Shown here in pieces: positions 1 through 64,000 of a stretch of DNA of 64,000 nucleotides (position 1 is its first letter; each line of letters begins with the position of its first letter). Source of the DNA: Promethearchaeia archaeon (lineage in GTDB: Archaea; Asgardarchaeota; Lokiarchaeia; Sigyniarchaeales; SOKP01); the NCBI GenBank assembly GCA_046483985.1, contig JAWOCD010000028.1:1-64000 (forward strand), given 5' to 3'. Position numbers and translations under genes: made by a program. The notes under the pieces were generated by a model. The model did no database searches. It had not been told where the DNA came from and worked only from the letters and a program-made list of their open reading frames with translations.

Positions 1-180
1 TATAAGGAATAATAATGTTGAAAAATTTGTAATACAATTATAAAAAGAATCAGTAATTCCCCTTCCTTGGAAGTCCGGAATATTTAAAACGATTATTACA
101 AAAAACAGATACCCCAAAACCGTAGAGATTATTAGGGTTAAGCAAAGGTATTTTGTTAATTTTTGTTTATTTTTTATCAT
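1..180 (-). CDS. Partial membrane protein (5' end only, runs off the window)
   Basis: ATG at 180 opens 60 stop-free codons to position 1 (MIKNKQKLTKYLCLTLIISTVLGYLFFVIIVLNIPDF...), with a basic N-terminus followed by a hydrophobic helix. Not in the ORF track. Confidence 0.55.
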   Translation of the reverse strand, partial: MIKNKQKLTKYLCLTLIISTVLGYLFFVIIVLNIPDFQGRGITDSFYNCITNFSTLLFLI

Positions 181-190
181 TTTTCATTAT

Positions 191-1594
191 CAGTACTTGA
201 CTAAATAAAAATACACCCCTCTCCTATTAAATCTTTTGTCCGACAAAAAACTGAAAAGGGCGGTCCGGTATTCATGAAATATTGAAATGCACTCACTAAT
301 AGGTGCTTCAAATCTTCTTTATAATACGCCTTTGGCTCTTTTATTAACCAATACCTCTTGTTGTGGAGACGTAAATTCGCAATTATCCAGAAGTTAAACA
401 GCAACAAGCTGAGGATAAAATAGAAGTTTCGTACATTCGGGTCAGCACTGGTCGAGTACATGATAAAGGGATTCCCTTCTCGATAATTAATTTCTATCCG
501 CCAGCGAGCTCCATAGTCACTTCGAGTTTTATAAAATCTGTACTTTTTCTTGATGCTCGGCGAATGGATCACGCGATTTGTCGCTAATACGAATATATCT
601 GCCAAAATCTCGTTTAACGGTCTCGTTCCATTGCGATACTGAGCTCTTAATTTGCTAAAACTAATGCCTTTCTTCCCATAAAAGGCTACTTTAAATTTAG
701 CGAAAGAATATCCTTTGCCTTTCACATATCTCCCTTTCATCTTGTAGGTCTGAACCCTCGCTTGTGGATCTTTTAACGCCGCTTCTTTCATCTGTCTTAA
801 CTTCCCGGACTCTTTTACGGGAACGATATATTCAATAAATTTTTGGTCTAAATAGTCAAAAATCTACTTTTGGTAATATTCCTTATCCATTGCTATTAGT
901 TCTATGATAAACCCTAAGGATTCAAGGAATTCAACCATTTGTTTCACGAATCTGCCCGCTTTTTCTCCTTTTTTCCGCATTTTGCTTCCCACCTGTAGTT
1001 CCCGTCCTTGTAAAATAATGCTACACGTATGCCAAATATGTGCTTTCTTCGTGCCTTTTTCGGCTTGTATACCGATTACGTAGGGATTGTCCTTCTTGCC
1101 GTAGTATAATTTTTTATGAAAGTCAAAGGCAATCTTTAATTTCTTTGGAATTAATTCCTTCTCCTGTAACAAGGGCAATATCTCTCTTGAAATGTCCAAA
1201 AGCGTTTGGTTTGTCTCTTCCATTGGAAACGATTTCGCATAACCCCTCATTTGAGAAGGATGGGGTAAAATACGTCCCGTGTCCCTCGATGAGGGGGATT
1301 TATTTTTCAACAAAGTTTCTAATTTATGATTCAATATTTGAGTTCCCGTTCGCTGACTATTTCCCACTAACGCGTTAAACAAAGTAACGATCGGAAACTC
1401 CTCGCTTGAGTGTCCGTCATATCGTTTCCGTACAGGCTTGCAAAACGACTTAATAAAGAAGAACGTGGATTTTTCCATAAATAGTTATTTTTACTGGACA
1501 TAAAGATAACTATCTTCTTTTTCCTATTTTATTAATTTAGCGTAACAAGAAAAGAAAGTCTTAAAGTAATTTTTGTCGGTTGAATCAAGTACTA
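191..1594 (-). mobile_element. ISH3-like (IS4 superfamily) insertion sequence, about 1.4 kb
   Basis: Imperfect terminal inverted repeats CAGTACTTGA (191-200) and TCAAGTACTA (1585-1594) enclose a DDE transposase. No clear target-site duplication was found. Confidence 0.75.
201..1478 (-). pseudogene. DDE transposase (ISH3/IS4-like) interrupted by one in-frame TAG at 864-866
   Basis: ORFs 864..1478 and 201..791 are in the same frame; the join reads MDKEYYQK*IFDYLDQKFIEYIVPVKESGKLRQMKEAA. Motifs IAFDFH (D1), AMDKEYY (D2) and YGARWRIEINYR (E). Confidence 0.8.
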
Positions 1595-1640
1595 GATAAA
1601 TAGTATTTTTTTCATCATTATATTAATTAAAATGAAATAG

Positions 1641-2036
1641 GTGGTTTTATTTAGAGTAAAATTCACCAATGAAGCGTTGGACTATATCTCCGAAAAAAAT
1701 AAAGAGGTTAGTATCAGTTCCGATGAAGAAGAGAAATATGTGGTAGCATTTTTTTATTACTCCGCGACCACATGAACGATGTCATTCTGTGGAAATGTTT
1801 TGGAACTCGTGCAAAAACGGAAAATTGAAAAAGAAATCTCGGATTTTATCCGATGGACAGAATTTGAAAACCTCGAACCCAATGACCCTCGTGTTGAATT
1901 ATATATTGAAAAACAGTTGATTCCCGAATTAAAACAAGAAGATGTACTCGTGATTGATGTTGCCATTGGGGAATTAGAGGATGGTAATAAAATGGGAATG
2001 CTCTTTATCAAAAAAGGGGATAATGTATATGGATAA
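1641..2036 (+). CDS. Candidate selenoprotein, IscA/HesB-like fold, Sec (TGA) at codon 45
   Basis: GTG at 1641 is in frame with track ORF 1779..2036 through a single TGA at 1773-1775: MVLFRVKFTNEALDYISEK...YVVAFFYYSATT-U-TMSFCGNVLELV...VELYIEKQL...VLVIDV...GMLFIK. A SECIS-like hairpin follows the stop. Confidence 0.75.
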
Positions 2037-2079
2037 AAGATGATCTAATCTTACAAATGTTAGAAGATTAGGGATTTCC
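2031..2079 (+). ncRNA. Eukaryote/Loki-type SECIS element in the 3' UTR
   Basis: ATGA (2040-43), stem TCTAATCTT (2044-52), loop ACAAATGTTAG containing AAA, stem AAGATTAGG (2064-72), then GAT. A short lower helix GGA/TCC is possible. Confidence 0.75.
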
Positions 2080-2145
2080 GGCTTGCGGCTGGTTTAAAAA
2101 GTACAAATTTTAAATGGTACATTAGTATGTTAGTTGGGTTTAGGC

Positions 2146-2208
2146 TCTGAGATCAACCGACTCGCTTACCTCGCGCAGAGAAGATTTTTGAAGCGAGTTA
2201 CCTTCAGA
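2146..2208 (+). promoter_or_regulatory. Structured 5' leader upstream of aconitase
   Basis: Nested stems TCTGAG/TTCAGA, ACTCGCTT/AAGCGAGT (8 bp perfect) and CTC-GCGCA-GAG, downstream of a TATA-like TTTAAA near 2109. Confidence 0.45.
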
Positions 2209-2252
2209 AAAAATAAATAAAATCTTGTCTTTATTTTAACGATTAGATTGAA

Positions 2253-4202
2253 ATGACTTCAGTAGCAAGAAAAATTATCAAAGAACATATAGTAGAAGGA
2301 GAGTTTGAGATTGGAGAGGAAATTGGATTACAGATTGACAATACCTTAACCCAAGACGCCACGGGCACTATGGCGTACCTTCAATTTGAAGCAATGAAAT
2401 TAGATAAAATTCATACAGATTTATCGGTTTCATTTGTTGATCATAACACTCTTCAAACGGATTTTAAAAATCCTGATGACCATCGATATTTAGCCTCTGT
2501 GGCTGCAAAGTACGGGATTTATTTTTCTCGCCCGGGAAATGGCATCTGTCATCAAGTGTTTTTAGAACGATTTGCAACCCCGGGAAAGACACTCATAGGT
2601 TCGGATTCACATACTCCGACTGCGGGTGGAATGGGAATGCTAGCAATTGGTGCGGGGGGCTTGGATGTAGCAGTTGCCATGGGCGGAGGTCCCTTTTATA
2701 TTAACACACCAGAGATTCTGGGGATAAAACTGATTGGCACCTTACCGGATTATGTGTCGGCAAAAGATATCATTTTGGAAGTCCTTCGGAGATTGGACGT
2801 CAAGGGAGGTGTCGGCAAGATCTTGGAATATTTTGGTCCCGGAGTCAAGACGCTCACCGTTCCGGAGAGGGCAACCATCACCAATATGGGAGCGGAAACC
2901 GGAGCAACCACCTCGATTTTCCCCTCTGATGAGAAAACCAAAGAATTCTTGGAATTGGAAGAGAGAGAGGATCACTGGATAGAAATTCCAGAAGCAGAAG
3001 AGGACGATTTTGACGAGGTTATAGTTATTGATTTATCAAAAGTAGAACCTTTGATAGCTAAGCCCCATTCTCCCGGAAATGTTGTCCCGCTTACGGAATT
3101 GGAAGGGATGATGGTGGATCAAGTCGCGATTGGCTCGTGTACAAATAGTTCTTTGAAAGACATGTTAACGGTTTCAGCCCTCTTAGAAAATAAAGAAATC
3201 GATAAAGAGACGGTGCTTGGAATTACCCCCGGTTCCCGTCAAGTGCTCCTTGAATTGGGAAAACGAGGGGGACTACAAAATATGATATCGGCTGGAGCCC
3301 GTATTTTAGAAAGCGCGTGTGGTCCGTGTATCGGAATGGGATTCGCGCCAAAGTCAAATGGGATCACGGTGCGAACCTTCAATAGGAATTTTTATGGAAG
3401 GAGCGGAACAAAAAGCGCTAAAATTTATTTGACCAGTCCCGAAGCTGCGGTGGCTGCTGCGATCTTTGGGGAGATAAAACATCCCAAAAATTTAGGAACA
3501 TATCCTTCCATTGACTTACCGTCCCAAATCGAGATTGATGATTCCTTAATTATTGAACCCCCCGAAGATGCTTCTCAAGTTGAGATTGAAAGGGGTCCTA
3601 ATATTGCTCCCTTGCCGGACTTTGATCCTCTTCCCGAAAGTTTCGATCATTTAAAGATATTGATAAAACTAGAAGATAATATCACTACTGATCATATTAT
3701 GCCTGCCGGTGCAGCAATTCTTCCTTATCGGTCGAACTTGCCGAAGATAAGCGAATACGTCTTTACGCAGATTGATTCTTCTTTTTCGGAGCGAGCGTTG
3801 GAAGCCAAACAAGAAGGAGGCACGGTTATAGTGGGAGGAGAAAATTACGGACAAGGATCAAGTAGAGAACATGCAGCGTTAGCACCGATGTATTTGGGGA
3901 TAAAAGCGGTTCTATGTCGATCGTTTTCGAGAATTCATCGGGATAATCTGGTTAATTTTGGGATTTTACCATTGGTCTTTCGAGATACTGAGGATTATGA
4001 AAAATTAAAAGTGGACGATATTCTTCATATAAAAAATGTGAGATCTGCATTATTATCCGAGGAAGGCCTTATTTCCATTCAGAATATCACGCAAAATTAT
4101 GAATTTAAAGCACGCTATAATCTCTCTGAAAGAGAAATTCAAATCCTCCTCGCGGGCGGAAAGTTAAATTACACAAAGAAATTAGTAACTGAATCCTCAT
4201 AA
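2253..4202 (+). CDS. acnA: Aconitate hydratase (short, about 650-aa type)
   Basis: Motifs DHN, GICHQ, GSDSHT, GSCTN, CGPCIG, TDHI and NYGQGSSREHA, including all three cluster cysteines. Confidence 0.93.
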   Translation: MTSVARKIIKEHIVEGEFEIGEEIGLQIDNTLTQDATGTMAYLQFEAMKLDKIHTDLSVSFVDHNTLQTDFKNPDDHRYLASVAAKYGIYFSRPGNGICHQVFLERFATPGKTLIGSDSHTPTAGGMGMLAIGAGGLDVAVAMGGGPFYINTPEILGIKLIGTLPDYVSAKDIILEVLRRLDVKGGVGKILEYFGPGVKTLTVPERATITNMGAETGATTSIFPSDEKTKEFLELEEREDHWIEIPEAEEDDFDEVIVIDLSKVEPLIAKPHSPGNVVPLTELEGMMVDQVAIGSCTNSSLKDMLTVSALLENKEIDKETVLGITPGSRQVLLELGKRGGLQNMISAGARILESACGPCIGMGFAPKSNGITVRTFNRNFYGRSGTKSAKIYLTSPEAAVAAAIFGEIKHPKNLGTYPSIDLPSQIEIDDSLIIEPPEDASQVEIERGPNIAPLPDFDPLPESFDHLKILIKLEDNITTDHIMPAGAAILPYRSNLPKISEYVFTQIDSSFSERALEAKQEGGTVIVGGENYGQGSSREHAALAPMYLGIKAVLCRSFSRIHRDNLVNFGILPLVFRDTEDYEKLKVDDILHIKNVRSALLSEEGLISIQNITQNYEFKARYNLSEREIQILLAGGKLNYTKKLVTESS

Positions 4203-4243
4203 GGAATGAAGAAATTAATATTATACGATTATAAGAATATTTT

Positions 4244-4470
4244 TTGAACTACCACGCCCTAAAGAGCGAGAAATTCGTAATTCCTTACAAACTGCTCGCC
4301 TAAGTGTACGGGTCTTACAGAACCTCCAAACACTAACCCCGCAATCCTTGCAATTTCACGTTGAACTTGGTTATCGTCCATCAATATTTTCATAGAATTA
4401 ATCGTTTAAAAACGTATATGCGATTCATCCCTGCCTTTGAAGGAGGACAGGGCTTTTTATCCCTTTAGTG
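4244..4470 (-). mobile_element. Non-autonomous IS200/IS605-derived element (left end fused to omega-RNA-like right end)
   Basis: On the minus strand, TTTAC precedes a left-end hairpin (...GGGATGAATCGCA) and the element ends in a hairpin plus GTAGTTCAA. Co-linear with 6739..6950. Confidence 0.75.
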
Positions 4471-4561
4471 GTAAAAATAAAAAATTTATAAAGTAACAGA
4501 AAATTAATAATTTAATTGAATTTAAAATTTAAAATATAATTATTAGAGACAGATTTATTTA

Positions 4562-5146
4562 GTGAAAAAAATGAGGGCTTCTCGTGTTCTTCGGTTTATA
4601 ATCAAGATATTTCTTATCATACTTACATCCTCAATGTCAATAGTCTCATTTCTTGGGGGATATTCAGCGGTGATGATCCTTTCTGAAGAGGAAAACATAC
4701 AAGTTCCTGAACATGGTGAAGAGATTGAATTTTCTTTTCCCGACTTGGGAGAAAATTTTACAGACGAGGCAGAAAATATCTCAATAATCCTCCCATTTAG
4801 AATCACCAATGCTGGTTTTTTCAACTTGGATGATTTATCAGTAGAAATGATTATTGATTTGCAGTATGAAGATAAAACCGATAATAATAAAACGAAGAGA
4901 TTAAAAATATTTGAAAAGCCAATCAATTTTGGGTCAATTGAAGCAGGGAAAACGTATCAAGATGATTTTCTTGCCGATGAGAATGATTTCGATATAGTCA
5001 AGTTGAACGATACGATTCCAAAAATCAACGAAGACGGGCCGCTGGACTTTTTGGCTGATATTTCATTAAGTGCCAAATATTCCTTGAAATTGCTGAGTTT
5101 TCGAGTCACTTTAACCGATGTTGAAATTGGGGAGGCGGGAGTTTAA
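4562..5146 (+). CDS. Membrane-anchored hypothetical protein (single N-terminal TM, acidic beta-rich domain, LEA_2-like)
   Basis: 194-aa ORF with an N-terminal hydrophobic helix and the motif ITNAGFFNLDDLSV. First of three abutting genes. Confidence 0.7.
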   Translation: MKKMRASRVLRFIIKIFLIILTSSMSIVSFLGGYSAVMILSEEENIQVPEHGEEIEFSFPDLGENFTDEAENISIILPFRITNAGFFNLDDLSVEMIIDLQYEDKTDNNKTKRLKIFEKPINFGSIEAGKTYQDDFLADENDFDIVKLNDTIPKINEDGPLDFLADISLSAKYSLKLLSFRVTLTDVEIGEAGV

Positions 5147-5650
5147 ATGGGAGCGACAAAGAATATGGTCAGAGGCACCATTTATGCTTCAGTTTATGTA
5201 GTTTCAACTTTAATTATCCCGTTACTTACGTTTAGTTATATTAACACCCTCGATGTGCAAGGACTTACCTTACAAATGCAACAAAAGACCTACAACGATA
5301 TTATTTTCTGGATATCAGCATTTGGATTGTTAATTTCGGGAACGGCCTTTTTTACTTATTCTTCTCCATCCCAATCCATTCGTCGCGGTGTTATGTCATT
5401 GGTACAGCTCCTCTTGAATTGCATGTATATTTGGAGTTATAAATTCTCTGGAGCGACAGAGATAGTTTTCGAAATTACGGGATTTGGTTCCATGTGGTTG
5501 AACCTTTCTCAAATGGTTATGCTATTTTTGGGCATCTATTTCCTTTCAATTTTGCTTAAAATATATGATATCGTTGATTTTACGGTGAATCGGAAAAAAA
5601 TCCGAGAAACTCGATGGAAAGATAATATAGAGGAGGGGGAGAAGAAATAA
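5147..5650 (+). CDS. Hypothetical four-TM membrane protein
   Basis: Four hydrophobic segments, GGAG upstream, abuts both neighbours. Confidence 0.75.
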   Translation: MGATKNMVRGTIYASVYVVSTLIIPLLTFSYINTLDVQGLTLQMQQKTYNDIIFWISAFGLLISGTAFFTYSSPSQSIRRGVMSLVQLLLNCMYIWSYKFSGATEIVFEITGFGSMWLNLSQMVMLFLGIYFLSILLKIYDIVDFTVNRKKIRETRWKDNIEEGEKK

Positions 5651-5916
5651 TGTTACTGCAGATCAATGATATTTTGCGCATTATTGCCGGGATTGTGGGT
5701 TTAATTCTTAATTTTCTCAAACCCTATGTGATTCCCGTCGGTGAATGGATGATTATCTGGATAGATGCAGGATTATCATACTTCCCTCAAGACGATTTAT
5801 CGCTTTATTTCCTTATCTGTGTGGCTTTAGTGATAGCAGGGGTTGCTATTAATACTAAGTTTCCTGGAGATGAGCCACCCGCCGAGTTCGAGCATAAAGG
5901 AAAAACCAATAATTAA
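5650..5916 (+). CDS. Small hypothetical membrane protein
   Basis: TAATG stop/start overlap with the upstream gene and two hydrophobic segments. Confidence 0.7.
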   Translation: MLLQINDILRIIAGIVGLILNFLKPYVIPVGEWMIIWIDAGLSYFPQDDLSLYFLICVALVIAGVAINTKFPGDEPPAEFEHKGKTNN

Positions 5917-6029
5917 TTCATTTCTTTTTTTGCTTATAGCTAAAGAAATCATCATTCTCCAGTGAAAAGGAAAATAGATGGTCTTAAAAGAAAAAGGAAA
6001 ATAAGAAGAGTATAAAAAATAAGGAATAT

Positions 6030-6650
6030 TCAGAACTTTTGTAATAATTCTGCCACTCTTTTTCCAAGATTGTGAGCTATTTTTGCTCCTAATTCATCTG
6101 ATTCATCTTTCTTTAGAAAAGCGGTTCGTTCATATTTTTGCAAGGATGTTACGGGTATATTTTCCTCAATTACGGGATTTCCTAAGCTTCCCACGCATAT
6201 CATCCCTTGAATTAATGCGAAATTGATAAGGTCTGTTTTCACGCCTCCTCCACCACCATTACGGAGCCCTTGTGCTACTAACGGGGCAAAAATGGTATCT
6301 GCAAGTTTATACCCGTTCATTTTCCACGGCCGAGACCGATCAATCAATGTTTTTATCTGAGCAGAGACAGATCCGAAATACGTTGGTGATGCAATTAAAA
6401 GAGCATCCGTATCCAACAGATATTTTTCAATCTCATGTGTGTCGTCATTTTCGGCTAATGGACATTCATAGGGCTCCCGTAAGCATTGATCACAGCCGGT
6501 ACAAGGGGAAAGATTAAAATTATCGATAAAGATCTTATTTATATTGAAATCATCAGAAACCGATTTTAGTCCTTCTATTGCATTTTCAACCAGAAAATCA
6601 CAGCTTTTATTTTTCCGAGGACTTCCCACAATCAAAGTAATTTTTTTCAT
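6030..6650 (-). CDS. Iron-sulfur flavoprotein / flavodoxin-like FMN reductase family
   Basis: GSPRK, CTGCDQC...C and ASPTYFGSVSAQIKTLIDR motifs. Confidence 0.9.
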   Translation of the reverse strand: MKKITLIVGSPRKNKSCDFLVENAIEGLKSVSDDFNINKIFIDNFNLSPCTGCDQCLREPYECPLAENDDTHEIEKYLLDTDALLIASPTYFGSVSAQIKTLIDRSRPWKMNGYKLADTIFAPLVAQGLRNGGGGGVKTDLINFALIQGMICVGSLGNPVIEENIPVTSLQKYERTAFLKKDESDELGAKIAHNLGKRVAELLQKF

Positions 6651-6738
6651 TTTTTAAAGCACAACCATAGATTATAATAATAACTAAATTCCTATAATTT
6701 ATTATAATTCTTATTATTTAAGAATGAATTATCTTATA

Positions 6739-6950
6739 TTGAACTACCCCGTGCCCCAAATGGTGATGGATTCGTAATTCATCGAAGATTGCTTCCATAA
6801 TATAAGTCTGACATCATCTCCAAACGCCCCCTCTGTACTCCCTGCGGTAATATGATGAACTTGGGTATTGTCCATAAGTAATAATAAATAATATTAATGT
6901 ATGTGCGATTCATTCCCGCCTTGAAGGACGGGGCTTTCTCGCACTCTAGT
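6739..6950 (-). mobile_element. Non-autonomous IS200/IS605-derived element (left end fused to omega-RNA-like right end)
   Basis: TTTAC (complement of 6951-55), then left-end hairpin GCCCCGTCCTTCAAGGCGGGAATGAATCGCA, then ACCGCAGGGAG...TGGAGA...AAGCAA...GATGAATTACGAA...GGGGTAGTTCAA. Confidence 0.8.
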
Positions 6951-6985
6951 GTAAATTATAATCAAAAAGAAACTCCCTACTCCCG

Positions 6986-7738
6986 ATGGCATTTTTTAAA
7001 GATACGTTCAAAAAGGTAAAAGATAAGAGAGAGCTTAAAAAAAAATTGAAAATTCATAAGGAATTTATCTTAAAAAAATTAGAGGATGAGGATTTGAACT
7101 CCGCGTTGGATAAAACCCGCTCTGCTCTTACTTTAATCAAGGAATATGATGATTCCTTTAATTTAGAGGGTTCTCTTAAAGAGTTTAAAAAATTAAACGA
7201 TTCAATTACCGAGAAAATCGATAAATTTCGTTCTCTTTATTTTAATCGATTTAAAAAATATACGAAGCAGAGCTTAACCGAGGAGAATTTGGAACGCTTC
7301 ATGAAACTCTTAGCTTCATTGAAGGATACAGTCGATAAGAAAGCGGAGGATTATAATCTGTATGAACTTCAAGAGGCGATTAATAGATATTTTGAATGTC
7401 TAAAAAAGACCTATACAATTATAACTAATTATCGAGTGCTAACCTATGAGATCATTTGCGAAAATATTTTTGAACTGTTAGAAGAATTAGATTATGCGGA
7501 AATCTCAAATTTAAAAAATCTAATCGAGAGGATATATCTAAAGGTCATCGCTAAGAGGCTTAAAGAAGTTGCGAGGAAAACCAAAAAGATTTCTCTTTCA
7601 GAACTTTCGAATATTTTAGCTTTAAAACGTGAAGAACTAATTGAAAAGTTACAAGAAATAATGAACCATCCAAGTTTTGAAGATATCATAAAAGTCTTTA
7701 ATAAAACCGGGAATTTAATTATCTTTTCCCTTCCCTAA
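6986..7738 (+). CDS. Hypothetical helical protein with a C-terminal winged-helix/PCI-like segment
   Basis: 250-aa ORF ending ISLSELSNILAL...LQEIM...FNKTGNLIIF. Confidence 0.6.
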   Translation: MAFFKDTFKKVKDKRELKKKLKIHKEFILKKLEDEDLNSALDKTRSALTLIKEYDDSFNLEGSLKEFKKLNDSITEKIDKFRSLYFNRFKKYTKQSLTEENLERFMKLLASLKDTVDKKAEDYNLYELQEAINRYFECLKKTYTIITNYRVLTYEIICENIFELLEELDYAEISNLKNLIERIYLKVIAKRLKEVARKTKKISLSELSNILALKREELIEKLQEIMNHPSFEDIIKVFNKTGNLIIFSLP

Positions 7739-7753
7739 CTCTTTTTTGGAATT

Positions 7754-8905
7754 TCACCAGATTTTGATGTAAGGTAATAAGGTAATCATCGGGTTCACAA
7801 AATCGATTAAAAGTTTAAATATAATCGCCATTAAAATGGGATTGCTGGCATTATCGCTGATCTCAACTTTTGCAAGCACGATGTCTGTAAATACAAAGAT
7901 TAAAATCCCGATTAACGCGAGAAACCAGCCAACAAAGAATATCGCGCTTATAAAACCGACCACGCATCCGGCAATAGATCCTTCAAATGATTTCCCTTCC
8001 ACGATAGGCCATTTATGCTTTCCCCATTTACGTCCAATCAAAGCAGCAAACATATCACTGAACACGGATATACTAATTATTGCCATTTGAGCATACACTC
8101 CCGCTATCCTGTCTTGTGAGCCGTAGGTTAAAATGAGGGAAGACATAGCAAGTCCCATTAACAATAACATGGAGCCAGAAGTATCATATACCTCTGTGGA
8201 CCTTCGGGTGGTGGCGAGCGTTTTTTTTAAGGGAAATCCATAATTGTTAAATCTCAAGCGCATTACTTCTGCATTGGCATTTCCAATAAATATACAGAGT
8301 AGCATGAAAAATTGGATAATAAGCCCGTTTAATAATAAACCCTCTACAGATTCACTGAATAAAATTTGAATATTATAATAGTTCTCATAGGTGGGAGTGT
8401 TGATGATGCCCTCATATAAGATTCTCACCCCAAAAAAAATGAGCGGCTGCAACACCCAGGTAAAGATATACAAGATCGCGGATAAATGGAACAATTTCCG
8501 TTTGAGTTCTTGTTTTGGGGTAAAATTGTGAGTATCTAAGACCGATTTGTCTAAACTTTTATCAAAGCCGCTTGTCAACCTTTTATTGTAGGCTTTTTCG
8601 TCCAAAGTTTCTTTTTTAACCATGGCAAAAATAAAGAAGAATAATGCCAACCCGCCTACTACGACAATCACATAATAATTTAGCGGCATATATAAATAGA
8701 ATCCCGTGGCAGAAAAGGGCAAACTTATGAAAACGGCAACTATTACCAAAAGGATGATCAATAATAATGTATTATATCGATTTTTGCTTTTTATTTTGAA
8801 ACTGCGTCGTAAAATGGGAAAAAATAATATTGCATACAAAATTAGCACAATGGAAACTAATAGAGAAAAAAATAGAGATTCTACTCCTATAACCGGATTG
8901 GGCAT
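7754..8905 (-). CDS. CTP-dependent polyprenol/dolichol/diacylglycerol kinase family membrane protein
   Basis: RKLFH, SDMFAALIGRKWG, KSFEGS and terminal DN motifs, with many TM helices. Confidence 0.85.
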   Translation of the reverse strand: MPNPVIGVESLFFSLLVSIVLILYAILFFPILRRSFKIKSKNRYNTLLLIILLVIVAVFISLPFSATGFYLYMPLNYYVIVVVGGLALFFFIFAMVKKETLDEKAYNKRLTSGFDKSLDKSVLDTHNFTPKQELKRKLFHLSAILYIFTWVLQPLIFFGVRILYEGIINTPTYENYYNIQILFSESVEGLLLNGLIIQFFMLLCIFIGNANAEVMRLRFNNYGFPLKKTLATTRRSTEVYDTSGSMLLLMGLAMSSLILTYGSQDRIAGVYAQMAIISISVFSDMFAALIGRKWGKHKWPIVEGKSFEGSIAGCVVGFISAIFFVGWFLALIGILIFVFTDIVLAKVEISDNASNPILMAIIFKLLIDFVNPMITLLPYIKIW

Positions 8906-9036
8906 CGAGATCTGTATTCGTATTTTTTGTTTAAATCTAATTAAACTTTAAATAAAATATTTTGTTCCCCTTGGTTTATCTCCGACTATGAAGGAGTTTG
9001 CTAAAAATAAGTAAAGAAAAATAAATCTCCCCCTAC

Positions 9037-9966
9037 TTATAACGCTCGATAAAACTCGGGGCGGAGAGATTCTTTATGCTCAAGACCATGATTAATGGTA
9101 TTGAGTATTTTGTCCTTATCCTTTTCGAGTACTCCCTTAATCGGAAGATAGTTGGATGCATGGTTAGAGCGAAACACACAGTGAGCGTCCTTATTGGGGA
9201 ACTCAATATGTTCTATGAATATTTTCAGTTCTTTTAGAATCTGGGTAGAGTCCATTTCTTCAAACTCTCCTTTCGTCTTTTTTTTATATAGTTTCGTCCC
9301 TGGTGGGACCATCAATGCTAAGAACGCAATGTACCATGTTCGCTCATCATCTGGACAAATCTTGTTCACTAAATCCGCCGACTCAATTGCATGTTGCTTA
9401 GAAAGTTCGGGATCATTTGCTCCCCCTAATCCACTTATTAGAGTGGCAGAAAGTGTGATATCCGCCTCCATTAGTTTCTTGGTGGCTTTAATATGGTCCT
9501 CTTTAGTTGCATGCTTATTTACCATTTCGAGCAATTTAGTATATCCGGATTCGAACCCAACATAAGCCATTTTAAGCCCCGCCTCACTCAGTTGGTTCAA
9601 GTGCTCTTGTTTTTTCTTTATGATATCTTTTGAATGAGCATACACCGCACACCTCTCTAAATTCGGAAAAATTTGATTTGCATATTTTGTTACCTCCAGT
9701 AATTTTTTAAAAGGAGTCACCATTGCATTTCCATCTAAAAAGAATATGCGATTTACATTTACTCCGTATTGTCTTCTGGCAATATCTAAATCTTGCTTTA
9801 CCTCGTCTATTTCCCTAACCTTAAATTTTTTCCGTAAGTTAGACATACAAAAATCGCATTTAAAGGTACACCCCTCTGTTAATTGAATTAATAAAGATTG
9901 TGCTTCACTAGGGGGTCTAAAAACGGGTTTACAATAATAAATTGATTCTTGTTTATGACTACTCAT
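9037..9966 (-). CDS. Radical SAM protein
   Basis: RPPSEAQSLLIQLTEGCTFKCDFC (CxxxCxxC), FLDGN, GFESG and SNHASNYL. Confidence 0.9.
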   Translation of the reverse strand: MSSHKQESIYYCKPVFRPPSEAQSLLIQLTEGCTFKCDFCMSNLRKKFKVREIDEVKQDLDIARRQYGVNVNRIFFLDGNAMVTPFKKLLEVTKYANQIFPNLERCAVYAHSKDIIKKKQEHLNQLSEAGLKMAYVGFESGYTKLLEMVNKHATKEDHIKATKKLMEADITLSATLISGLGGANDPELSKQHAIESADLVNKICPDDERTWYIAFLALMVPPGTKLYKKKTKGEFEEMDSTQILKELKIFIEHIEFPNKDAHCVFRSNHASNYLPIKGVLEKDKDKILNTINHGLEHKESLRPEFYRAL

Positions 9967-10023
9967 ATCTTCTTCGAATTAATAAGAAATGCATTATAAA
10001 TTAATTAAGATAAGACCTTAAAA

Positions 10024-10677
10024 TTAATCTCCTTCATAATTTTTGCTTTCTGGGTTTTTTGGACAATAAGGCAAGTGGCGTGCCAACCTTATATATTCTT
10101 TGCCGCAATGCGGACATTTTTCTTTGTCTTTGTCCGAAGAACTTTTCTTTTTTTTCTTTTTTTGGGTAGCCTTTTTTCGAGTAGGAATATAATCTTCGGG
10201 GTCTACATCATCAGGAGCGAATTCACATGTTTGAATATGGTCAGCCAAGTTATCAAATAAATCACCACAGAAGGGGCATTCTAATTCACCTAAGACTTCT
10301 GACTCTAAATCCGTCTTAACTGTTTCTATTTTTTGGTATTTTTCCGGATAATCTTCGTTACTTTCGCTGAATTCGTCGGTTGATAAATCTATTTCCTCCT
10401 CCTCGATTTCGGTTATGGGCACCTCGAGCTTAGTGTCCTCCTCTTCCATTTTCCTCTCCGCTTTCGATTTGCTTTCATCATATACTTCTGATATCTTTTT
10501 ACTGGTTTGTTCGTAAAGCGAACACACTTGACAGACATATGCTTTTGTCCCTAAAACCAGCTCTCTTTCCGTACAATGGCATAAGGGCTGTGAACTTACT
10601 GAAACTTCTCCCATCGGTTCCAAGTGCTTACAAGCATTCTTACGTGTGTATTTTTTCTTTTTCTTCCTTCTAGGCAT
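10024..10677 (-). CDS. Multi-zinc-finger protein (two C2HC fingers, acidic linker)
   Basis: CPFC-x9-H-x3-C and CPHC-x9-H-x3-C plus an N-terminal Cys cluster. The ATG at 10677 is preferred to the track start at 10725. Confidence 0.75.
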   Translation of the reverse strand: MPRRKKKKKYTRKNACKHLEPMGEVSVSSQPLCHCTERELVLGTKAYVCQVCSLYEQTSKKISEVYDESKSKAERKMEEEDTKLEVPITEIEEEEIDLSTDEFSESNEDYPEKYQKIETVKTDLESEVLGELECPFCGDLFDNLADHIQTCEFAPDDVDPEDYIPTRKKATQKKKKKKSSSDKDKEKCPHCGKEYIRLARHLPYCPKNPESKNYEGD

Positions 10678-10810
10678 ATGGTTTTTGTAGTTTTTCCTAA
10701 AATTTATTTTTTTTGCTTTTTTCAAAAACTATTTGAGTTATTTTCCAAAAATCCTCTTGACTCAACCAAGATTTAGAGAATGTTATTATAAAATATTAAG
10801 AAGCAAGAAT

Positions 10811-12424
10811 TTAGAAATTATATCGGATAGAAGTTAGTCCCTCTTTAACCTTTTTGAGCACATTCGACTCGGAAATTGACGGTAATAAGTCTTCTACAAT
10901 ATCTTTAATTTCGGTAATCGTTTGAATTAATGCCTCCGAAGTGTTCCAAAAGGATTTCCGTAAAGGATGATTACGCGTAATTCCTTCATTATAATATCTT
11001 ATTGCCTCAGTATAAAACAAACATGCGTTATCGATTAAATTAAGATTAAGGTGACATACTCGACCCATTTTATGAAAACAGCGCCCAGCTCCGGCATAGT
11101 CATTAACTTTGAGATAGTTTACAGCCCCTTTTTGAAAATCTTCTAAGACCTTTTTTTTTTCCTCTTTTGTTTCTGATTGTTTTAATTTGAGATAACCCTG
11201 TAAGTAATGCGCGTCCCCTCGATAAAAAAAGTTTTCTTGGTCGCTTGAGATAGTGTGCAATTTCTCTATAAATTCATTTGCTAATACAAAATGGTTTGTA
11301 GAAATTAGTTGTTCGGCTATACTACTCAAAGATTCAAGCATTCTGTTATAATCTCCGAGATTCTGCAAAATTTTAAGTGCCCTCCGATATTTTGTAACTC
11401 CAGACACTGTATCTTTTTCCTTGAATGCTTGATTTCCTTGATAAATTAATTGTTCGGCTTCTTCTCTTGATTTTTTCTCTTTACTGCTACTAGTTTCTTT
11501 ATCGGCAGTCATAAGGGTATTGCTCATATTAAAAGAAACCTCCTCCTCAGTAGGTATGTCCACAAGGTTCTCTTCGGTGGCGGGTTGTTCCTTTTGGTAT
11601 CCTTGCGGGGGTGGGGAGTGAGGGGTATTCTGCACATTATTTTTTACCTCTTGGTCTTCTTCTGTTTCTTCCCCATATGCGGATTGTAGAGGCTTCTGTG
11701 CAGTTGCTAAAGCCGATAATTCATTCAAGACATTAGCAAAAAAGAACTTATTAAGACCGTCAATGATATAGTCAATTTTGTGATAATTATTTTCAAAATC
11801 AGGATTATCTGGGTCCATTTCTGTATCATTCAACCTATAGATTTCGAATCCCGTGTCGTACTTCGTAAGGACATTTCCTCCAATCTCCTCTTTTTTCTTT
11901 TTCCCAAGCAGTGTGTGATCATACACTAACCCGCAGAAATCTTTATTCCGTGATTGGAATCCTAATTGATTAATAATGTCAATATATGAAAAGAACAGAC
12001 CCAGTCCAGGATGAGAATGAAACCATCCAACTATATAATTATTGGTATCCTCTTGGTCAAGTTTTCTTTGAATTTCGTCAATAAATACGTAGTGTCGTTG
12101 ATCTAATTGGACATCCGTGGCGTGACCGAAGGTTAGCGCCTCCGCCCGGTTAACATAGACCGCATCATCATCAGCGTTTCCGATTAAAAGTCCATAGACT
12201 TCCTTCCACTCTTCTTGTGGTATTGATTTATTTGCATATCTACTGACATAAAGGATTATGGTCTTATAGGCTTCAGCTTTGAGGAGTACGGGTTTCATGT
12301 TAAGTTTACTTTCTACCGTCTCTTCTTTATTTTCTGATTTGATAGGTTTCTCTTGCCTTTGCTTTTGAATCGATTCCTTGCTTTTCTTGGGATCTTTATT
12401 GTTTTCCTTGTTCTTCTCGGTCAT
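10811..12424 (-). CDS. MPN+/JAMM metalloprotease (Rpn11/CSN5-like) with C-terminal TPR/SNAP-like repeats
   Basis: EVYGLLIG and VGWFHSHPGLGLFFSYID form an intact JAMM motif; helical repeats follow from about aa 320. Confidence 0.88.
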   Translation of the reverse strand: MTEKNKENNKDPKKSKESIQKQRQEKPIKSENKEETVESKLNMKPVLLKAEAYKTIILYVSRYANKSIPQEEWKEVYGLLIGNADDDAVYVNRAEALTFGHATDVQLDQRHYVFIDEIQRKLDQEDTNNYIVGWFHSHPGLGLFFSYIDIINQLGFQSRNKDFCGLVYDHTLLGKKKKEEIGGNVLTKYDTGFEIYRLNDTEMDPDNPDFENNYHKIDYIIDGLNKFFFANVLNELSALATAQKPLQSAYGEETEEDQEVKNNVQNTPHSPPPQGYQKEQPATEENLVDIPTEEEVSFNMSNTLMTADKETSSSKEKKSREEAEQLIYQGNQAFKEKDTVSGVTKYRRALKILQNLGDYNRMLESLSSIAEQLISTNHFVLANEFIEKLHTISSDQENFFYRGDAHYLQGYLKLKQSETKEEKKKVLEDFQKGAVNYLKVNDYAGAGRCFHKMGRVCHLNLNLIDNACLFYTEAIRYYNEGITRNHPLRKSFWNTSEALIQTITEIKDIVEDLLPSISESNVLKKVKEGLTSIRYNF

Positions 12425-12558
12425 GGTATTCTAATAACTCCTTATATTTAGCACGAGTGAATTATTACAATTCTCTAAATTACTAGTAAATTATTAATTT
12501 AATAACTTTTATTAAAAATTTAACAAGGATTAGTAAAAAACGGTTTCAGAAAATTATT

Positions 12559-14607
12559 ATGTCCTCTTTGGATTTAAGTCAAGGCATTTATCCTATTATC
12601 GTAAAACCCAATTTAGGATATCCGGAGATAATAAATCTAAAGGACTATGTCGACCAGAATGACAATCTCCAAGAGGAGGTTCGCTTCACTGCGTATATAA
12701 TTACAATCCCAAAGCAATCTGTTCAAGAGATCTTGGAATATTTCTATTCAAATATATACTATCAACCGATATTGAGCGAGACCGGGCCTTTTGCTGAAAG
12801 GAGAGGGGAGCGTTATCCGTTACACGTCAAAAAAATTAGTAAAATCAAAAAGCTTGATTTTCGCGACCAACCGGTTTTATCGAAAGAGAATTGTATCATT
12901 TGGGATATGTATAATAAAATGCTCCAAATTGACGATGTTTTTGGAGACCGGACAAAATTATACAAAGTATCTATTAAAGTTAAGAAAATTAAACATATCC
13001 AGCAATTATTTAAACAAACGAATCAAGACCTTCTATTATGTGATATTATTCATGATATTCCGAACCGGATTGACGCTAAGATCAATTTTCATAGTTTGGC
13101 CATTTTTAATAAAGATATGAAGGATTTCCATTTCATTCACGCCTCTGACTTTCACGTCGCACGCAGGAATGATTTTATAGGTCAGTTCCTCAAGGAAAAA
13201 GTGCGGCATAAACTTCAAAGGTATAAACATGATAAAAAAAAACTTGCGAAGATAGATAAGACCATTCTAAATAGAGATTTTGAGTACAAGGAAGGGATTC
13301 AGAAAGAGCGATTTGAGGAATTACGGTTTGCAAAGTATAATTTCAATTATAATTTAAGAAAGTTAATCGCCTTCATAAACGATCGAGTAAAACAAAATAA
13401 GTTAGATTTTGTCCTCTGTGGCGGAGATTTAATTGATTATCTCGATATTGCCCGCGGAAACTATCAATATGAGAACAATGTTCACGTCCTTCTCGATATT
13501 ATATTGGGCAGAAATCGGGGGTTAGACAAGTATCCTTACTTTCAAGATAAAGAATTTATAAATAGAAAAGAACTCCTTGCTCCGATTTTTACAATGGTGG
13601 GCAATCACGATTACAGAAAGGGGCATTACAGCATTACATTAGGGCATGCCCGCAAGATTTATGGATTTACAAAAAATGACATTAAAGGATACCATGATTT
13701 TAAATTTTTTAATTATTTCACCGCTCTAAGATCCCGAGATAAAAATTTACGAGATTATTTTCGGTATTTTAATCCTAATCTGAACTATAAAATTCAGATA
13801 GGAGAATCTTATCATTTCATATTCATTGATACGGGCGAAGACTCCGTGGCTGATCTGCATGATTTCTTAAAAGCCTCACCAAGCACCAAGGGGTTAAAAG
13901 ATTATCAAATAGACCTGCTCAGATCCTTTGTAAAACTCTCAAAGGACGGAAAAGTTGTGGTGGTCACTCATACGCCACCCGTTTCTCCCAGTTTGGGCAG
14001 GATTAAACGGTGGAGATTTAAAAGAAAATTCAATTTAAAACGAAAACTGAAATGGGCAGATTTTTATGAACGTAATCTTGAGAAATATGTGGGAGATCCA
14101 AGTTTAGAGAAGCTTCTTAATTTAAAATATCAGACCGTTATGTATAATTGGGAGGATCTATTAAAAATCTTTATAGGGGCTGACAAAGAAATCCGTAGGA
14201 AAGTTGATTTGATTTTCTGCGGACATACTCACACCTTAAAAGAATTCAGATTAAAAGAGACCCAAGAAACAGAACGTATTAATATGGGATTTTATATTGC
14301 ACCCATTTATCTTGAAATTCCTTGCCATATCTATACAAGCAAATATCGCAAAAAGTTTGAACAGTTCGAAGATAAAGAGAAATTAGATATCTGGTTTGAT
14401 GTTAATAAGCCCTTCATCTTTCAAACCCAAGCCGTCGGACCAATCTCTTTAAATTATAAATTTAAACCTCCCGGATTCCGTTTATTAAAGGTAGAAGATT
14501 ATCACCTTACTGAAAATCGGGTTTTTTCGCTTCATTTAAAAGATTCGCTTTCAGAGACGGACAAAAAAGCATTGCAAGAGTTCGGATTAAACATTAAAAA
14601 CCTCTGA
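12559..14607 (+). CDS. Calcineurin-like metallophosphoesterase with large insertions
   Basis: SDFH, GGDLID, GNHD, HTP and GHTH motifs. Confidence 0.85.
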   Translation: MSSLDLSQGIYPIIVKPNLGYPEIINLKDYVDQNDNLQEEVRFTAYIITIPKQSVQEILEYFYSNIYYQPILSETGPFAERRGERYPLHVKKISKIKKLDFRDQPVLSKENCIIWDMYNKMLQIDDVFGDRTKLYKVSIKVKKIKHIQQLFKQTNQDLLLCDIIHDIPNRIDAKINFHSLAIFNKDMKDFHFIHASDFHVARRNDFIGQFLKEKVRHKLQRYKHDKKKLAKIDKTILNRDFEYKEGIQKERFEELRFAKYNFNYNLRKLIAFINDRVKQNKLDFVLCGGDLIDYLDIARGNYQYENNVHVLLDIILGRNRGLDKYPYFQDKEFINRKELLAPIFTMVGNHDYRKGHYSITLGHARKIYGFTKNDIKGYHDFKFFNYFTALRSRDKNLRDYFRYFNPNLNYKIQIGESYHFIFIDTGEDSVADLHDFLKASPSTKGLKDYQIDLLRSFVKLSKDGKVVVVTHTPPVSPSLGRIKRWRFKRKFNLKRKLKWADFYERNLEKYVGDPSLEKLLNLKYQTVMYNWEDLLKIFIGADKEIRRKVDLIFCGHTHTLKEFRLKETQETERINMGFYIAPIYLEIPCHIYTSKYRKKFEQFEDKEKLDIWFDVNKPFIFQTQAVGPISLNYKFKPPGFRLLKVEDYHLTENRVFSLHLKDSLSETDKKALQEFGLNIKNL

Positions 14608-14622
14608 CCATGTTCAAAACGT

Positions 14623-15582
14623 TCAATTTTCATTCATGAGAGCAATAACTGCTTGGTATTCCGTATTGGGCATGGGGCCAAAGACTTGAACTTTTAATGC
14701 GCCAACCGCATTGGCAAACCTTGCAATTTTCTCTATTTTCCAATCTAAAAGGTAACCCACCATAAAAGCTCCGCCAAATGAATCGCCAGCACCAGTAGGA
14801 TCTATTTCCTCTACCTTATACCCCGGAATATGAATTCCATCAGCTTTATCATCAGAAAATACCGTGCATCCCCGTTCCCCTTGTTTTAAAACAACCAATT
14901 TTGGATGCATTTTTAATAATTCTTGGCAAGCTTTTACCTCCCCTGTATTCCCTGCCAGCATCTCAGCCTCTTCTCCGCTCGGCAGTAATATATCCGCCAC
15001 CTCAAGGACGGGCTTACAAATTTTCAAAATTGTCTCTAAATCAAGCATTCCCGGTCTAAGATTAGGATCAAATGAGATCACGACTTCGGGATTTTGTTCT
15101 CGTGCAATCTTTATTGCGTTATAACATGCTTCCTTGGATGAATCACTGATGGAAAGAGCGCTCCCCATGATATGGAGATTTTTAACATCCTTAAAATATG
15201 AGGGATTAATATCATCTTGAGAAGTTTCTCCAGCAGCGCCCGCCGCAAAAATAAATTTTCTGCTTCCATCTGAATTGTATTGATTAAAAGCAATTCCTGT
15301 ATGTAAATCTTCCTCCCTTCGTATTTGTGATGTATCGACTCCGTCTTTTTCCAATTTGTGAATGATGGTCTCCCCGAATTCGTCATTTCCAATAACTCCA
15401 ATATAGCCAGTAGAGATATCAAATTGTCTTCCCATTCGAGCAGCAGAATCAATGAAAATTGCTGGAGCTCCGCTGGGGTATGGGCCTCTATAGACTTCAC
15501 CAATCCGATTGTGAGGGGTATCAACCTCAGGACGCATTATCTCAACTAAAAGTTCGCCTAAACAGATCATTTCTGGCGGCAT
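14623..15582 (-). CDS. PfkB-family sugar kinase
   Basis: CLGELLVE, SGAPA, FDPNLR and DPTGAGDSFGG motifs. Start placed at ATG 15582. Confidence 0.92.
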   Translation of the reverse strand: MPPEMICLGELLVEIMRPEVDTPHNRIGEVYRGPYPSGAPAIFIDSAARMGRQFDISTGYIGVIGNDEFGETIIHKLEKDGVDTSQIRREEDLHTGIAFNQYNSDGSRKFIFAAGAAGETSQDDINPSYFKDVKNLHIMGSALSISDSSKEACYNAIKIAREQNPEVVISFDPNLRPGMLDLETILKICKPVLEVADILLPSGEEAEMLAGNTGEVKACQELLKMHPKLVVLKQGERGCTVFSDDKADGIHIPGYKVEEIDPTGAGDSFGGAFMVGYLLDWKIEKIARFANAVGALKVQVFGPMPNTEYQAVIALMNEN

Positions 15583-15619
15583 AATTTTTTTATATCTTTT
15601 TTGAATTAAAATTTTTCCG

Positions 15620-15946
15620 TTAGTCACTTTCATCTTTTAAGAGCGCTTCGACCATATTATGAGTCTCCAAGCTATCTTTCTTAAAACAAATTTCCTCGAT
15701 GGGTTGATAAGTATCTATATGAGATTCCATTGTAATTGTATTGTTGGAGTAATTTTCAAAACTTTGCCCGTCATTAATTGCTCCTGCCATAGGTCGAAGG
15801 TTGATCTTAATCTTTTTAGCAATCCTAAATATCTTAGCTAAGAAGGAGTCGCTTGGATGTATTTTGGAGAAACTCCAGTAAAGAATTGACTCGTTTAACG
15901 CAGCCTTAAAAGGTGACGTATTATGGGGTTGGCGGAAAATGAAAAT
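15620..15946 (-). pseudogene. Possible gene remnant resembling an M20/M28/M42 peptidase C-terminus
   Basis: 109 open codons with no start at the 5' end (...IFRIAKKIKINLRPMAGAINDGQSF...HIDTYQPIEEI...). The resemblance is weak and judged by eye. Confidence 0.3.
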
Positions 15947-15992
15947 CTATTATAAAAATAAAACATTTAAATAAATAATTATATATGAGCAT

Positions 15993-16484
15993 TTGGTGAT
16001 TTTCAAGATGAGAAATAAAAGAAAGCAAATTTCTGAGTATGAATATATAGACTCCTTTTTTCAGAAGGATGCGCTATTGGTTTCAATGGACAAGGAGCAA
16101 AACCCGAATGTGATGACCTTAGCATGGAAAACAATTGGAGAATTATGGCATCAACCCATTATTTCCATAGCCGTTGCCCCCAGCCGATATACATTTGAAT
16201 TATTAACGGAAGGGATACGGGAATTTACTCTCAATATTCCCTCTGAGAAGATTTCTCATGCAATAAGCATTGCTGGTACGTCATCAGGAAGAAATACAGA
16301 TAAGTTCAAAGAAGCAAATCTAAAGACAATCCCTGGAAAAAATACAACAGTGCCGACTATTGAAGAGAGTTTATTAAGTTATGAATGTAAAATAGTTCAT
16401 TCGTGCGAGTCGGGTAACATGGCAAGTCATCATGTATTTTATGGGCAGATCCTTACCGTATTCGCCTCAGAGGATCTTAACTAA
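15993..16484 (+). CDS. Flavin reductase-like protein
   Basis: PNVMTLAW, RYTFELL, EFTLNIP, GTSSGRNTDKF, YECK and HHVFYGQI motifs. Confidence 0.9.
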   Translation: MVIFKMRNKRKQISEYEYIDSFFQKDALLVSMDKEQNPNVMTLAWKTIGELWHQPIISIAVAPSRYTFELLTEGIREFTLNIPSEKISHAISIAGTSSGRNTDKFKEANLKTIPGKNTTVPTIEESLLSYECKIVHSCESGNMASHHVFYGQILTVFASEDLN

Positions 16485-16513
16485 TTACCACTCAATATTT
16501 ATTTTGGCTTTTT

Positions 16514-16951
16514 TTAGACCTTTTTATTTTTGATGTTTTGACAATGACACGTAGATGAATTTAAAACCCTTTTTCCGCAAGGACATGCTGTGGGATGGTT
16601 ATATTTCTCGCAGATCTTATTAATTAAATTACATGAAAAGAGCAAGTTTAGCTTTTCGCTTTCTCGGTGTGCTTCCTCCGCATTTAATTCCAATTCATTA
16701 TAAAGAAGAATTTCAATCAATTGTCGGTGTCTGATTAATTCCTTGGCAAATTCCTCCCCTTTCTTGGTAAGTTCTACATTGTGATATGCTTCATAATTAA
16801 CATAATTTTTCTTCTCTAACCGCTTAATGCAACTTCCGACGGTAGAATGGACTAAATTTAAATCTCTAGCTAAGTCACCCACTTTTAAAGGGGATTTTCG
16901 CTCATGAAGGGTGGATAATACCTTATAATCCAAATTTACTGATATATTCAT
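16514..16951 (-). CDS. mntR: DtxR/MntR-family metal-dependent transcriptional regulator
   Basis: HTH DLARDLNLVHSTV, LTKKG, RHRQLIE and HPTACPCG; co-oriented with the metal ABC genes. Confidence 0.88.
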   Translation of the reverse strand: MNISVNLDYKVLSTLHERKSPLKVGDLARDLNLVHSTVGSCIKRLEKKNYVNYEAYHNVELTKKGEEFAKELIRHRQLIEILLYNELELNAEEAHRESEKLNLLFSCNLINKICEKYNHPTACPCGKRVLNSSTCHCQNIKNKKV

Positions 16952-16973
16952 ATTTTTAATTGAAATTTTCTAA

Positions 16974-17705
16974 TTAAACTTCAATTTCTTCGGGTAAATT
17001 AAATATTTCCCTTATTTTCTCATGAACCTCTTCACTTTCTGGTTTTCCGTCATAGATAATTGATCTATTGAGTAATAAAAGCCTCGAACAGTAGGGCAAT
17101 AAAAGATCTATATGATGGTGGATGACCAGTAGGGTAATATTATATTTTTGATTGAGTTCTTCCATTAATTCCATCAAATTCCGGGTCATCATGAAATCCA
17201 AGGAACTTGTGGGCTCATCTAAAAGGATAACTTTCGGATCTGAGACTAATGCACGAGCAACCATGACTTTTTGTAATTCCCCTCCGGATAGATGGCCGAT
17301 AGGTCTATTTTTATAATCACCCATGTGCACCTTGTGAAGAGCTTTTTCTGCTTTCCGATGATCTTTTTCTTTTAAAGGTTTTAAAAAACCAATCTTCCCA
17401 TAAAGTCCCATTTCCACCACTTTCTGCACAGAAGCAGGGAAATGTCTTTCGACAATGGGATTTTGAGGCACATATCCAATATTTTTCCTGCTATTTTTAA
17501 TGTCCTTTGACCCAAATAACTCGATATTTCCTTCGTCCGGCTCAATTAATCCCAATATTGTCTTTAATAATGTAGTCTTGCCAGATCCATTCGGTCCAAA
17601 TATTCCGATATATTCTCCTTGATACACTTCCAGATTTACATCCATTAAGGCAAAAATATCTTGATAGCTTACTGAAACATTCTCTAGTTTAATAATTGGC
17701 TCCAT
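16974..17705 (-). CDS. znuC: Zn/Mn ABC transporter ATP-binding subunit
   Basis: GPNGSGKTT, IGYVPQ, LSGGE and LLDEP motifs. Confidence 0.92.
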   Translation of the reverse strand: MEPIIKLENVSVSYQDIFALMDVNLEVYQGEYIGIFGPNGSGKTTLLKTILGLIEPDEGNIELFGSKDIKNSRKNIGYVPQNPIVERHFPASVQKVVEMGLYGKIGFLKPLKEKDHRKAEKALHKVHMGDYKNRPIGHLSGGELQKVMVARALVSDPKVILLDEPTSSLDFMMTRNLMELMEELNQKYNITLLVIHHHIDLLLPYCSRLLLLNRSIIYDGKPESEEVHEKIREIFNLPEEIEV

Positions 17706-17775
17706 ATGTCATCTTTGTTTTATTCTTATTAGTTTATATAAGTTTTTATTGAAAGATAAGAATTTGAAATTGGTT

Positions 17776-18816
17776 TTATCTTCTTCGCAAATAAAGGAAT
17801 ACTCCAATAATTCCCGCAACCACCAATCCGAGAACTATATATATTGGCCAAAGCAAGTCGGGGGGGTTGGAGGGATTTTGAAACGCCCATAAATCATAGT
17901 CGATCATTTTTTGATAAGTATCAATTATTTTAGTCTCTCCATCCCATTCCACTTCCACGTTTAAGAGAGGGGTCAATAAGGCAATCTTAAGATCACTTTC
18001 CCGCGCGACTTCATACACATTTTCTGATTGATGCTGTGGATTTGCGACCACAAGATCTGCATTTTTTTCCTTTGCTTGCTTCATAATTTCTGTAATATCC
18101 TCCGCTGAGGGCTCTTTTCCTTCCCCCTTTTCTATTGCTGCAATTCGATCAATCTCTAGCAACTCGAAGAGATAAAAAAATGCGGGATGGTTAACAATGA
18201 CTTTAGTTCCTTTTATTTTATTCCTCGCCTCATTAATATCGGATATTAAGTCATTTAAATTACTAATATAATTATCCGCATTTGATCTAAACGTATTCGT
18301 GTTTTCTGGATCCTCGCTCTCCATTGTACTATTAATTTGTCTCGTGAAATTTATAAGATTGTGAGGATCCATCCAGACATGAGGATTTTCCACGTCCAGC
18401 AGAGGATCTACTTTTAGCATATCGGCATCTACTAATTCTATGACGGTGGCACCAGATTCCCATTCGGTTTCCCACCATGGCTCAATCTTTTCAAGGCCTA
18501 GTCTGAAGATCACGTCTGCCTCTTCTAACGCCTCCACTTCACTTGAGCTTGGTTCGTATGAATGAGGATCCTCAGCCCCGCTCACAACCACGTCAACTTC
18601 TTCTCCAACTACATTCTCTGCGATATCTTGAAGAATGGTATTTGCGGTAACAACCTTTTTAGATGTATCGGACGCAAAAATGTTATTGTCCTCTTTATGT
18701 AGTATTCCAGCGGGAGTAGTATTCCCGTTATTCAAGAGGATTGGGTTAAGTAGCAACACACCGATTAAAACCCCAAAAATTGTTAATTTTTCTCTACTTT
18801 TTATAATAATCACCAT
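17776..18816 (-). CDS. znuA: Zn/Mn ABC transporter substrate-binding protein with C-terminal TM anchor
   Basis: DPHSYEP, NPHVWMDP, HPAFFY and EPSA motifs. Start placed at ATG 18816. Confidence 0.9.
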   Translation of the reverse strand: MVIIIKSREKLTIFGVLIGVLLLNPILLNNGNTTPAGILHKEDNNIFASDTSKKVVTANTILQDIAENVVGEEVDVVVSGAEDPHSYEPSSSEVEALEEADVIFRLGLEKIEPWWETEWESGATVIELVDADMLKVDPLLDVENPHVWMDPHNLINFTRQINSTMESEDPENTNTFRSNADNYISNLNDLISDINEARNKIKGTKVIVNHPAFFYLFELLEIDRIAAIEKGEGKEPSAEDITEIMKQAKEKNADLVVANPQHQSENVYEVARESDLKIALLTPLLNVEVEWDGETKIIDTYQKMIDYDLWAFQNPSNPPDLLWPIYIVLGLVVAGIIGVFLYLRRR

Positions 18817-18839
18817 CTTGCGTTGATATGATTCGCAAT

Positions 18840-18859
18840 ATTTACGATATATCGTAAAT
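18840..18859. promoter_or_regulatory. Perfect 20-bp palindrome, probable metal-regulator operator
   Basis: ATTTACGATATATCGTAAAT is its own reverse complement and lies between the divergent znuA and znuB. Confidence 0.65.
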
Positions 18860-18953
18860 TTCATAATATTTAAATATTTTTAGTTATACTTTAGAAAATA
18901 GTTTAAGAAGAATAAACTAAAAATTAAAAATTATAGAAATTATCTCCCTTATT

Positions 18954-19919
18954 ATGATATCACAGAGTTTCTTTCAAGCTCTTTTAGAGTATTCTTTTCT
19001 TCAAAGGGCATTATTTACTTCGATTCTAGTTGGCGTTGTCTGCGGATTAGTGGGTGTCTTTATTATCTTGAAAAAATTAGTTTTTATGGGAGCCGGGATT
19101 GCACATGCTTCATTTGCAGGTGGGGCATTGGGTGTATTATTGAGTGTTAATCCTTTTTTAATAATTTTCTTTTTCGGTGCGGGCTCTGCGCTGAGTATTG
19201 GTTATATAAACGAGAAAGGATACGTGGAGGATAATAATGTGGCCGTAGGGATAATTTTTTCATTAACAATGGCCTTAGCAGTTCTTTTTGTGACCCTCAT
19301 CCCGAGTTATAATGTAGCAGTTAATGCACTCCTTTTTGGAAATGTGTTGGTCGTCACCACGGAAGATGCAATTTTACTTTTCATTTTTACTATTTTAATT
19401 ATCTCAATAATTTATTTTATGAAAAAAGAACTATTCTTTGTCACTTTTGACGAAGAAATGGCCCGAGCAACTGGTTTACCGGTGAGATTTTTATCTTATA
19501 TGTTTTTAATCTTGATTTCATTGGCGATTGTAATTTCTATTAAAGCTATTGGAGCTTTGCTTGTATTTGCAATGATCATAACGCCCGCAGCGGCAGCATA
19601 TCAATGGAGTTATAAAATTGACAAGATTATCTATCTATCGGTCTCTTTTGGGGCAATTTCGGCTTTTATTGGTTTATATTTATCATATATACTAGATTTA
19701 CCGTCTGGCTCAACTATCACGGTCACGGTGAGCATTATTTTTGCAATATCGATGATTTTTTCGCCTAAAAGACGGGGTGGAAAACATCTGGGCTTTGGGC
19801 ATGGCGACGTATGTAGCACTTGCCAAGAAGCAGATGAGATGGGAATATGTAAATACTGTACCCATAAGAATAATCGAGCTGAACACACCACCGAAGAACA
19901 CTCTCATTCAGATGATTAA
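18954..19919 (+). CDS. znuB: Zn/Mn ABC transporter permease with Cys/His-rich tail
   Basis: FLQRAL, GIAHASFAG, LLFGNVL and TFDEEMARATG motifs; tail CSTC...CKYCTH...HSH. Confidence 0.92.
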   Translation: MISQSFFQALLEYSFLQRALFTSILVGVVCGLVGVFIILKKLVFMGAGIAHASFAGGALGVLLSVNPFLIIFFFGAGSALSIGYINEKGYVEDNNVAVGIIFSLTMALAVLFVTLIPSYNVAVNALLFGNVLVVTTEDAILLFIFTILIISIIYFMKKELFFVTFDEEMARATGLPVRFLSYMFLILISLAIVISIKAIGALLVFAMIITPAAAAYQWSYKIDKIIYLSVSFGAISAFIGLYLSYILDLPSGSTITVTVSIIFAISMIFSPKRRGGKHLGFGHGDVCSTCQEADEMGICKYCTHKNNRAEHTTEEHSHSDD

Positions 19920-20017
19920 TTAACACGATTTCTCAATTAAAATTAAAATTGATCACATCATACTAAAAATAGAAACAAAAATATGGTAGTTAAAAATAAA
20001 ACTCGAAGTGTTGTATT

Positions 20018-21454
20018 ATTCCAAATCCTTTACTTCTGACTTGCATGAATTGTGATTCCTTGTTTAAACTTGAGAAACTCCAGCACCACTGTCCAAACTG
20101 TGGAGGCTTTTTAGTCTTTAGGCCCGAAGCACAGACCCTTGAACAGGGATTTTCGGGACTTCAGACCTCCAAAAGTATTTGGGATTATAATTTTAGTTTT
20201 CCGGAGATTGATTTGAAATATCGAGTCACATTGGGAGAAGGGAACACAGAATGTCGCCCCTCAAGAAAATTTGGGGGACTTTTTGATCTGGATAATGTCT
20301 ACTTCAAATTAGAAACTCAGAATCCAACAAACTCATTTAAAGATAGAGCCGCAGCACTCCTAATTGCCCATGCAAGAAGTTGGGACTTTAGTAAAGTTGT
20401 TTGTGCCTCTAATGGCAACCAAGGGGCATCAATTGCTGCCTATGCCTCTCTGGAAGGTATGAATTGCGTTAATATAATTCCGGAGGATATTGATATTGGA
20501 AAAAGGGCTCAGATGGTTGCATATGATTCAAAAATAAGTGTTAAAGGGAAAACCGTGGATGAAGCACTTAAAGAATCCCTCCGAGAAAAATATGTGAAAA
20601 ATTTCTATCAATGCACTCCGGAATTTAACCCGCTTACCATTGAAGGGCAGAAAACAATTTCTTTCGAGATATTTGACCAAATTGGAGTTCCCGAGTGGAT
20701 AATTATCCCTATGGGGAGCGGAGGATTGGTTATGAGCATTTGGAAGGGATTTAAGGAGCTGAAACGAGCGAAAATAATTGATCATTTTCCAAAATTAGTG
20801 GGAGTTCAGACTAATGCATGTTCTCCCATTGTAGATTCAATTAATGAAAACGTTGATTCGTCCGATATCTCTTACTCCGAAGATCTGGATTCTTATGCAT
20901 TAGGAATTTTAGTGAGAAATCCTCTTTATTTAAAGCCTGCCATGGATGCAATAATTGAAACTGGTGGTAAGGCTGTTGCCATACCTGAGAATCTAATGCT
21001 AACCAGCTCCGAGGAGCTTGCACGACATGAGGGTATCCTCGCCGAACCTTCATCTGCACTTACGGTAGCCGCCTTAAACGTGATGACTCAAAATGATGAA
21101 ATTTCACCTGCTGATTCGGTTGTCTGTATGATTACTGGAAGTGGTTTAAAAACGCCTTATATACTAGATGCGATCTCAACCAGAACTAAAACGGCTGGAA
21201 TGGGGTCTATTTTATCCACAAAATTAAAAATTCTTTCACAAATTTCTATATCTGAACACAGAGGGATTAATGGAAGCAAGCTCCAAGAAATTATTGGAAA
21301 TGTCTCTCTCTCTGCAATTTATCAGCATCTTAAGGATTTAGAAGAAAAGAATCTGATCTCTCGTAAAAAGGAAGGTAAAAGTGTATTATATTTCATTACG
21401 GAGAGAGGAAAAAAAGTACTCGATGCTCTGGATATCTTAATAACGCTTCTTTAA
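20018..21454 (+). CDS. thrC: Threonine synthase-like PLP enzyme with N-terminal zinc ribbon and C-terminal winged-helix
   Basis: TLGEGNT, NPTNSFKDR, ASNGNQG, PMGSGG, EPSSA and ITGSGLK motifs; C-terminal SAIYQHLKDLEEKNLI...YFITERG. Start moved to ATT 20018 to complete the first CxxC. Confidence 0.85.
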   Translation: MPNPLLLTCMNCDSLFKLEKLQHHCPNCGGFLVFRPEAQTLEQGFSGLQTSKSIWDYNFSFPEIDLKYRVTLGEGNTECRPSRKFGGLFDLDNVYFKLETQNPTNSFKDRAAALLIAHARSWDFSKVVCASNGNQGASIAAYASLEGMNCVNIIPEDIDIGKRAQMVAYDSKISVKGKTVDEALKESLREKYVKNFYQCTPEFNPLTIEGQKTISFEIFDQIGVPEWIIIPMGSGGLVMSIWKGFKELKRAKIIDHFPKLVGVQTNACSPIVDSINENVDSSDISYSEDLDSYALGILVRNPLYLKPAMDAIIETGGKAVAIPENLMLTSSEELARHEGILAEPSSALTVAALNVMTQNDEISPADSVVCMITGSGLKTPYILDAISTRTKTAGMGSILSTKLKILSQISISEHRGINGSKLQEIIGNVSLSAIYQHLKDLEEKNLISRKKEGKSVLYFITERGKKVLDALDILITLL

Positions 21455-21455
21455 C

Positions 21456-21497
21456 GATCTGCGAAAGAAGTCCCCATCCCTTTAGGGAGGGGATGAA
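21456..21497 (+). repeat. IS200/IS605-like left-end palindrome, copy 1 of 3
   Basis: 42-bp GATCTGCGAAAGAAGTCCCCATCCCTTTAGGGAGGGGATGAA is identical at 35558 and 50359; preceded here by TTAAC. Confidence 0.85.
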
Positions 21498-21730
21498 AAC
21501 TCTACCTCTTTTATTTTATCGGAAATATACCATGTTTGTTTGGAAAGCCCTTTCTCCGTTTTTTGTTTATTTTTCCGTGCCATTTTATCACATTCCCGTG
21601 GTTCTGGGCCTTCATTTTTTAATCCAATCGGAATGTCAATGACCATAATTTCGGGATTGGAAATATCTTTCCAGACCAAGATCCAGCCAGCGGAACATCC
21701 GTCGATCCCGAAATACTTGTACTTTTCCAT
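21482..21730 (-). pseudogene. DUF429-like (RNase H-fold) gene remnant
   Basis: GIDGCSAGW, IDIPIGL, RECDKMAR and GLSKQTW..SDKIKEV are compressed into 82 aa and truncated at the palindromic element. Confidence 0.7.
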
Positions 21731-21821
21731 TTTATTATCACAAAGATCACTAAGGAATAGTTGATTTAAACGTTAATTAGAAAAGAAAAAACTTTCTAAT
21801 TCTCTGCATATTAACCTTCTT

Positions 21822-22448
21822 CTATTTGAAAACTTTCTCAAATACACTAGGGATGCTCTCAATGATATTTTGTCTAACTGTACCAACAAAAATTAAGGCC
21901 GCAATAGCTCCTACCCCAAATTGAATTAAACCATTAAGAAATACTTCTAACAACGCAACATTCAATCCAAAGAGTATCATTTCATAAATGAAATAGCCTA
22001 TTACCATGATCAAGCCTCCAATAACAATTCCTGTAATATCCCTAAAGTCAATTCTTTTATGTTTCTTTTTTGGGTTTGAAATCAATCCGACTACTAACCC
22101 TTCTAAACCCTTAATAACCAATGTAGCGGGAGCATATAAGGTGTAACCTAGAAAAAGATCAGCAAACATTGAACCCACTCCCCCAGCTAACGCGCCAATG
22201 AAAGGTCCAAATAATAAACCCGCACTCATTACCAGAGCATCTCCAATATTAATAAATCCTTGGGTTGCTGGGACAGGAATTGCAATAAGCATCGTCACAA
22301 TGCAGATTAATGCAGCAAAAATGCTAGTCACAGCAATTGTAACTGGATATATTGGTAAAATATATCCCAAGCGACTTTTTAATTTCGATTCGTATTTTTT
22401 TTCTTCATTAGTCTGGTACTGCTCTTTTTCTTTTTTATCAACCTGCAT
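21822..22448 (-). CDS. ECF transporter S component
   Basis: IPVPATQGFINIGDA, GGVGSMFADL and APATLVIKGLEG motifs. Confidence 0.9.
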   Translation of the reverse strand: MQVDKKEKEQYQTNEEKKYESKLKSRLGYILPIYPVTIAVTSIFAALICIVTMLIAIPVPATQGFINIGDALVMSAGLLFGPFIGALAGGVGSMFADLFLGYTLYAPATLVIKGLEGLVVGLISNPKKKHKRIDFRDITGIVIGGLIMVIGYFIYEMILFGLNVALLEVFLNGLIQFGVGAIAALIFVGTVRQNIIESIPSVFEKVFK

Positions 22449-22528
22449 ACTATCTTATATAAGTTCAATCTTATATATAAGTTTTAACTTATATATCTTT
22501 AATTTCCAATAAATTTTATACATTTTAC

Positions 22529-22580
22529 CATTAGAATTCGAGAAAGCACCGTCCTTTAGGGCGGGGATGAATCGCACATA
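22529..22580 (+). repeat. Isolated IS200/IS605-like left end (same family as 4244 and 6739)
   Basis: TTTAC followed by CATTAGAATTCGAGAAAGCACCGTCCTTTAGGGCGGGGATGAATCGCACATA. Confidence 0.75.
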
Positions 22581-22753
22581 GATCTATAAGTTTCTTAAAG
22601 AGCCACTACAGTAATTACCCGCATTCTTAAATAATGGATATAGCAGACCAATAAAAAGTTTAGGAATAAGAAAGTATCTGAAGGTATCTACTGATTACTA
22701 CATTTCTCTCGAAATATAATAAAAAAGAATAATTTAAAAAAGAGAATGTTTTT

Positions 22754-23356
22754 TTACTTTTGTTTGAGTTTGTATTTTTGATAACGTCGGTAGATTAAAA
22801 TTTCGAATAAAATTATCAGCATTGCGGTGAATGTAATCATTATCCCAAGATTGGCAAAATCGGTCCCTCTCAATACCCCATGAAAATAGGCAAAAATTAA
22901 TGCTACATAAATGAATCCATGAAGAATACGCCATATTTTAGGAGAAAAGTATTTCCTTACAACGGCAATCAAGGCAGAAAAATAAATAATATATAACGCT
23001 ATTGGTCCTGCACCCGCCCAAAATGAGACCCAATCTTCAAAGGCTGGGATAAATAATGCAAGTGTTCCCCATTGGATAGCCATTGTAATTGGATGCAACG
23101 TGACTAAAATTACTCCAGTTACCGAAAAAACATGATGTATATTAAGAAATGAAGTTCCAAAACTTTTAGTTATTTGTTTCATGAGGGAGGTAGTTAAGGC
23201 AGCTAAAAATAGCGACGTATACCCAAGTAACACACCTAAACGTATAATGGTTGCAGAAAAACCACCGGGATTTCCAAAAAAATATAATAAAGTTATCCAT
23301 GCATAAAGAGAGACTATTAACCCGATAAAATAAAATCCTTTTTTAGTAATTTGCAT
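22754..23356 (-). CDS. Ferric reductase-like / MsrQ-like heme b membrane protein
   Basis: Six TM helices with paired histidines (IHH...LH and WRILHGFIY...FHG). Confidence 0.8.
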   Translation of the reverse strand: MQITKKGFYFIGLIVSLYAWITLLYFFGNPGGFSATIIRLGVLLGYTSLFLAALTTSLMKQITKSFGTSFLNIHHVFSVTGVILVTLHPITMAIQWGTLALFIPAFEDWVSFWAGAGPIALYIIYFSALIAVVRKYFSPKIWRILHGFIYVALIFAYFHGVLRGTDFANLGIMITFTAMLIILFEILIYRRYQKYKLKQK

Positions 23357-23389
23357 ATTTTAATATGATAAAAACTTAATATAATTTAT

Positions 23390-23435
23390 CAAAAAAGCAA
23401 AAGAAATCTCTCTCCTTTAGGATGGAGAAGTTCGG
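23390..23435 (+). repeat. Degenerate minimal single-hairpin IS200/IS605-derived element
   Basis: TTTAT followed by CAAAAAAGCAAAAGAAATCTCTCTCCTTTAGGATGGAGAAGTTC, which parallels 60560..60606. Confidence 0.5.
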
Positions 23436-23537
23436 AGTAGTGATATTTGGAACTTGGCTAATTATTACAAAAGATAAGCCTATTTTGATAAAAATAAGGA
23501 AGTTGCTCCTATACAGACCAATTTGAAATCTCTTTCG

Positions 23538-24455
23538 CTACATTCGCATCCTACAACTTCTTATCTCCTCAGAGTGGGTTGGCTGGATAGTTGTTTCAAA
23601 GATCGCAAACTCATCAAATAGGAAATCATTTATTCGTGCAATAATCTCATCTTGATCTACCCCTTCCTCTAATCTTATATGTGTTGAAAGAACCGTAATA
23701 TCCGGGGTAATTGTCCAAATATGGGTATCATAAGCCTCTAAAACGTTTTTAAATTCCTTTTTTAAACTCTGCTCGATCATTTCCACATTTACTCCTTTTG
23801 GGGCGATTTCCAGAAGAATTCTTGACGAATCTTTCAAGATACCCCATGCCCAATAGATAATAATTCCCGCAATGACAAAACTGACCAAAGGATCGAAGAT
23901 CCACCATCCTGTATAGGCAATTAGGATGGAAACAAAGACAATTCCTATTGAAGAAGCAGCATCTCCGATCATATGATAAAAGACACCCTTGACATTGATA
24001 TCTCTTTCATAACTCCCTTGTAAAATTATTATACTGGTAATATTTACCCCTAAACCTACGAGAGCAATGATTAACATGTAAAAACTATCGATCTCCAAGG
24101 GATTTAATAACCGCAAAATTCCCTCATATATGATAAGTCCCACCATGACAAGGAGAAATAATCCGTTTATAAAAGCTGCCAAGACTTCTGCTCGGTAAAG
24201 TCCATAGGTCTTATGATGGCAAACTGGTTGTTTTGTAAGATATATTGCAAATAGACTAATACTTATCGCGAACGCATGAGTAAACATATGTCCAGCATCA
24301 CTAATTAAAGCAATACTGTTTGTAATAATCCCTCCGATAATTTCCAGAACCATCACGGTCAATGTAATGGTTAATGAGAGAATTAGCCGCTTTTTATGTG
24401 TTTGCTTATAACGAAATAGCTCTCGTAAATTGTTTTTTGCTTCCTTTCCCACCAT
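23538..24455 (-). CDS. czcD: Cation diffusion facilitator (Zn/Co/Cd exporter)
   Basis: SIALISDAGHMFTH, TYGLYRAEVLAAFING, HMIGD and HIWTIT motifs. Confidence 0.92.
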   Translation of the reverse strand: MVGKEAKNNLRELFRYKQTHKKRLILSLTITLTVMVLEIIGGIITNSIALISDAGHMFTHAFAISISLFAIYLTKQPVCHHKTYGLYRAEVLAAFINGLFLLVMVGLIIYEGILRLLNPLEIDSFYMLIIALVGLGVNITSIIILQGSYERDINVKGVFYHMIGDAASSIGIVFVSILIAYTGWWIFDPLVSFVIAGIIIYWAWGILKDSSRILLEIAPKGVNVEMIEQSLKKEFKNVLEAYDTHIWTITPDITVLSTHIRLEEGVDQDEIIARINDFLFDEFAIFETTIQPTHSEEIRSCRMRM

Positions 24456-24714
24456 AATAATCCTTTATTGTCAATATGTTTGTTTGATATTAAGGATCTT
24501 TCTTTTAATATTATATTAACGAAAAACCAATTTTAAGATTCCATTTATAACATATAAGGAAATCGGTTTCATTGGTTTTCAAAGTTTTCAACTTTCCATT
24601 GGCATTGCGGGCAAAAATAACCATACCGACTGGAACTCTTGAAAATAGTTCTGATTATTTCGCTCAGGATTCTTTTATAAGTGGTTTGACACTACTCTAT
24701 ACGTTTTTTTGCTC

Positions 24715-26211
24715 TTATCCCACTCGAGGCCATGCCTTTTGCTTTAATTCTGGATCTGGGGGATATTTGGGCTTTTGTGCTTTTTTAACAGAACGAAGCT
24801 CTTTTTTATTGACATGATATTTTAGATCTTTAATTTCACTATAGGTTGGAATTGATTCGGAAAATTGTGGCAGCCATTTTTGTTCATAATATAATATATT
24901 ATGCATCATCTGTTCAATTTTCTCCTCGTCTTCAATAAATTGGCACATAGGATCAGCCAATAAAGATTCTAACAGATCTTCTGGATTTCCAGATAAAGCT
25001 GCATCAACGATTAATTGCTGATTTTCTGCATGAAGCTTTACTAACTCATTGATATCGGAAGGCAATGCTCCGATGTCTGCTTTATGAATTTTTTTATCCT
25101 GAAAGTAGCAAGGAATTTCAACCACGCAATTATCGGGCAATGAGGAAATGGCTCCATTATTCATAATGTTACACACATGATGGTTCGGCAAGTTTCTTTC
25201 CCTATGTTTTGCCATAAGCAGCGCCTTTTCCCCTCCTTCCATTGGTCTTAAGAATAATTTTACAAACCACCGGTTTCTATTTTTTGCACCCCATTGAATA
25301 AGATCATATACTAATCCCCGATACCAGTGTAAACGCTTTACTTGACGTAGTTTAGTCATACCGAATGGACCATCTTGGTAATTGAAAAAATTATAATATT
25401 TTGGTAAAAATTCTCCGACATGTCGATCTTCTACATAGTTAAAATATCCATACTTTTTCAGTAAATAATAATTAAACGGGCGCCCGAAATTTCCCGATTC
25501 ATAAGCATAGGATGCTGCATCTCGTAACTGGGGATATATATCTTTTCCCCCATATTTGATATCAGTAATCCACGCAAAATGATTTACTCCTCCGTAAAGA
25601 ACCTCAAATCTCTCTTGTGTAGAGGTATCTACTCCTGCATATTTTAAAAAGCGAGCAAATTCTTTAGAGCCCACATAGAAAAATTCATGGCATAATCCAA
25701 TCGATTGAAGTTGGGGTTCTGCTTGAATTGCGCTGAGCATTAAAGTTCCTTGTGGATTGGTATAGTTTAGGACTGTAGCGTTGGGGGCTAATTCATAAAT
25801 GTCTCTAATAATCTTAATTAAAACTGGGATGGTGCGGACAGCTCGAAAAATGCCCCCGGGTCCCACCGTATCTCCCGTATTTTGAGGAATGCCAAATTTC
25901 AAGGGAATGTGAATATCATACCAATCTGTCTGTTGGATTCCCACCGAGATGGAAATTAATACATAATCCGCATTTGGGAGTGCCTTTCTACGATCGGTGG
26001 TGAGATGTAACTCGATATCTTTATGCTGCATATAAATAATTTGTCTTAATGCCCTCCCCATAAATTTTAGTGAGTTTACATTAATATCGACCAACCATAA
26101 TTCAACGGGATGGAAATATTTCGCAAAATCTAAAATATTCAAGGCACATGGGATGGTAAATCGAAATGAGCCTGCGCCTATATAGACTATTTTATATTTT
26201 TTCGGGCTCAT
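24715..26211 (-). CDS. melA: Glycoside hydrolase family 4 (alpha-galactosidase-like)
   Basis: IGAGS, GDTVGPGG, NYTNP, GLCH and GVNHF motifs. Confidence 0.9.
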   Translation of the reverse strand: MSPKKYKIVYIGAGSFRFTIPCALNILDFAKYFHPVELWLVDINVNSLKFMGRALRQIIYMQHKDIELHLTTDRRKALPNADYVLISISVGIQQTDWYDIHIPLKFGIPQNTGDTVGPGGIFRAVRTIPVLIKIIRDIYELAPNATVLNYTNPQGTLMLSAIQAEPQLQSIGLCHEFFYVGSKEFARFLKYAGVDTSTQERFEVLYGGVNHFAWITDIKYGGKDIYPQLRDAASYAYESGNFGRPFNYYLLKKYGYFNYVEDRHVGEFLPKYYNFFNYQDGPFGMTKLRQVKRLHWYRGLVYDLIQWGAKNRNRWFVKLFLRPMEGGEKALLMAKHRERNLPNHHVCNIMNNGAISSLPDNCVVEIPCYFQDKKIHKADIGALPSDINELVKLHAENQQLIVDAALSGNPEDLLESLLADPMCQFIEDEEKIEQMMHNILYYEQKWLPQFSESIPTYSEIKDLKYHVNKKELRSVKKAQKPKYPPDPELKQKAWPRVG

Positions 26212-27290
26212 TAAGTCTTTAAGTCTACTATTAATTTTAAAAGTTTAGGATTGATGGTTAATATCTTTAAGAGGGTAATATAATTATCGGTAGAGAGGAT
26301 TTCATCGCTTTTGGTAGTATTTTCTCCATTTTTAGCTCGTTTCTGGGGATGTGCTGCCTCATTACGCAAATCTGAAATTTTAATCCCTTCCACCGTAAAA
26401 AAATTATGATTAAATAGCGTTTTTGAAATTAAGAGTACATTTTCATATTTTTCTCCAAATCGTTTTTTTAAAAATTCAGCGAACCGGGTAAACAAAGGGG
26501 TATGCCTCCGAATTTTTTTATCAGTGAGATTTAATAAGAAAAAAGGGATATTACCGAAAGTCAAATGCCGTTTCTCCTGCAGATAGTTTTTGAAATTATA
26601 GTAGGTCCTTTGCCGGGGGTCTGATCCGCCGGAGGCAAATGGTTGTTTTATCCTAAAAAACGAGAGTTTATCTTCGGATCCTTGCAAATATTTTTTAAAT
26701 GGTTCAAAAATCGCTACTTTCAATTCTCGTTCGATCCCTTTACACACGTTAACAATTGCATTTGCAATATTATTCGCCCTGACGCTTGTTTCTGCTTGTT
26801 TAAAATCCCTCCGTGTTGAGCCTTCCAATTCATTCCATATTTCATCATTGATGATATATTGTCTGAGGAACTTTTCTACCTGCAATAATGAGAGTTTTTC
26901 AAGAACCACTATAGCTAAAAGAAAAATTAAAGGGAGAATACAGACAACAAAACCAATTGTCTCCTTGGGCTCGATGATGATATAATATAAGCAAGAAAGA
27001 ATTCCTAAAAAAAAGCTAAAAATTACTTGAGAAAAAAAGGTGAAATATTCTTGGAAACCGAGTTCCACAATATTTCTCCGTGCAATTATATAAAAATAGA
27101 TTAATCCCCCGAGATAAATGAACAATAAAATGAACGCATATAGTCCAATTGCCTCATTTGTGGGAAAATTAATTAAAAAGTCATAATATCCTAAGAGAAC
27201 CAATACTATAATCTCAAAAATTAAGAAATTTTCGTTCTCTCTCGGATTAAGTGTTTCTTTTAAATTCGCTAAGGTTTTCTTTACATGCAT
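26211..27290 (-). CDS. Four-TM membrane protein with C-terminal HEPN-like domain
   Basis: Four hydrophobic helices (about aa 22-130), then AE..A..NVCKGIERELK, LTFG and RNEAAH (Rx4H). Confidence 0.75.
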   Translation of the reverse strand: MHVKKTLANLKETLNPRENENFLIFEIIVLVLLGYYDFLINFPTNEAIGLYAFILLFIYLGGLIYFYIIARRNIVELGFQEYFTFFSQVIFSFFLGILSCLYYIIIEPKETIGFVVCILPLIFLLAIVVLEKLSLLQVEKFLRQYIINDEIWNELEGSTRRDFKQAETSVRANNIANAIVNVCKGIERELKVAIFEPFKKYLQGSEDKLSFFRIKQPFASGGSDPRQRTYYNFKNYLQEKRHLTFGNIPFFLLNLTDKKIRRHTPLFTRFAEFLKKRFGEKYENVLLISKTLFNHNFFTVEGIKISDLRNEAAHPQKRAKNGENTTKSDEILSTDNYITLLKILTINPKLLKLIVDLKT

Positions 27291-27503
27291 ATATTAGCCT
27301 AATAAGTTTAGAATTATTCTTTTGTTCATCTAAACATTTAATTATTTTTATAATTTAAAAATAAAATAAAAAAAATTGTACTTAAGTTTTAAGGGTTATT
27401 TTAAGTAGGTAAAAATTATATACAAAAAGATTTATTATTTTGTAAGATAATATCAAAGTATAAAGAAAAAATTTTCTAAAAGTTATTTTAAAATTGATAA
27501 AAG

Positions 27504-27665
27504 ATGTCAGAATCAGATAGACAATCAGTAGAGTATTTCTTAGAATGGATTAACAATGGAGGCTTAAATGACTGGATAGAACATTTCTTGAATCAAGGAG
27601 ATGAACAAAAACTAAGAGAAATTAAACAAGTTTTTGATAAAATTAAGGAAATCTTTGGATTTTAA
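27504..27665 (+). CDS. Small acidic helical protein (53 aa), absent from the ORF track
   Basis: MSESDRQSVEYFLEWINNGGLNDWIEHFLNQGDEQKLREIKQVFDKIKEIFGF; a coding-like island within AT-rich intergenic DNA. Confidence 0.6.
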   Translation: MSESDRQSVEYFLEWINNGGLNDWIEHFLNQGDEQKLREIKQVFDKIKEIFGF

Positions 27666-27802
27666 CTTATAACGGAAGAATTATACAAATAATTTTATCA
27701 TTTTCATACTTCTTATTTCCTTTATTTCTTTTTCGGAAAATATTGTATTTCTCCAATTCCTAATTTAATAAAATCTAATTACTTTATATATATTGAGAGA
27801 CT

Positions 27803-30475
27803 GTGGTAAAAACTCGTAAGAAATTTTTCATAGTCATAGAAAGGGATAAAAGCAAACCGGAAAAATTACTCTTCAATGTGAATTTTTTCTATTTAAGGTC
27901 ATATGACCCCCGGTCTGATTCGTTTTCCTTTATTGATAAGCCCTTCTTCAGAGGGACCGTGCAATTAGGGTTAGATATGAATGATAAACTCCGTCCTTTA
28001 CGCTTTGTTAAATTGAGAAAGGATAAGACAAAAAAACCCATCAATCCAGGGATTTTTAAAAAATTTCTTTTTGACGAGCATAATAAGTTTATCGCCTTTT
28101 CTCGAGCCACGAACAAACAAGATCTCTCTTCTATGTTAGAAATGCTGAATCACTTTCAGTTTGAGAAGGAACGGATAAAATATCTTACTTTTTGCCAGAG
28201 GTGTTTGGATAAGCGCCGCTTTAAAATCTTAGATAAACAAGTGCAAATTAAATCCTTTAACGATCAAATAATTTGTTCTAAATGCGCAATGAAAATTGTT
28301 AAACGGAAGGCAGAATTATCCGGATTCTTGCCCGCAAAGAAGGATTCAATCCGAAAATTGAAAGGGTTCTTACAGCATATGATTTTAAAATTCAAGGATA
28401 TCAAAAAGGTGCTGGAAGCGTTTAAACCCGATTTTCAACCAGCAGAAAATAGAGATGTCACCTTATATGACATGGAAAAGAAAACACCGATCAGCAAAAA
28501 ATATATGAATGTCAAGGTTGAGGAATTACCAATATCCGATCCATTAGAGAGGGTTTTGAGAAAAGAGAACATCAAAACACTACTCCCCATTCAAGCAATT
28601 TCTATAGACCAAGGATTAATAAGCGAAAGACAAGATCAACTGGTGATGGCCCCCACTTCGGGGGGAAAGACCTTAGTAGGGGAAATTGCTGGAATTATGA
28701 ATGTACTTAAGAGTGAGGGAAAAATGCTTTATTTAGTCCCTATTGTTGCACTCGCGAATATAAGAACTAGTGAGTTTAAGGAGAAATATTCTCCAATTCA
28801 CATGAAGGTGGTAAAAAAAACGGGAGAATCGTTTTTAGACCCAGAGCCCATGAAATCAAGCCTTTCGGATATAACCGATGCAGATATCGTCATAGCAACC
28901 TATGAAGCGATTGATTACATTCTCCGAAGCGGGAATTATCGTTTTTTGGGTGAGATTGGAACGATAGTTATCGATGAAGTGCAGACTCTTATTGATCAAG
29001 ATCGGGGCTTTATTCTGGACGGATTGATTAGCAGACTCAAATATCTACATCAAGATGCCCAATTTCTTTATTTAAGTGCAACAGTCGGAGAGCCTGAAGA
29101 TCTTGCAGAAGAATTACACTGTAACCTTATTCGGTATAATAACCGGCCCGTTCCCGTAGAGCGACATTTAGTGTTGTGTCTTAATGAAAGTATGAAGCAT
29201 AAAACTATTGCAAACCTCGCCCGGAAAGCCTATTATCAAAAATCGAACTACGGATTTAAGGGACAATCGATTGTATTTTCCAATGCCCGAAAAAAATGTG
29301 AGGCCCTTGCGAAATATTTGAATGAACGGGGGCTTTTTTTCCGTGCTTATCATGGGGGCTTAACCAACACCGAAAGAAAACGCATAGAAAGAGAATTCCA
29401 AGACCAGAAAATTGCAGGTGTTGTTACCACGGCTGCCCTTGCTGCAGGTGTAGACTTGCCGGCAAGTCAAGTTATTTTTGAATCTTTAGCAATGGGGATC
29501 GACTGGTTAACTGTTGCAGAATTTGAACAGATGCTGGGGCGAGCGGGCAGATTAAGAAAACATGATCTCGGACGGGCGTATCTATTAGTTGAGCCCGGTA
29601 AGATTTACTCTCCGAAAATGAAAAACACCGAGGAGACCATCGCAATAAGATTATTAGCTGGTAATATCAAGGATTTCGAACTAACTCCGGATCAAACAAA
29701 ATCAAATACAGAGCTTCTATCATTTATTTCTATGTTTGATGAAGGCGTCTCACATAGATCTATTCGTTCCTTTTACAACCATTTAATCAATGGGGATTAT
29801 AACATAGACGCCTCCCTGAAAAAGCTTAAAAGCCAAAACTTGATTCGCATAAAAAAGGGATCCCAATATTACGCGACGAATCTCGGCAGATCTATAGCAA
29901 AATCCTTCCTCACAATTCGAGAAAGTTTAGACATCATTGACTTAATCCGGGATGAGGAAAATACGATTACAGAGATCTCATTAGAGTTAAAGCCACTCAA
30001 AAATGTGTATTTATCTAAAGGAATGGTAGCCGACTTGGCTAAAAATGTGAATATGAAATATATGTCCAATAATTTCTTCAGTGCAAGCGTTTTAAACCTG
30101 ATGAACGCGGAAAATGTCAGAAAGCGTAAAAAGTTTTCCCGCAAATTCATCAGATTTGTCACCAGATGGATGGATGACATCTTTACGTGCGATTGCGAAG
30201 ATAAGCCCTACTGTGATTGCGGAAGGATCAATCTTGAGAGCATAATTTTAGATCTACGCACTAAAGATAATTTCTCGATTAGCGAAATCTGTATGTATCT
30301 CCACGAAAAATATAACCTTACCGTGTTTAAAGGAGATATCATTGATTACTTGAATAGTCTCATATATTCTTTTCAAAGTATTAAAAATATTGCCCTAGGG
30401 ATTCCTGATTTAGGAGAGGCTTACGAAGCGGAAATAAAAAAGATCCCAAAAATTGTTCAAAGTATAAAGACCTAA
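27803..30475 (+). CDS. Archaea-specific SF2 DEAD/DEAH-box helicase (COG1202/DUF5814-like)
   Basis: LLPIQ, APTSGGKT, DEVQ, SAT, YHGGL and QMLGRAGR motifs, with C-terminal CDCEDKPYCDCG. Confidence 0.92.
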   Translation: MVKTRKKFFIVIERDKSKPEKLLFNVNFFYLRSYDPRSDSFSFIDKPFFRGTVQLGLDMNDKLRPLRFVKLRKDKTKKPINPGIFKKFLFDEHNKFIAFSRATNKQDLSSMLEMLNHFQFEKERIKYLTFCQRCLDKRRFKILDKQVQIKSFNDQIICSKCAMKIVKRKAELSGFLPAKKDSIRKLKGFLQHMILKFKDIKKVLEAFKPDFQPAENRDVTLYDMEKKTPISKKYMNVKVEELPISDPLERVLRKENIKTLLPIQAISIDQGLISERQDQLVMAPTSGGKTLVGEIAGIMNVLKSEGKMLYLVPIVALANIRTSEFKEKYSPIHMKVVKKTGESFLDPEPMKSSLSDITDADIVIATYEAIDYILRSGNYRFLGEIGTIVIDEVQTLIDQDRGFILDGLISRLKYLHQDAQFLYLSATVGEPEDLAEELHCNLIRYNNRPVPVERHLVLCLNESMKHKTIANLARKAYYQKSNYGFKGQSIVFSNARKKCEALAKYLNERGLFFRAYHGGLTNTERKRIEREFQDQKIAGVVTTAALAAGVDLPASQVIFESLAMGIDWLTVAEFEQMLGRAGRLRKHDLGRAYLLVEPGKIYSPKMKNTEETIAIRLLAGNIKDFELTPDQTKSNTELLSFISMFDEGVSHRSIRSFYNHLINGDYNIDASLKKLKSQNLIRIKKGSQYYATNLGRSIAKSFLTIRESLDIIDLIRDEENTITEISLELKPLKNVYLSKGMVADLAKNVNMKYMSNNFFSASVLNLMNAENVRKRKKFSRKFIRFVTRWMDDIFTCDCEDKPYCDCGRINLESIILDLRTKDNFSISEICMYLHEKYNLTVFKGDIIDYLNSLIYSFQSIKNIALGIPDLGEAYEAEIKKIPKIVQSIKT

Positions 30476-30553
30476 AAACAATCAGAAACTAATATTAAAA
30501 TAGGTTAAAATATAAGATCAAATATAATTCAAGATTAATTATTAAGTTATCTC

Positions 30554-31507
30554 ATGCTCTATACAATCTTTCTCTATCAAAGCAGTAGCGGCTTGTTAAT
30601 GTACGATAAAAGTTTCCAAGATGTTAGTTCGGGAAGAATGGAGCTATTTTCGTCTTTTTTTTCTGCAATCAAGTCATTTATTAAAGAATTAGTCTTAGAA
30701 GGATCAACTGAATTAAAGAATATTGAATTAGGCGATTACACCGTTATAATTACAGCCGTTCCCGAGATTAACGTGGATTTGGTGATGATCGCAGATAAGA
30801 AAGATTATAAAATATTAAAAAAGCTTATTCCTAAAATTCTTAAAATTATCTTGAATCATAAACAATTGTTCTTGGAATGGGATGGGAATCGGGAACAATT
30901 GATGGTATTGGATAAACCCTTGACAGAATTAATCTTGAAGAAACGAAAAAAACTGATTAGTGACGATAACCTTGTTGAGAATTCAGAAGATCTCTTACAA
31001 TCTATATGGGATCGCAAAGAAAAAATAGAAAAGGAGCAAAGAAAGCGCTTACTTCAAGAGAGAGATTTTCTCATCGAACGAATCTCCGAGACAACGAATT
31101 TACAAAGAAAGTTGGAAATTGCTAAAAACGTCCTCAAAATTTCGGAGCGTTTAAAAGACGAAAAGTCTTTTTTAAAATATCAAAAAAAAGTAAAAAGGCT
31201 AAAAGATCAAATTGAAGACACAAAATTTAAACTCGAATATTATTTGGAAAAAGTAAAAAAAACACTTTCCTCCTCAATTGATAAATTAGGCAATAAATCC
31301 CTTCACCAAGCGGATTTTAAGGATGCTTATTTAAATCTGTATTCCTTTAGTACCAAATTAAAGAATTTAACGGAAGATGACAAATGGGAAAAGTATCGAA
31401 ATCTTGCTAAAGCCCTCATCAATAAAGATGAAAAAGAAAAAGGTAAACTCTCTAAGATAGTTTCAGAAATCTTTAATATGAAAGATAATATTGAATCTTA
31501 TTTATAA
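30554..31507 (+). CDS. Longin-like domain protein with C-terminal coiled coil
   Basis: IFLYQSSSGLLMY, LFSSFFSAIKSFIKEL and LKNIELGDY match the typical Asgard longin pattern. Confidence 0.75.
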   Translation: MLYTIFLYQSSSGLLMYDKSFQDVSSGRMELFSSFFSAIKSFIKELVLEGSTELKNIELGDYTVIITAVPEINVDLVMIADKKDYKILKKLIPKILKIILNHKQLFLEWDGNREQLMVLDKPLTELILKKRKKLISDDNLVENSEDLLQSIWDRKEKIEKEQRKRLLQERDFLIERISETTNLQRKLEIAKNVLKISERLKDEKSFLKYQKKVKRLKDQIEDTKFKLEYYLEKVKKTLSSSIDKLGNKSLHQADFKDAYLNLYSFSTKLKNLTEDDKWEKYRNLAKALINKDEKEKGKLSKIVSEIFNMKDNIESYL

Positions 31508-31517
31508 TAAATATGCA

Positions 31518-32702
31518 CTAATCTATGTGAATTTCTATTTTGTCGTTGTCCTTCACGGGATAATCTAATCCCACCCTCTTTCTTTTGATTCTGGCACCTT
31601 CTCGCATAACAACTGCAAAAGAAAACTTTTCAACGAAAGATTTATGAATTTTTCTTGCCACATCTTCAATCGTCCCTCCTTTATCCACCAATAAAGGCTT
31701 ATCTGAGACCTTCCCATCGGTCATTGTGTAGATTTTAATTTTTCCCAGAAATTTAATCACCTTTCTCCCGAAATTTTCGGGAAAGATCCCTTTTTTTATA
31801 CTCACTCCAAAAATAAGCGGGAAATTTTCCGAATATTTCTTTTTGAGTTCTTGGAATCTCTCTTTTGTATGTGGGAGGTCTCCTTTTGTTCCAAAGATAA
31901 TCGCCTTCTTGTAGACGACAGAAGGATCTAACGCATCAGCTAATTGGCGTAAACTAATCTCATCATAAACTTTCACTATACAGTTCTGAATCCCGCTCTC
32001 TCTGACGATTTTCTTAATTTGATCTGTAAGGTGCAATTTTTCTTTTGCTTCATTGGTGAGAAAAAATACTTGAATATTGTTGGCTCCAGTTTTTTGAATT
32101 TTTATAGGAGGAGGAGGTTCATTAATCCGTATTTCTCCTTTGCTGAGCTCATTTAAAATCAACTCCATCTGCCTTTCTATATTTCTTGTTAAATCTATAC
32201 AAATACAGATTAAATCCGTTGCCCTCAATTGAGCGAGAATTTCTTTTCCGTTTCCCACTCCTTTATGAGCATTTTCCATAATTGATGGCATATCCACAAT
32301 TTGAAAACGTACTCCTAGATCCTTATATATTCCGAGTTCAGGAGTTGGGGTAAACTGTCCTATCTTTTCTTCAGCGGCGCCGGTTAAGAAATGGAGTAAT
32401 GATGTTTTTCCCGCGCCAGGAGTATAATAATCACTGATGAGAATTAGCTGTGTGCCCTCCTTTTTAATGGAAAAAGGGCTTACTATGCCCTTTTGGCTTT
32501 TTTCTCGTTTTTTTTGCTTTTCTAATTCACGGCGGAGCTTGGCCAATCGGGTTTTGTTAAGCGCAACAATATTTTCCGTTGCTTTATGTTTAGGGACTAA
32601 GGAAATGTATTTTTCGAGTTTCTGAATCTTTTCTTCAATTGAATCTGCATTCAGATATTCATTATAGGCAGCTTGTGCCTCTGGGCCGACATTTGAACTC
32701 AA
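31518..32702 (-). CDS. DRG/OBG-family GTP-binding protein with TGS domain (divergent G motifs)
   Basis: PKHKATE, PGAGKTS, DMPS, TKGD and the TGS signature TIEDVARKIH...RVGLDY. Confidence 0.88.
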   Translation of the reverse strand: MSSNVGPEAQAAYNEYLNADSIEEKIQKLEKYISLVPKHKATENIVALNKTRLAKLRRELEKQKKREKSQKGIVSPFSIKKEGTQLILISDYYTPGAGKTSLLHFLTGAAEEKIGQFTPTPELGIYKDLGVRFQIVDMPSIMENAHKGVGNGKEILAQLRATDLICICIDLTRNIERQMELILNELSKGEIRINEPPPPIKIQKTGANNIQVFFLTNEAKEKLHLTDQIKKIVRESGIQNCIVKVYDEISLRQLADALDPSVVYKKAIIFGTKGDLPHTKERFQELKKKYSENFPLIFGVSIKKGIFPENFGRKVIKFLGKIKIYTMTDGKVSDKPLLVDKGGTIEDVARKIHKSFVEKFSFAVVMREGARIKRKRVGLDYPVKDNDKIEIHID

Positions 32703-32811
32703 AATAATCTAACCTCCGTTTTTCTTTTTATTGTACAAAAAAAACTCATAAAGATTAGCAATATATATTAATGAGTCCTTAAATTTGAATTTCATTTCAA
32801 TGACTATATTA

Positions 32812-33279
32812 TTATAGAATTGAACGAAACCGGTCTTCTGTTTTTAAGCGGAGATCTCCCAGCGATTCATCAATTCGCTTATTAAATTTATGATATTTGG
32901 CCTTTTTTTTCTCCTTAAAGAAGATATCATGTAGGGAGTAGCGATTAAGAAACAAATTGGTAATCCTCTTTAATAAATTTTTGATTACATCGGGTTCGCT
33001 GGTATTTTTCTCAATAATAGCATAGCAGAGTAATGTGTTTTGGGTTTTTTCTTCATTTCCCGGTAAAGCAATCTCCTCAGAATAACATACTAACTTAAAG
33101 GAAGCCAGGGATACAACATTAATATTATCGCCAAACACTTCAGTGGTGAAACTTTCCAGTGCAGATAAAAACCCAGCTCTTAAGTTTGGATCCAAGCCCC
33201 GATCATCGGTTTCTTTATAATAAATCCTTTCGAGTAAATTTTCTGAACCCCTGTTTATTCCAACTTCTAATATAGCTAT
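32812..33279 (-). CDS. Longin-like domain protein
   Basis: LRAGFLSALESFTTEVF core. The frame stays open upstream of the track start and gives strand ILEVGIN; probable ATA start at 33279, 8 nt after GTGAGG. Confidence 0.7.
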   Translation of the reverse strand: MAILEVGINRGSENLLERIYYKETDDRGLDPNLRAGFLSALESFTTEVFGDNINVVSLASFKLVCYSEEIALPGNEEKTQNTLLCYAIIEKNTSEPDVIKNLLKRITNLFLNRYSLHDIFFKEKKKAKYHKFNKRIDESLGDLRLKTEDRFRSIL

Positions 33280-33377
33280 GATTATCGCCTCACAAAATTT
33301 TTAGTTTTAAAGGATTATCCACATTTTTTCCTTACTATTTATTGATAGTGAATTAAGTATTTAATTTTTTTCTGACT

Positions 33378-34238
33378 TCAACTAGAGTCGATTTGTTTTT
33401 TATAGGCAATAATTGTATTTCTCATCAAGGAATGCACAGTCATAGGTCCTACGCCGCCTGGGACGGGAGTTATTAAAGAACATTTCTCATATACATCGTC
33501 AAAATCAACGTCTCCGTATATTTCTCCCTCTATTCGATTAATCCCCACATCGATTATAATTGCTCCCTTTTTTATCATATTTTCCGTGATGAACTTGGCT
33601 TTCCCTACTGCAACAACGAGGATATCCGCTATTTTTGTATATTGTTGTAGGTCCTCTGTTGCAATATGACAAATGGAAACCGTGGCATCCCGTTTTAAAC
33701 ACATGAATAGCAAGGGTTTTCCCACTAGATTGGAATGATTTATAATGGTAATATCTTTCCCGGCAAGATCTATGTCGTAATGTTCCAATAAGGTAATAAT
33801 TCCTTTGGGCGTGCACGCCACCAGATCTTCCTTATAATCGAATAACTTTCCTCTATTAATTGGATGAAATCCGTCAACATCTTTTTCTGGAGAAATTTGA
33901 GACAAAAATTCTGAAGTATAAGGTTTTAAATAATCGGGAAGGGGTAGTTGTAAGAGAATGCCATGGATCGATTCGTCTTGATTTAATTCTTGTATTTTAT
34001 TCAGTAATTGCTCTTTATTAATAGACTGATCGTATTTAATTGTGATAGAGTTAATTCCCACACTCTTACAAGTTCGATGCTTTATTTTTAAATAAATTTC
34101 CGATGCGGGGTCGGCTCCCACCAAAATAGTCGCTAAAGTAGGTTGAATGTTAGTTTTTTGGTACAATTGATCAATCTGTTTTGCGAGTTTTTCATTCAAC
34201 TGATTCGCTAAACTTTTTCCATCAAGAATTTTTTCCAT
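33378..34238 (-). CDS. folD: Methylenetetrahydrofolate dehydrogenase/cyclohydrolase
   Basis: HGILLQLPLP, KDVDGFHP, CTPKG, DVGIN and TPVPGGVGPMT motifs. Confidence 0.96.
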   Translation of the reverse strand: MEKILDGKSLANQLNEKLAKQIDQLYQKTNIQPTLATILVGADPASEIYLKIKHRTCKSVGINSITIKYDQSINKEQLLNKIQELNQDESIHGILLQLPLPDYLKPYTSEFLSQISPEKDVDGFHPINRGKLFDYKEDLVACTPKGIITLLEHYDIDLAGKDITIINHSNLVGKPLLFMCLKRDATVSICHIATEDLQQYTKIADILVVAVGKAKFITENMIKKGAIIIDVGINRIEGEIYGDVDFDDVYEKCSLITPVPGGVGPMTVHSLMRNTIIAYKKQIDSS

Positions 34239-34423
34239 TTTCTTTTAACGCCTCAGAGTATATATGATATAGGGATAGTTAAAATAAAAAAGATAAGCCT
34301 AATTTATTTAATATCTGAAAAAGTGATCAAAGGAAAATTAAAGGGGAAATAAGAATAAAAAATTTGAATTTATAATTTATCATTCATTTAGAGAAATAAT
34401 TTATCATTCCCAATTCAATAATT

Positions 34424-35587
34424 ATGAGACTAACCAATCCACTACTTAATAATTCTGATGATTTCACCTTTCCCGCTCCACTTTTTTATCTGGCAAATAT
34501 AGTCGATTATCTTAATCCTTTAGTGAGATCTCTAAGTAAATTAGAAAGTTTAATACTTCAGAGAAAAATGAAGAAGGAAAAAATTAAAGAGCCGATTTAT
34601 GTTACGGGATTAGCGAGAGCGGGAACTACCATTAATTTAGAGATCTTGAATAAACATCCCGATACCGCAACTCACAAATATCTCCATATGCCATTACCCT
34701 ATTTACCCTATTTTTGGACGAAACTCGCGGAAAAAACATCAATCTTTATAGAACCAAGACAACGACTTCACAAGGACGGTATAATTGTAAACCGGGAGAG
34801 TCCAGAAGCCTTAGAAGAGATTATATGGGATAAATTTTTCGACGATTATAAGTCAGAATTAAAAAGTAATATCTTTGATGAAAATATCAGTAATAAAGAT
34901 TTTGAAGACTTCTACAAAAATCATATATTAAAACTTTTAGTAAAAGAAAATGCTTCCAGGTATGTAGCAAAGAATAACTACAATATTACAAGGATGTCTT
35001 ATCTATTGCAATTGTTTCCAGAGGCAAAGTTTTTATTAGTGATTCGCAACCCAATTAATCATATAGCCTCCACAATTAAACAATGTCAAATATTCGAAAA
35101 AATGGGAGAAAATGATCAAAAATTAAAACGTATGACGGAAATCATTGGACACCATGAATTTGGACCTAGTAAAATTTATATCAATGTGAATAATACTCAG
35201 ACGGTTAAAAGGATAAAGAAACTGTGGGATAAGGAAAAAAACATAAAAGGATGGGTATTATATTGGAAGAGTGTATATGATTTTGCTGCGAAACAACTTA
35301 AAAAAAATAAAAGACTCAGAAAAAATACACTTATAGTTAGATATGAAGATCTGTGTAAAGAGCCCAGGAAAATGATTAATAAAATCCTAACGCATACAAA
35401 CCTTTCTAAGGGTAAGTTTCAAAAAATCAAAGAATACTATGTAAAAAAAATTAGGTGTCCCGATTACTATGACTTTAAATTCTCAAAAGATGAACTAAAA
35501 ATGATATCCAATATTACCAAAAAGACAACCGATTTTTTTGGGTACAATGGAATTAACGATCTGCGAAAGAAGTCCCCATCCCTTTAG
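34424..35587 (+). CDS. PAPS-dependent sulfotransferase
   Basis: 5'-PSB GLARAGTT, 3'-PB RNPINHIAS and RYEDL. The last codons come from the palindromic element. Confidence 0.88.
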   Translation: MRLTNPLLNNSDDFTFPAPLFYLANIVDYLNPLVRSLSKLESLILQRKMKKEKIKEPIYVTGLARAGTTINLEILNKHPDTATHKYLHMPLPYLPYFWTKLAEKTSIFIEPRQRLHKDGIIVNRESPEALEEIIWDKFFDDYKSELKSNIFDENISNKDFEDFYKNHILKLLVKENASRYVAKNNYNITRMSYLLQLFPEAKFLLVIRNPINHIASTIKQCQIFEKMGENDQKLKRMTEIIGHHEFGPSKIYINVNNTQTVKRIKKLWDKEKNIKGWVLYWKSVYDFAAKQLKKNKRLRKNTLIVRYEDLCKEPRKMINKILTHTNLSKGKFQKIKEYYVKKIRCPDYYDFKFSKDELKMISNITKKTTDFFGYNGINDLRKKSPSL

Positions 35588-35607
35588 GGAGGGGATGAAT
35601 TTCGTAT
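35558..35607 (+). repeat. IS200/IS605-like left-end palindrome, copy 2 of 3
   Basis: Same 42-bp core after TTAAC; identity with the 50359 copy extends through TTTCGTAT. Confidence 0.85.
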
Positions 35608-35879
35608 TTATAAAGACCACCTAAATACAAGGGAAAAACCTATTTTACTACTTTATGCTATAATCAAAGCGGTTTCAAGATTAAAAATAATACAATTGTG
35701 TTTTTATCTATGAAAATTTATGTGGGTACATCCCAAGGAAGTTTAATTTGTATATAATCGGTATACCCTCTGAAATGTTAAAGGAATATGCTTTCTTTTG
35801 GGTCTTTGGAAATGAAAATTAAAAAAAACAAAAAATGAAGAAGGAAAGAGTTGTATGTGATAAAATGTTTATCAAGAAA

Positions 35880-37172
35880 TTAATATGAACCTAGATCCTT
35901 GATTAGGGTCGAAATAAATGCGGCAATATCTGGTATATTAAAAAGAATAATTAATTCCACAAAAATTAATCCAGATAAGATTAAGAGTGCTCGTCTCTTT
36001 TTTTTCGACATTTTTTTCTTTTCTTCCTTAGTTCCAGTTATAAATGGTTTAAGAATCAGACCAATAGAAAATAAATGAGTTGTCATTAAAAGCAAAAGAT
36101 TTAAAGAACTGACAGATAATATGTAAGACACTCCATATGACCAGACAACATTTCCATCCTTATCGACCTCATAAACCACGCCACCTAATCCACCGCCGAT
36201 AAGAGTATTTTCATTTTCCAATCGGTCAGCTTCATAAGCAAACATTAGATCTCCACTATATTCCCACTCGATTTCTTTCGTATCTTTATCGATTTCAAAA
36301 ACCCTATGAATATCAGTTATTAAAATATTTCCGTTGTCTAACTCATCAGCATCTCTTGCCCACGTTAATCCTTTATTATACTCCCATACGATTTCTTTTG
36401 ATTCACGGTCCACTTCTATAATTCGGTGATTCTCAGAATCGGCTACGAGTATGTTTCCATTTTCCAAATAGTGGGGATTGTGTTGATGATTTAATTTTGT
36501 TTTATCTAAATAATCTCCAAAATACCATACAATATCCTCTGCACTGGCCTTATCGCGATTTTTTGCAGAAGTATAATTCACTTCTACGATCAAGTCGAAA
36601 TTACGTATTGATACTAACATAGCGGTCCAATTCCCACCGTCATAATCTTTAAAATTCACATCATTTAAATGGGTCCAATCATATTCAATTGGATTATTAA
36701 AATAATGGGCTGAATCCCATGTATCATTATTAATCTGTTCCCAATCAATATCTTCTGGTTTCCATTCCCAAGTTATCTCCTTTGATTCATATTCGATTTC
36801 GCACACTCTGTCAAATCCCGTATCAGCAATCATTAAATTGTCATTTTCCATCTCCACGATATCATGGGGGTGTGCAAATCCTTCTTTTTCCCAAACAATA
36901 TTACCCGCTGTATCCACTTCGATAACCCGATGATGCGGAGAATCTTCTTCCACGGGATTTTGTTGAGAAACTCGTGAAAGATGTAATAAGAGTTGTGGTA
37001 CTGTATTAGAAGCAATAAAAGTATTATTATTTTCTCTCCGGTTCACACCTTCGAAGACGCCCATATTTTTGTAGTTATCCGCCGCTAAAACTGACCATAA
37101 TATAAGATTAGAAAGGATGAAAATGATAAGTATGACAATTATTTTTTTACTTCTTAATTTGAGATTAACCAT
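35880..37172 (-). CDS. Arylsulfotransferase (ASST)-like beta-propeller membrane protein
   Basis: DWTHLNDV, SIRN and HQHNP motifs, repeated EVDxxGNIVW blades, and N- and C-terminal TM helices. Confidence 0.82.
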   Translation of the reverse strand: MVNLKLRSKKIIVILIIFILSNLILWSVLAADNYKNMGVFEGVNRRENNNTFIASNTVPQLLLHLSRVSQQNPVEEDSPHHRVIEVDTAGNIVWEKEGFAHPHDIVEMENDNLMIADTGFDRVCEIEYESKEITWEWKPEDIDWEQINNDTWDSAHYFNNPIEYDWTHLNDVNFKDYDGGNWTAMLVSIRNFDLIVEVNYTSAKNRDKASAEDIVWYFGDYLDKTKLNHQHNPHYLENGNILVADSENHRIIEVDRESKEIVWEYNKGLTWARDADELDNGNILITDIHRVFEIDKDTKEIEWEYSGDLMFAYEADRLENENTLIGGGLGGVVYEVDKDGNVVWSYGVSYILSVSSLNLLLLMTTHLFSIGLILKPFITGTKEEKKKMSKKKRRALLILSGLIFVELIILFNIPDIAAFISTLIKDLGSY

Positions 37173-37280
37173 AGATTAGATATTTTTAAAAGATATAAAA
37201 ATTTTAGCGGAAAACGAATGCTAGAAGGGTTTATCTGTCCAATTCCAACTCCATCCTTTAAGGTGAAATCTGAAAAATTC

Positions 37281-38417
37281 CTAGATTCTTCTTTGTTGCC
37301 AGTACCAAACACCAAACCCTATAACCGCTCCAATACCCACTAAAATTATGATTAGGACAACCCAATTGAATTCCACCATCCATACATTTTCATCCAGATA
37401 AAGGAGGTCCTCATCATAGGTTTTTAAGATATGAAAAGCATAATATGTGTTGGTCACTGCAGAAGTTTCTTGATCATCTAAGCCGTTATAATTGAAAAAT
37501 CCTCCGTCTTTAAAATTCTGCTTATTTAAGACCCATTCCGTAGTGCTTTCATTAGGAAGTTCATTTTCATCTAAGAGTTTTATGCTTTCAATTGCAAAAA
37601 AGGTGCTACTTAATAAACAGAATTCTGACTCGTCTCCGGGTAAGAATCCGCCATAATTTACCTCGTCTGCTTGGTTGTCCACATAATATCCGTTAAGGTA
37701 TTCTATGGTATTTTCTGCATCTGAAATCTCATCTAAATCACCCAATATTTGTAATGCATTTAAGGCGTAATAGGTATTTGCAACAGTGGAATCCAAACTT
37801 GTATTTCCACCAAAACCGCCATTTGAATTTATGCACGAGAGGATAAAATCCTTGTGTTTGTCTGCATTATCAATATCCATATCCAGAACATCTAAAATCT
37901 TAATACTGTAGGATGTAGAGATAAGATTGGCGGAAGTGGACGTATTGGTGGGACCAAAACCCCCATCTTGTTGTTCCATATTTGAAATATAGAGTTCAAT
38001 ATCATTTCTAACACTAGAACTTATAGATGAATTGACAAGTTCATTTGCTCTTAATAAATAATATAAGTCATAAACACTATGCATAGTTTTTACGAAATCG
38101 GTTAGCTCGTTTTTTAAATTAGTTTGGAAGACAGAAACATTCACATTTATTTTTGCATCTCCAAACAGTTGGGGTTCCTCATATAATTCAAAAAAATCAA
38201 GCATTTCTAAAGCATAGCCGGTTGCTTTATATGAAATATCATCACTTTTCAAACTATTGGTAAATCCAGTATCCTTTTCATTATCTAAGAGATAATCCGT
38301 TAAATAAGTCTTTCTTGTTTTAGCTAATACAACAGGTAAAACAATGCTGATACTAATGATGAATATTATTCCGACAATCAGAATATATCGTAATTTATGA
38401 TTTATTTTCAAGAACAT
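37281..38417 (-). CDS. Prenyltransferase/squalene-cyclase repeat protein, exported and C-terminally anchored
   Basis: Repeats QDGGFG, NGGFGG, YGGF and DGGFF with TYYAL helices; N-terminal signal and C-terminal TM. Confidence 0.82.
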   Translation of the reverse strand: MFLKINHKLRYILIVGIIFIISISIVLPVVLAKTRKTYLTDYLLDNEKDTGFTNSLKSDDISYKATGYALEMLDFFELYEEPQLFGDAKINVNVSVFQTNLKNELTDFVKTMHSVYDLYYLLRANELVNSSISSSVRNDIELYISNMEQQDGGFGPTNTSTSANLISTSYSIKILDVLDMDIDNADKHKDFILSCINSNGGFGGNTSLDSTVANTYYALNALQILGDLDEISDAENTIEYLNGYYVDNQADEVNYGGFLPGDESEFCLLSSTFFAIESIKLLDENELPNESTTEWVLNKQNFKDGGFFNYNGLDDQETSAVTNTYYAFHILKTYDEDLLYLDENVWMVEFNWVVLIIILVGIGAVIGFGVWYWQQRRI

Positions 38418-38558
38418 TAATCCTCCAATAGTTTTATTTGAAGAATTCTCCTTTTAATTTTAATTTAATTGAATTGTTTAGAATCTTTTTTATAATTGAT
38501 TAAATGATGAGGATAAGGACTCTTAGAAATCAAGCCTCTCGTGGAGAAAGGACTTCTA

Positions 38559-40100
38559 TCATAAGATTTCTGAAATGTCACGATATAATAAATCTTTGTT
38601 TTGTTGGAAATCCTCTTGGGTAATAAATAATCGTTGAAATGAAGGCAGACTCCCTAAAATTGATGCTCCATCGAATATCGACGTTTGTAAATTTTCTGGG
38701 ATATAAAATTTAATAATATTTTCAGATTCTTCGTAAAATCCTGTAAATTCTTTAGCTTCAGGAGCTTTTTCAACTTTTTCTTCTACGGGTCCTAAATCTG
38801 GTTCTTCTGGTATATTTTTTCCGCAATAAGGACAAAATCTGGATGTGGAGTCAGTAATCTTTTTATTACAATGCGGACAAATTAATTCTTCAGGTGTTTC
38901 TTCTTTTTTAGCTCCTTTTTCATCTTCCATATTAATGGCAATCGGAATTTTGGGGATTTTCATCTTCGCACCACATTGGGGACAAAATTCGTTATCATCC
39001 GATAAATCTATTAACTCTCCACACTTTGGACAAGTATCTGTCTTCTTTTCTTTCCCCTCTACTGGCTGTAACCCTTGTTTTTCTTGCGTGGTACCAATCT
39101 CCTTACTGCCCGCTGGTTTTGGAATGGGTCCTAGTTGAGGAAGGCTTTTTTTTAATTCTTGCTTAAACCGTTCTGTGAAACCACTATACGATAAATTCCC
39201 ACCCGAAAGTACTATATGGGATAATAGATCTCCCCAATAAGTCTTTTCCATCATTTGCAAGCTGTAAATGGTCGCTTGCGTGATATTCTTCATATTATAT
39301 CCCAACATTCCTGGTTGAAATAAGACTTCGGGAGCCTCATAAAGAATATGATTGGGAATTTGTATAATTGATCCATCTGGCATCGAGTATTCTAACGCAT
39401 CACGTGTTTCATTCGGATTATCCGGATCAAGCACCATATAACAGTTTTTTTCCTTTATCTCTTGGATGATTTGTTCTAATGCGGAAGCATCTAAATTTAT
39501 TCCTTCACGCATCAAGAGTGATTTAAAATTATGATTCACATCTATCCCAGCTAAATAAAGTCTTTGAGTAGCTTGTTCCATAATTTGTCCATCAATAATG
39601 GGAACTGTCCATGTTACCCCGTCTCCAGATTCTACCACTAAACCGGTAGTGAGCCCTATAGAGAACATTGATAAGAGAGGAGAAGGAACCATAACTAAAC
39701 TTTTCACGCTATGAGTTTCGAATAATACGCGTGCAATATATTCCTTCGTTTCTTTGGCGACAAAGGGATGCTCGACATAAATAACGGGATATTCGGCCAC
39801 ACTTTCCAGCCGCAGTAGATTATAGAAGATATGATTTAATATTTCATAATAGTCATTCCAATCTTGAATTTGTCCCCGTTCAATTGGTCTTTCCAATTTG
39901 AGGACCCCTCGCATATTCATTGCATCATTACCGACGTATAAATTTCTTGCATCTACATCCACCATGACCGTTTGATATTTTTCTGTACCAGTTATACATG
40001 GAAATATATATCTTGGCTCAGAATCACCGGCATACCCTACTTTTACATAGGCACTCCCCACATCAATAATTATAGGTGTTCCTTCTTCTGGTTCAGACAT
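38559..40100 (-). CDS. Asgard actin-related protein with inserted double zinc-ribbon domain
   Basis: IIIDVGSAYVKVGYAG, PIERG, LFETH, TTGLVVESGDGVT, IKEK, PEVLFQP, VLSGG and GASILGSL motifs; four CxxC pairs inserted near the C-terminus. Confidence 0.92.
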   Translation of the reverse strand: MSEPEEGTPIIIDVGSAYVKVGYAGDSEPRYIFPCITGTEKYQTVMVDVDARNLYVGNDAMNMRGVLKLERPIERGQIQDWNDYYEILNHIFYNLLRLESVAEYPVIYVEHPFVAKETKEYIARVLFETHSVKSLVMVPSPLLSMFSIGLTTGLVVESGDGVTWTVPIIDGQIMEQATQRLYLAGIDVNHNFKSLLMREGINLDASALEQIIQEIKEKNCYMVLDPDNPNETRDALEYSMPDGSIIQIPNHILYEAPEVLFQPGMLGYNMKNITQATIYSLQMMEKTYWGDLLSHIVLSGGNLSYSGFTERFKQELKKSLPQLGPIPKPAGSKEIGTTQEKQGLQPVEGKEKKTDTCPKCGELIDLSDDNEFCPQCGAKMKIPKIPIAINMEDEKGAKKEETPEELICPHCNKKITDSTSRFCPYCGKNIPEEPDLGPVEEKVEKAPEAKEFTGFYEESENIIKFYIPENLQTSIFDGASILGSLPSFQRLFITQEDFQQNKDLLYRDISEIL

Positions 40101-40193
40101 AAGTTATCTATCAAGTGTTTTTTTGTTAAATTTCAATTAAAATTATCATTTATCAATATAAATATTAATAAGGTTTCTCATAATTAAATGCTT

Positions 40194-40628
40194 TTAATCA
40201 TCCGCTATTAGATAATCATATAAATTTCTTAGAATTTGTTTTTGAAGCAAAAGACCAACCAAATGATCTTTATTATCCACCACTGGAAGCCGTTCTACAC
40301 CATATTTAAACATTTTCTCCAAAGCTTCCTTAATTATATTATTTTGTTTTACGCAATAGGGGTTTGCAGTCATTAAATCCTTTACTATGGTAAAGGGTGA
40401 TTCTAATGATAAAGCAAATCTGGCTAAACGTATATCTCTTTGAGTAATAATCCCAATCACCTGTTTTAATTGTGGATCATTGACAACGGGTAAACCCCCA
40501 ATTTTTTTTTTTAACATATATAATTCTGTTTTACTTATTTTTTCATCTGGAAATGTAAAATAAGGTTCTTTTATCATTACATCCTTTACTTTAAGATCGC
40601 CGAATTTTTTTAGACTTTTATTTCCCAT
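40194..40628 (-). CDS. CBS domain pair protein
   Basis: VKDVM...GLPVV...GIITQRDI and VKDLMT...RLPVVD. Confidence 0.9.
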   Translation of the reverse strand: MGNKSLKKFGDLKVKDVMIKEPYFTFPDEKISKTELYMLKKKIGGLPVVNDPQLKQVIGIITQRDIRLARFALSLESPFTIVKDLMTANPYCVKQNNIIKEALEKMFKYGVERLPVVDNKDHLVGLLLQKQILRNLYDYLIADD

Positions 40629-40722
40629 AATCTTTTCCTTTACTCACAGAATTATTCGTTGATTATGATTTTAAAATGTAATCTCTTGTGTGAAGATAAT
40701 TCATTTTTTAATTAAAATCTAT

Positions 40723-41106
40723 TTATTCACTATTGAGAATTGAATTTCTAATTTTTTTTTCCATTTTGTTTATTTTAGAGTCTAATTTCTCAAATATATT
40801 CAGAATTGTTTTACCCCATTCATTCAATTTAATGAATCCACCACCTCCCGCCCCTCCTTTCCCAGTAATAACGGGAGATTGACCGGTTCTTTTTTCTATT
40901 CGCTTTAAGATATTCCATGCGTATTTGTATGAATAGCCACACTTTTGAGCGGCGTCGGTTAGGGAGGTTACATCATCATCATGAATATTCTGTAATAAAT
41001 TTGCCCATCCTTTTCCTAATATATTTTCATCATTGTAGCTTAACCAATATTTTATTCCAAAGGAAATATTTTTCTTCAATTTTTCTAAATTGGGTTCATT
41101 ATCCAT
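40723..41106 (-). CDS. ModE N-terminal-like winged-helix regulator
   Basis: SLTDAAQKCGYSYKYAW and GGAGGGGFIKLNEWG; no molybdate-binding domain. Confidence 0.85.
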   Translation of the reverse strand: MDNEPNLEKLKKNISFGIKYWLSYNDENILGKGWANLLQNIHDDDVTSLTDAAQKCGYSYKYAWNILKRIEKRTGQSPVITGKGGAGGGGFIKLNEWGKTILNIFEKLDSKINKMEKKIRNSILNSE

Positions 41107-41243
41107 TGTTCTATTGTAATGATATAGGAAATTTTATATAATTTATCTTTGTATCCTCACATTTTCTTTTTTCAATTATAAACGAAAAAAATTAAAGTTA
41201 TCTCATTTTTATCTCTTTAAAACTTGGGAACAGTTATAGAAAA

Positions 41244-41993
41244 ATGTTTAGAACAAATACTAATTCCATTAAGAAAGGAACTGCAGTTACCGATAAAGTT
41301 TACTTCTTCTCTGAATTGCCCATGTTGGATTGCAACCAAATTGTTGTTGAAAGCCCCGATAAGAAGAACTTGACTTTATTCGATGCTGGAAATGGCTTAT
41401 CGTTAAATTCATTAATTAAAGGCATGAAGAAGAAGGATTTAAGTCCTCAAAACATTAAACGTGTATATCTTACTCATGAGCATTTGGACCATGTAATTGG
41501 GTTATATCCGCTACTGGATATGTTAAAAGATCACCCCCCTGAACTCTATGCCTATGGAGTAACCGCGAGGATTCTAGAGGAGGGGGACCAGTCCAAGATC
41601 ATCCCTGCCAACTTGGGAGTAAGTCCAGATCGTTTTGGGATTACAATAAGACCTTTAAATGTCAACGATATCAAGGATAAGAAGGCTGTGGAACTGGACG
41701 ATGAGTTTAGGCTGAAACTTTATCATACTCCGGGACATTCTGAGGGATCTGTGACATATTATGAACCAGATAAGAAGATTTTGATTCCGGGCGATCTCGT
41801 CTTTGCGGGGGGATCATTTGGGAGGTATGATTTTCCTGGAGGTTCCTTAAAAAACCTTCAAGATTCCATCGAATTTGTGAATACTTTAGATGTAAAATAC
41901 CTACTCCCAGGTCACATGAATTATAGTTCGAAGGGCAACCAAGAAATTGAACGCTCAAATAAGGTCGTCCATTCTTTAGGAAGCAATTTCTAA
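41244..41993 (+). CDS. Metallo-beta-lactamase-fold hydrolase
   Basis: THEHLDH, TPGHS, GD, GRYDFPGG and PGH motifs. Confidence 0.92.
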   Translation: MFRTNTNSIKKGTAVTDKVYFFSELPMLDCNQIVVESPDKKNLTLFDAGNGLSLNSLIKGMKKKDLSPQNIKRVYLTHEHLDHVIGLYPLLDMLKDHPPELYAYGVTARILEEGDQSKIIPANLGVSPDRFGITIRPLNVNDIKDKKAVELDDEFRLKLYHTPGHSEGSVTYYEPDKKILIPGDLVFAGGSFGRYDFPGGSLKNLQDSIEFVNTLDVKYLLPGHMNYSSKGNQEIERSNKVVHSLGSNF

Positions 41994-42174
41994 GTTCGTG
42001 GTTTCTTTTCTTATTTGTTAGGAATATAATTCTTTAAAAGTAGAATCTCTATATAAGCCAAATATAGAAAATCTTGTGCTTTTTTCATTTTTAGAATTTT
42101 TAAAATAACACATTAGAAAATACAATTATTAATATAAAGAAAGAATTCATATATAATAACATAAACAATCTAGA

Positions 42175-42876
42175 GTGAAAAAAAAAATGTCTGAAGAAAC
42201 TGAAATGTCTGAAGAAACTAGAGAAGTTGAGGCTAGTCCAAAGGATGATGTTGAACAAGTGACCTTAAGAAATCTATCTAAAGCCATCTTTTTCTATCCG
42301 CTCTTTTTCACGTCACTGGTACTCGGGCTTATCCAGATGTTTGTAGGGGAACCAATTCCTATACTAGCCAATTTTTGGATTTCTATCTTTTTCCTTAACC
42401 TTTTCGTCATTGCATTCGATTTCAATTCAACTAAATTCTTTGTCTTGATTTTGGGAATTATAGTGATAGCCCTCTTAGTTATCTTTCTGGTGTTTCCAAA
42501 TATAGATTTACCGGAAATAGATATAGAGTTTACAATTGTAATGAGTGCAGAATTCTACTTGGTAATGACCATTCTTTTGGGAATAATTTTAGGTCTGATC
42601 ATCCTATCATCTAGATTCGACTATTGGACCATTGAACGAAATGAGATTTATCATAAAACTGGACTCCTTGGTGATGCAAAACGATACCCTATGGAGAATT
42701 TCAGATTTGAAAAAGAAATTCCGGATGTATTTGAACTTCTTTCCCTGAAAGCAGGGTCTATTACGTTAAAACCCGATAGACAAACATCCATACGTTTGCG
42801 TACCGTTGTCAATGTCAATGAAAAGGAAGAGCAATTGGACTACCTCTTAAGTCGTAAACATGTTCAAGTTGACTAG
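42175..42876 (+). CDS. Membrane protein with C-terminal bacterial PH-like domain
   Basis: Four TM helices followed by YWTIERNEIYHKTGLLG...AGSITL. Confidence 0.7.
   Translation: MKKKMSEETEMSEETREVEASPKDDVEQVTLRNLSKAIFFYPLFFTSLVLGLIQMFVGEPIPILANFWISIFFLNLFVIAFDFNSTKFFVLILGIIVIALLVIFLVFPNIDLPEIDIEFTIVMSAEFYLVMTILLGIILGLIILSSRFDYWTIERNEIYHKTGLLGDAKRYPMENFRFEKEIPDVFELLSLKAGSITLKPDRQTSIRLRTVVNVNEKEEQLDYLLSRKHVQVD
42187..42219 (+). repeat. 18-bp-period tandem duplication of the gene start
   Basis: ATGTCTGAAGAAACT occurs twice, encoding MSEETE-MSEETR. Confidence 0.8.
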
Positions 42877-43029
42877 ATCAATTAGATTTGATCCTCAAAA
42901 GTTTTATAATTAATTTTTTTCTTTTTAATCAATATTTCTTAAAGCCCCTTCCAACAGCAAAGAATTCGAAAAATACTGGCTTTTGTAGCAATATATTTAA
43001 AATAAATACGTTATTTTATCTATTAATTT

Positions 43030-43740
43030 ATGGTAAAGAATATCTGCTTATTTGACTTCGATGGAGTACTTTTAACTCAAAGGGCCTTAGAATATACCGC
43101 TTTAAAACTCCTCAAAAACGATTTTTATCAATGGACAAATGTGGAAGACTTGCGTTTAATTGATTTTGCGAAAATGTTTGAAGAAGCAGATTCAAAAGGC
43201 TCAAGGAGTTCCCTTATCAATATTTACCGAGCCTATAAACCGTATATTCCCAGTAGATGGCGTCGTTTAGTGTTCTTTTATGTGTTTAGTAGAAATTATC
43301 GCAAATATGAAAAGATCTATGAAACACTAAAACCGGGATTAAGGAATGTGTTAACTTCCTTGAAAGAGCATCACATCTTGCTCGGGATAGTCTCAAATAC
43401 CAGCAGAGACCGGTTGGATTATTTTGCTGAAAAATTTAATCTACATAATTATTTTTCAGTGTTAATATCTCGGGATGATGTTCTTTTTCGAAAACCCCAT
43501 AAGTACCCCATCCTTTTGGCAATCCACAAGATCGTTCGCAAACACAACCTTCAATCCGTCTCAAAGGACCACATTTATTTTGTAGGGGATTTACCGTCGG
43601 ATATTCAAAGTGCAAATCACGCAGGTATCAAAAGTGTGGCTGTACTCTCCGGACACGGAAGTCGAGAAGAATTATTTAAGACTAATCCTGATTATTCTAT
43701 AAAGAGTATTCATGGATTGAAAAAATTATTATTAAAATAA
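43030..43740 (+). CDS. HAD-superfamily hydrolase (phosphoglycolate phosphatase-like)
   Basis: FDFDGVL, VSN, KP and VGDLPSD motifs. Confidence 0.9.
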   Translation: MVKNICLFDFDGVLLTQRALEYTALKLLKNDFYQWTNVEDLRLIDFAKMFEEADSKGSRSSLINIYRAYKPYIPSRWRRLVFFYVFSRNYRKYEKIYETLKPGLRNVLTSLKEHHILLGIVSNTSRDRLDYFAEKFNLHNYFSVLISRDDVLFRKPHKYPILLAIHKIVRKHNLQSVSKDHIYFVGDLPSDIQSANHAGIKSVAVLSGHGSREELFKTNPDYSIKSIHGLKKLLLK

Positions 43741-43752
43741 TTATTTGTTAAT

Positions 43753-46503
43753 GTGAAAATGGCTAATATATATTTCGAGATCGATAATTTCAGCAAATAT
43801 GAAGATTTAGATAAATACATAAAGAAACTAAATAAATATCTACGGAAAGATAAAGAAAGGAAAATTAACAAAATATTCGATAAATTTAAGGACTTTATTG
43901 AAGAAGATCAGTTTATTATCCCTATTACATATATATTAAGCATTTTGGCTGAAGAAAAAATTGATTTAATCGAAGAGGATATAATATCGGCCATCACCCC
44001 TTATCTTGAGAGTGACGATATAAAATTAAGAACGAATTCGATAATTATTCTCGGCTTTTATCTTCTACAGCATCCTTCTTTAATTAAAGAATATTTCAAC
44101 GAATTTACGGAACTTTTAATGGAAGGATCTCCAGATTTAAAGGAGAATGGCTATTATTTCTTGCAAAAATTTATTGAAATTAATCCAAAACTCATTAAGA
44201 ACTATAAAAATTTACTCTTAAAAGCATTAAAAAAGGAAAAAGAGAAAAAAAATATTATCTCCTTGCTTACTTTTTTGAATGAGTGTGATATTTTAAACTT
44301 TAAGCAAACTTTCAAGCTTAGAGAAATCCTTATCCAACTTTTAAAAAAATATCAAAAGAGAGACAATCCAAAATTTGCAGCGATATTGCACTCACTGATT
44401 CCGAAATTCTTTCAAACGATAGATCCATCTGAAGTTAAAGACAGCACTAATCAACAGATGATAGACCTATTAAATAAGCATTTTATAATGAATAAATACA
44501 ATTTTACCAAGATTTCTAAGAAAAGAAAAATCAGATTTAAAACATTCTTAAAAAAATTTAAACAGACAAGGCTTAAAGAAGAAGAAATCTATTTTTATGC
44601 TAAAGATCACGATAGAAATATCATTTTCTTTTTTGAACTTGAAAAGGATAAACTCTATGAGTATTTTCAAAATCCTGATGAAAAAATACCTCGAAGCGAG
44701 ATATTAAAAGAATTTTCATCCATTTTAGAAGGAGAGGAGGACCTGGAACTTTTCATTACTACCTTAACAAAATTAGGGATTATCAAGGGGTATCTCTCTG
44801 AATTTTACTATTATCCGTTAGATTTTCTAAAACAACAGATATTAGAGACGTTGGAGAAGAAGGGAATTGTAAAACTAAAAAATTATAAATTTTTACCCCC
44901 TAAATTCATCAAAACAATTCTTTCCAATGCGGATTCTGAAGACAACATTACCATTCTAACTGGAAAGGGACACAAAAGTTATTATTCACTTAAATTGATA
45001 CAAAACCAAATAAATTCAGAATCTGCAAGATATAATGTGATTGATCTCTCAGAATTTCAAAACCGATTAATTAAAAGGGATTTTATTAAATTGATAAAAA
45101 GGTTACCAGAAGGATACCTTACGGATATCCATAAAGGAACAGTCTGGTTAACCAATATTGGACTAATAAAAATCAAAAATGCGATTGAGGATTCGAAAGT
45201 CATAGGATTTTTAGATCTAAAGAAAATATCTGAAAAGTTAGAAATAAAAAAAGATATTTTAGTAGAAGTTCTTAAGGAATTCATTGATTTTCGAAGCGGA
45301 GTATGGGATAATGGTAAGGAAACATTTTATTATTCGAAATATATAAAGGAAAGAATTAATAATATTGCAAAAATCGCTGAGAAGGAAAAGCAAAACAAAC
45401 AAATTATTAATCTTTCAGAAGAGCTAAATATTTCACGGAAACGAATTTTAACAAAATTAGAAGAAAATTATCAATTGATCGGGGAAGAAATAAAAAAGAA
45501 AGACCAGATTAGAATCAGCGAATATATAGAAAAGTTGGGGATGAAATCAGATCAATTTATGAAATTCATTAAAGATTTGGACATAAATTTCTTGAAGAAA
45601 GGAGATCTCCTCATATTTGAGGATAAAAAAATTGAATCCGCCCAAAAAGAACTTAAAAGTACACTTATTAAGAATGCAAAAGAGAAAGAATATTTTGATT
45701 TAGAAGAATTTGAAATTAATGCCAGTTTGGTAACAGAACTCCTACAACAACTCATTGACGAGGGGAAACTTAATGGCATCTTTTACAACACAGAGGATGG
45801 AAAGTTTTTTTACACCGTAAAAGGCATCCAGAATATGATGTTAGGTACAGAGATTACCTTATACTTTGAAGATTTATTTTACGGAAAGGAATTAAATGAA
45901 AGAGAGATTGCATTATTGAAAAAAATTCTTAAGGGTTTGATTAAATCAGGTGAATTAAAAGGAACATTCGACGAAGAACAACTTGCCTTTTCTCGAGAAG
46001 TGTTAAAGTTTGCAGATGATTTCTTTGGAACCTTGCAGTCTTTTGAAAGGATGATAGAAGAATTTCAAGAAAAATTTGATCAAGAATTCCAGGAAATCAA
46101 ATCCATTCTTACTAAAAAGGAGGATGTAATTTATCCTCAAGAAATTAAAATTGTGGAGAAATCAGTGAAAAGAATTAAGAAACATTATCTGGGCTGGCAA
46201 AATAGGATTGATGCATTTATTCATCGCCATAATAAACGACTTTTAAAAGAACAAGGATATTCAATAAGTAGATATAATGGATTAGCAGCGGACGAAAAGC
46301 AAGAGATTCGGTCTTTTAAAGACGATGAAAGAGTAGAACAGCTTGTTGAGGGCTTTGACCAATGGGTTCGACTCTTTAAAGAAATTGAAAACAATTACGG
46401 AAAAATTATTTTTAATCAAAAAAAGATTCAGCGGAATCCTGAAAATCAAGAAGCTCGGGAAAAGTTAGAGGAAATGCTATACAGGCTAAATATGGAATCT
46501 TAA
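43753..46503 (+). CDS. Large HEAT-repeat plus tandem winged-helix/PCI-like protein
   Basis: N-terminal HEAT-like helices; repeated LxxxGxIxG segments (LTKLGIIKGY, LIDEGKLNGIF, LIKSGELKGTFD); C-terminal coiled coil. Confidence 0.7.
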   Translation: MKMANIYFEIDNFSKYEDLDKYIKKLNKYLRKDKERKINKIFDKFKDFIEEDQFIIPITYILSILAEEKIDLIEEDIISAITPYLESDDIKLRTNSIIILGFYLLQHPSLIKEYFNEFTELLMEGSPDLKENGYYFLQKFIEINPKLIKNYKNLLLKALKKEKEKKNIISLLTFLNECDILNFKQTFKLREILIQLLKKYQKRDNPKFAAILHSLIPKFFQTIDPSEVKDSTNQQMIDLLNKHFIMNKYNFTKISKKRKIRFKTFLKKFKQTRLKEEEIYFYAKDHDRNIIFFFELEKDKLYEYFQNPDEKIPRSEILKEFSSILEGEEDLELFITTLTKLGIIKGYLSEFYYYPLDFLKQQILETLEKKGIVKLKNYKFLPPKFIKTILSNADSEDNITILTGKGHKSYYSLKLIQNQINSESARYNVIDLSEFQNRLIKRDFIKLIKRLPEGYLTDIHKGTVWLTNIGLIKIKNAIEDSKVIGFLDLKKISEKLEIKKDILVEVLKEFIDFRSGVWDNGKETFYYSKYIKERINNIAKIAEKEKQNKQIINLSEELNISRKRILTKLEENYQLIGEEIKKKDQIRISEYIEKLGMKSDQFMKFIKDLDINFLKKGDLLIFEDKKIESAQKELKSTLIKNAKEKEYFDLEEFEINASLVTELLQQLIDEGKLNGIFYNTEDGKFFYTVKGIQNMMLGTEITLYFEDLFYGKELNEREIALLKKILKGLIKSGELKGTFDEEQLAFSREVLKFADDFFGTLQSFERMIEEFQEKFDQEFQEIKSILTKKEDVIYPQEIKIVEKSVKRIKKHYLGWQNRIDAFIHRHNKRLLKEQGYSISRYNGLAADEKQEIRSFKDDERVEQLVEGFDQWVRLFKEIENNYGKIIFNQKKIQRNPENQEAREKLEEMLYRLNMES

Positions 46504-46558
46504 TTGAGAGAGTCGTATTTATTTCAAGATTAAAGTTTCTCCTAGTTCAATTTTAGAA

Positions 46559-46852
46559 TTAGTGATTATTATTTTTCTTCTCATTAATTTTTTTTATAAC
46601 CTTTGGGATTTCTATTTTCTTTTTTGGAGTGATTTTATAGGTGAGAGGTTTGGATTTTCCGTTTCGTTCCAACACGTTTTCTTTTTCTAGATACTTTAAA
46701 GACCGCCAAATAAAGTTTATTTTAGATCTGTTCGAGGACTTAATATCATTGCACCGTCGCACTCTTTTCGTGGTCACAGTATAAATATTATTGTCAATTA
46801 ATTTGTTAATTGCTTCTAGAGTTTCCTTTACATTCTTTATGAAGAAATCCAT
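46559..46852 (-). CDS. Small basic winged-helix-like protein
   Basis: 97-aa Lys-rich ORF with IWRSLKYLEKENVL...YKI. Confidence 0.65.
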   Translation of the reverse strand: MDFFIKNVKETLEAINKLIDNNIYTVTTKRVRRCNDIKSSNRSKINFIWRSLKYLEKENVLERNGKSKPLTYKITPKKKIEIPKVIKKINEKKNNNH

Positions 46853-47032
46853 AATGAAGATTATTACCTCTTACCTACCTTAAATGACTTAAAGCTTATA
46901 ATTTCTTTTTTTATAAATGGTTAGGTATCTATAAGATATGGATATATAATTTAATAATATCTAACAATTTAAATGTTATTTTCTTAATTTATATTTTATC
47001 AAAAAAGGAAAAAATAAAAACTGAGTGAACCC

Positions 47033-48637
47033 CTAATGCCTAAATACACGCTTGCCACAAAATACTAATCCACAGTTTAATTCGTTTGCTCTTGCTATTA
47101 CCTTTTCATCACGAATTGACCCCCCGGGATTAATAATACATTTGGCACCAGCTTCTACTGCTGCTTCCAAGCCATCTGGGAAGGGAAAGAAGGAATCAGT
47201 TCCCATTACAGAATCCGTAAGCGCGTTTTCATGCCCAAACTCTTTTGCTTTCCTTGCGGCTAGATTCACAACATGTACACGACTTTGTTGCCCCGCGCCG
47301 ATTCCGATTGTATACATTCCCGTGTTGTAGGTTTGCGCAAAACAAGCAGAATTGGATTTAGCCCACTTACATCCCTTATAGGCAAATATTAAGGCTTCTT
47401 TTTCCTCTTTGGTTATTTTTCTCTCACTCACCACGTCCCAATCTTTTATTACCGATTTATAATCATATTCTTGAACTACTGCGCCCCCGATCATCGACCG
47501 AATTTCAGGATTTTCGTAGATATTTTCTCGTTTATCCAAAAGATCTCCAAATTCTAAAATTCTCATATTCTCCTTCTTCTTTAAAATTTCTAATGCTTCT
47601 TTTTCGAATGAGGGAGCCATAATAACTTCAACGAAAATATTTTCCTCATTGACGATATAATCCGCCACTTCCGTAGTCAATTGTTGATTAACCCCCCAAA
47701 TCCCGCCGAAAGCCGACATTGGATCGCAGCTGAAAGCCCGTTTTACAGAGGTTAATTGATTTTCCTTGTCAATAGCCATTCCGTTGGGTGATGTGTGTTT
47801 TAAGATGGCGGTGGTATAATGCTCTGTTCCATAATCCAATAAGATCTGAAAACAAGAATCTATATCCAAATAATTATTAAAAGAGATTTGTTTTCCTCCT
47901 AATTTTTTAAAATTATGGAGACCGTATTTCGCGGAGATATCCTTATAAAAAGCTGCTTGCTGGTCCCAATTTTCACCATAGCGACAATCTTGTACTTTTT
48001 TATAGACTTTTATTAGATATTCTCCCAATAATTTATCGGGGTTATAATATTGTTGTAAATAATCTGCGATGGCAGCATTATAATCTGCCATGATTGCAAA
48101 GACTTCTTGTGCAAGAGAGGCACGAATGGTATTGCCGATTTTACCGTCATTTTTTTTTAGTTCGTCTAGAATTGATTGATAATGTTCTTGGCTGGGAACC
48201 ACTATCACATCAGGAAAATTTTTTGCAGCAGCTCTTATCATTGTTGGACCCCCGATATCAATCATTTCTAAAGCATCTTTAAGTTCAATATTGGGTTTTC
48301 TTATTGCTTCCTTAAACTGATATAAATTGCATACAACCATATCAATAGGAGGGATATTATATTCTTCGGCATCTTTTACATCTTGTTCATTTTCCCTGCG
48401 GTAAAGGATCCCCCCCTCGACTTTTGGATGAAGGGTTTTTACTCGACCCTCAAACATCTCAGGCGAGCCGGTATATTCAGAGATCTGAGTTACGTCAATC
48501 CCGTTTTTTTCCAATAATCGTCCAGTTCCTCCCGTTGACAGAATTTCGACTTTATATTTATCCACCAATTCTTCGACAAATTCAACAACCCCTTCTTTGT
48601 CAAATACTGACACTAATACTCGTTCAATTTTCTTCAT
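47033..48637 (-). CDS. purH: Bifunctional AICAR transformylase / IMP cyclohydrolase
   Basis: STGGT, GRVKTLHP, IDIGGPTMIRAAAKN, RYGEN, GAGQQSR, FFPFPD and RVFRH motifs. Confidence 0.97.
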   Translation of the reverse strand: MKKIERVLVSVFDKEGVVEFVEELVDKYKVEILSTGGTGRLLEKNGIDVTQISEYTGSPEMFEGRVKTLHPKVEGGILYRRENEQDVKDAEEYNIPPIDMVVCNLYQFKEAIRKPNIELKDALEMIDIGGPTMIRAAAKNFPDVIVVPSQEHYQSILDELKKNDGKIGNTIRASLAQEVFAIMADYNAAIADYLQQYYNPDKLLGEYLIKVYKKVQDCRYGENWDQQAAFYKDISAKYGLHNFKKLGGKQISFNNYLDIDSCFQILLDYGTEHYTTAILKHTSPNGMAIDKENQLTSVKRAFSCDPMSAFGGIWGVNQQLTTEVADYIVNEENIFVEVIMAPSFEKEALEILKKKENMRILEFGDLLDKRENIYENPEIRSMIGGAVVQEYDYKSVIKDWDVVSERKITKEEKEALIFAYKGCKWAKSNSACFAQTYNTGMYTIGIGAGQQSRVHVVNLAARKAKEFGHENALTDSVMGTDSFFPFPDGLEAAVEAGAKCIINPGGSIRDEKVIARANELNCGLVFCGKRVFRH

Positions 48638-48744
48638 AGTCTTTCAAATCTATTTCTTATTTTTCAAATTTCACATATAAATTGAGAACTTTAGTAATTC
48701 TGAAGGTTAAAAATTATTTAATAATTTGTTAATAACAAAAAAAA

Positions 48745-50211
48745 TTAATATTTCCCCAATAGGTCGTGTGGCGCTGTTTCTAATTGACCGACTGCGGATA
48801 TGAGACCTATCTTTGCTTTTTTCATCTCTTCTATTGTCCTTGCACCAGAGTATATCATTCCGTTTTCTAAACCCTCCTTAAGGGTAGAAAGAACGCCATC
48901 TAAATCGCCTACGAATGGAACATAATCGGAGACACCTTCGGGTAAGCTTTTAGAATCCTTGACATACCGATCCAGAGCATATTCTGTGGCTCTTGCTTCC
49001 TTGGATCCCATCCCACGATAGATTTTTACCTTACGCCCTTGGATAGTATCAACGTACCCAGGACTTTCGGAACATCCCGCGAAGAAATGTCCAGACATGA
49101 TTAAATCGGCCCCGACTGCAAATGCCTTCGGGAGCTCACCGGGATTCTTAAACCCTCCATCGGCAATTAGGGATACATCAGGATTATAATCTGCAATTGC
49201 ATCCGCAGCTTGCGCTGTTGCGAAAAAGGTTGGCGCGCCTACACCAGTTTGTATTGTTGTTGTACAGATGGAACCAGATCCCATTCCGACCTTGATTCCA
49301 ATAAACTGTTCTTCAGGGAAATCATAAGTGAGTAAGTGCTCCGCGGCTTCATATGTGCCTATATTACCCAATACAAATTCTGAATCTAATAATTCCATTA
49401 ATTTTTTGGTTCCTTCGAGATCATTACTTTTAAAGAAGTCTGCAACATCTATAAAGAAAACATCAACGTAATTATCAAGTTCTTTTAATTTAGAGATAGC
49501 TTCAGATGATTTTGGAAATTTTGGGGAGATTCCCAACCCACATAAGAGTCTTCCCTCTTCATCTTTCGAAGAAAGAGGAAATTCGGGTTTCAAGTCTTTT
49601 TTTGTAATAAGACCCCGTAACTTCTTATCTTTATCAATTATAGGTAATTTCTCCTTTCTGTGCCGATACAATTCTTCTAAAGCTTCTTCTCTTGATGCTC
49701 CGGGTTCGAGAGAGATAACATCTTCGGTCATAAAATCTTGTACCTTCCCCTTTTTGAAATCCTCCTCAAAGTATGGAATATCTCTTTTAGTAAAGATACC
49801 AGCGACTTCGTTCTCTGAATTAACAACCACTAATCCGCTAATGCCATAATTCTCCATCATATATTTTGCTTGCGAGACGGGTGCATCGGGGTTGATGGTT
49901 GCAATATCCGTAATTACAAATGATCTCGCACGTTTTACACTCTTTACCATCTCTAATTGCTTTTCATAGGAACAATTTCTATGTAATACCCCTAAGCCGC
50001 CTAATAGCCCCATTTTTATTGCCATTTCGCTTTCGGTTACGGTGTCCATTGCAGCCGATAAGATAGGGACATTTAATTTATATTTTCCCAACTCCGTAGA
50101 GATATCTACTTCACTGGGATCAAATTTAGTATGCCCGGGTAAAATGATTGCATCGTTGAATGTAGCTACTAATTCTTTAGCATGTGCCTTTTTTCTGAAA
50201 TAGTTTGTCAT
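48745..50211 (-). CDS. guaB: IMP dehydrogenase with CBS pair
   Basis: SAAMDTVTE, KVGMGSGSICTT, IADGG, YRGMGS and PEGV motifs. Confidence 0.95.
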   Translation of the reverse strand: MTNYFRKKAHAKELVATFNDAIILPGHTKFDPSEVDISTELGKYKLNVPILSAAMDTVTESEMAIKMGLLGGLGVLHRNCSYEKQLEMVKSVKRARSFVITDIATINPDAPVSQAKYMMENYGISGLVVVNSENEVAGIFTKRDIPYFEEDFKKGKVQDFMTEDVISLEPGASREEALEELYRHRKEKLPIIDKDKKLRGLITKKDLKPEFPLSSKDEEGRLLCGLGISPKFPKSSEAISKLKELDNYVDVFFIDVADFFKSNDLEGTKKLMELLDSEFVLGNIGTYEAAEHLLTYDFPEEQFIGIKVGMGSGSICTTTIQTGVGAPTFFATAQAADAIADYNPDVSLIADGGFKNPGELPKAFAVGADLIMSGHFFAGCSESPGYVDTIQGRKVKIYRGMGSKEARATEYALDRYVKDSKSLPEGVSDYVPFVGDLDGVLSTLKEGLENGMIYSGARTIEEMKKAKIGLISAVGQLETAPHDLLGKY

Positions 50212-50358
50212 TTTTATCTCTAACTAACAATCCATCATTAAAAATTTAAAATAATTAAGAAAAATCTATTAAAAAATAATTTAAAATATTATTAAAATAG
50301 ATAATTCTTTGTGAATAATAATATATTTGTTAGTAATTAAATCAATTTAACTTTTGAC

Positions 50359-50512
50359 GATCTGCGAAAGAAGTCCCCATCCCTTTAGGGAGGGGATGAA
50401 TTTCGTATATTATACAAACATTTTTATATTTGGTTGGTATTATCTTAGTAACCAAGTGAAACGCTTAGTGGACTCGTAGGAATCCCCGTCCTTTAGGGCG
50501 GGGAGACTTCAA
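50359..50512 (+). mobile_element. Complete 154-bp non-autonomous IS200/IS605-derived element
   Basis: TTGAC, then the 42-bp left-end hairpin, then right-end hairpin CCCCGTCCTTTAGGGCGGGG followed by ACTTCAA. Confidence 0.85.
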
Positions 50513-50539
50513 TTTCTAAAAGTAAATATCTGATTTTAT

Positions 50540-50679
50540 CATTAAAGGCAAAGTATAATCAAGTTCGCCGTCCTTTCGGGGACGATCCTGTCGGGGTGGA
50601 GAACCACGCCGTATTGTCTAGTGTGGGTATGATGCATTAGGGAGTACGAATCTCACGCCTTCAGACGTGAGTAGTTCAA
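50540..50679 (+). mobile_element. Second non-autonomous IS200/IS605-derived element (related copy at 54699)
   Basis: TTTAT, then CATTAAAGGCAAA...CGTATTGTCTAG...GCATTAGGGAGTACGAATCTCACGCCTTCAGACGTGAGTAGTTCAA. Confidence 0.8.
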
Positions 50680-50851
50680 ATTATTATTAAAAATAAGAAA
50701 TATTAAATCAATTTTTATCTTTCAAAATTTATTTAGATCAAAAATTAAGTCGGATTTATAAGTATGCTATTGGACCTCCCGAATACCTTTTCCACTTTGA
50801 AGGTGAATCGCCTTTCAGCACTTTGATGGTGAGATTCAACAAATAATTTAT

Positions 50852-51748
50852 TTATTTCTTTCTTCCCCTATAAAAAAAGATTCCAACAGCTGCTATACAG
50901 ACTATTCCTATAATAATCGCCCAGATAATCCACGGAGGAAGGGGGACGGGATCATCGCATTTTGATGGTTCATACTCAAATCCCTTTATTACTACTTCGG
51001 TTTCCTCTCCATCACTGGGGGCCATTCCATCCATAAGCCATAAATTCATACGAGCTTTCTCTGTACTGGGTTCGGGATTATTGTTTCCTGTATAGAACCA
51101 TTCTTCCACCACATTCTGCTCATCATAATTAAAAGTGGAATCGATTGCGGAATAAAACTTAATATACTCTTCACACCACGTAAATCCATGTACCGAATCC
51201 TCAGTTTTATTAGGAAACTCAAATCGATGAATGTTGCCCAGATTACTGGAAGGTTGAACCACAAATTGCCCCAACTTAGCATTTTTATCCCCCCATTTAG
51301 CAAACTCAATATCTATCTCATTTTCATCGTCTAAATAGGTAAATAAGCCTAAAATAACATTTTTATCCAAATCTTTAAATCCCGGTGCCAATTTGAAATT
51401 ATATGTTCCGTGTCCGAATGATTCATCTGAGTAAATCTCGGCACAATACCATTTACCATTATTCTTAGTTATCTTCAGATGAAGATATCCATCTTCATCA
51501 AGCCATACATTCTCTTCGCTACTATTAAAATAATTGGGACCTGGTCCTTGTTTCTCTCCAGCGGACGTTCTCTTGGTCCAATTATACCCCGAAAAGGAAA
51601 ATTCATTTTCCCCCGAAGTTGCCCTTATCTGGGGATCTTCAGAACCTTCGGACAAAGTATTGCTGTTTCTTGGCTGAGTAAATATGAGTGAGGGGAAAAT
51701 TAACACGAAAAGAAAGAAATAAACACGATACTTCGATTTTTTTATCAT
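50852..51748 (-). CDS. Glycoside hydrolase family 16, exported and C-terminally anchored
   Basis: EIDIE catalytic motif, GLFTY, signal peptide and C-terminal TM with basic tail. Confidence 0.88.
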   Translation of the reverse strand: MIKKSKYRVYFFLFVLIFPSLIFTQPRNSNTLSEGSEDPQIRATSGENEFSFSGYNWTKRTSAGEKQGPGPNYFNSSEENVWLDEDGYLHLKITKNNGKWYCAEIYSDESFGHGTYNFKLAPGFKDLDKNVILGLFTYLDDENEIDIEFAKWGDKNAKLGQFVVQPSSNLGNIHRFEFPNKTEDSVHGFTWCEEYIKFYSAIDSTFNYDEQNVVEEWFYTGNNNPEPSTEKARMNLWLMDGMAPSDGEETEVVIKGFEYEPSKCDDPVPLPPWIIWAIIIGIVCIAAVGIFFYRGRKK

Positions 51749-51790
51749 ATACCATCTCGACTTCTTATAAGTATCTAATTAATTTGAATT

Positions 51791-52708
51791 CTACATCCTT
51801 ATAAGATTTTTTCTCTCCATGTTTTGAATCTTCGGGTCATTGATATGTTTATTTAACACTTTTATGAAATGTTCTCTATCTTCTTGGATATTTTTCGTGT
51901 GCAAGCTTACATAATTACTTATATGGTCGTTATAGACCTCTGAAGTTACATTTTCACCTAAGTTTGCAATGATATCTCTTTCTTCTTTTAAGTTCTCAAC
52001 GGGCGAGAGTAATCGAAACTCCCCACTTTTCCACTCATCCCAGAGCGGCGTATTAGGTAGCACATTTAATGTTCGAAAGCGGAAAATGGTGGGATTTACC
52101 TCTGTTAAAACTCTGGCAGTCCCTTTTACATGGTCTTCTGAATGTTTTTTTCCTCCCAAACCCAATAAGATATAAAGCGATAAGTCTATACCTGCTTTTA
52201 ACACTCGCTTACCTGCTTCTATCATAGATTCGGCATTAGTTCCCTTCCTCATTATTCGTAAGACCTCACTACTGCCGCTTTCTAAGCCCATATAGACAAT
52301 ATCGAGTCCAGCCTCAGTTAATTTTTCTAATTCCGCATCGGACTTTCGTAAAATATCCAAGGATTTTGCGTAGCAGCTCACTCGTGGTACATTTTTCAAC
52401 TTCTTTCTGACATGTTTGATGATCTTTGCCAAGTAATCTGTGGAAGCACTGGTAGGGTTTCCACCGGCTAAAAAGACAGGTTTCCCATGAAAATTTCTTT
52501 CTGCAAACTGGTCAATATCCTCGAGTACATCTTCTAACGGTCTAATCGCATATTCTTGAATCCCTCCATATACTCCTTTATACGTACCGCAGAATTTACA
52601 TTTATTCCAAGAACATCCTCCCGTGACAGGAATCAAGACAGAGTATGCTTCTACGGGAGGGCGGATCACAATTCGATCCGGAGGTAATTTTCGAACCATT
52701 TTACTCAC
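51791..52708 (-). CDS. Radical SAM protein (same family as 9037..9966)
   Basis: RPPVEAYS..VTGGCSWNKCKFC, GLESG and DHISNY motifs. Confidence 0.9.
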   Translation of the reverse strand: MSKMVRKLPPDRIVIRPPVEAYSVLIPVTGGCSWNKCKFCGTYKGVYGGIQEYAIRPLEDVLEDIDQFAERNFHGKPVFLAGGNPTSASTDYLAKIIKHVRKKLKNVPRVSCYAKSLDILRKSDAELEKLTEAGLDIVYMGLESGSSEVLRIMRKGTNAESMIEAGKRVLKAGIDLSLYILLGLGGKKHSEDHVKGTARVLTEVNPTIFRFRTLNVLPNTPLWDEWKSGEFRLLSPVENLKEERDIIANLGENVTSEVYNDHISNYVSLHTKNIQEDREHFIKVLNKHINDPKIQNMERKNLIRM

Positions 52709-52898
52709 CAGAATTTATTTTCGATTATAATAGTAAATAATAATTAGTAATTTTTTTCTAATCCTATATTTTTTAAAATGATTCAGAAATAAAGAATTTC
52801 ACTTTTATTATTCAAACCCTCAAATTCAATTATTTTTTTTAAGAAGCAACAATTTTGCTAATTAATTATAATAATAAAATAAGTATCTTGGAGCTTTC

Positions 52899-53555
52899 AT
52901 GAGAGAAAACCACGAGGATCCGCATTATGGATATAAGATAACAATATTGGGCGGCGGTGGCGTAGGAAAAACGTGTCTATTTAACAGATATTGTTTTAAT
53001 TCATTTTCCTTTAATACTCTCATGACCATTGGCATTAACTTCCACTCAACAAAATTACAAATTAGTGCTAAGGATAAGGATAAGGATAAGGACAAGGACA
53101 AGGACAAGGACAAGAACAAGAACAAGAACAAGAACAAGAACAAGAAGGGGGAATTTACTGTAATCAATTCTATTTTTGATTTCGGAGGACAAGATCGGTT
53201 TAAGAATTTGGTACCCAAATTCTTGGATGGAACCAGCGGTGCCTTGCTTGTATTTGATATATCCTCGTTTGCGAGTTTTCAGACCTTAGAGTATTGGCAT
53301 GAAAAACTACGTAAAAACACAAAGGAAAAAGTGCCTACACTCTTGGTTAGTAGTAAATACGATTTAGTTGATAAGGTTCCAAAAGCCCAGCTTGTGAATC
53401 AACAGTTAATCGAGAGATTTGTTGAAGAAAAAAATCTGGATGGCTATATCTGTACATCAGCATTAGAAAACAAAAATGTTCTAAAAGTATTTAAAGAATT
53501 GACAAAATTGATGCTCAAACAAGACCATGCCATGTCCCACATTAAGATCCTATGA
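52899..53555 (+). CDS. Rab/Ras-like small GTPase with (KD)7(KN)5 insertion
   Basis: G1 GGGGVGKT, TIG, DFGGQDRF, SKYD and TSA motifs; no C-terminal cysteine. Confidence 0.9.
   Translation: MRENHEDPHYGYKITILGGGGVGKTCLFNRYCFNSFSFNTLMTIGINFHSTKLQISAKDKDKDKDKDKDKDKNKNKNKNKNKKGEFTVINSIFDFGGQDRFKNLVPKFLDGTSGALLVFDISSFASFQTLEYWHEKLRKNTKEKVPTLLVSSKYDLVDKVPKAQLVNQQLIERFVEEKNLDGYICTSALENKNVLKVFKELTKLMLKQDHAMSHIKIL
53070..53147 (+). repeat. In-frame hexanucleotide microsatellite
   Basis: (AAGGAT)3(AAGGAC)4(AAGAAC)5AAGAAG. Confidence 0.95.
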
Positions 53556-53610
53556 ATTTAGTTTAATCTTATTTTTCACTTTTCAGATTTGAACTTAACT
53601 ATCCCCGAAA

Positions 53611-54663
53611 TTAAATATAATCTAAGAATTCATTAAAGAAGCCTATCTGTTCTTTGTTTAAATCGGGATAGATTTCTTTTAAGCTGGATTTTGCTTGATT
53701 TACCAAATTTTGAGAAAATTGCTTTGCAACCTTCACTACTTGCCTCTCTCTAAAAATCCGTTCGACTGTTTGAATATCCTCGTTTGATAATTCTGGCTTT
53801 CGATAAATTTCATTAAGTTTTGATTGTTCTTCGTCGGCTTTTTGAACGGCAAGAATATATAAGAATCTTTTCTCTTTGGCCTTAATATCTTTTTTCATAT
53901 CTGCGATATCGTCTCGAATGGCATATGCTTGCCCCATTTTTACCATTGCTTTACTCAATGGCTTAATTTGATAATGAATATTTCCTTTTGCCAATATGGC
54001 GCCTATCGTTGTTGATTTTTCAAACATTCGGGCACGTTGCATCTCTGCGATCTCTAAATATTGTTCCAAAGTCATCGTTTGCTGCTGATAAGACATATAT
54101 TCCTCAATAATCTGACCCTTTATGAGGTAATTCGATGCGGTAGTATACTCATTGATTGCTTTTAATTTTAATTCAGGCGGAAATTTTCCTGACTTCAGAA
54201 TATCTAACCCTAATATATATCCATAATTACCTCCCAAAATGCCTAAATCACGCCCATAAAGGTCAATTTCCATGTTTTTGCTTTGAAGATTAAGACTTTT
54301 ATATGTTTCTGAAACTTGGTTTCCCAACTGAACATGAAACGTGGGTTTCCCTCTTCTTTTTGTATCGTCATCAATTAAATCATCAAAAATCAAATTACCC
54401 GAATGCAATAATTCTACGGCAATGGATACATTCCGAATCTCATCGATGTAATCCTCCAAATACATGGGATTTACAATACCGCTATATGCCGCGATTAATA
54501 AGATTGGATGGATTCTTTTTGCCTCTTCGTTAACAATAAATGTACGCAGTTCACTAAGAAAGTCTTTAAATAATGAATCCGACTCGTTTTGTGCGATGCG
54601 ATTAAAATACTTGTTTAATTTTTTGTTAACAAATCTTTTTTCCCTTTTCAAAAATTCTTCCAT
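53611..54663 (-). CDS. idsA: Polyprenyl diphosphate synthase (GGPP synthase-like)
   Basis: KRIHP, ELLH...DDLIDDDTKRRGKPTFH, GQ and RDDIAD motifs. Start placed at ATG 54663. Confidence 0.88.
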   Translation of the reverse strand: MEEFLKREKRFVNKKLNKYFNRIAQNESDSLFKDFLSELRTFIVNEEAKRIHPILLIAAYSGIVNPMYLEDYIDEIRNVSIAVELLHSGNLIFDDLIDDDTKRRGKPTFHVQLGNQVSETYKSLNLQSKNMEIDLYGRDLGILGGNYGYILGLDILKSGKFPPELKLKAINEYTTASNYLIKGQIIEEYMSYQQQTMTLEQYLEIAEMQRARMFEKSTTIGAILAKGNIHYQIKPLSKAMVKMGQAYAIRDDIADMKKDIKAKEKRFLYILAVQKADEEQSKLNEIYRKPELSNEDIQTVERIFRERQVVKVAKQFSQNLVNQAKSSLKEIYPDLNKEQIGFFNEFLDYI

Positions 54664-54698
54664 AATAAAGATTAAAAACCTATCATTTTTAATTTTAT

Positions 54699-54798
54699 CA
54701 TTAAAGGCAAAAGCATACCCCGTCCTTTCCGTATTGTCTAGGGGTGTATTACGCATTAGGGAGTACGAATCTCACGCCTCCAGCCGTGAGTAATTTAA
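54699..54798 (+). mobile_element. Internally deleted copy of the 50540 element
   Basis: Shares TTTAT-CATTAAAGGCAAA, CGTATTGTCTAG and GCATTAGGGAGTACGAATCTCACGCCT..GTGAGTA with 50540..50679. Confidence 0.8.
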
Positions 54799-54809
54799 TT
54801 TGAATAAGA

Positions 54810-57182
54810 TTATTTTCGCATTGCGGTCCTGATAAGTTTTAGAGCCTTATCTGCGAACCTGCGGACTAAAAAATAATCATCGTGGAGAGCATCTCTTAAT
54901 GCGGGAATTGCTTCTTTAGCCTCCAGCGGGATTGCTTCTGCCATTGCGCCTAACGTATATGCTGCTAATCTCCTCACGTGTTTATTTGGGTCATTTAATG
55001 CTTCAATGATGGGTTCTTTATGTTCCATCAACATTGTTGGATTTGCTTTTCCAACTCTCGATAATTCTAAGAATGCCTTCATCCGTGTCGTTTCGTCTTT
55101 ATCTTCCGTGGAAAGTTCGACCAGTTTGGAAATACCCATATAGGCCCATCCCGGTCTCTGCACCGTCACTTCACCTAATCCCTTAATTGCCCGGAATTTT
55201 GTATCCTCATCTTCACTTTCAACCATGTCCAAAAACATATCTATTGCGGGGGAGATGAGTTCAATATTTTGCTTAGCAATCTTTCCCAGTACTTCAATGA
55301 TCTGATTTAGCCGCTCCTCTTCCTTTTCATTGACAAACCAATCAATAATCGTCTGAACGTGTTTTACTACCTCTTCTTTCTCCTTCGCCTTGATCGCTTC
55401 ATTATAAGCTCTACATACCTTCTGCAATTTTTTATCGTACTCTAAATCAACAACAATCGTGGTCACATCGAGTTTGATGGCATCCCATTTATCCTTTAAC
55501 TGTTCTTGTTTGATTTCCTCTTCTCTTGCTTCATTTTCCTTTTTGATTTTGTTTAGAAGGTCCTCATCTAATAAGTCATCAAATAAGATCTCTCTATTTG
55601 GATTGGTTATTAAGTCTCCCAGAAAATCGACTGCAATATATCGTCTTTCATGCTCACTCTGAAATAGTTCAATGATTTCTGGTATTATTTCCTTGATAAT
55701 TTCGGGATACTTTTTTGCCACGTTATTTAGAAATAATTGTGCTTGTCTTGAGACCTCGTCATCATTTGCGTAAATATAGTCTTTGAAGGTCCCTAAAATC
55801 AATTTCTTTGCGTCTTTTTTATCTTCGTTGATAAAATTATTATTAATTTCCTCAATAAGCTCTAATAATACGTTACTCCAATCCGCAGAGAATTCCACCT
55901 TTAATCGTTCTTGTCTCTCGATCTCTTTTCGGCGTTTTTCTCTTTCCTTCCTCCTTTTTTCTTCCCGTTTCTGTTTATCTTGGATTAGGTAAGATCTGAT
56001 TTCATTATCTAATAATTCCTTATTGTCTAATATTTCGATGTTTTCTTCCAGAATGAGTGCGTTTTTGGGTTTTTTATACTTCTTCATTAATCGCTCAGTG
56101 AATCTCTTGACTAATTTAAAATTCTTTTGGAGTAATTGGGAATATAATTGGATTGCACTATTTGCCAAGTACTGGTTCTCTTCATAGAGGAATGATTTTA
56201 AAACATCAATCACCTCTTCCATTTTATCTTCGTCTTGGGTTTTTAATGCATCATTGTATTTTTCCGCTAATTCTTTTACCTCCTTTTCCCAAGTAACATC
56301 TATATTTATTGATTTTTTCTGTAATTCCTTAATTAATTGAATTTTTTTCTTCTGTTCTTTCTTTTTCTCTTCCATCCTTTCTTTTGCGATGGATCGATAC
56401 TTAAATTTTTTTGGAAACATATCCTCGATTGCAGTAATAGTGTTAATTAAAAATTCTTCGTAGGCTTCTTTTTCCTTTTTCTTTTTTTCTTTGACATCTT
56501 TTTGTAATTTGCTGACCACATCATTTATAAAGGGTTCTCGGTTTTCGGGTTTGGCAATTAGTGAGAATGTGGAGCATCCCATTTTGAATCCATCCATATC
56601 TTCCTCCTTGTAGCATTGTATGGTTTTCTTAATTAGATCTTCAACGACTTCTCTTGCGGCAATCTCATCTTCATCGATGAGTAATTTATTATAAAATTGC
56701 CCGAGTCGGAGAAATTCTCCGGTAATTCCTACATATTTAATTTCTTTCCTTTTGACCTTTTCTAAGAACTCCTTTTTCTTTTTTTCCTCGATTTTTTTTC
56801 GGGATATCCGCTCTTGATGTTCCGTTAAGATCTTTTTCAGCGTCTTTTGATCGTCAATTAATTCTTTTACGGGGGTTTCCGTTAATTTTCCTAAGGCGAC
56901 AGAAGCATAGTTAGACTTTTCCTTATCGTTTCCCTTGTATCTATGGAGTAGTACTCGAATCCCCTTTTTTAAAAAGCCTGGTTGTAAGTTTCCAATTCTT
57001 TTCAAGAGATCAGTAGCTAATTTTCTGTAATTCTCTTGAGTGTGAAAAACCAATTGGAGTATTCCGTCGATGGCGAGATTGACTTCCATAACATCTTCGA
57101 GTTCTACCCCATTGTTATAGTCCTCGATCAACCTTTTTATCTCATCAGGATACTTTTCCTTGACTTCTAATTTCATTGACAT
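54810..57182 (-). CDS. HEAT-repeat protein built from five modules of about 140 aa
   Basis: C-terminal PBS/HEAT repeats (LNDPNKHVRRLAAYTLG, LHDDYFLVRRFA); YN/IN helices recur at aa 22, 164, 309, 446 and 593. Confidence 0.8.
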   Translation of the reverse strand: MSMKLEVKEKYPDEIKRLIEDYNNGVELEDVMEVNLAIDGILQLVFHTQENYRKLATDLLKRIGNLQPGFLKKGIRVLLHRYKGNDKEKSNYASVALGKLTETPVKELIDDQKTLKKILTEHQERISRKKIEEKKKKEFLEKVKRKEIKYVGITGEFLRLGQFYNKLLIDEDEIAAREVVEDLIKKTIQCYKEEDMDGFKMGCSTFSLIAKPENREPFINDVVSKLQKDVKEKKKKEKEAYEEFLINTITAIEDMFPKKFKYRSIAKERMEEKKKEQKKKIQLIKELQKKSINIDVTWEKEVKELAEKYNDALKTQDEDKMEEVIDVLKSFLYEENQYLANSAIQLYSQLLQKNFKLVKRFTERLMKKYKKPKNALILEENIEILDNKELLDNEIRSYLIQDKQKREEKRRKEREKRRKEIERQERLKVEFSADWSNVLLELIEEINNNFINEDKKDAKKLILGTFKDYIYANDDEVSRQAQLFLNNVAKKYPEIIKEIIPEIIELFQSEHERRYIAVDFLGDLITNPNREILFDDLLDEDLLNKIKKENEAREEEIKQEQLKDKWDAIKLDVTTIVVDLEYDKKLQKVCRAYNEAIKAKEKEEVVKHVQTIIDWFVNEKEEERLNQIIEVLGKIAKQNIELISPAIDMFLDMVESEDEDTKFRAIKGLGEVTVQRPGWAYMGISKLVELSTEDKDETTRMKAFLELSRVGKANPTMLMEHKEPIIEALNDPNKHVRRLAAYTLGAMAEAIPLEAKEAIPALRDALHDDYFLVRRFADKALKLIRTAMRK

Positions 57183-57300
57183 TATTATTTGAGCACGCTA
57201 TAATATTCTTATTAATTTTAAATTTAGCTTTTAATAGAGAAAAAATCTTAATATTATATTGGTTTTTGCATTATTATATTTTAACTTTGGTGGTAAACAG

Positions 57301-57804
57301 ATGTTATTAGGAGTTATTTCAGATACGCATGACCATAAGGATAATATTTTAAAAGCAGTCTCTCTAATGAATGAAAGAGGAGTGAAAGCATTGATTCATT
57401 GCGGTGATTTCATTGCTCCCTTCGTTCGAAGATGGTTCGATAATTTAAATGACGAGATAAAAGAAAATTTCTATGGCACGTTCGGAAATAATGACGGAGA
57501 ATTACTTTTTTTAGAAAAGAATCTCGGACAAATCTGCGAGCTGCAGAATGAATTAATTATTGAGTTGGACGGAAAAAGGATATATACCGGCCATATGCCG
57601 AAACAAGAAACCATCGAAGCGTTAGCGGCTTCTGGTAAGTTTGATATCGTGCTCTCTGGTCATACCCATGAGATTGTTAATGAAATAAAGGATAACGGGG
57701 TATTAGTCGTGAATCCGGGAGAAGCATGCGGTTATTTATCAGGGACTGCGTCATTTGCCATTATCGATACCGATCAGATGCAAGCGGAGATAATTGAATT
57801 ATAA
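57301..57804 (+). CDS. YfcE/MJ0936-family metallophosphodiesterase
   Basis: ISDTHD, HCGD, GNND, GHTH and NPG motifs. Start placed at ATG 57301. Confidence 0.92.
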   Translation: MLLGVISDTHDHKDNILKAVSLMNERGVKALIHCGDFIAPFVRRWFDNLNDEIKENFYGTFGNNDGELLFLEKNLGQICELQNELIIELDGKRIYTGHMPKQETIEALAASGKFDIVLSGHTHEIVNEIKDNGVLVVNPGEACGYLSGTASFAIIDTDQMQAEIIEL

Positions 57805-57907
57805 TCTTAATTTTTTCTTTTTCTTTTTCTTTTGGTCCAAGGCCCGATTTTATACATCTTTTTCAAATATTAGAAACTTAAATAGACTGCTTAGCTAATT
57901 ATAAAAT

Positions 57908-64000: not shown

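Follow-up and report, generated by a model that had tools for sequence, protein, structure and literature searches.

The window analysed here, a stretch of 64,000 nucleotides from a Promethearchaeia archaeon, very probably contains a selenocysteine (Sec)-decoded gene for a protein with a HesB-like fold at positions 1641–2036 of the forward strand. On computational evidence, the in-frame UGA at 1773–1775 is almost certainly read as Sec. The predicted product of 131 amino acids belongs to subfamily 1 of a family characterized by the motif U-T-x-x-F-C-G-N, and its gene is followed by a selenocysteine insertion sequence (SECIS) of the Loki type.

The gene frame extends from GTG at 1641 to TAA at 2034–2036 and contains a sole in-frame TGA, at 1773–1775. 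A TAG codon at 1638–1640 sits immediately 5' of the GTG, with the result that the frame opens at this point. The standard ORF listing begins at ATG 1779 and gives a protein of 85 amino acids; 46 codons lie 5' of this ATG, and read-through of the TGA yields 131 residues, in which U45 and Cys50 (the latter encoded by TGT, 1788–1790) form a U-x4-C motif. Cys50, a possible partner of Sec45, is near-invariant across the family alignments. The extension by 46 codons through one TGA to GTG 1641, which had been proposed in a first-pass annotation of this DNA, was confirmed as to frame, and its prediction that standard gene callers would miss the gene also held, with database homologues consisting of C-terminal fragments of 80 to 85 amino acids or carrying W at the TGA.

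The start of the gene is provisional. A nucleotide alignment, together with the sequence around the start at 10 more loci, revealed a Shine-Dalgarno–like AGGTGG at 1639–1644, in which GGTG(G/A) is kept in all relatives, whatever the reading frame, and GTG 1641 falls within this conserved motif. A TTG two codons downstream is the start in most relatives, and the window gene has TTA there. Assignment of GTG 1641 as the start codon of the window gene is thus uncertain. The start codon of the family varies behind a fixed GGTG(A/G)-TTT (window 1639–1649; loci L035–L044), being TTG in most members, CTG in L037 and L042, ATT in L039, and AAT in L036; in the window's clade, which has TTA at the start site, the GTG inside the Shine-Dalgarno–like motif is the only canonical start. 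In locus L007 (2243–2256), the NH2-terminal block of the homologue lies in a different frame after a run of A. Given that L037 is near-identical to L007 and intact, this frame change is probably an assembly error.

Comparison of homologues showed TGA in frame at the identical alignment column in all 29 TGA-bearing copies, which share 24–81% protein identity. Synonymous sites near the TGA are close to saturation (pS of 0.5–0.9), and the conservation of the in-frame TGA is far beyond chance. For the 44 codons 5' of the TGA, we obtained pS values of 0.49–0.74, pN values of 0.12–0.37, and dN/dS ratios of 0.09–0.45 by the Nei-Gojobori method; the upstream dN/dS ratios indicate that these codons are protein-coding and under purifying selection. 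Downstream of the TGA, dN/dS was ≤0.30.

A word-indexed search returned only homologues of 80 to 85 amino acids whose first residues are the same M-[SA]-F-C-G, together with one of 107 amino acids with W at the site, and the contigs behind all of these proteins have an in-frame TGA with conserved amino acids upstream of it. A profile search over 1.84 billion representatives yielded 40 relatives. The full-length proteins among them carry W at the Sec site in all but one case, and in all three relatives with readable DNA this W is a TGA that was called under code 4. A genuine Cys at the Sec column, read by table 11, is present in P0048, encoded at locus L032 (the one such homologue examined), and this locus lacks a SECIS. 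A scan of species-representative genomes added 10 more loci, all with TGA at the Sec site and all labelled as Promethearchaeota or Promethearchaeia metagenome-assembled genomes or uncultured archaea. The first-pass annotation had looked to homologues with Cys or TGA at position 45 and conservation on both sides as support for Sec, and to Trp, Arg, or another non-Cys residue at this position as evidence against it. The TGA-bearing copies and P0048 provide the former, and the three readable W cases proved to be TGA.

The SECIS, at 2040–2074 on the forward strand, is eukaryote-like and of type I, and it starts 3 nucleotides past the stop codon. It consists of AUGA (2040–2043), a 9-bp stem formed by 2044–2052 with 2064–2072, an apical loop of 11 nucleotides (2053–2063, ACAAAUGUUAG), and GA (2073–2074). 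Mariotti et al. 2016 (PMC4989117) define the lokiSECIS as a 9-bp stem with an 11-nucleotide apical loop, AUGA immediately before the stem, and GA immediately after it, located near the 3' end of the coding sequence, with the first five loop bases being A-rich and the final loop base being a G preceded by A. The window element shows every one of these features, including position, and fits the type I eSECIS-like model of Huang et al. 2024 (PMC11227280). It differs from the elements in these two sources in that it serves a family absent from their lists (HdrA, VhuD, VhuU, PrxL, SPS, AhpF-N, and DsbA-like proteins).

Covariation, a descriptor scan, and a covariance model support this element. Across 6 loci, the AUGA and GA were invariant, 98.8% of cells were paired, compared with 35–54% in slid-partner controls, and 6 of the 14 pairs had changed on both sides. 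A strict descriptor scan of the 4.06-Mb genome to which the window belongs (G000) found 6 sites, whereas a reversed decoy gave none and three shuffled sequences gave 2 each. One of these sites lies 24 nucleotides past hdrA-vhuD, both with their known Sec sites present, and its loop differs only slightly from the loop of the window SECIS; relaxed descriptor matches follow two further vhuD genes and a prxL gene. The covariance model R1 was built solely from ten SECIS elements of other G000 genes (hdrA-vhuD, vhuD, prxL, and others) and was searched over 153 kb of window and locus sequence. It matched the window at 2034–2100 with 31.5 bits (E = 2.9e-5), the next match in the window scoring 14.4 bits; at 15 further loci, it likewise matched the element located immediately 3' of the family gene. 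Nothing was found by R1 over the Cys-homologue locus L032. On inspection, a SECIS was located 2 to 17 nucleotides past the stop codon in 17 of 17 scanned TGA-bearing loci with 3' sequence. An Rfam search of the region returned no SECIS family, and the fold of the whole 216-nucleotide intergenic region was uninformative (z = −0.64).

The SECIS in the window is followed by a G+C-rich mini-hairpin at 2078–2092 of the same strand (CCGGC-UUGCG-GCUGG, then TTT), two of whose five pairs covary. Similar mini-hairpins, with stems of 3 to 6 bp and loops of 5 to 7 nucleotides (UUGCG, AAGCC, UUGCAA, or UAGCA), follow nearly every SECIS in G000 at a distance of 2 to 8 nucleotides past the GA. We found no mention of such a hairpin 3' of the SECIS in the accessible portions of PMC4989117 and PMC11227280.

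The first-pass annotation had made its proposal depend on the presence of Sec machinery in the genome, and the corresponding genes were detected. A tRNA-Sec gene is located at C17:67637–67725 (61 bits; reported by ARAGORN as SeC with anticodon tca), and a SepSecS gene lies directly beside it (488 bits). A gene for a SelB-like GTPase is situated about 4 kb off on the same contig (236 bits, with the next-best GTPase match at 146 bits). A SelD gene carrying its own TGA is present on C97 (169 bits), and a gene for a PSTK-like kinase on C51 (158 bits). The tRNA-Sec, SepSecS, and SelD exceed their cut-offs; the PSTK-like and SelB-like proteins fall under the strict cut-offs of their models, which were built on other lineages. 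The genes for the SelB-like GTPase, tRNA-Sec, and SepSecS form a Sec gene cluster of about 6.4 kb at C17:62760–69118.

Public gene calls, with their short fragments or W at the site, are what would be expected if the TGA were a true stop or a Trp codon, in which case the locus would comprise a pair of small ORFs, a pseudogene, or, as assumed by callers that applied code 4, a gene under an alternative genetic code. We consider this explanation highly improbable, given that purifying selection acts on either side of an invariant TGA, a covarying SECIS follows the gene, and a Cys homologue exists whose locus lacks that element. In addition, TGA is an ordinary stop in G000, where 244 of 1,581 long frames end with this codon, and the only tRNA with anticodon UCA found in this genome is tRNA-Sec. 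On the basis of these stop counts and of the selection and SECIS evidence, we rejected Trp decoding, a pair of separate ORFs, and a pseudogene alike. The recoding mechanism is well supported: on computational grounds, the UGA at 1773–1775 would be read as Sec by tRNA-Sec and a SelB/EFSec-type factor, with the Loki-type hairpin in the 3' untranslated region, 3 nucleotides past the stop, probably serving as the recoding signal.

We obtained an AlphaFold2 model of the protein from an alignment of 45 sequences (pLDDT of 82.6, pTM of 0.77); a model from 6 sequences (pLDDT of 45.9) was not used for structure searches. The model supports an IscA/HesB-like fold. Among 48,161 PDB representatives, the top seven matches were all HesB-fold proteins, with Z-scores of 7.2 to 3.7 and coverage of residues 1 to 131: SufA (7.2), IscA (6.7), two Lactobacillus putative Fe-S biosynthesis proteins (6.0 and 5.5), IscA with a [2Fe-2S] cluster (5.2), DsrR (5.2), and HI1723 (3.7). 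The eighth match was unrelated (Z of 2.8). The Z-scores of the HesB-fold matches are middling (<8); the argument for the fold is carried by the exclusivity of the match list. Foldseek placed the same proteins on top, with TM scores of 0.41–0.59 by target length, and the language-model neighbours of the homologue P0014 were PF01521 clusters (score of 0.88, 185 shared features).

Sequence profiles do not establish homology with IscA. Neither the protein nor the family alignments gave a significant Pfam, NCBIfam, or PDB sequence match. The PF01521 hidden Markov model (HMM) did not match the window protein at E ≤ 1 or any of 19 members at E ≤ 10, and a six-frame search of the genome with PF01521 missed the window protein. 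Alignment by hhalign with 11 Asgard PF01521 proteins gave probabilities of 3–8%, being colinear and better than a reversed-profile control. The only PF01521 match in G000 is a 109-amino acid ORF at C45:31952–32206 (L030 1501–1830), with 21.5 bits, under the cut-off.

In A-type carriers, the first ligand Cys (Cys35 of IscA, in the motif G-C-S-G) is located in the loop after strand 2. The model places Sec45 in the β2-β3 loop, topologically equal to the loop with the first ligand Cys of IscA, and the weak hhalign alignment sets U45 on the Cys of GGC(A/S)G. The two residues may therefore be equivalent, as judged from the model, although the Sec loop (residues 41–50) is its least confident part (pLDDT of about 52). 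The COOH-terminus, ...KKGDNVYG, has no Cys, with the result that the COOH-terminal CxC cluster ligands are missing; a COOH-terminal Cys is lacking in all subfamily-1 members and in most subfamily-2 members. The description of the protein in the first-pass annotation as IscA/HesB-like therefore stands with regard to fold, for which the model and its PDB matches provide support, and does not extend to membership of PF01521 or TIGR01911 or to the CxC ligands. Similarly, its placement of U at the first conserved Cys agrees with the loop in the model and is matched at the sequence level by the 3–8% hhalign alignment only. The comparison with PF01521 that it had suggested, by profile and by structure model, thus gave a resemblance to SufA and IscA in structure and not in profile.

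We compared the family with three known systems. It shares with IscA/SufA (PF01521; PDB codes 1r94, 1s98, 1x0g, and 2d2a) the modelled fold over 93–97 aligned residues, the order of secondary structure elements, and a reactive chalcogen residue in the loop after strand 2. It differs from these proteins in lacking an HMM match and a COOH-terminal Cys-x-Cys, and the window protein has Sec in place of Cys and an extra Cys five residues on. The HesB-like selenoprotein TIGR01911 (HesB_rel_seleno) has been labelled with 75Se in Methanococcus maripaludis and also occurs in anaerobic bacteria (PMC11097638, PMC1794560, PMC13188914); the function of the M. maripaludis protein is not known (PMC11097638). 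Members of TIGR01911 and of the window family are both distant IscA relatives of about 100 to 130 amino acids with one Sec, and the Cys homologue P0048 matches TIGR01911 over residues 1–87 (E = 1.8e-4, 22.1 bits, compared with a cut-off of 66.35 bits). The TIGR01911 HMM, however, gave no match in G000 at E ≤ 0.001 and none to the window protein at E ≤ 1. The U-x-G-P motif of TIGR01911 (PMC13188914, Table 1) is not present in the window gene, which has U-T-M-S at this position, within U-T-M-S-F-C with its added Cys; U-S-G-x of subfamily 2 resembles U-x-G-P (PMC13188914) without being identical to it. Unlike TIGR01911, the window family is decoded by a eukaryote-like lokiSECIS rather than by an archaeal SECIS of the GAA_A type or a bacterial SECIS, and it was found in one Lokiarchaeial family only. 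The third system, the CC/Se motif family (NF041239, PF28096), resembles the window family in that its proteins are small and exist in Sec and Cys forms, and it also appeared among the language-model neighbours of P0014. The match to it was weak (13.3 bits, E = 0.067, residues 5–27), far under the 40-bit cut-off, with 3 of 45 members matching weakly, and the window family has no CC/CU motif. On the basis of the absence of CxC and the presence of a second Cys five residues past Sec, we filed the family as a new family of HesB-fold selenoproteins, related to PF01521 and TIGR01911 and a member of neither.

A profile search of 151 genomes of the phylum detected the family in 13, with G000 counted. 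These 13 all fall within the GTDB family of the window, in which 12 of the 25 genomes sampled besides G000 were positive, compared with none of 125 elsewhere. Its detection was thus confined to a single GTDB family within Promethearchaeia (Lokiarchaeia). Exactly one TGA is present in every one of the 15 matches from this search. The family comprises two paralogous subfamilies, in which each gene has its own SECIS: subfamily 1, with U-T-x-x-F-C-G-N and a COOH-terminal V-Y-G, and subfamily 2, with R-S-U-S-G-x-[FY]-C. G000 carries one member of each, the subfamily-2 gene (R-S-U-S-G-Y-Y-C) being located on the reverse strand at C123:7820–8188 (L064 4321–4689) with its own slightly imperfect SECIS and with P2A-type ATPase genes on both flanks. 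In relatives, genes of both subfamilies are often arranged in tandem.

Neighbouring genes were compared at 24 loci. A P2A-type ATPase gene (SERCA/PMR1-like, about 607 bits, under the equivalog cut-offs) adjoins the family gene at 22 of the 24 loci, usually in divergent orientation, and two unknown genes for proteins of about 194 and 167 amino acids (u194 and u167) usually lie downstream. In the window, u194 and u167 are located at 4562–5650, have no Pfam or NCBIfam match, and show synteny with the selenoprotein gene in the majority of relatives. An aconitate hydratase gene at 2253–4202 on the forward strand (PF00330, 358 bits; NF005558, 955 bits) is a neighbour of the family gene in the window. 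Such a gene lies between the family gene and u194/u167 at 8 of the 24 loci, co-oriented with the family gene in the window, L001, L004, and L040 and convergent with it in L039, L043, L044, and L074. At 10 or more loci, aconitase is absent and u194 and u167 follow the family gene directly. No Fe-S assembly genes were found among the identifiable neighbours at the 24 loci. With its presence at a third of the loci and in either orientation, aconitase is a variable insert rather than a conserved partner of the family gene, and an operon of the two genes was rejected from the synteny.

Given the lack of a COOH-terminal CxC, we do not regard the protein as a canonical IscA. Both the flexible loop with its U-x4-C pair and the homologous placement of Sec point to either a cargo-binding site or a selenenylsulfide couple. 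For cargo binding, Sec45, located in the flexible β2-β3 loop, and Cys50, five residues later, would form a selenolate/thiolate site, probably across a dimer, that would bind and hand on labile iron, an Fe-S cluster, or a chalcogen. We put forward this role tentatively, as the leading possibility. It is weakened by the existence of HesB-fold proteins that do not bind a cluster, DsrR being among the structure matches. A plain redox role is about equally likely and would be just as tentative: Sec45 and Cys50 of a genuine selenoprotein would cycle between selenol/thiol and selenenylsulfide forms without metal or cluster cargo, as in a thiol-selenol oxidoreductase or a peroxide or disulfide reductase built on a HesB scaffold. 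The placement of the U-x4-C pair within one flexible loop, the loss of the CxC ligands, which is seen directly in the sequence, and the absence of an Fe-S assembly context are consistent with such a role. We know of no oxidoreductase that uses the HesB fold as its scaffold, however, and the Cys homologue P0048 has Cys at the Sec site and Leu in place of Cys50, indicating that the Sec/Cys pair is not obligatory. More generally, a Sec-Cys redox pair occurs in most uncharacterized prokaryotic selenoproteins, for which redox functions are assumed (PMC13188914), and this also speaks for a redox function here.

The first-pass annotation had suggested that the protein delivers or repairs the [4Fe-4S] cluster of the adjacent aconitase. 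Such an A-type carrier would accord with the HesB-like fold, with the co-oriented aconitase genes of the window, L001, L004, and L040, and with the scarcity of canonical PF01521 proteins, which were found in just 3 of 61 sampled genomes of the phylum. The suggestion rested on adjacency, however, which does not hold at two-thirds of the loci and includes four convergent arrangements; at least 10 loci have no aconitase, the paralogue on C123 has none nearby, and the CxC ligands are missing. We therefore regard service to aconitase as improbable. A broader proposal draws on the same scarcity, most genomes of the phylum being without A-type Fe-S carriers: the family would be a selenium-dependent stand-in for these carriers, in which a pair of protomers would use Sec45 and Cys50 to bind a labile Fe-S (or Fe-Se) cluster for delivery to client enzymes, and the Lokiarchaeial selenoproteome would far exceed the published one in size. 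Taken as a whole, this proposal seems unlikely.

Other genes of G000 also carry in-frame TGA codons and SECIS elements. The genes just upstream of the SECIS elements at C18:75230 (reverse strand), C95:49135 (forward strand; this copy is contained in L028), and C101:87265 (forward strand) encode paralogous proteins of about 160 amino acids with adjacent in-frame TGA-TGA codons (D-A-D-U-U, A-G-C-U-U, and S-U-G-U-U), each followed by a lokiSECIS. As judged from sequence, they are candidates for an unlisted family in which two Sec residues are adjacent. Two membrane-anchored paralogues, each of about 320 amino acids, at C37:48133 (reverse strand) and C97:43833 (forward strand; L026 and L029) have two conserved in-frame TGA codons, one of them in an NH2-terminal hydrophobic segment, and a lokiSECIS within 10 nucleotides of the stop. 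A small membrane protein of 98 amino acids with the motif G-G-U-S-T-V at C8:27198 (forward strand) is followed by a lokiSECIS, and a SECIS-like element is located at C24:25180 (forward strand). In all, at least five additional candidate gene families with a SECIS that are absent from published lists occur in G000, among them the proteins with predicted adjacent Sec residues.

The Asgard survey (PMC11227280) lists seven selenoprotein families only (SelD, FrhA, HdrA, FrhD, Prx-like, AhpF-N, and DsbA-like) and contains no mention of HesB. A review published in 2026 counts eleven archaeal selenoprotein families, three of them exclusive to Asgard archaea, and HesB-like proteins are not among these three (PMC13188914). 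Published surveys searched by homology to known families (PMC13188914 and PMC11227280), and we found no paper in the open-access literature that describes the window family. Starting from the SECIS and then examining the upstream frame recovers families that homology-based surveys cannot see. Annotation pipelines mis-call every member of the present family: the gene is reported as a fragment of 80 to 85 amino acids, split into two ORFs, or given Trp at the TGA. The finding adds a divergent HesB-fold selenoprotein with two subfamilies, together with further candidates in the same genome, to the selenoproteins of these archaea, and it bears on the function of HesB-like selenoproteins in general.
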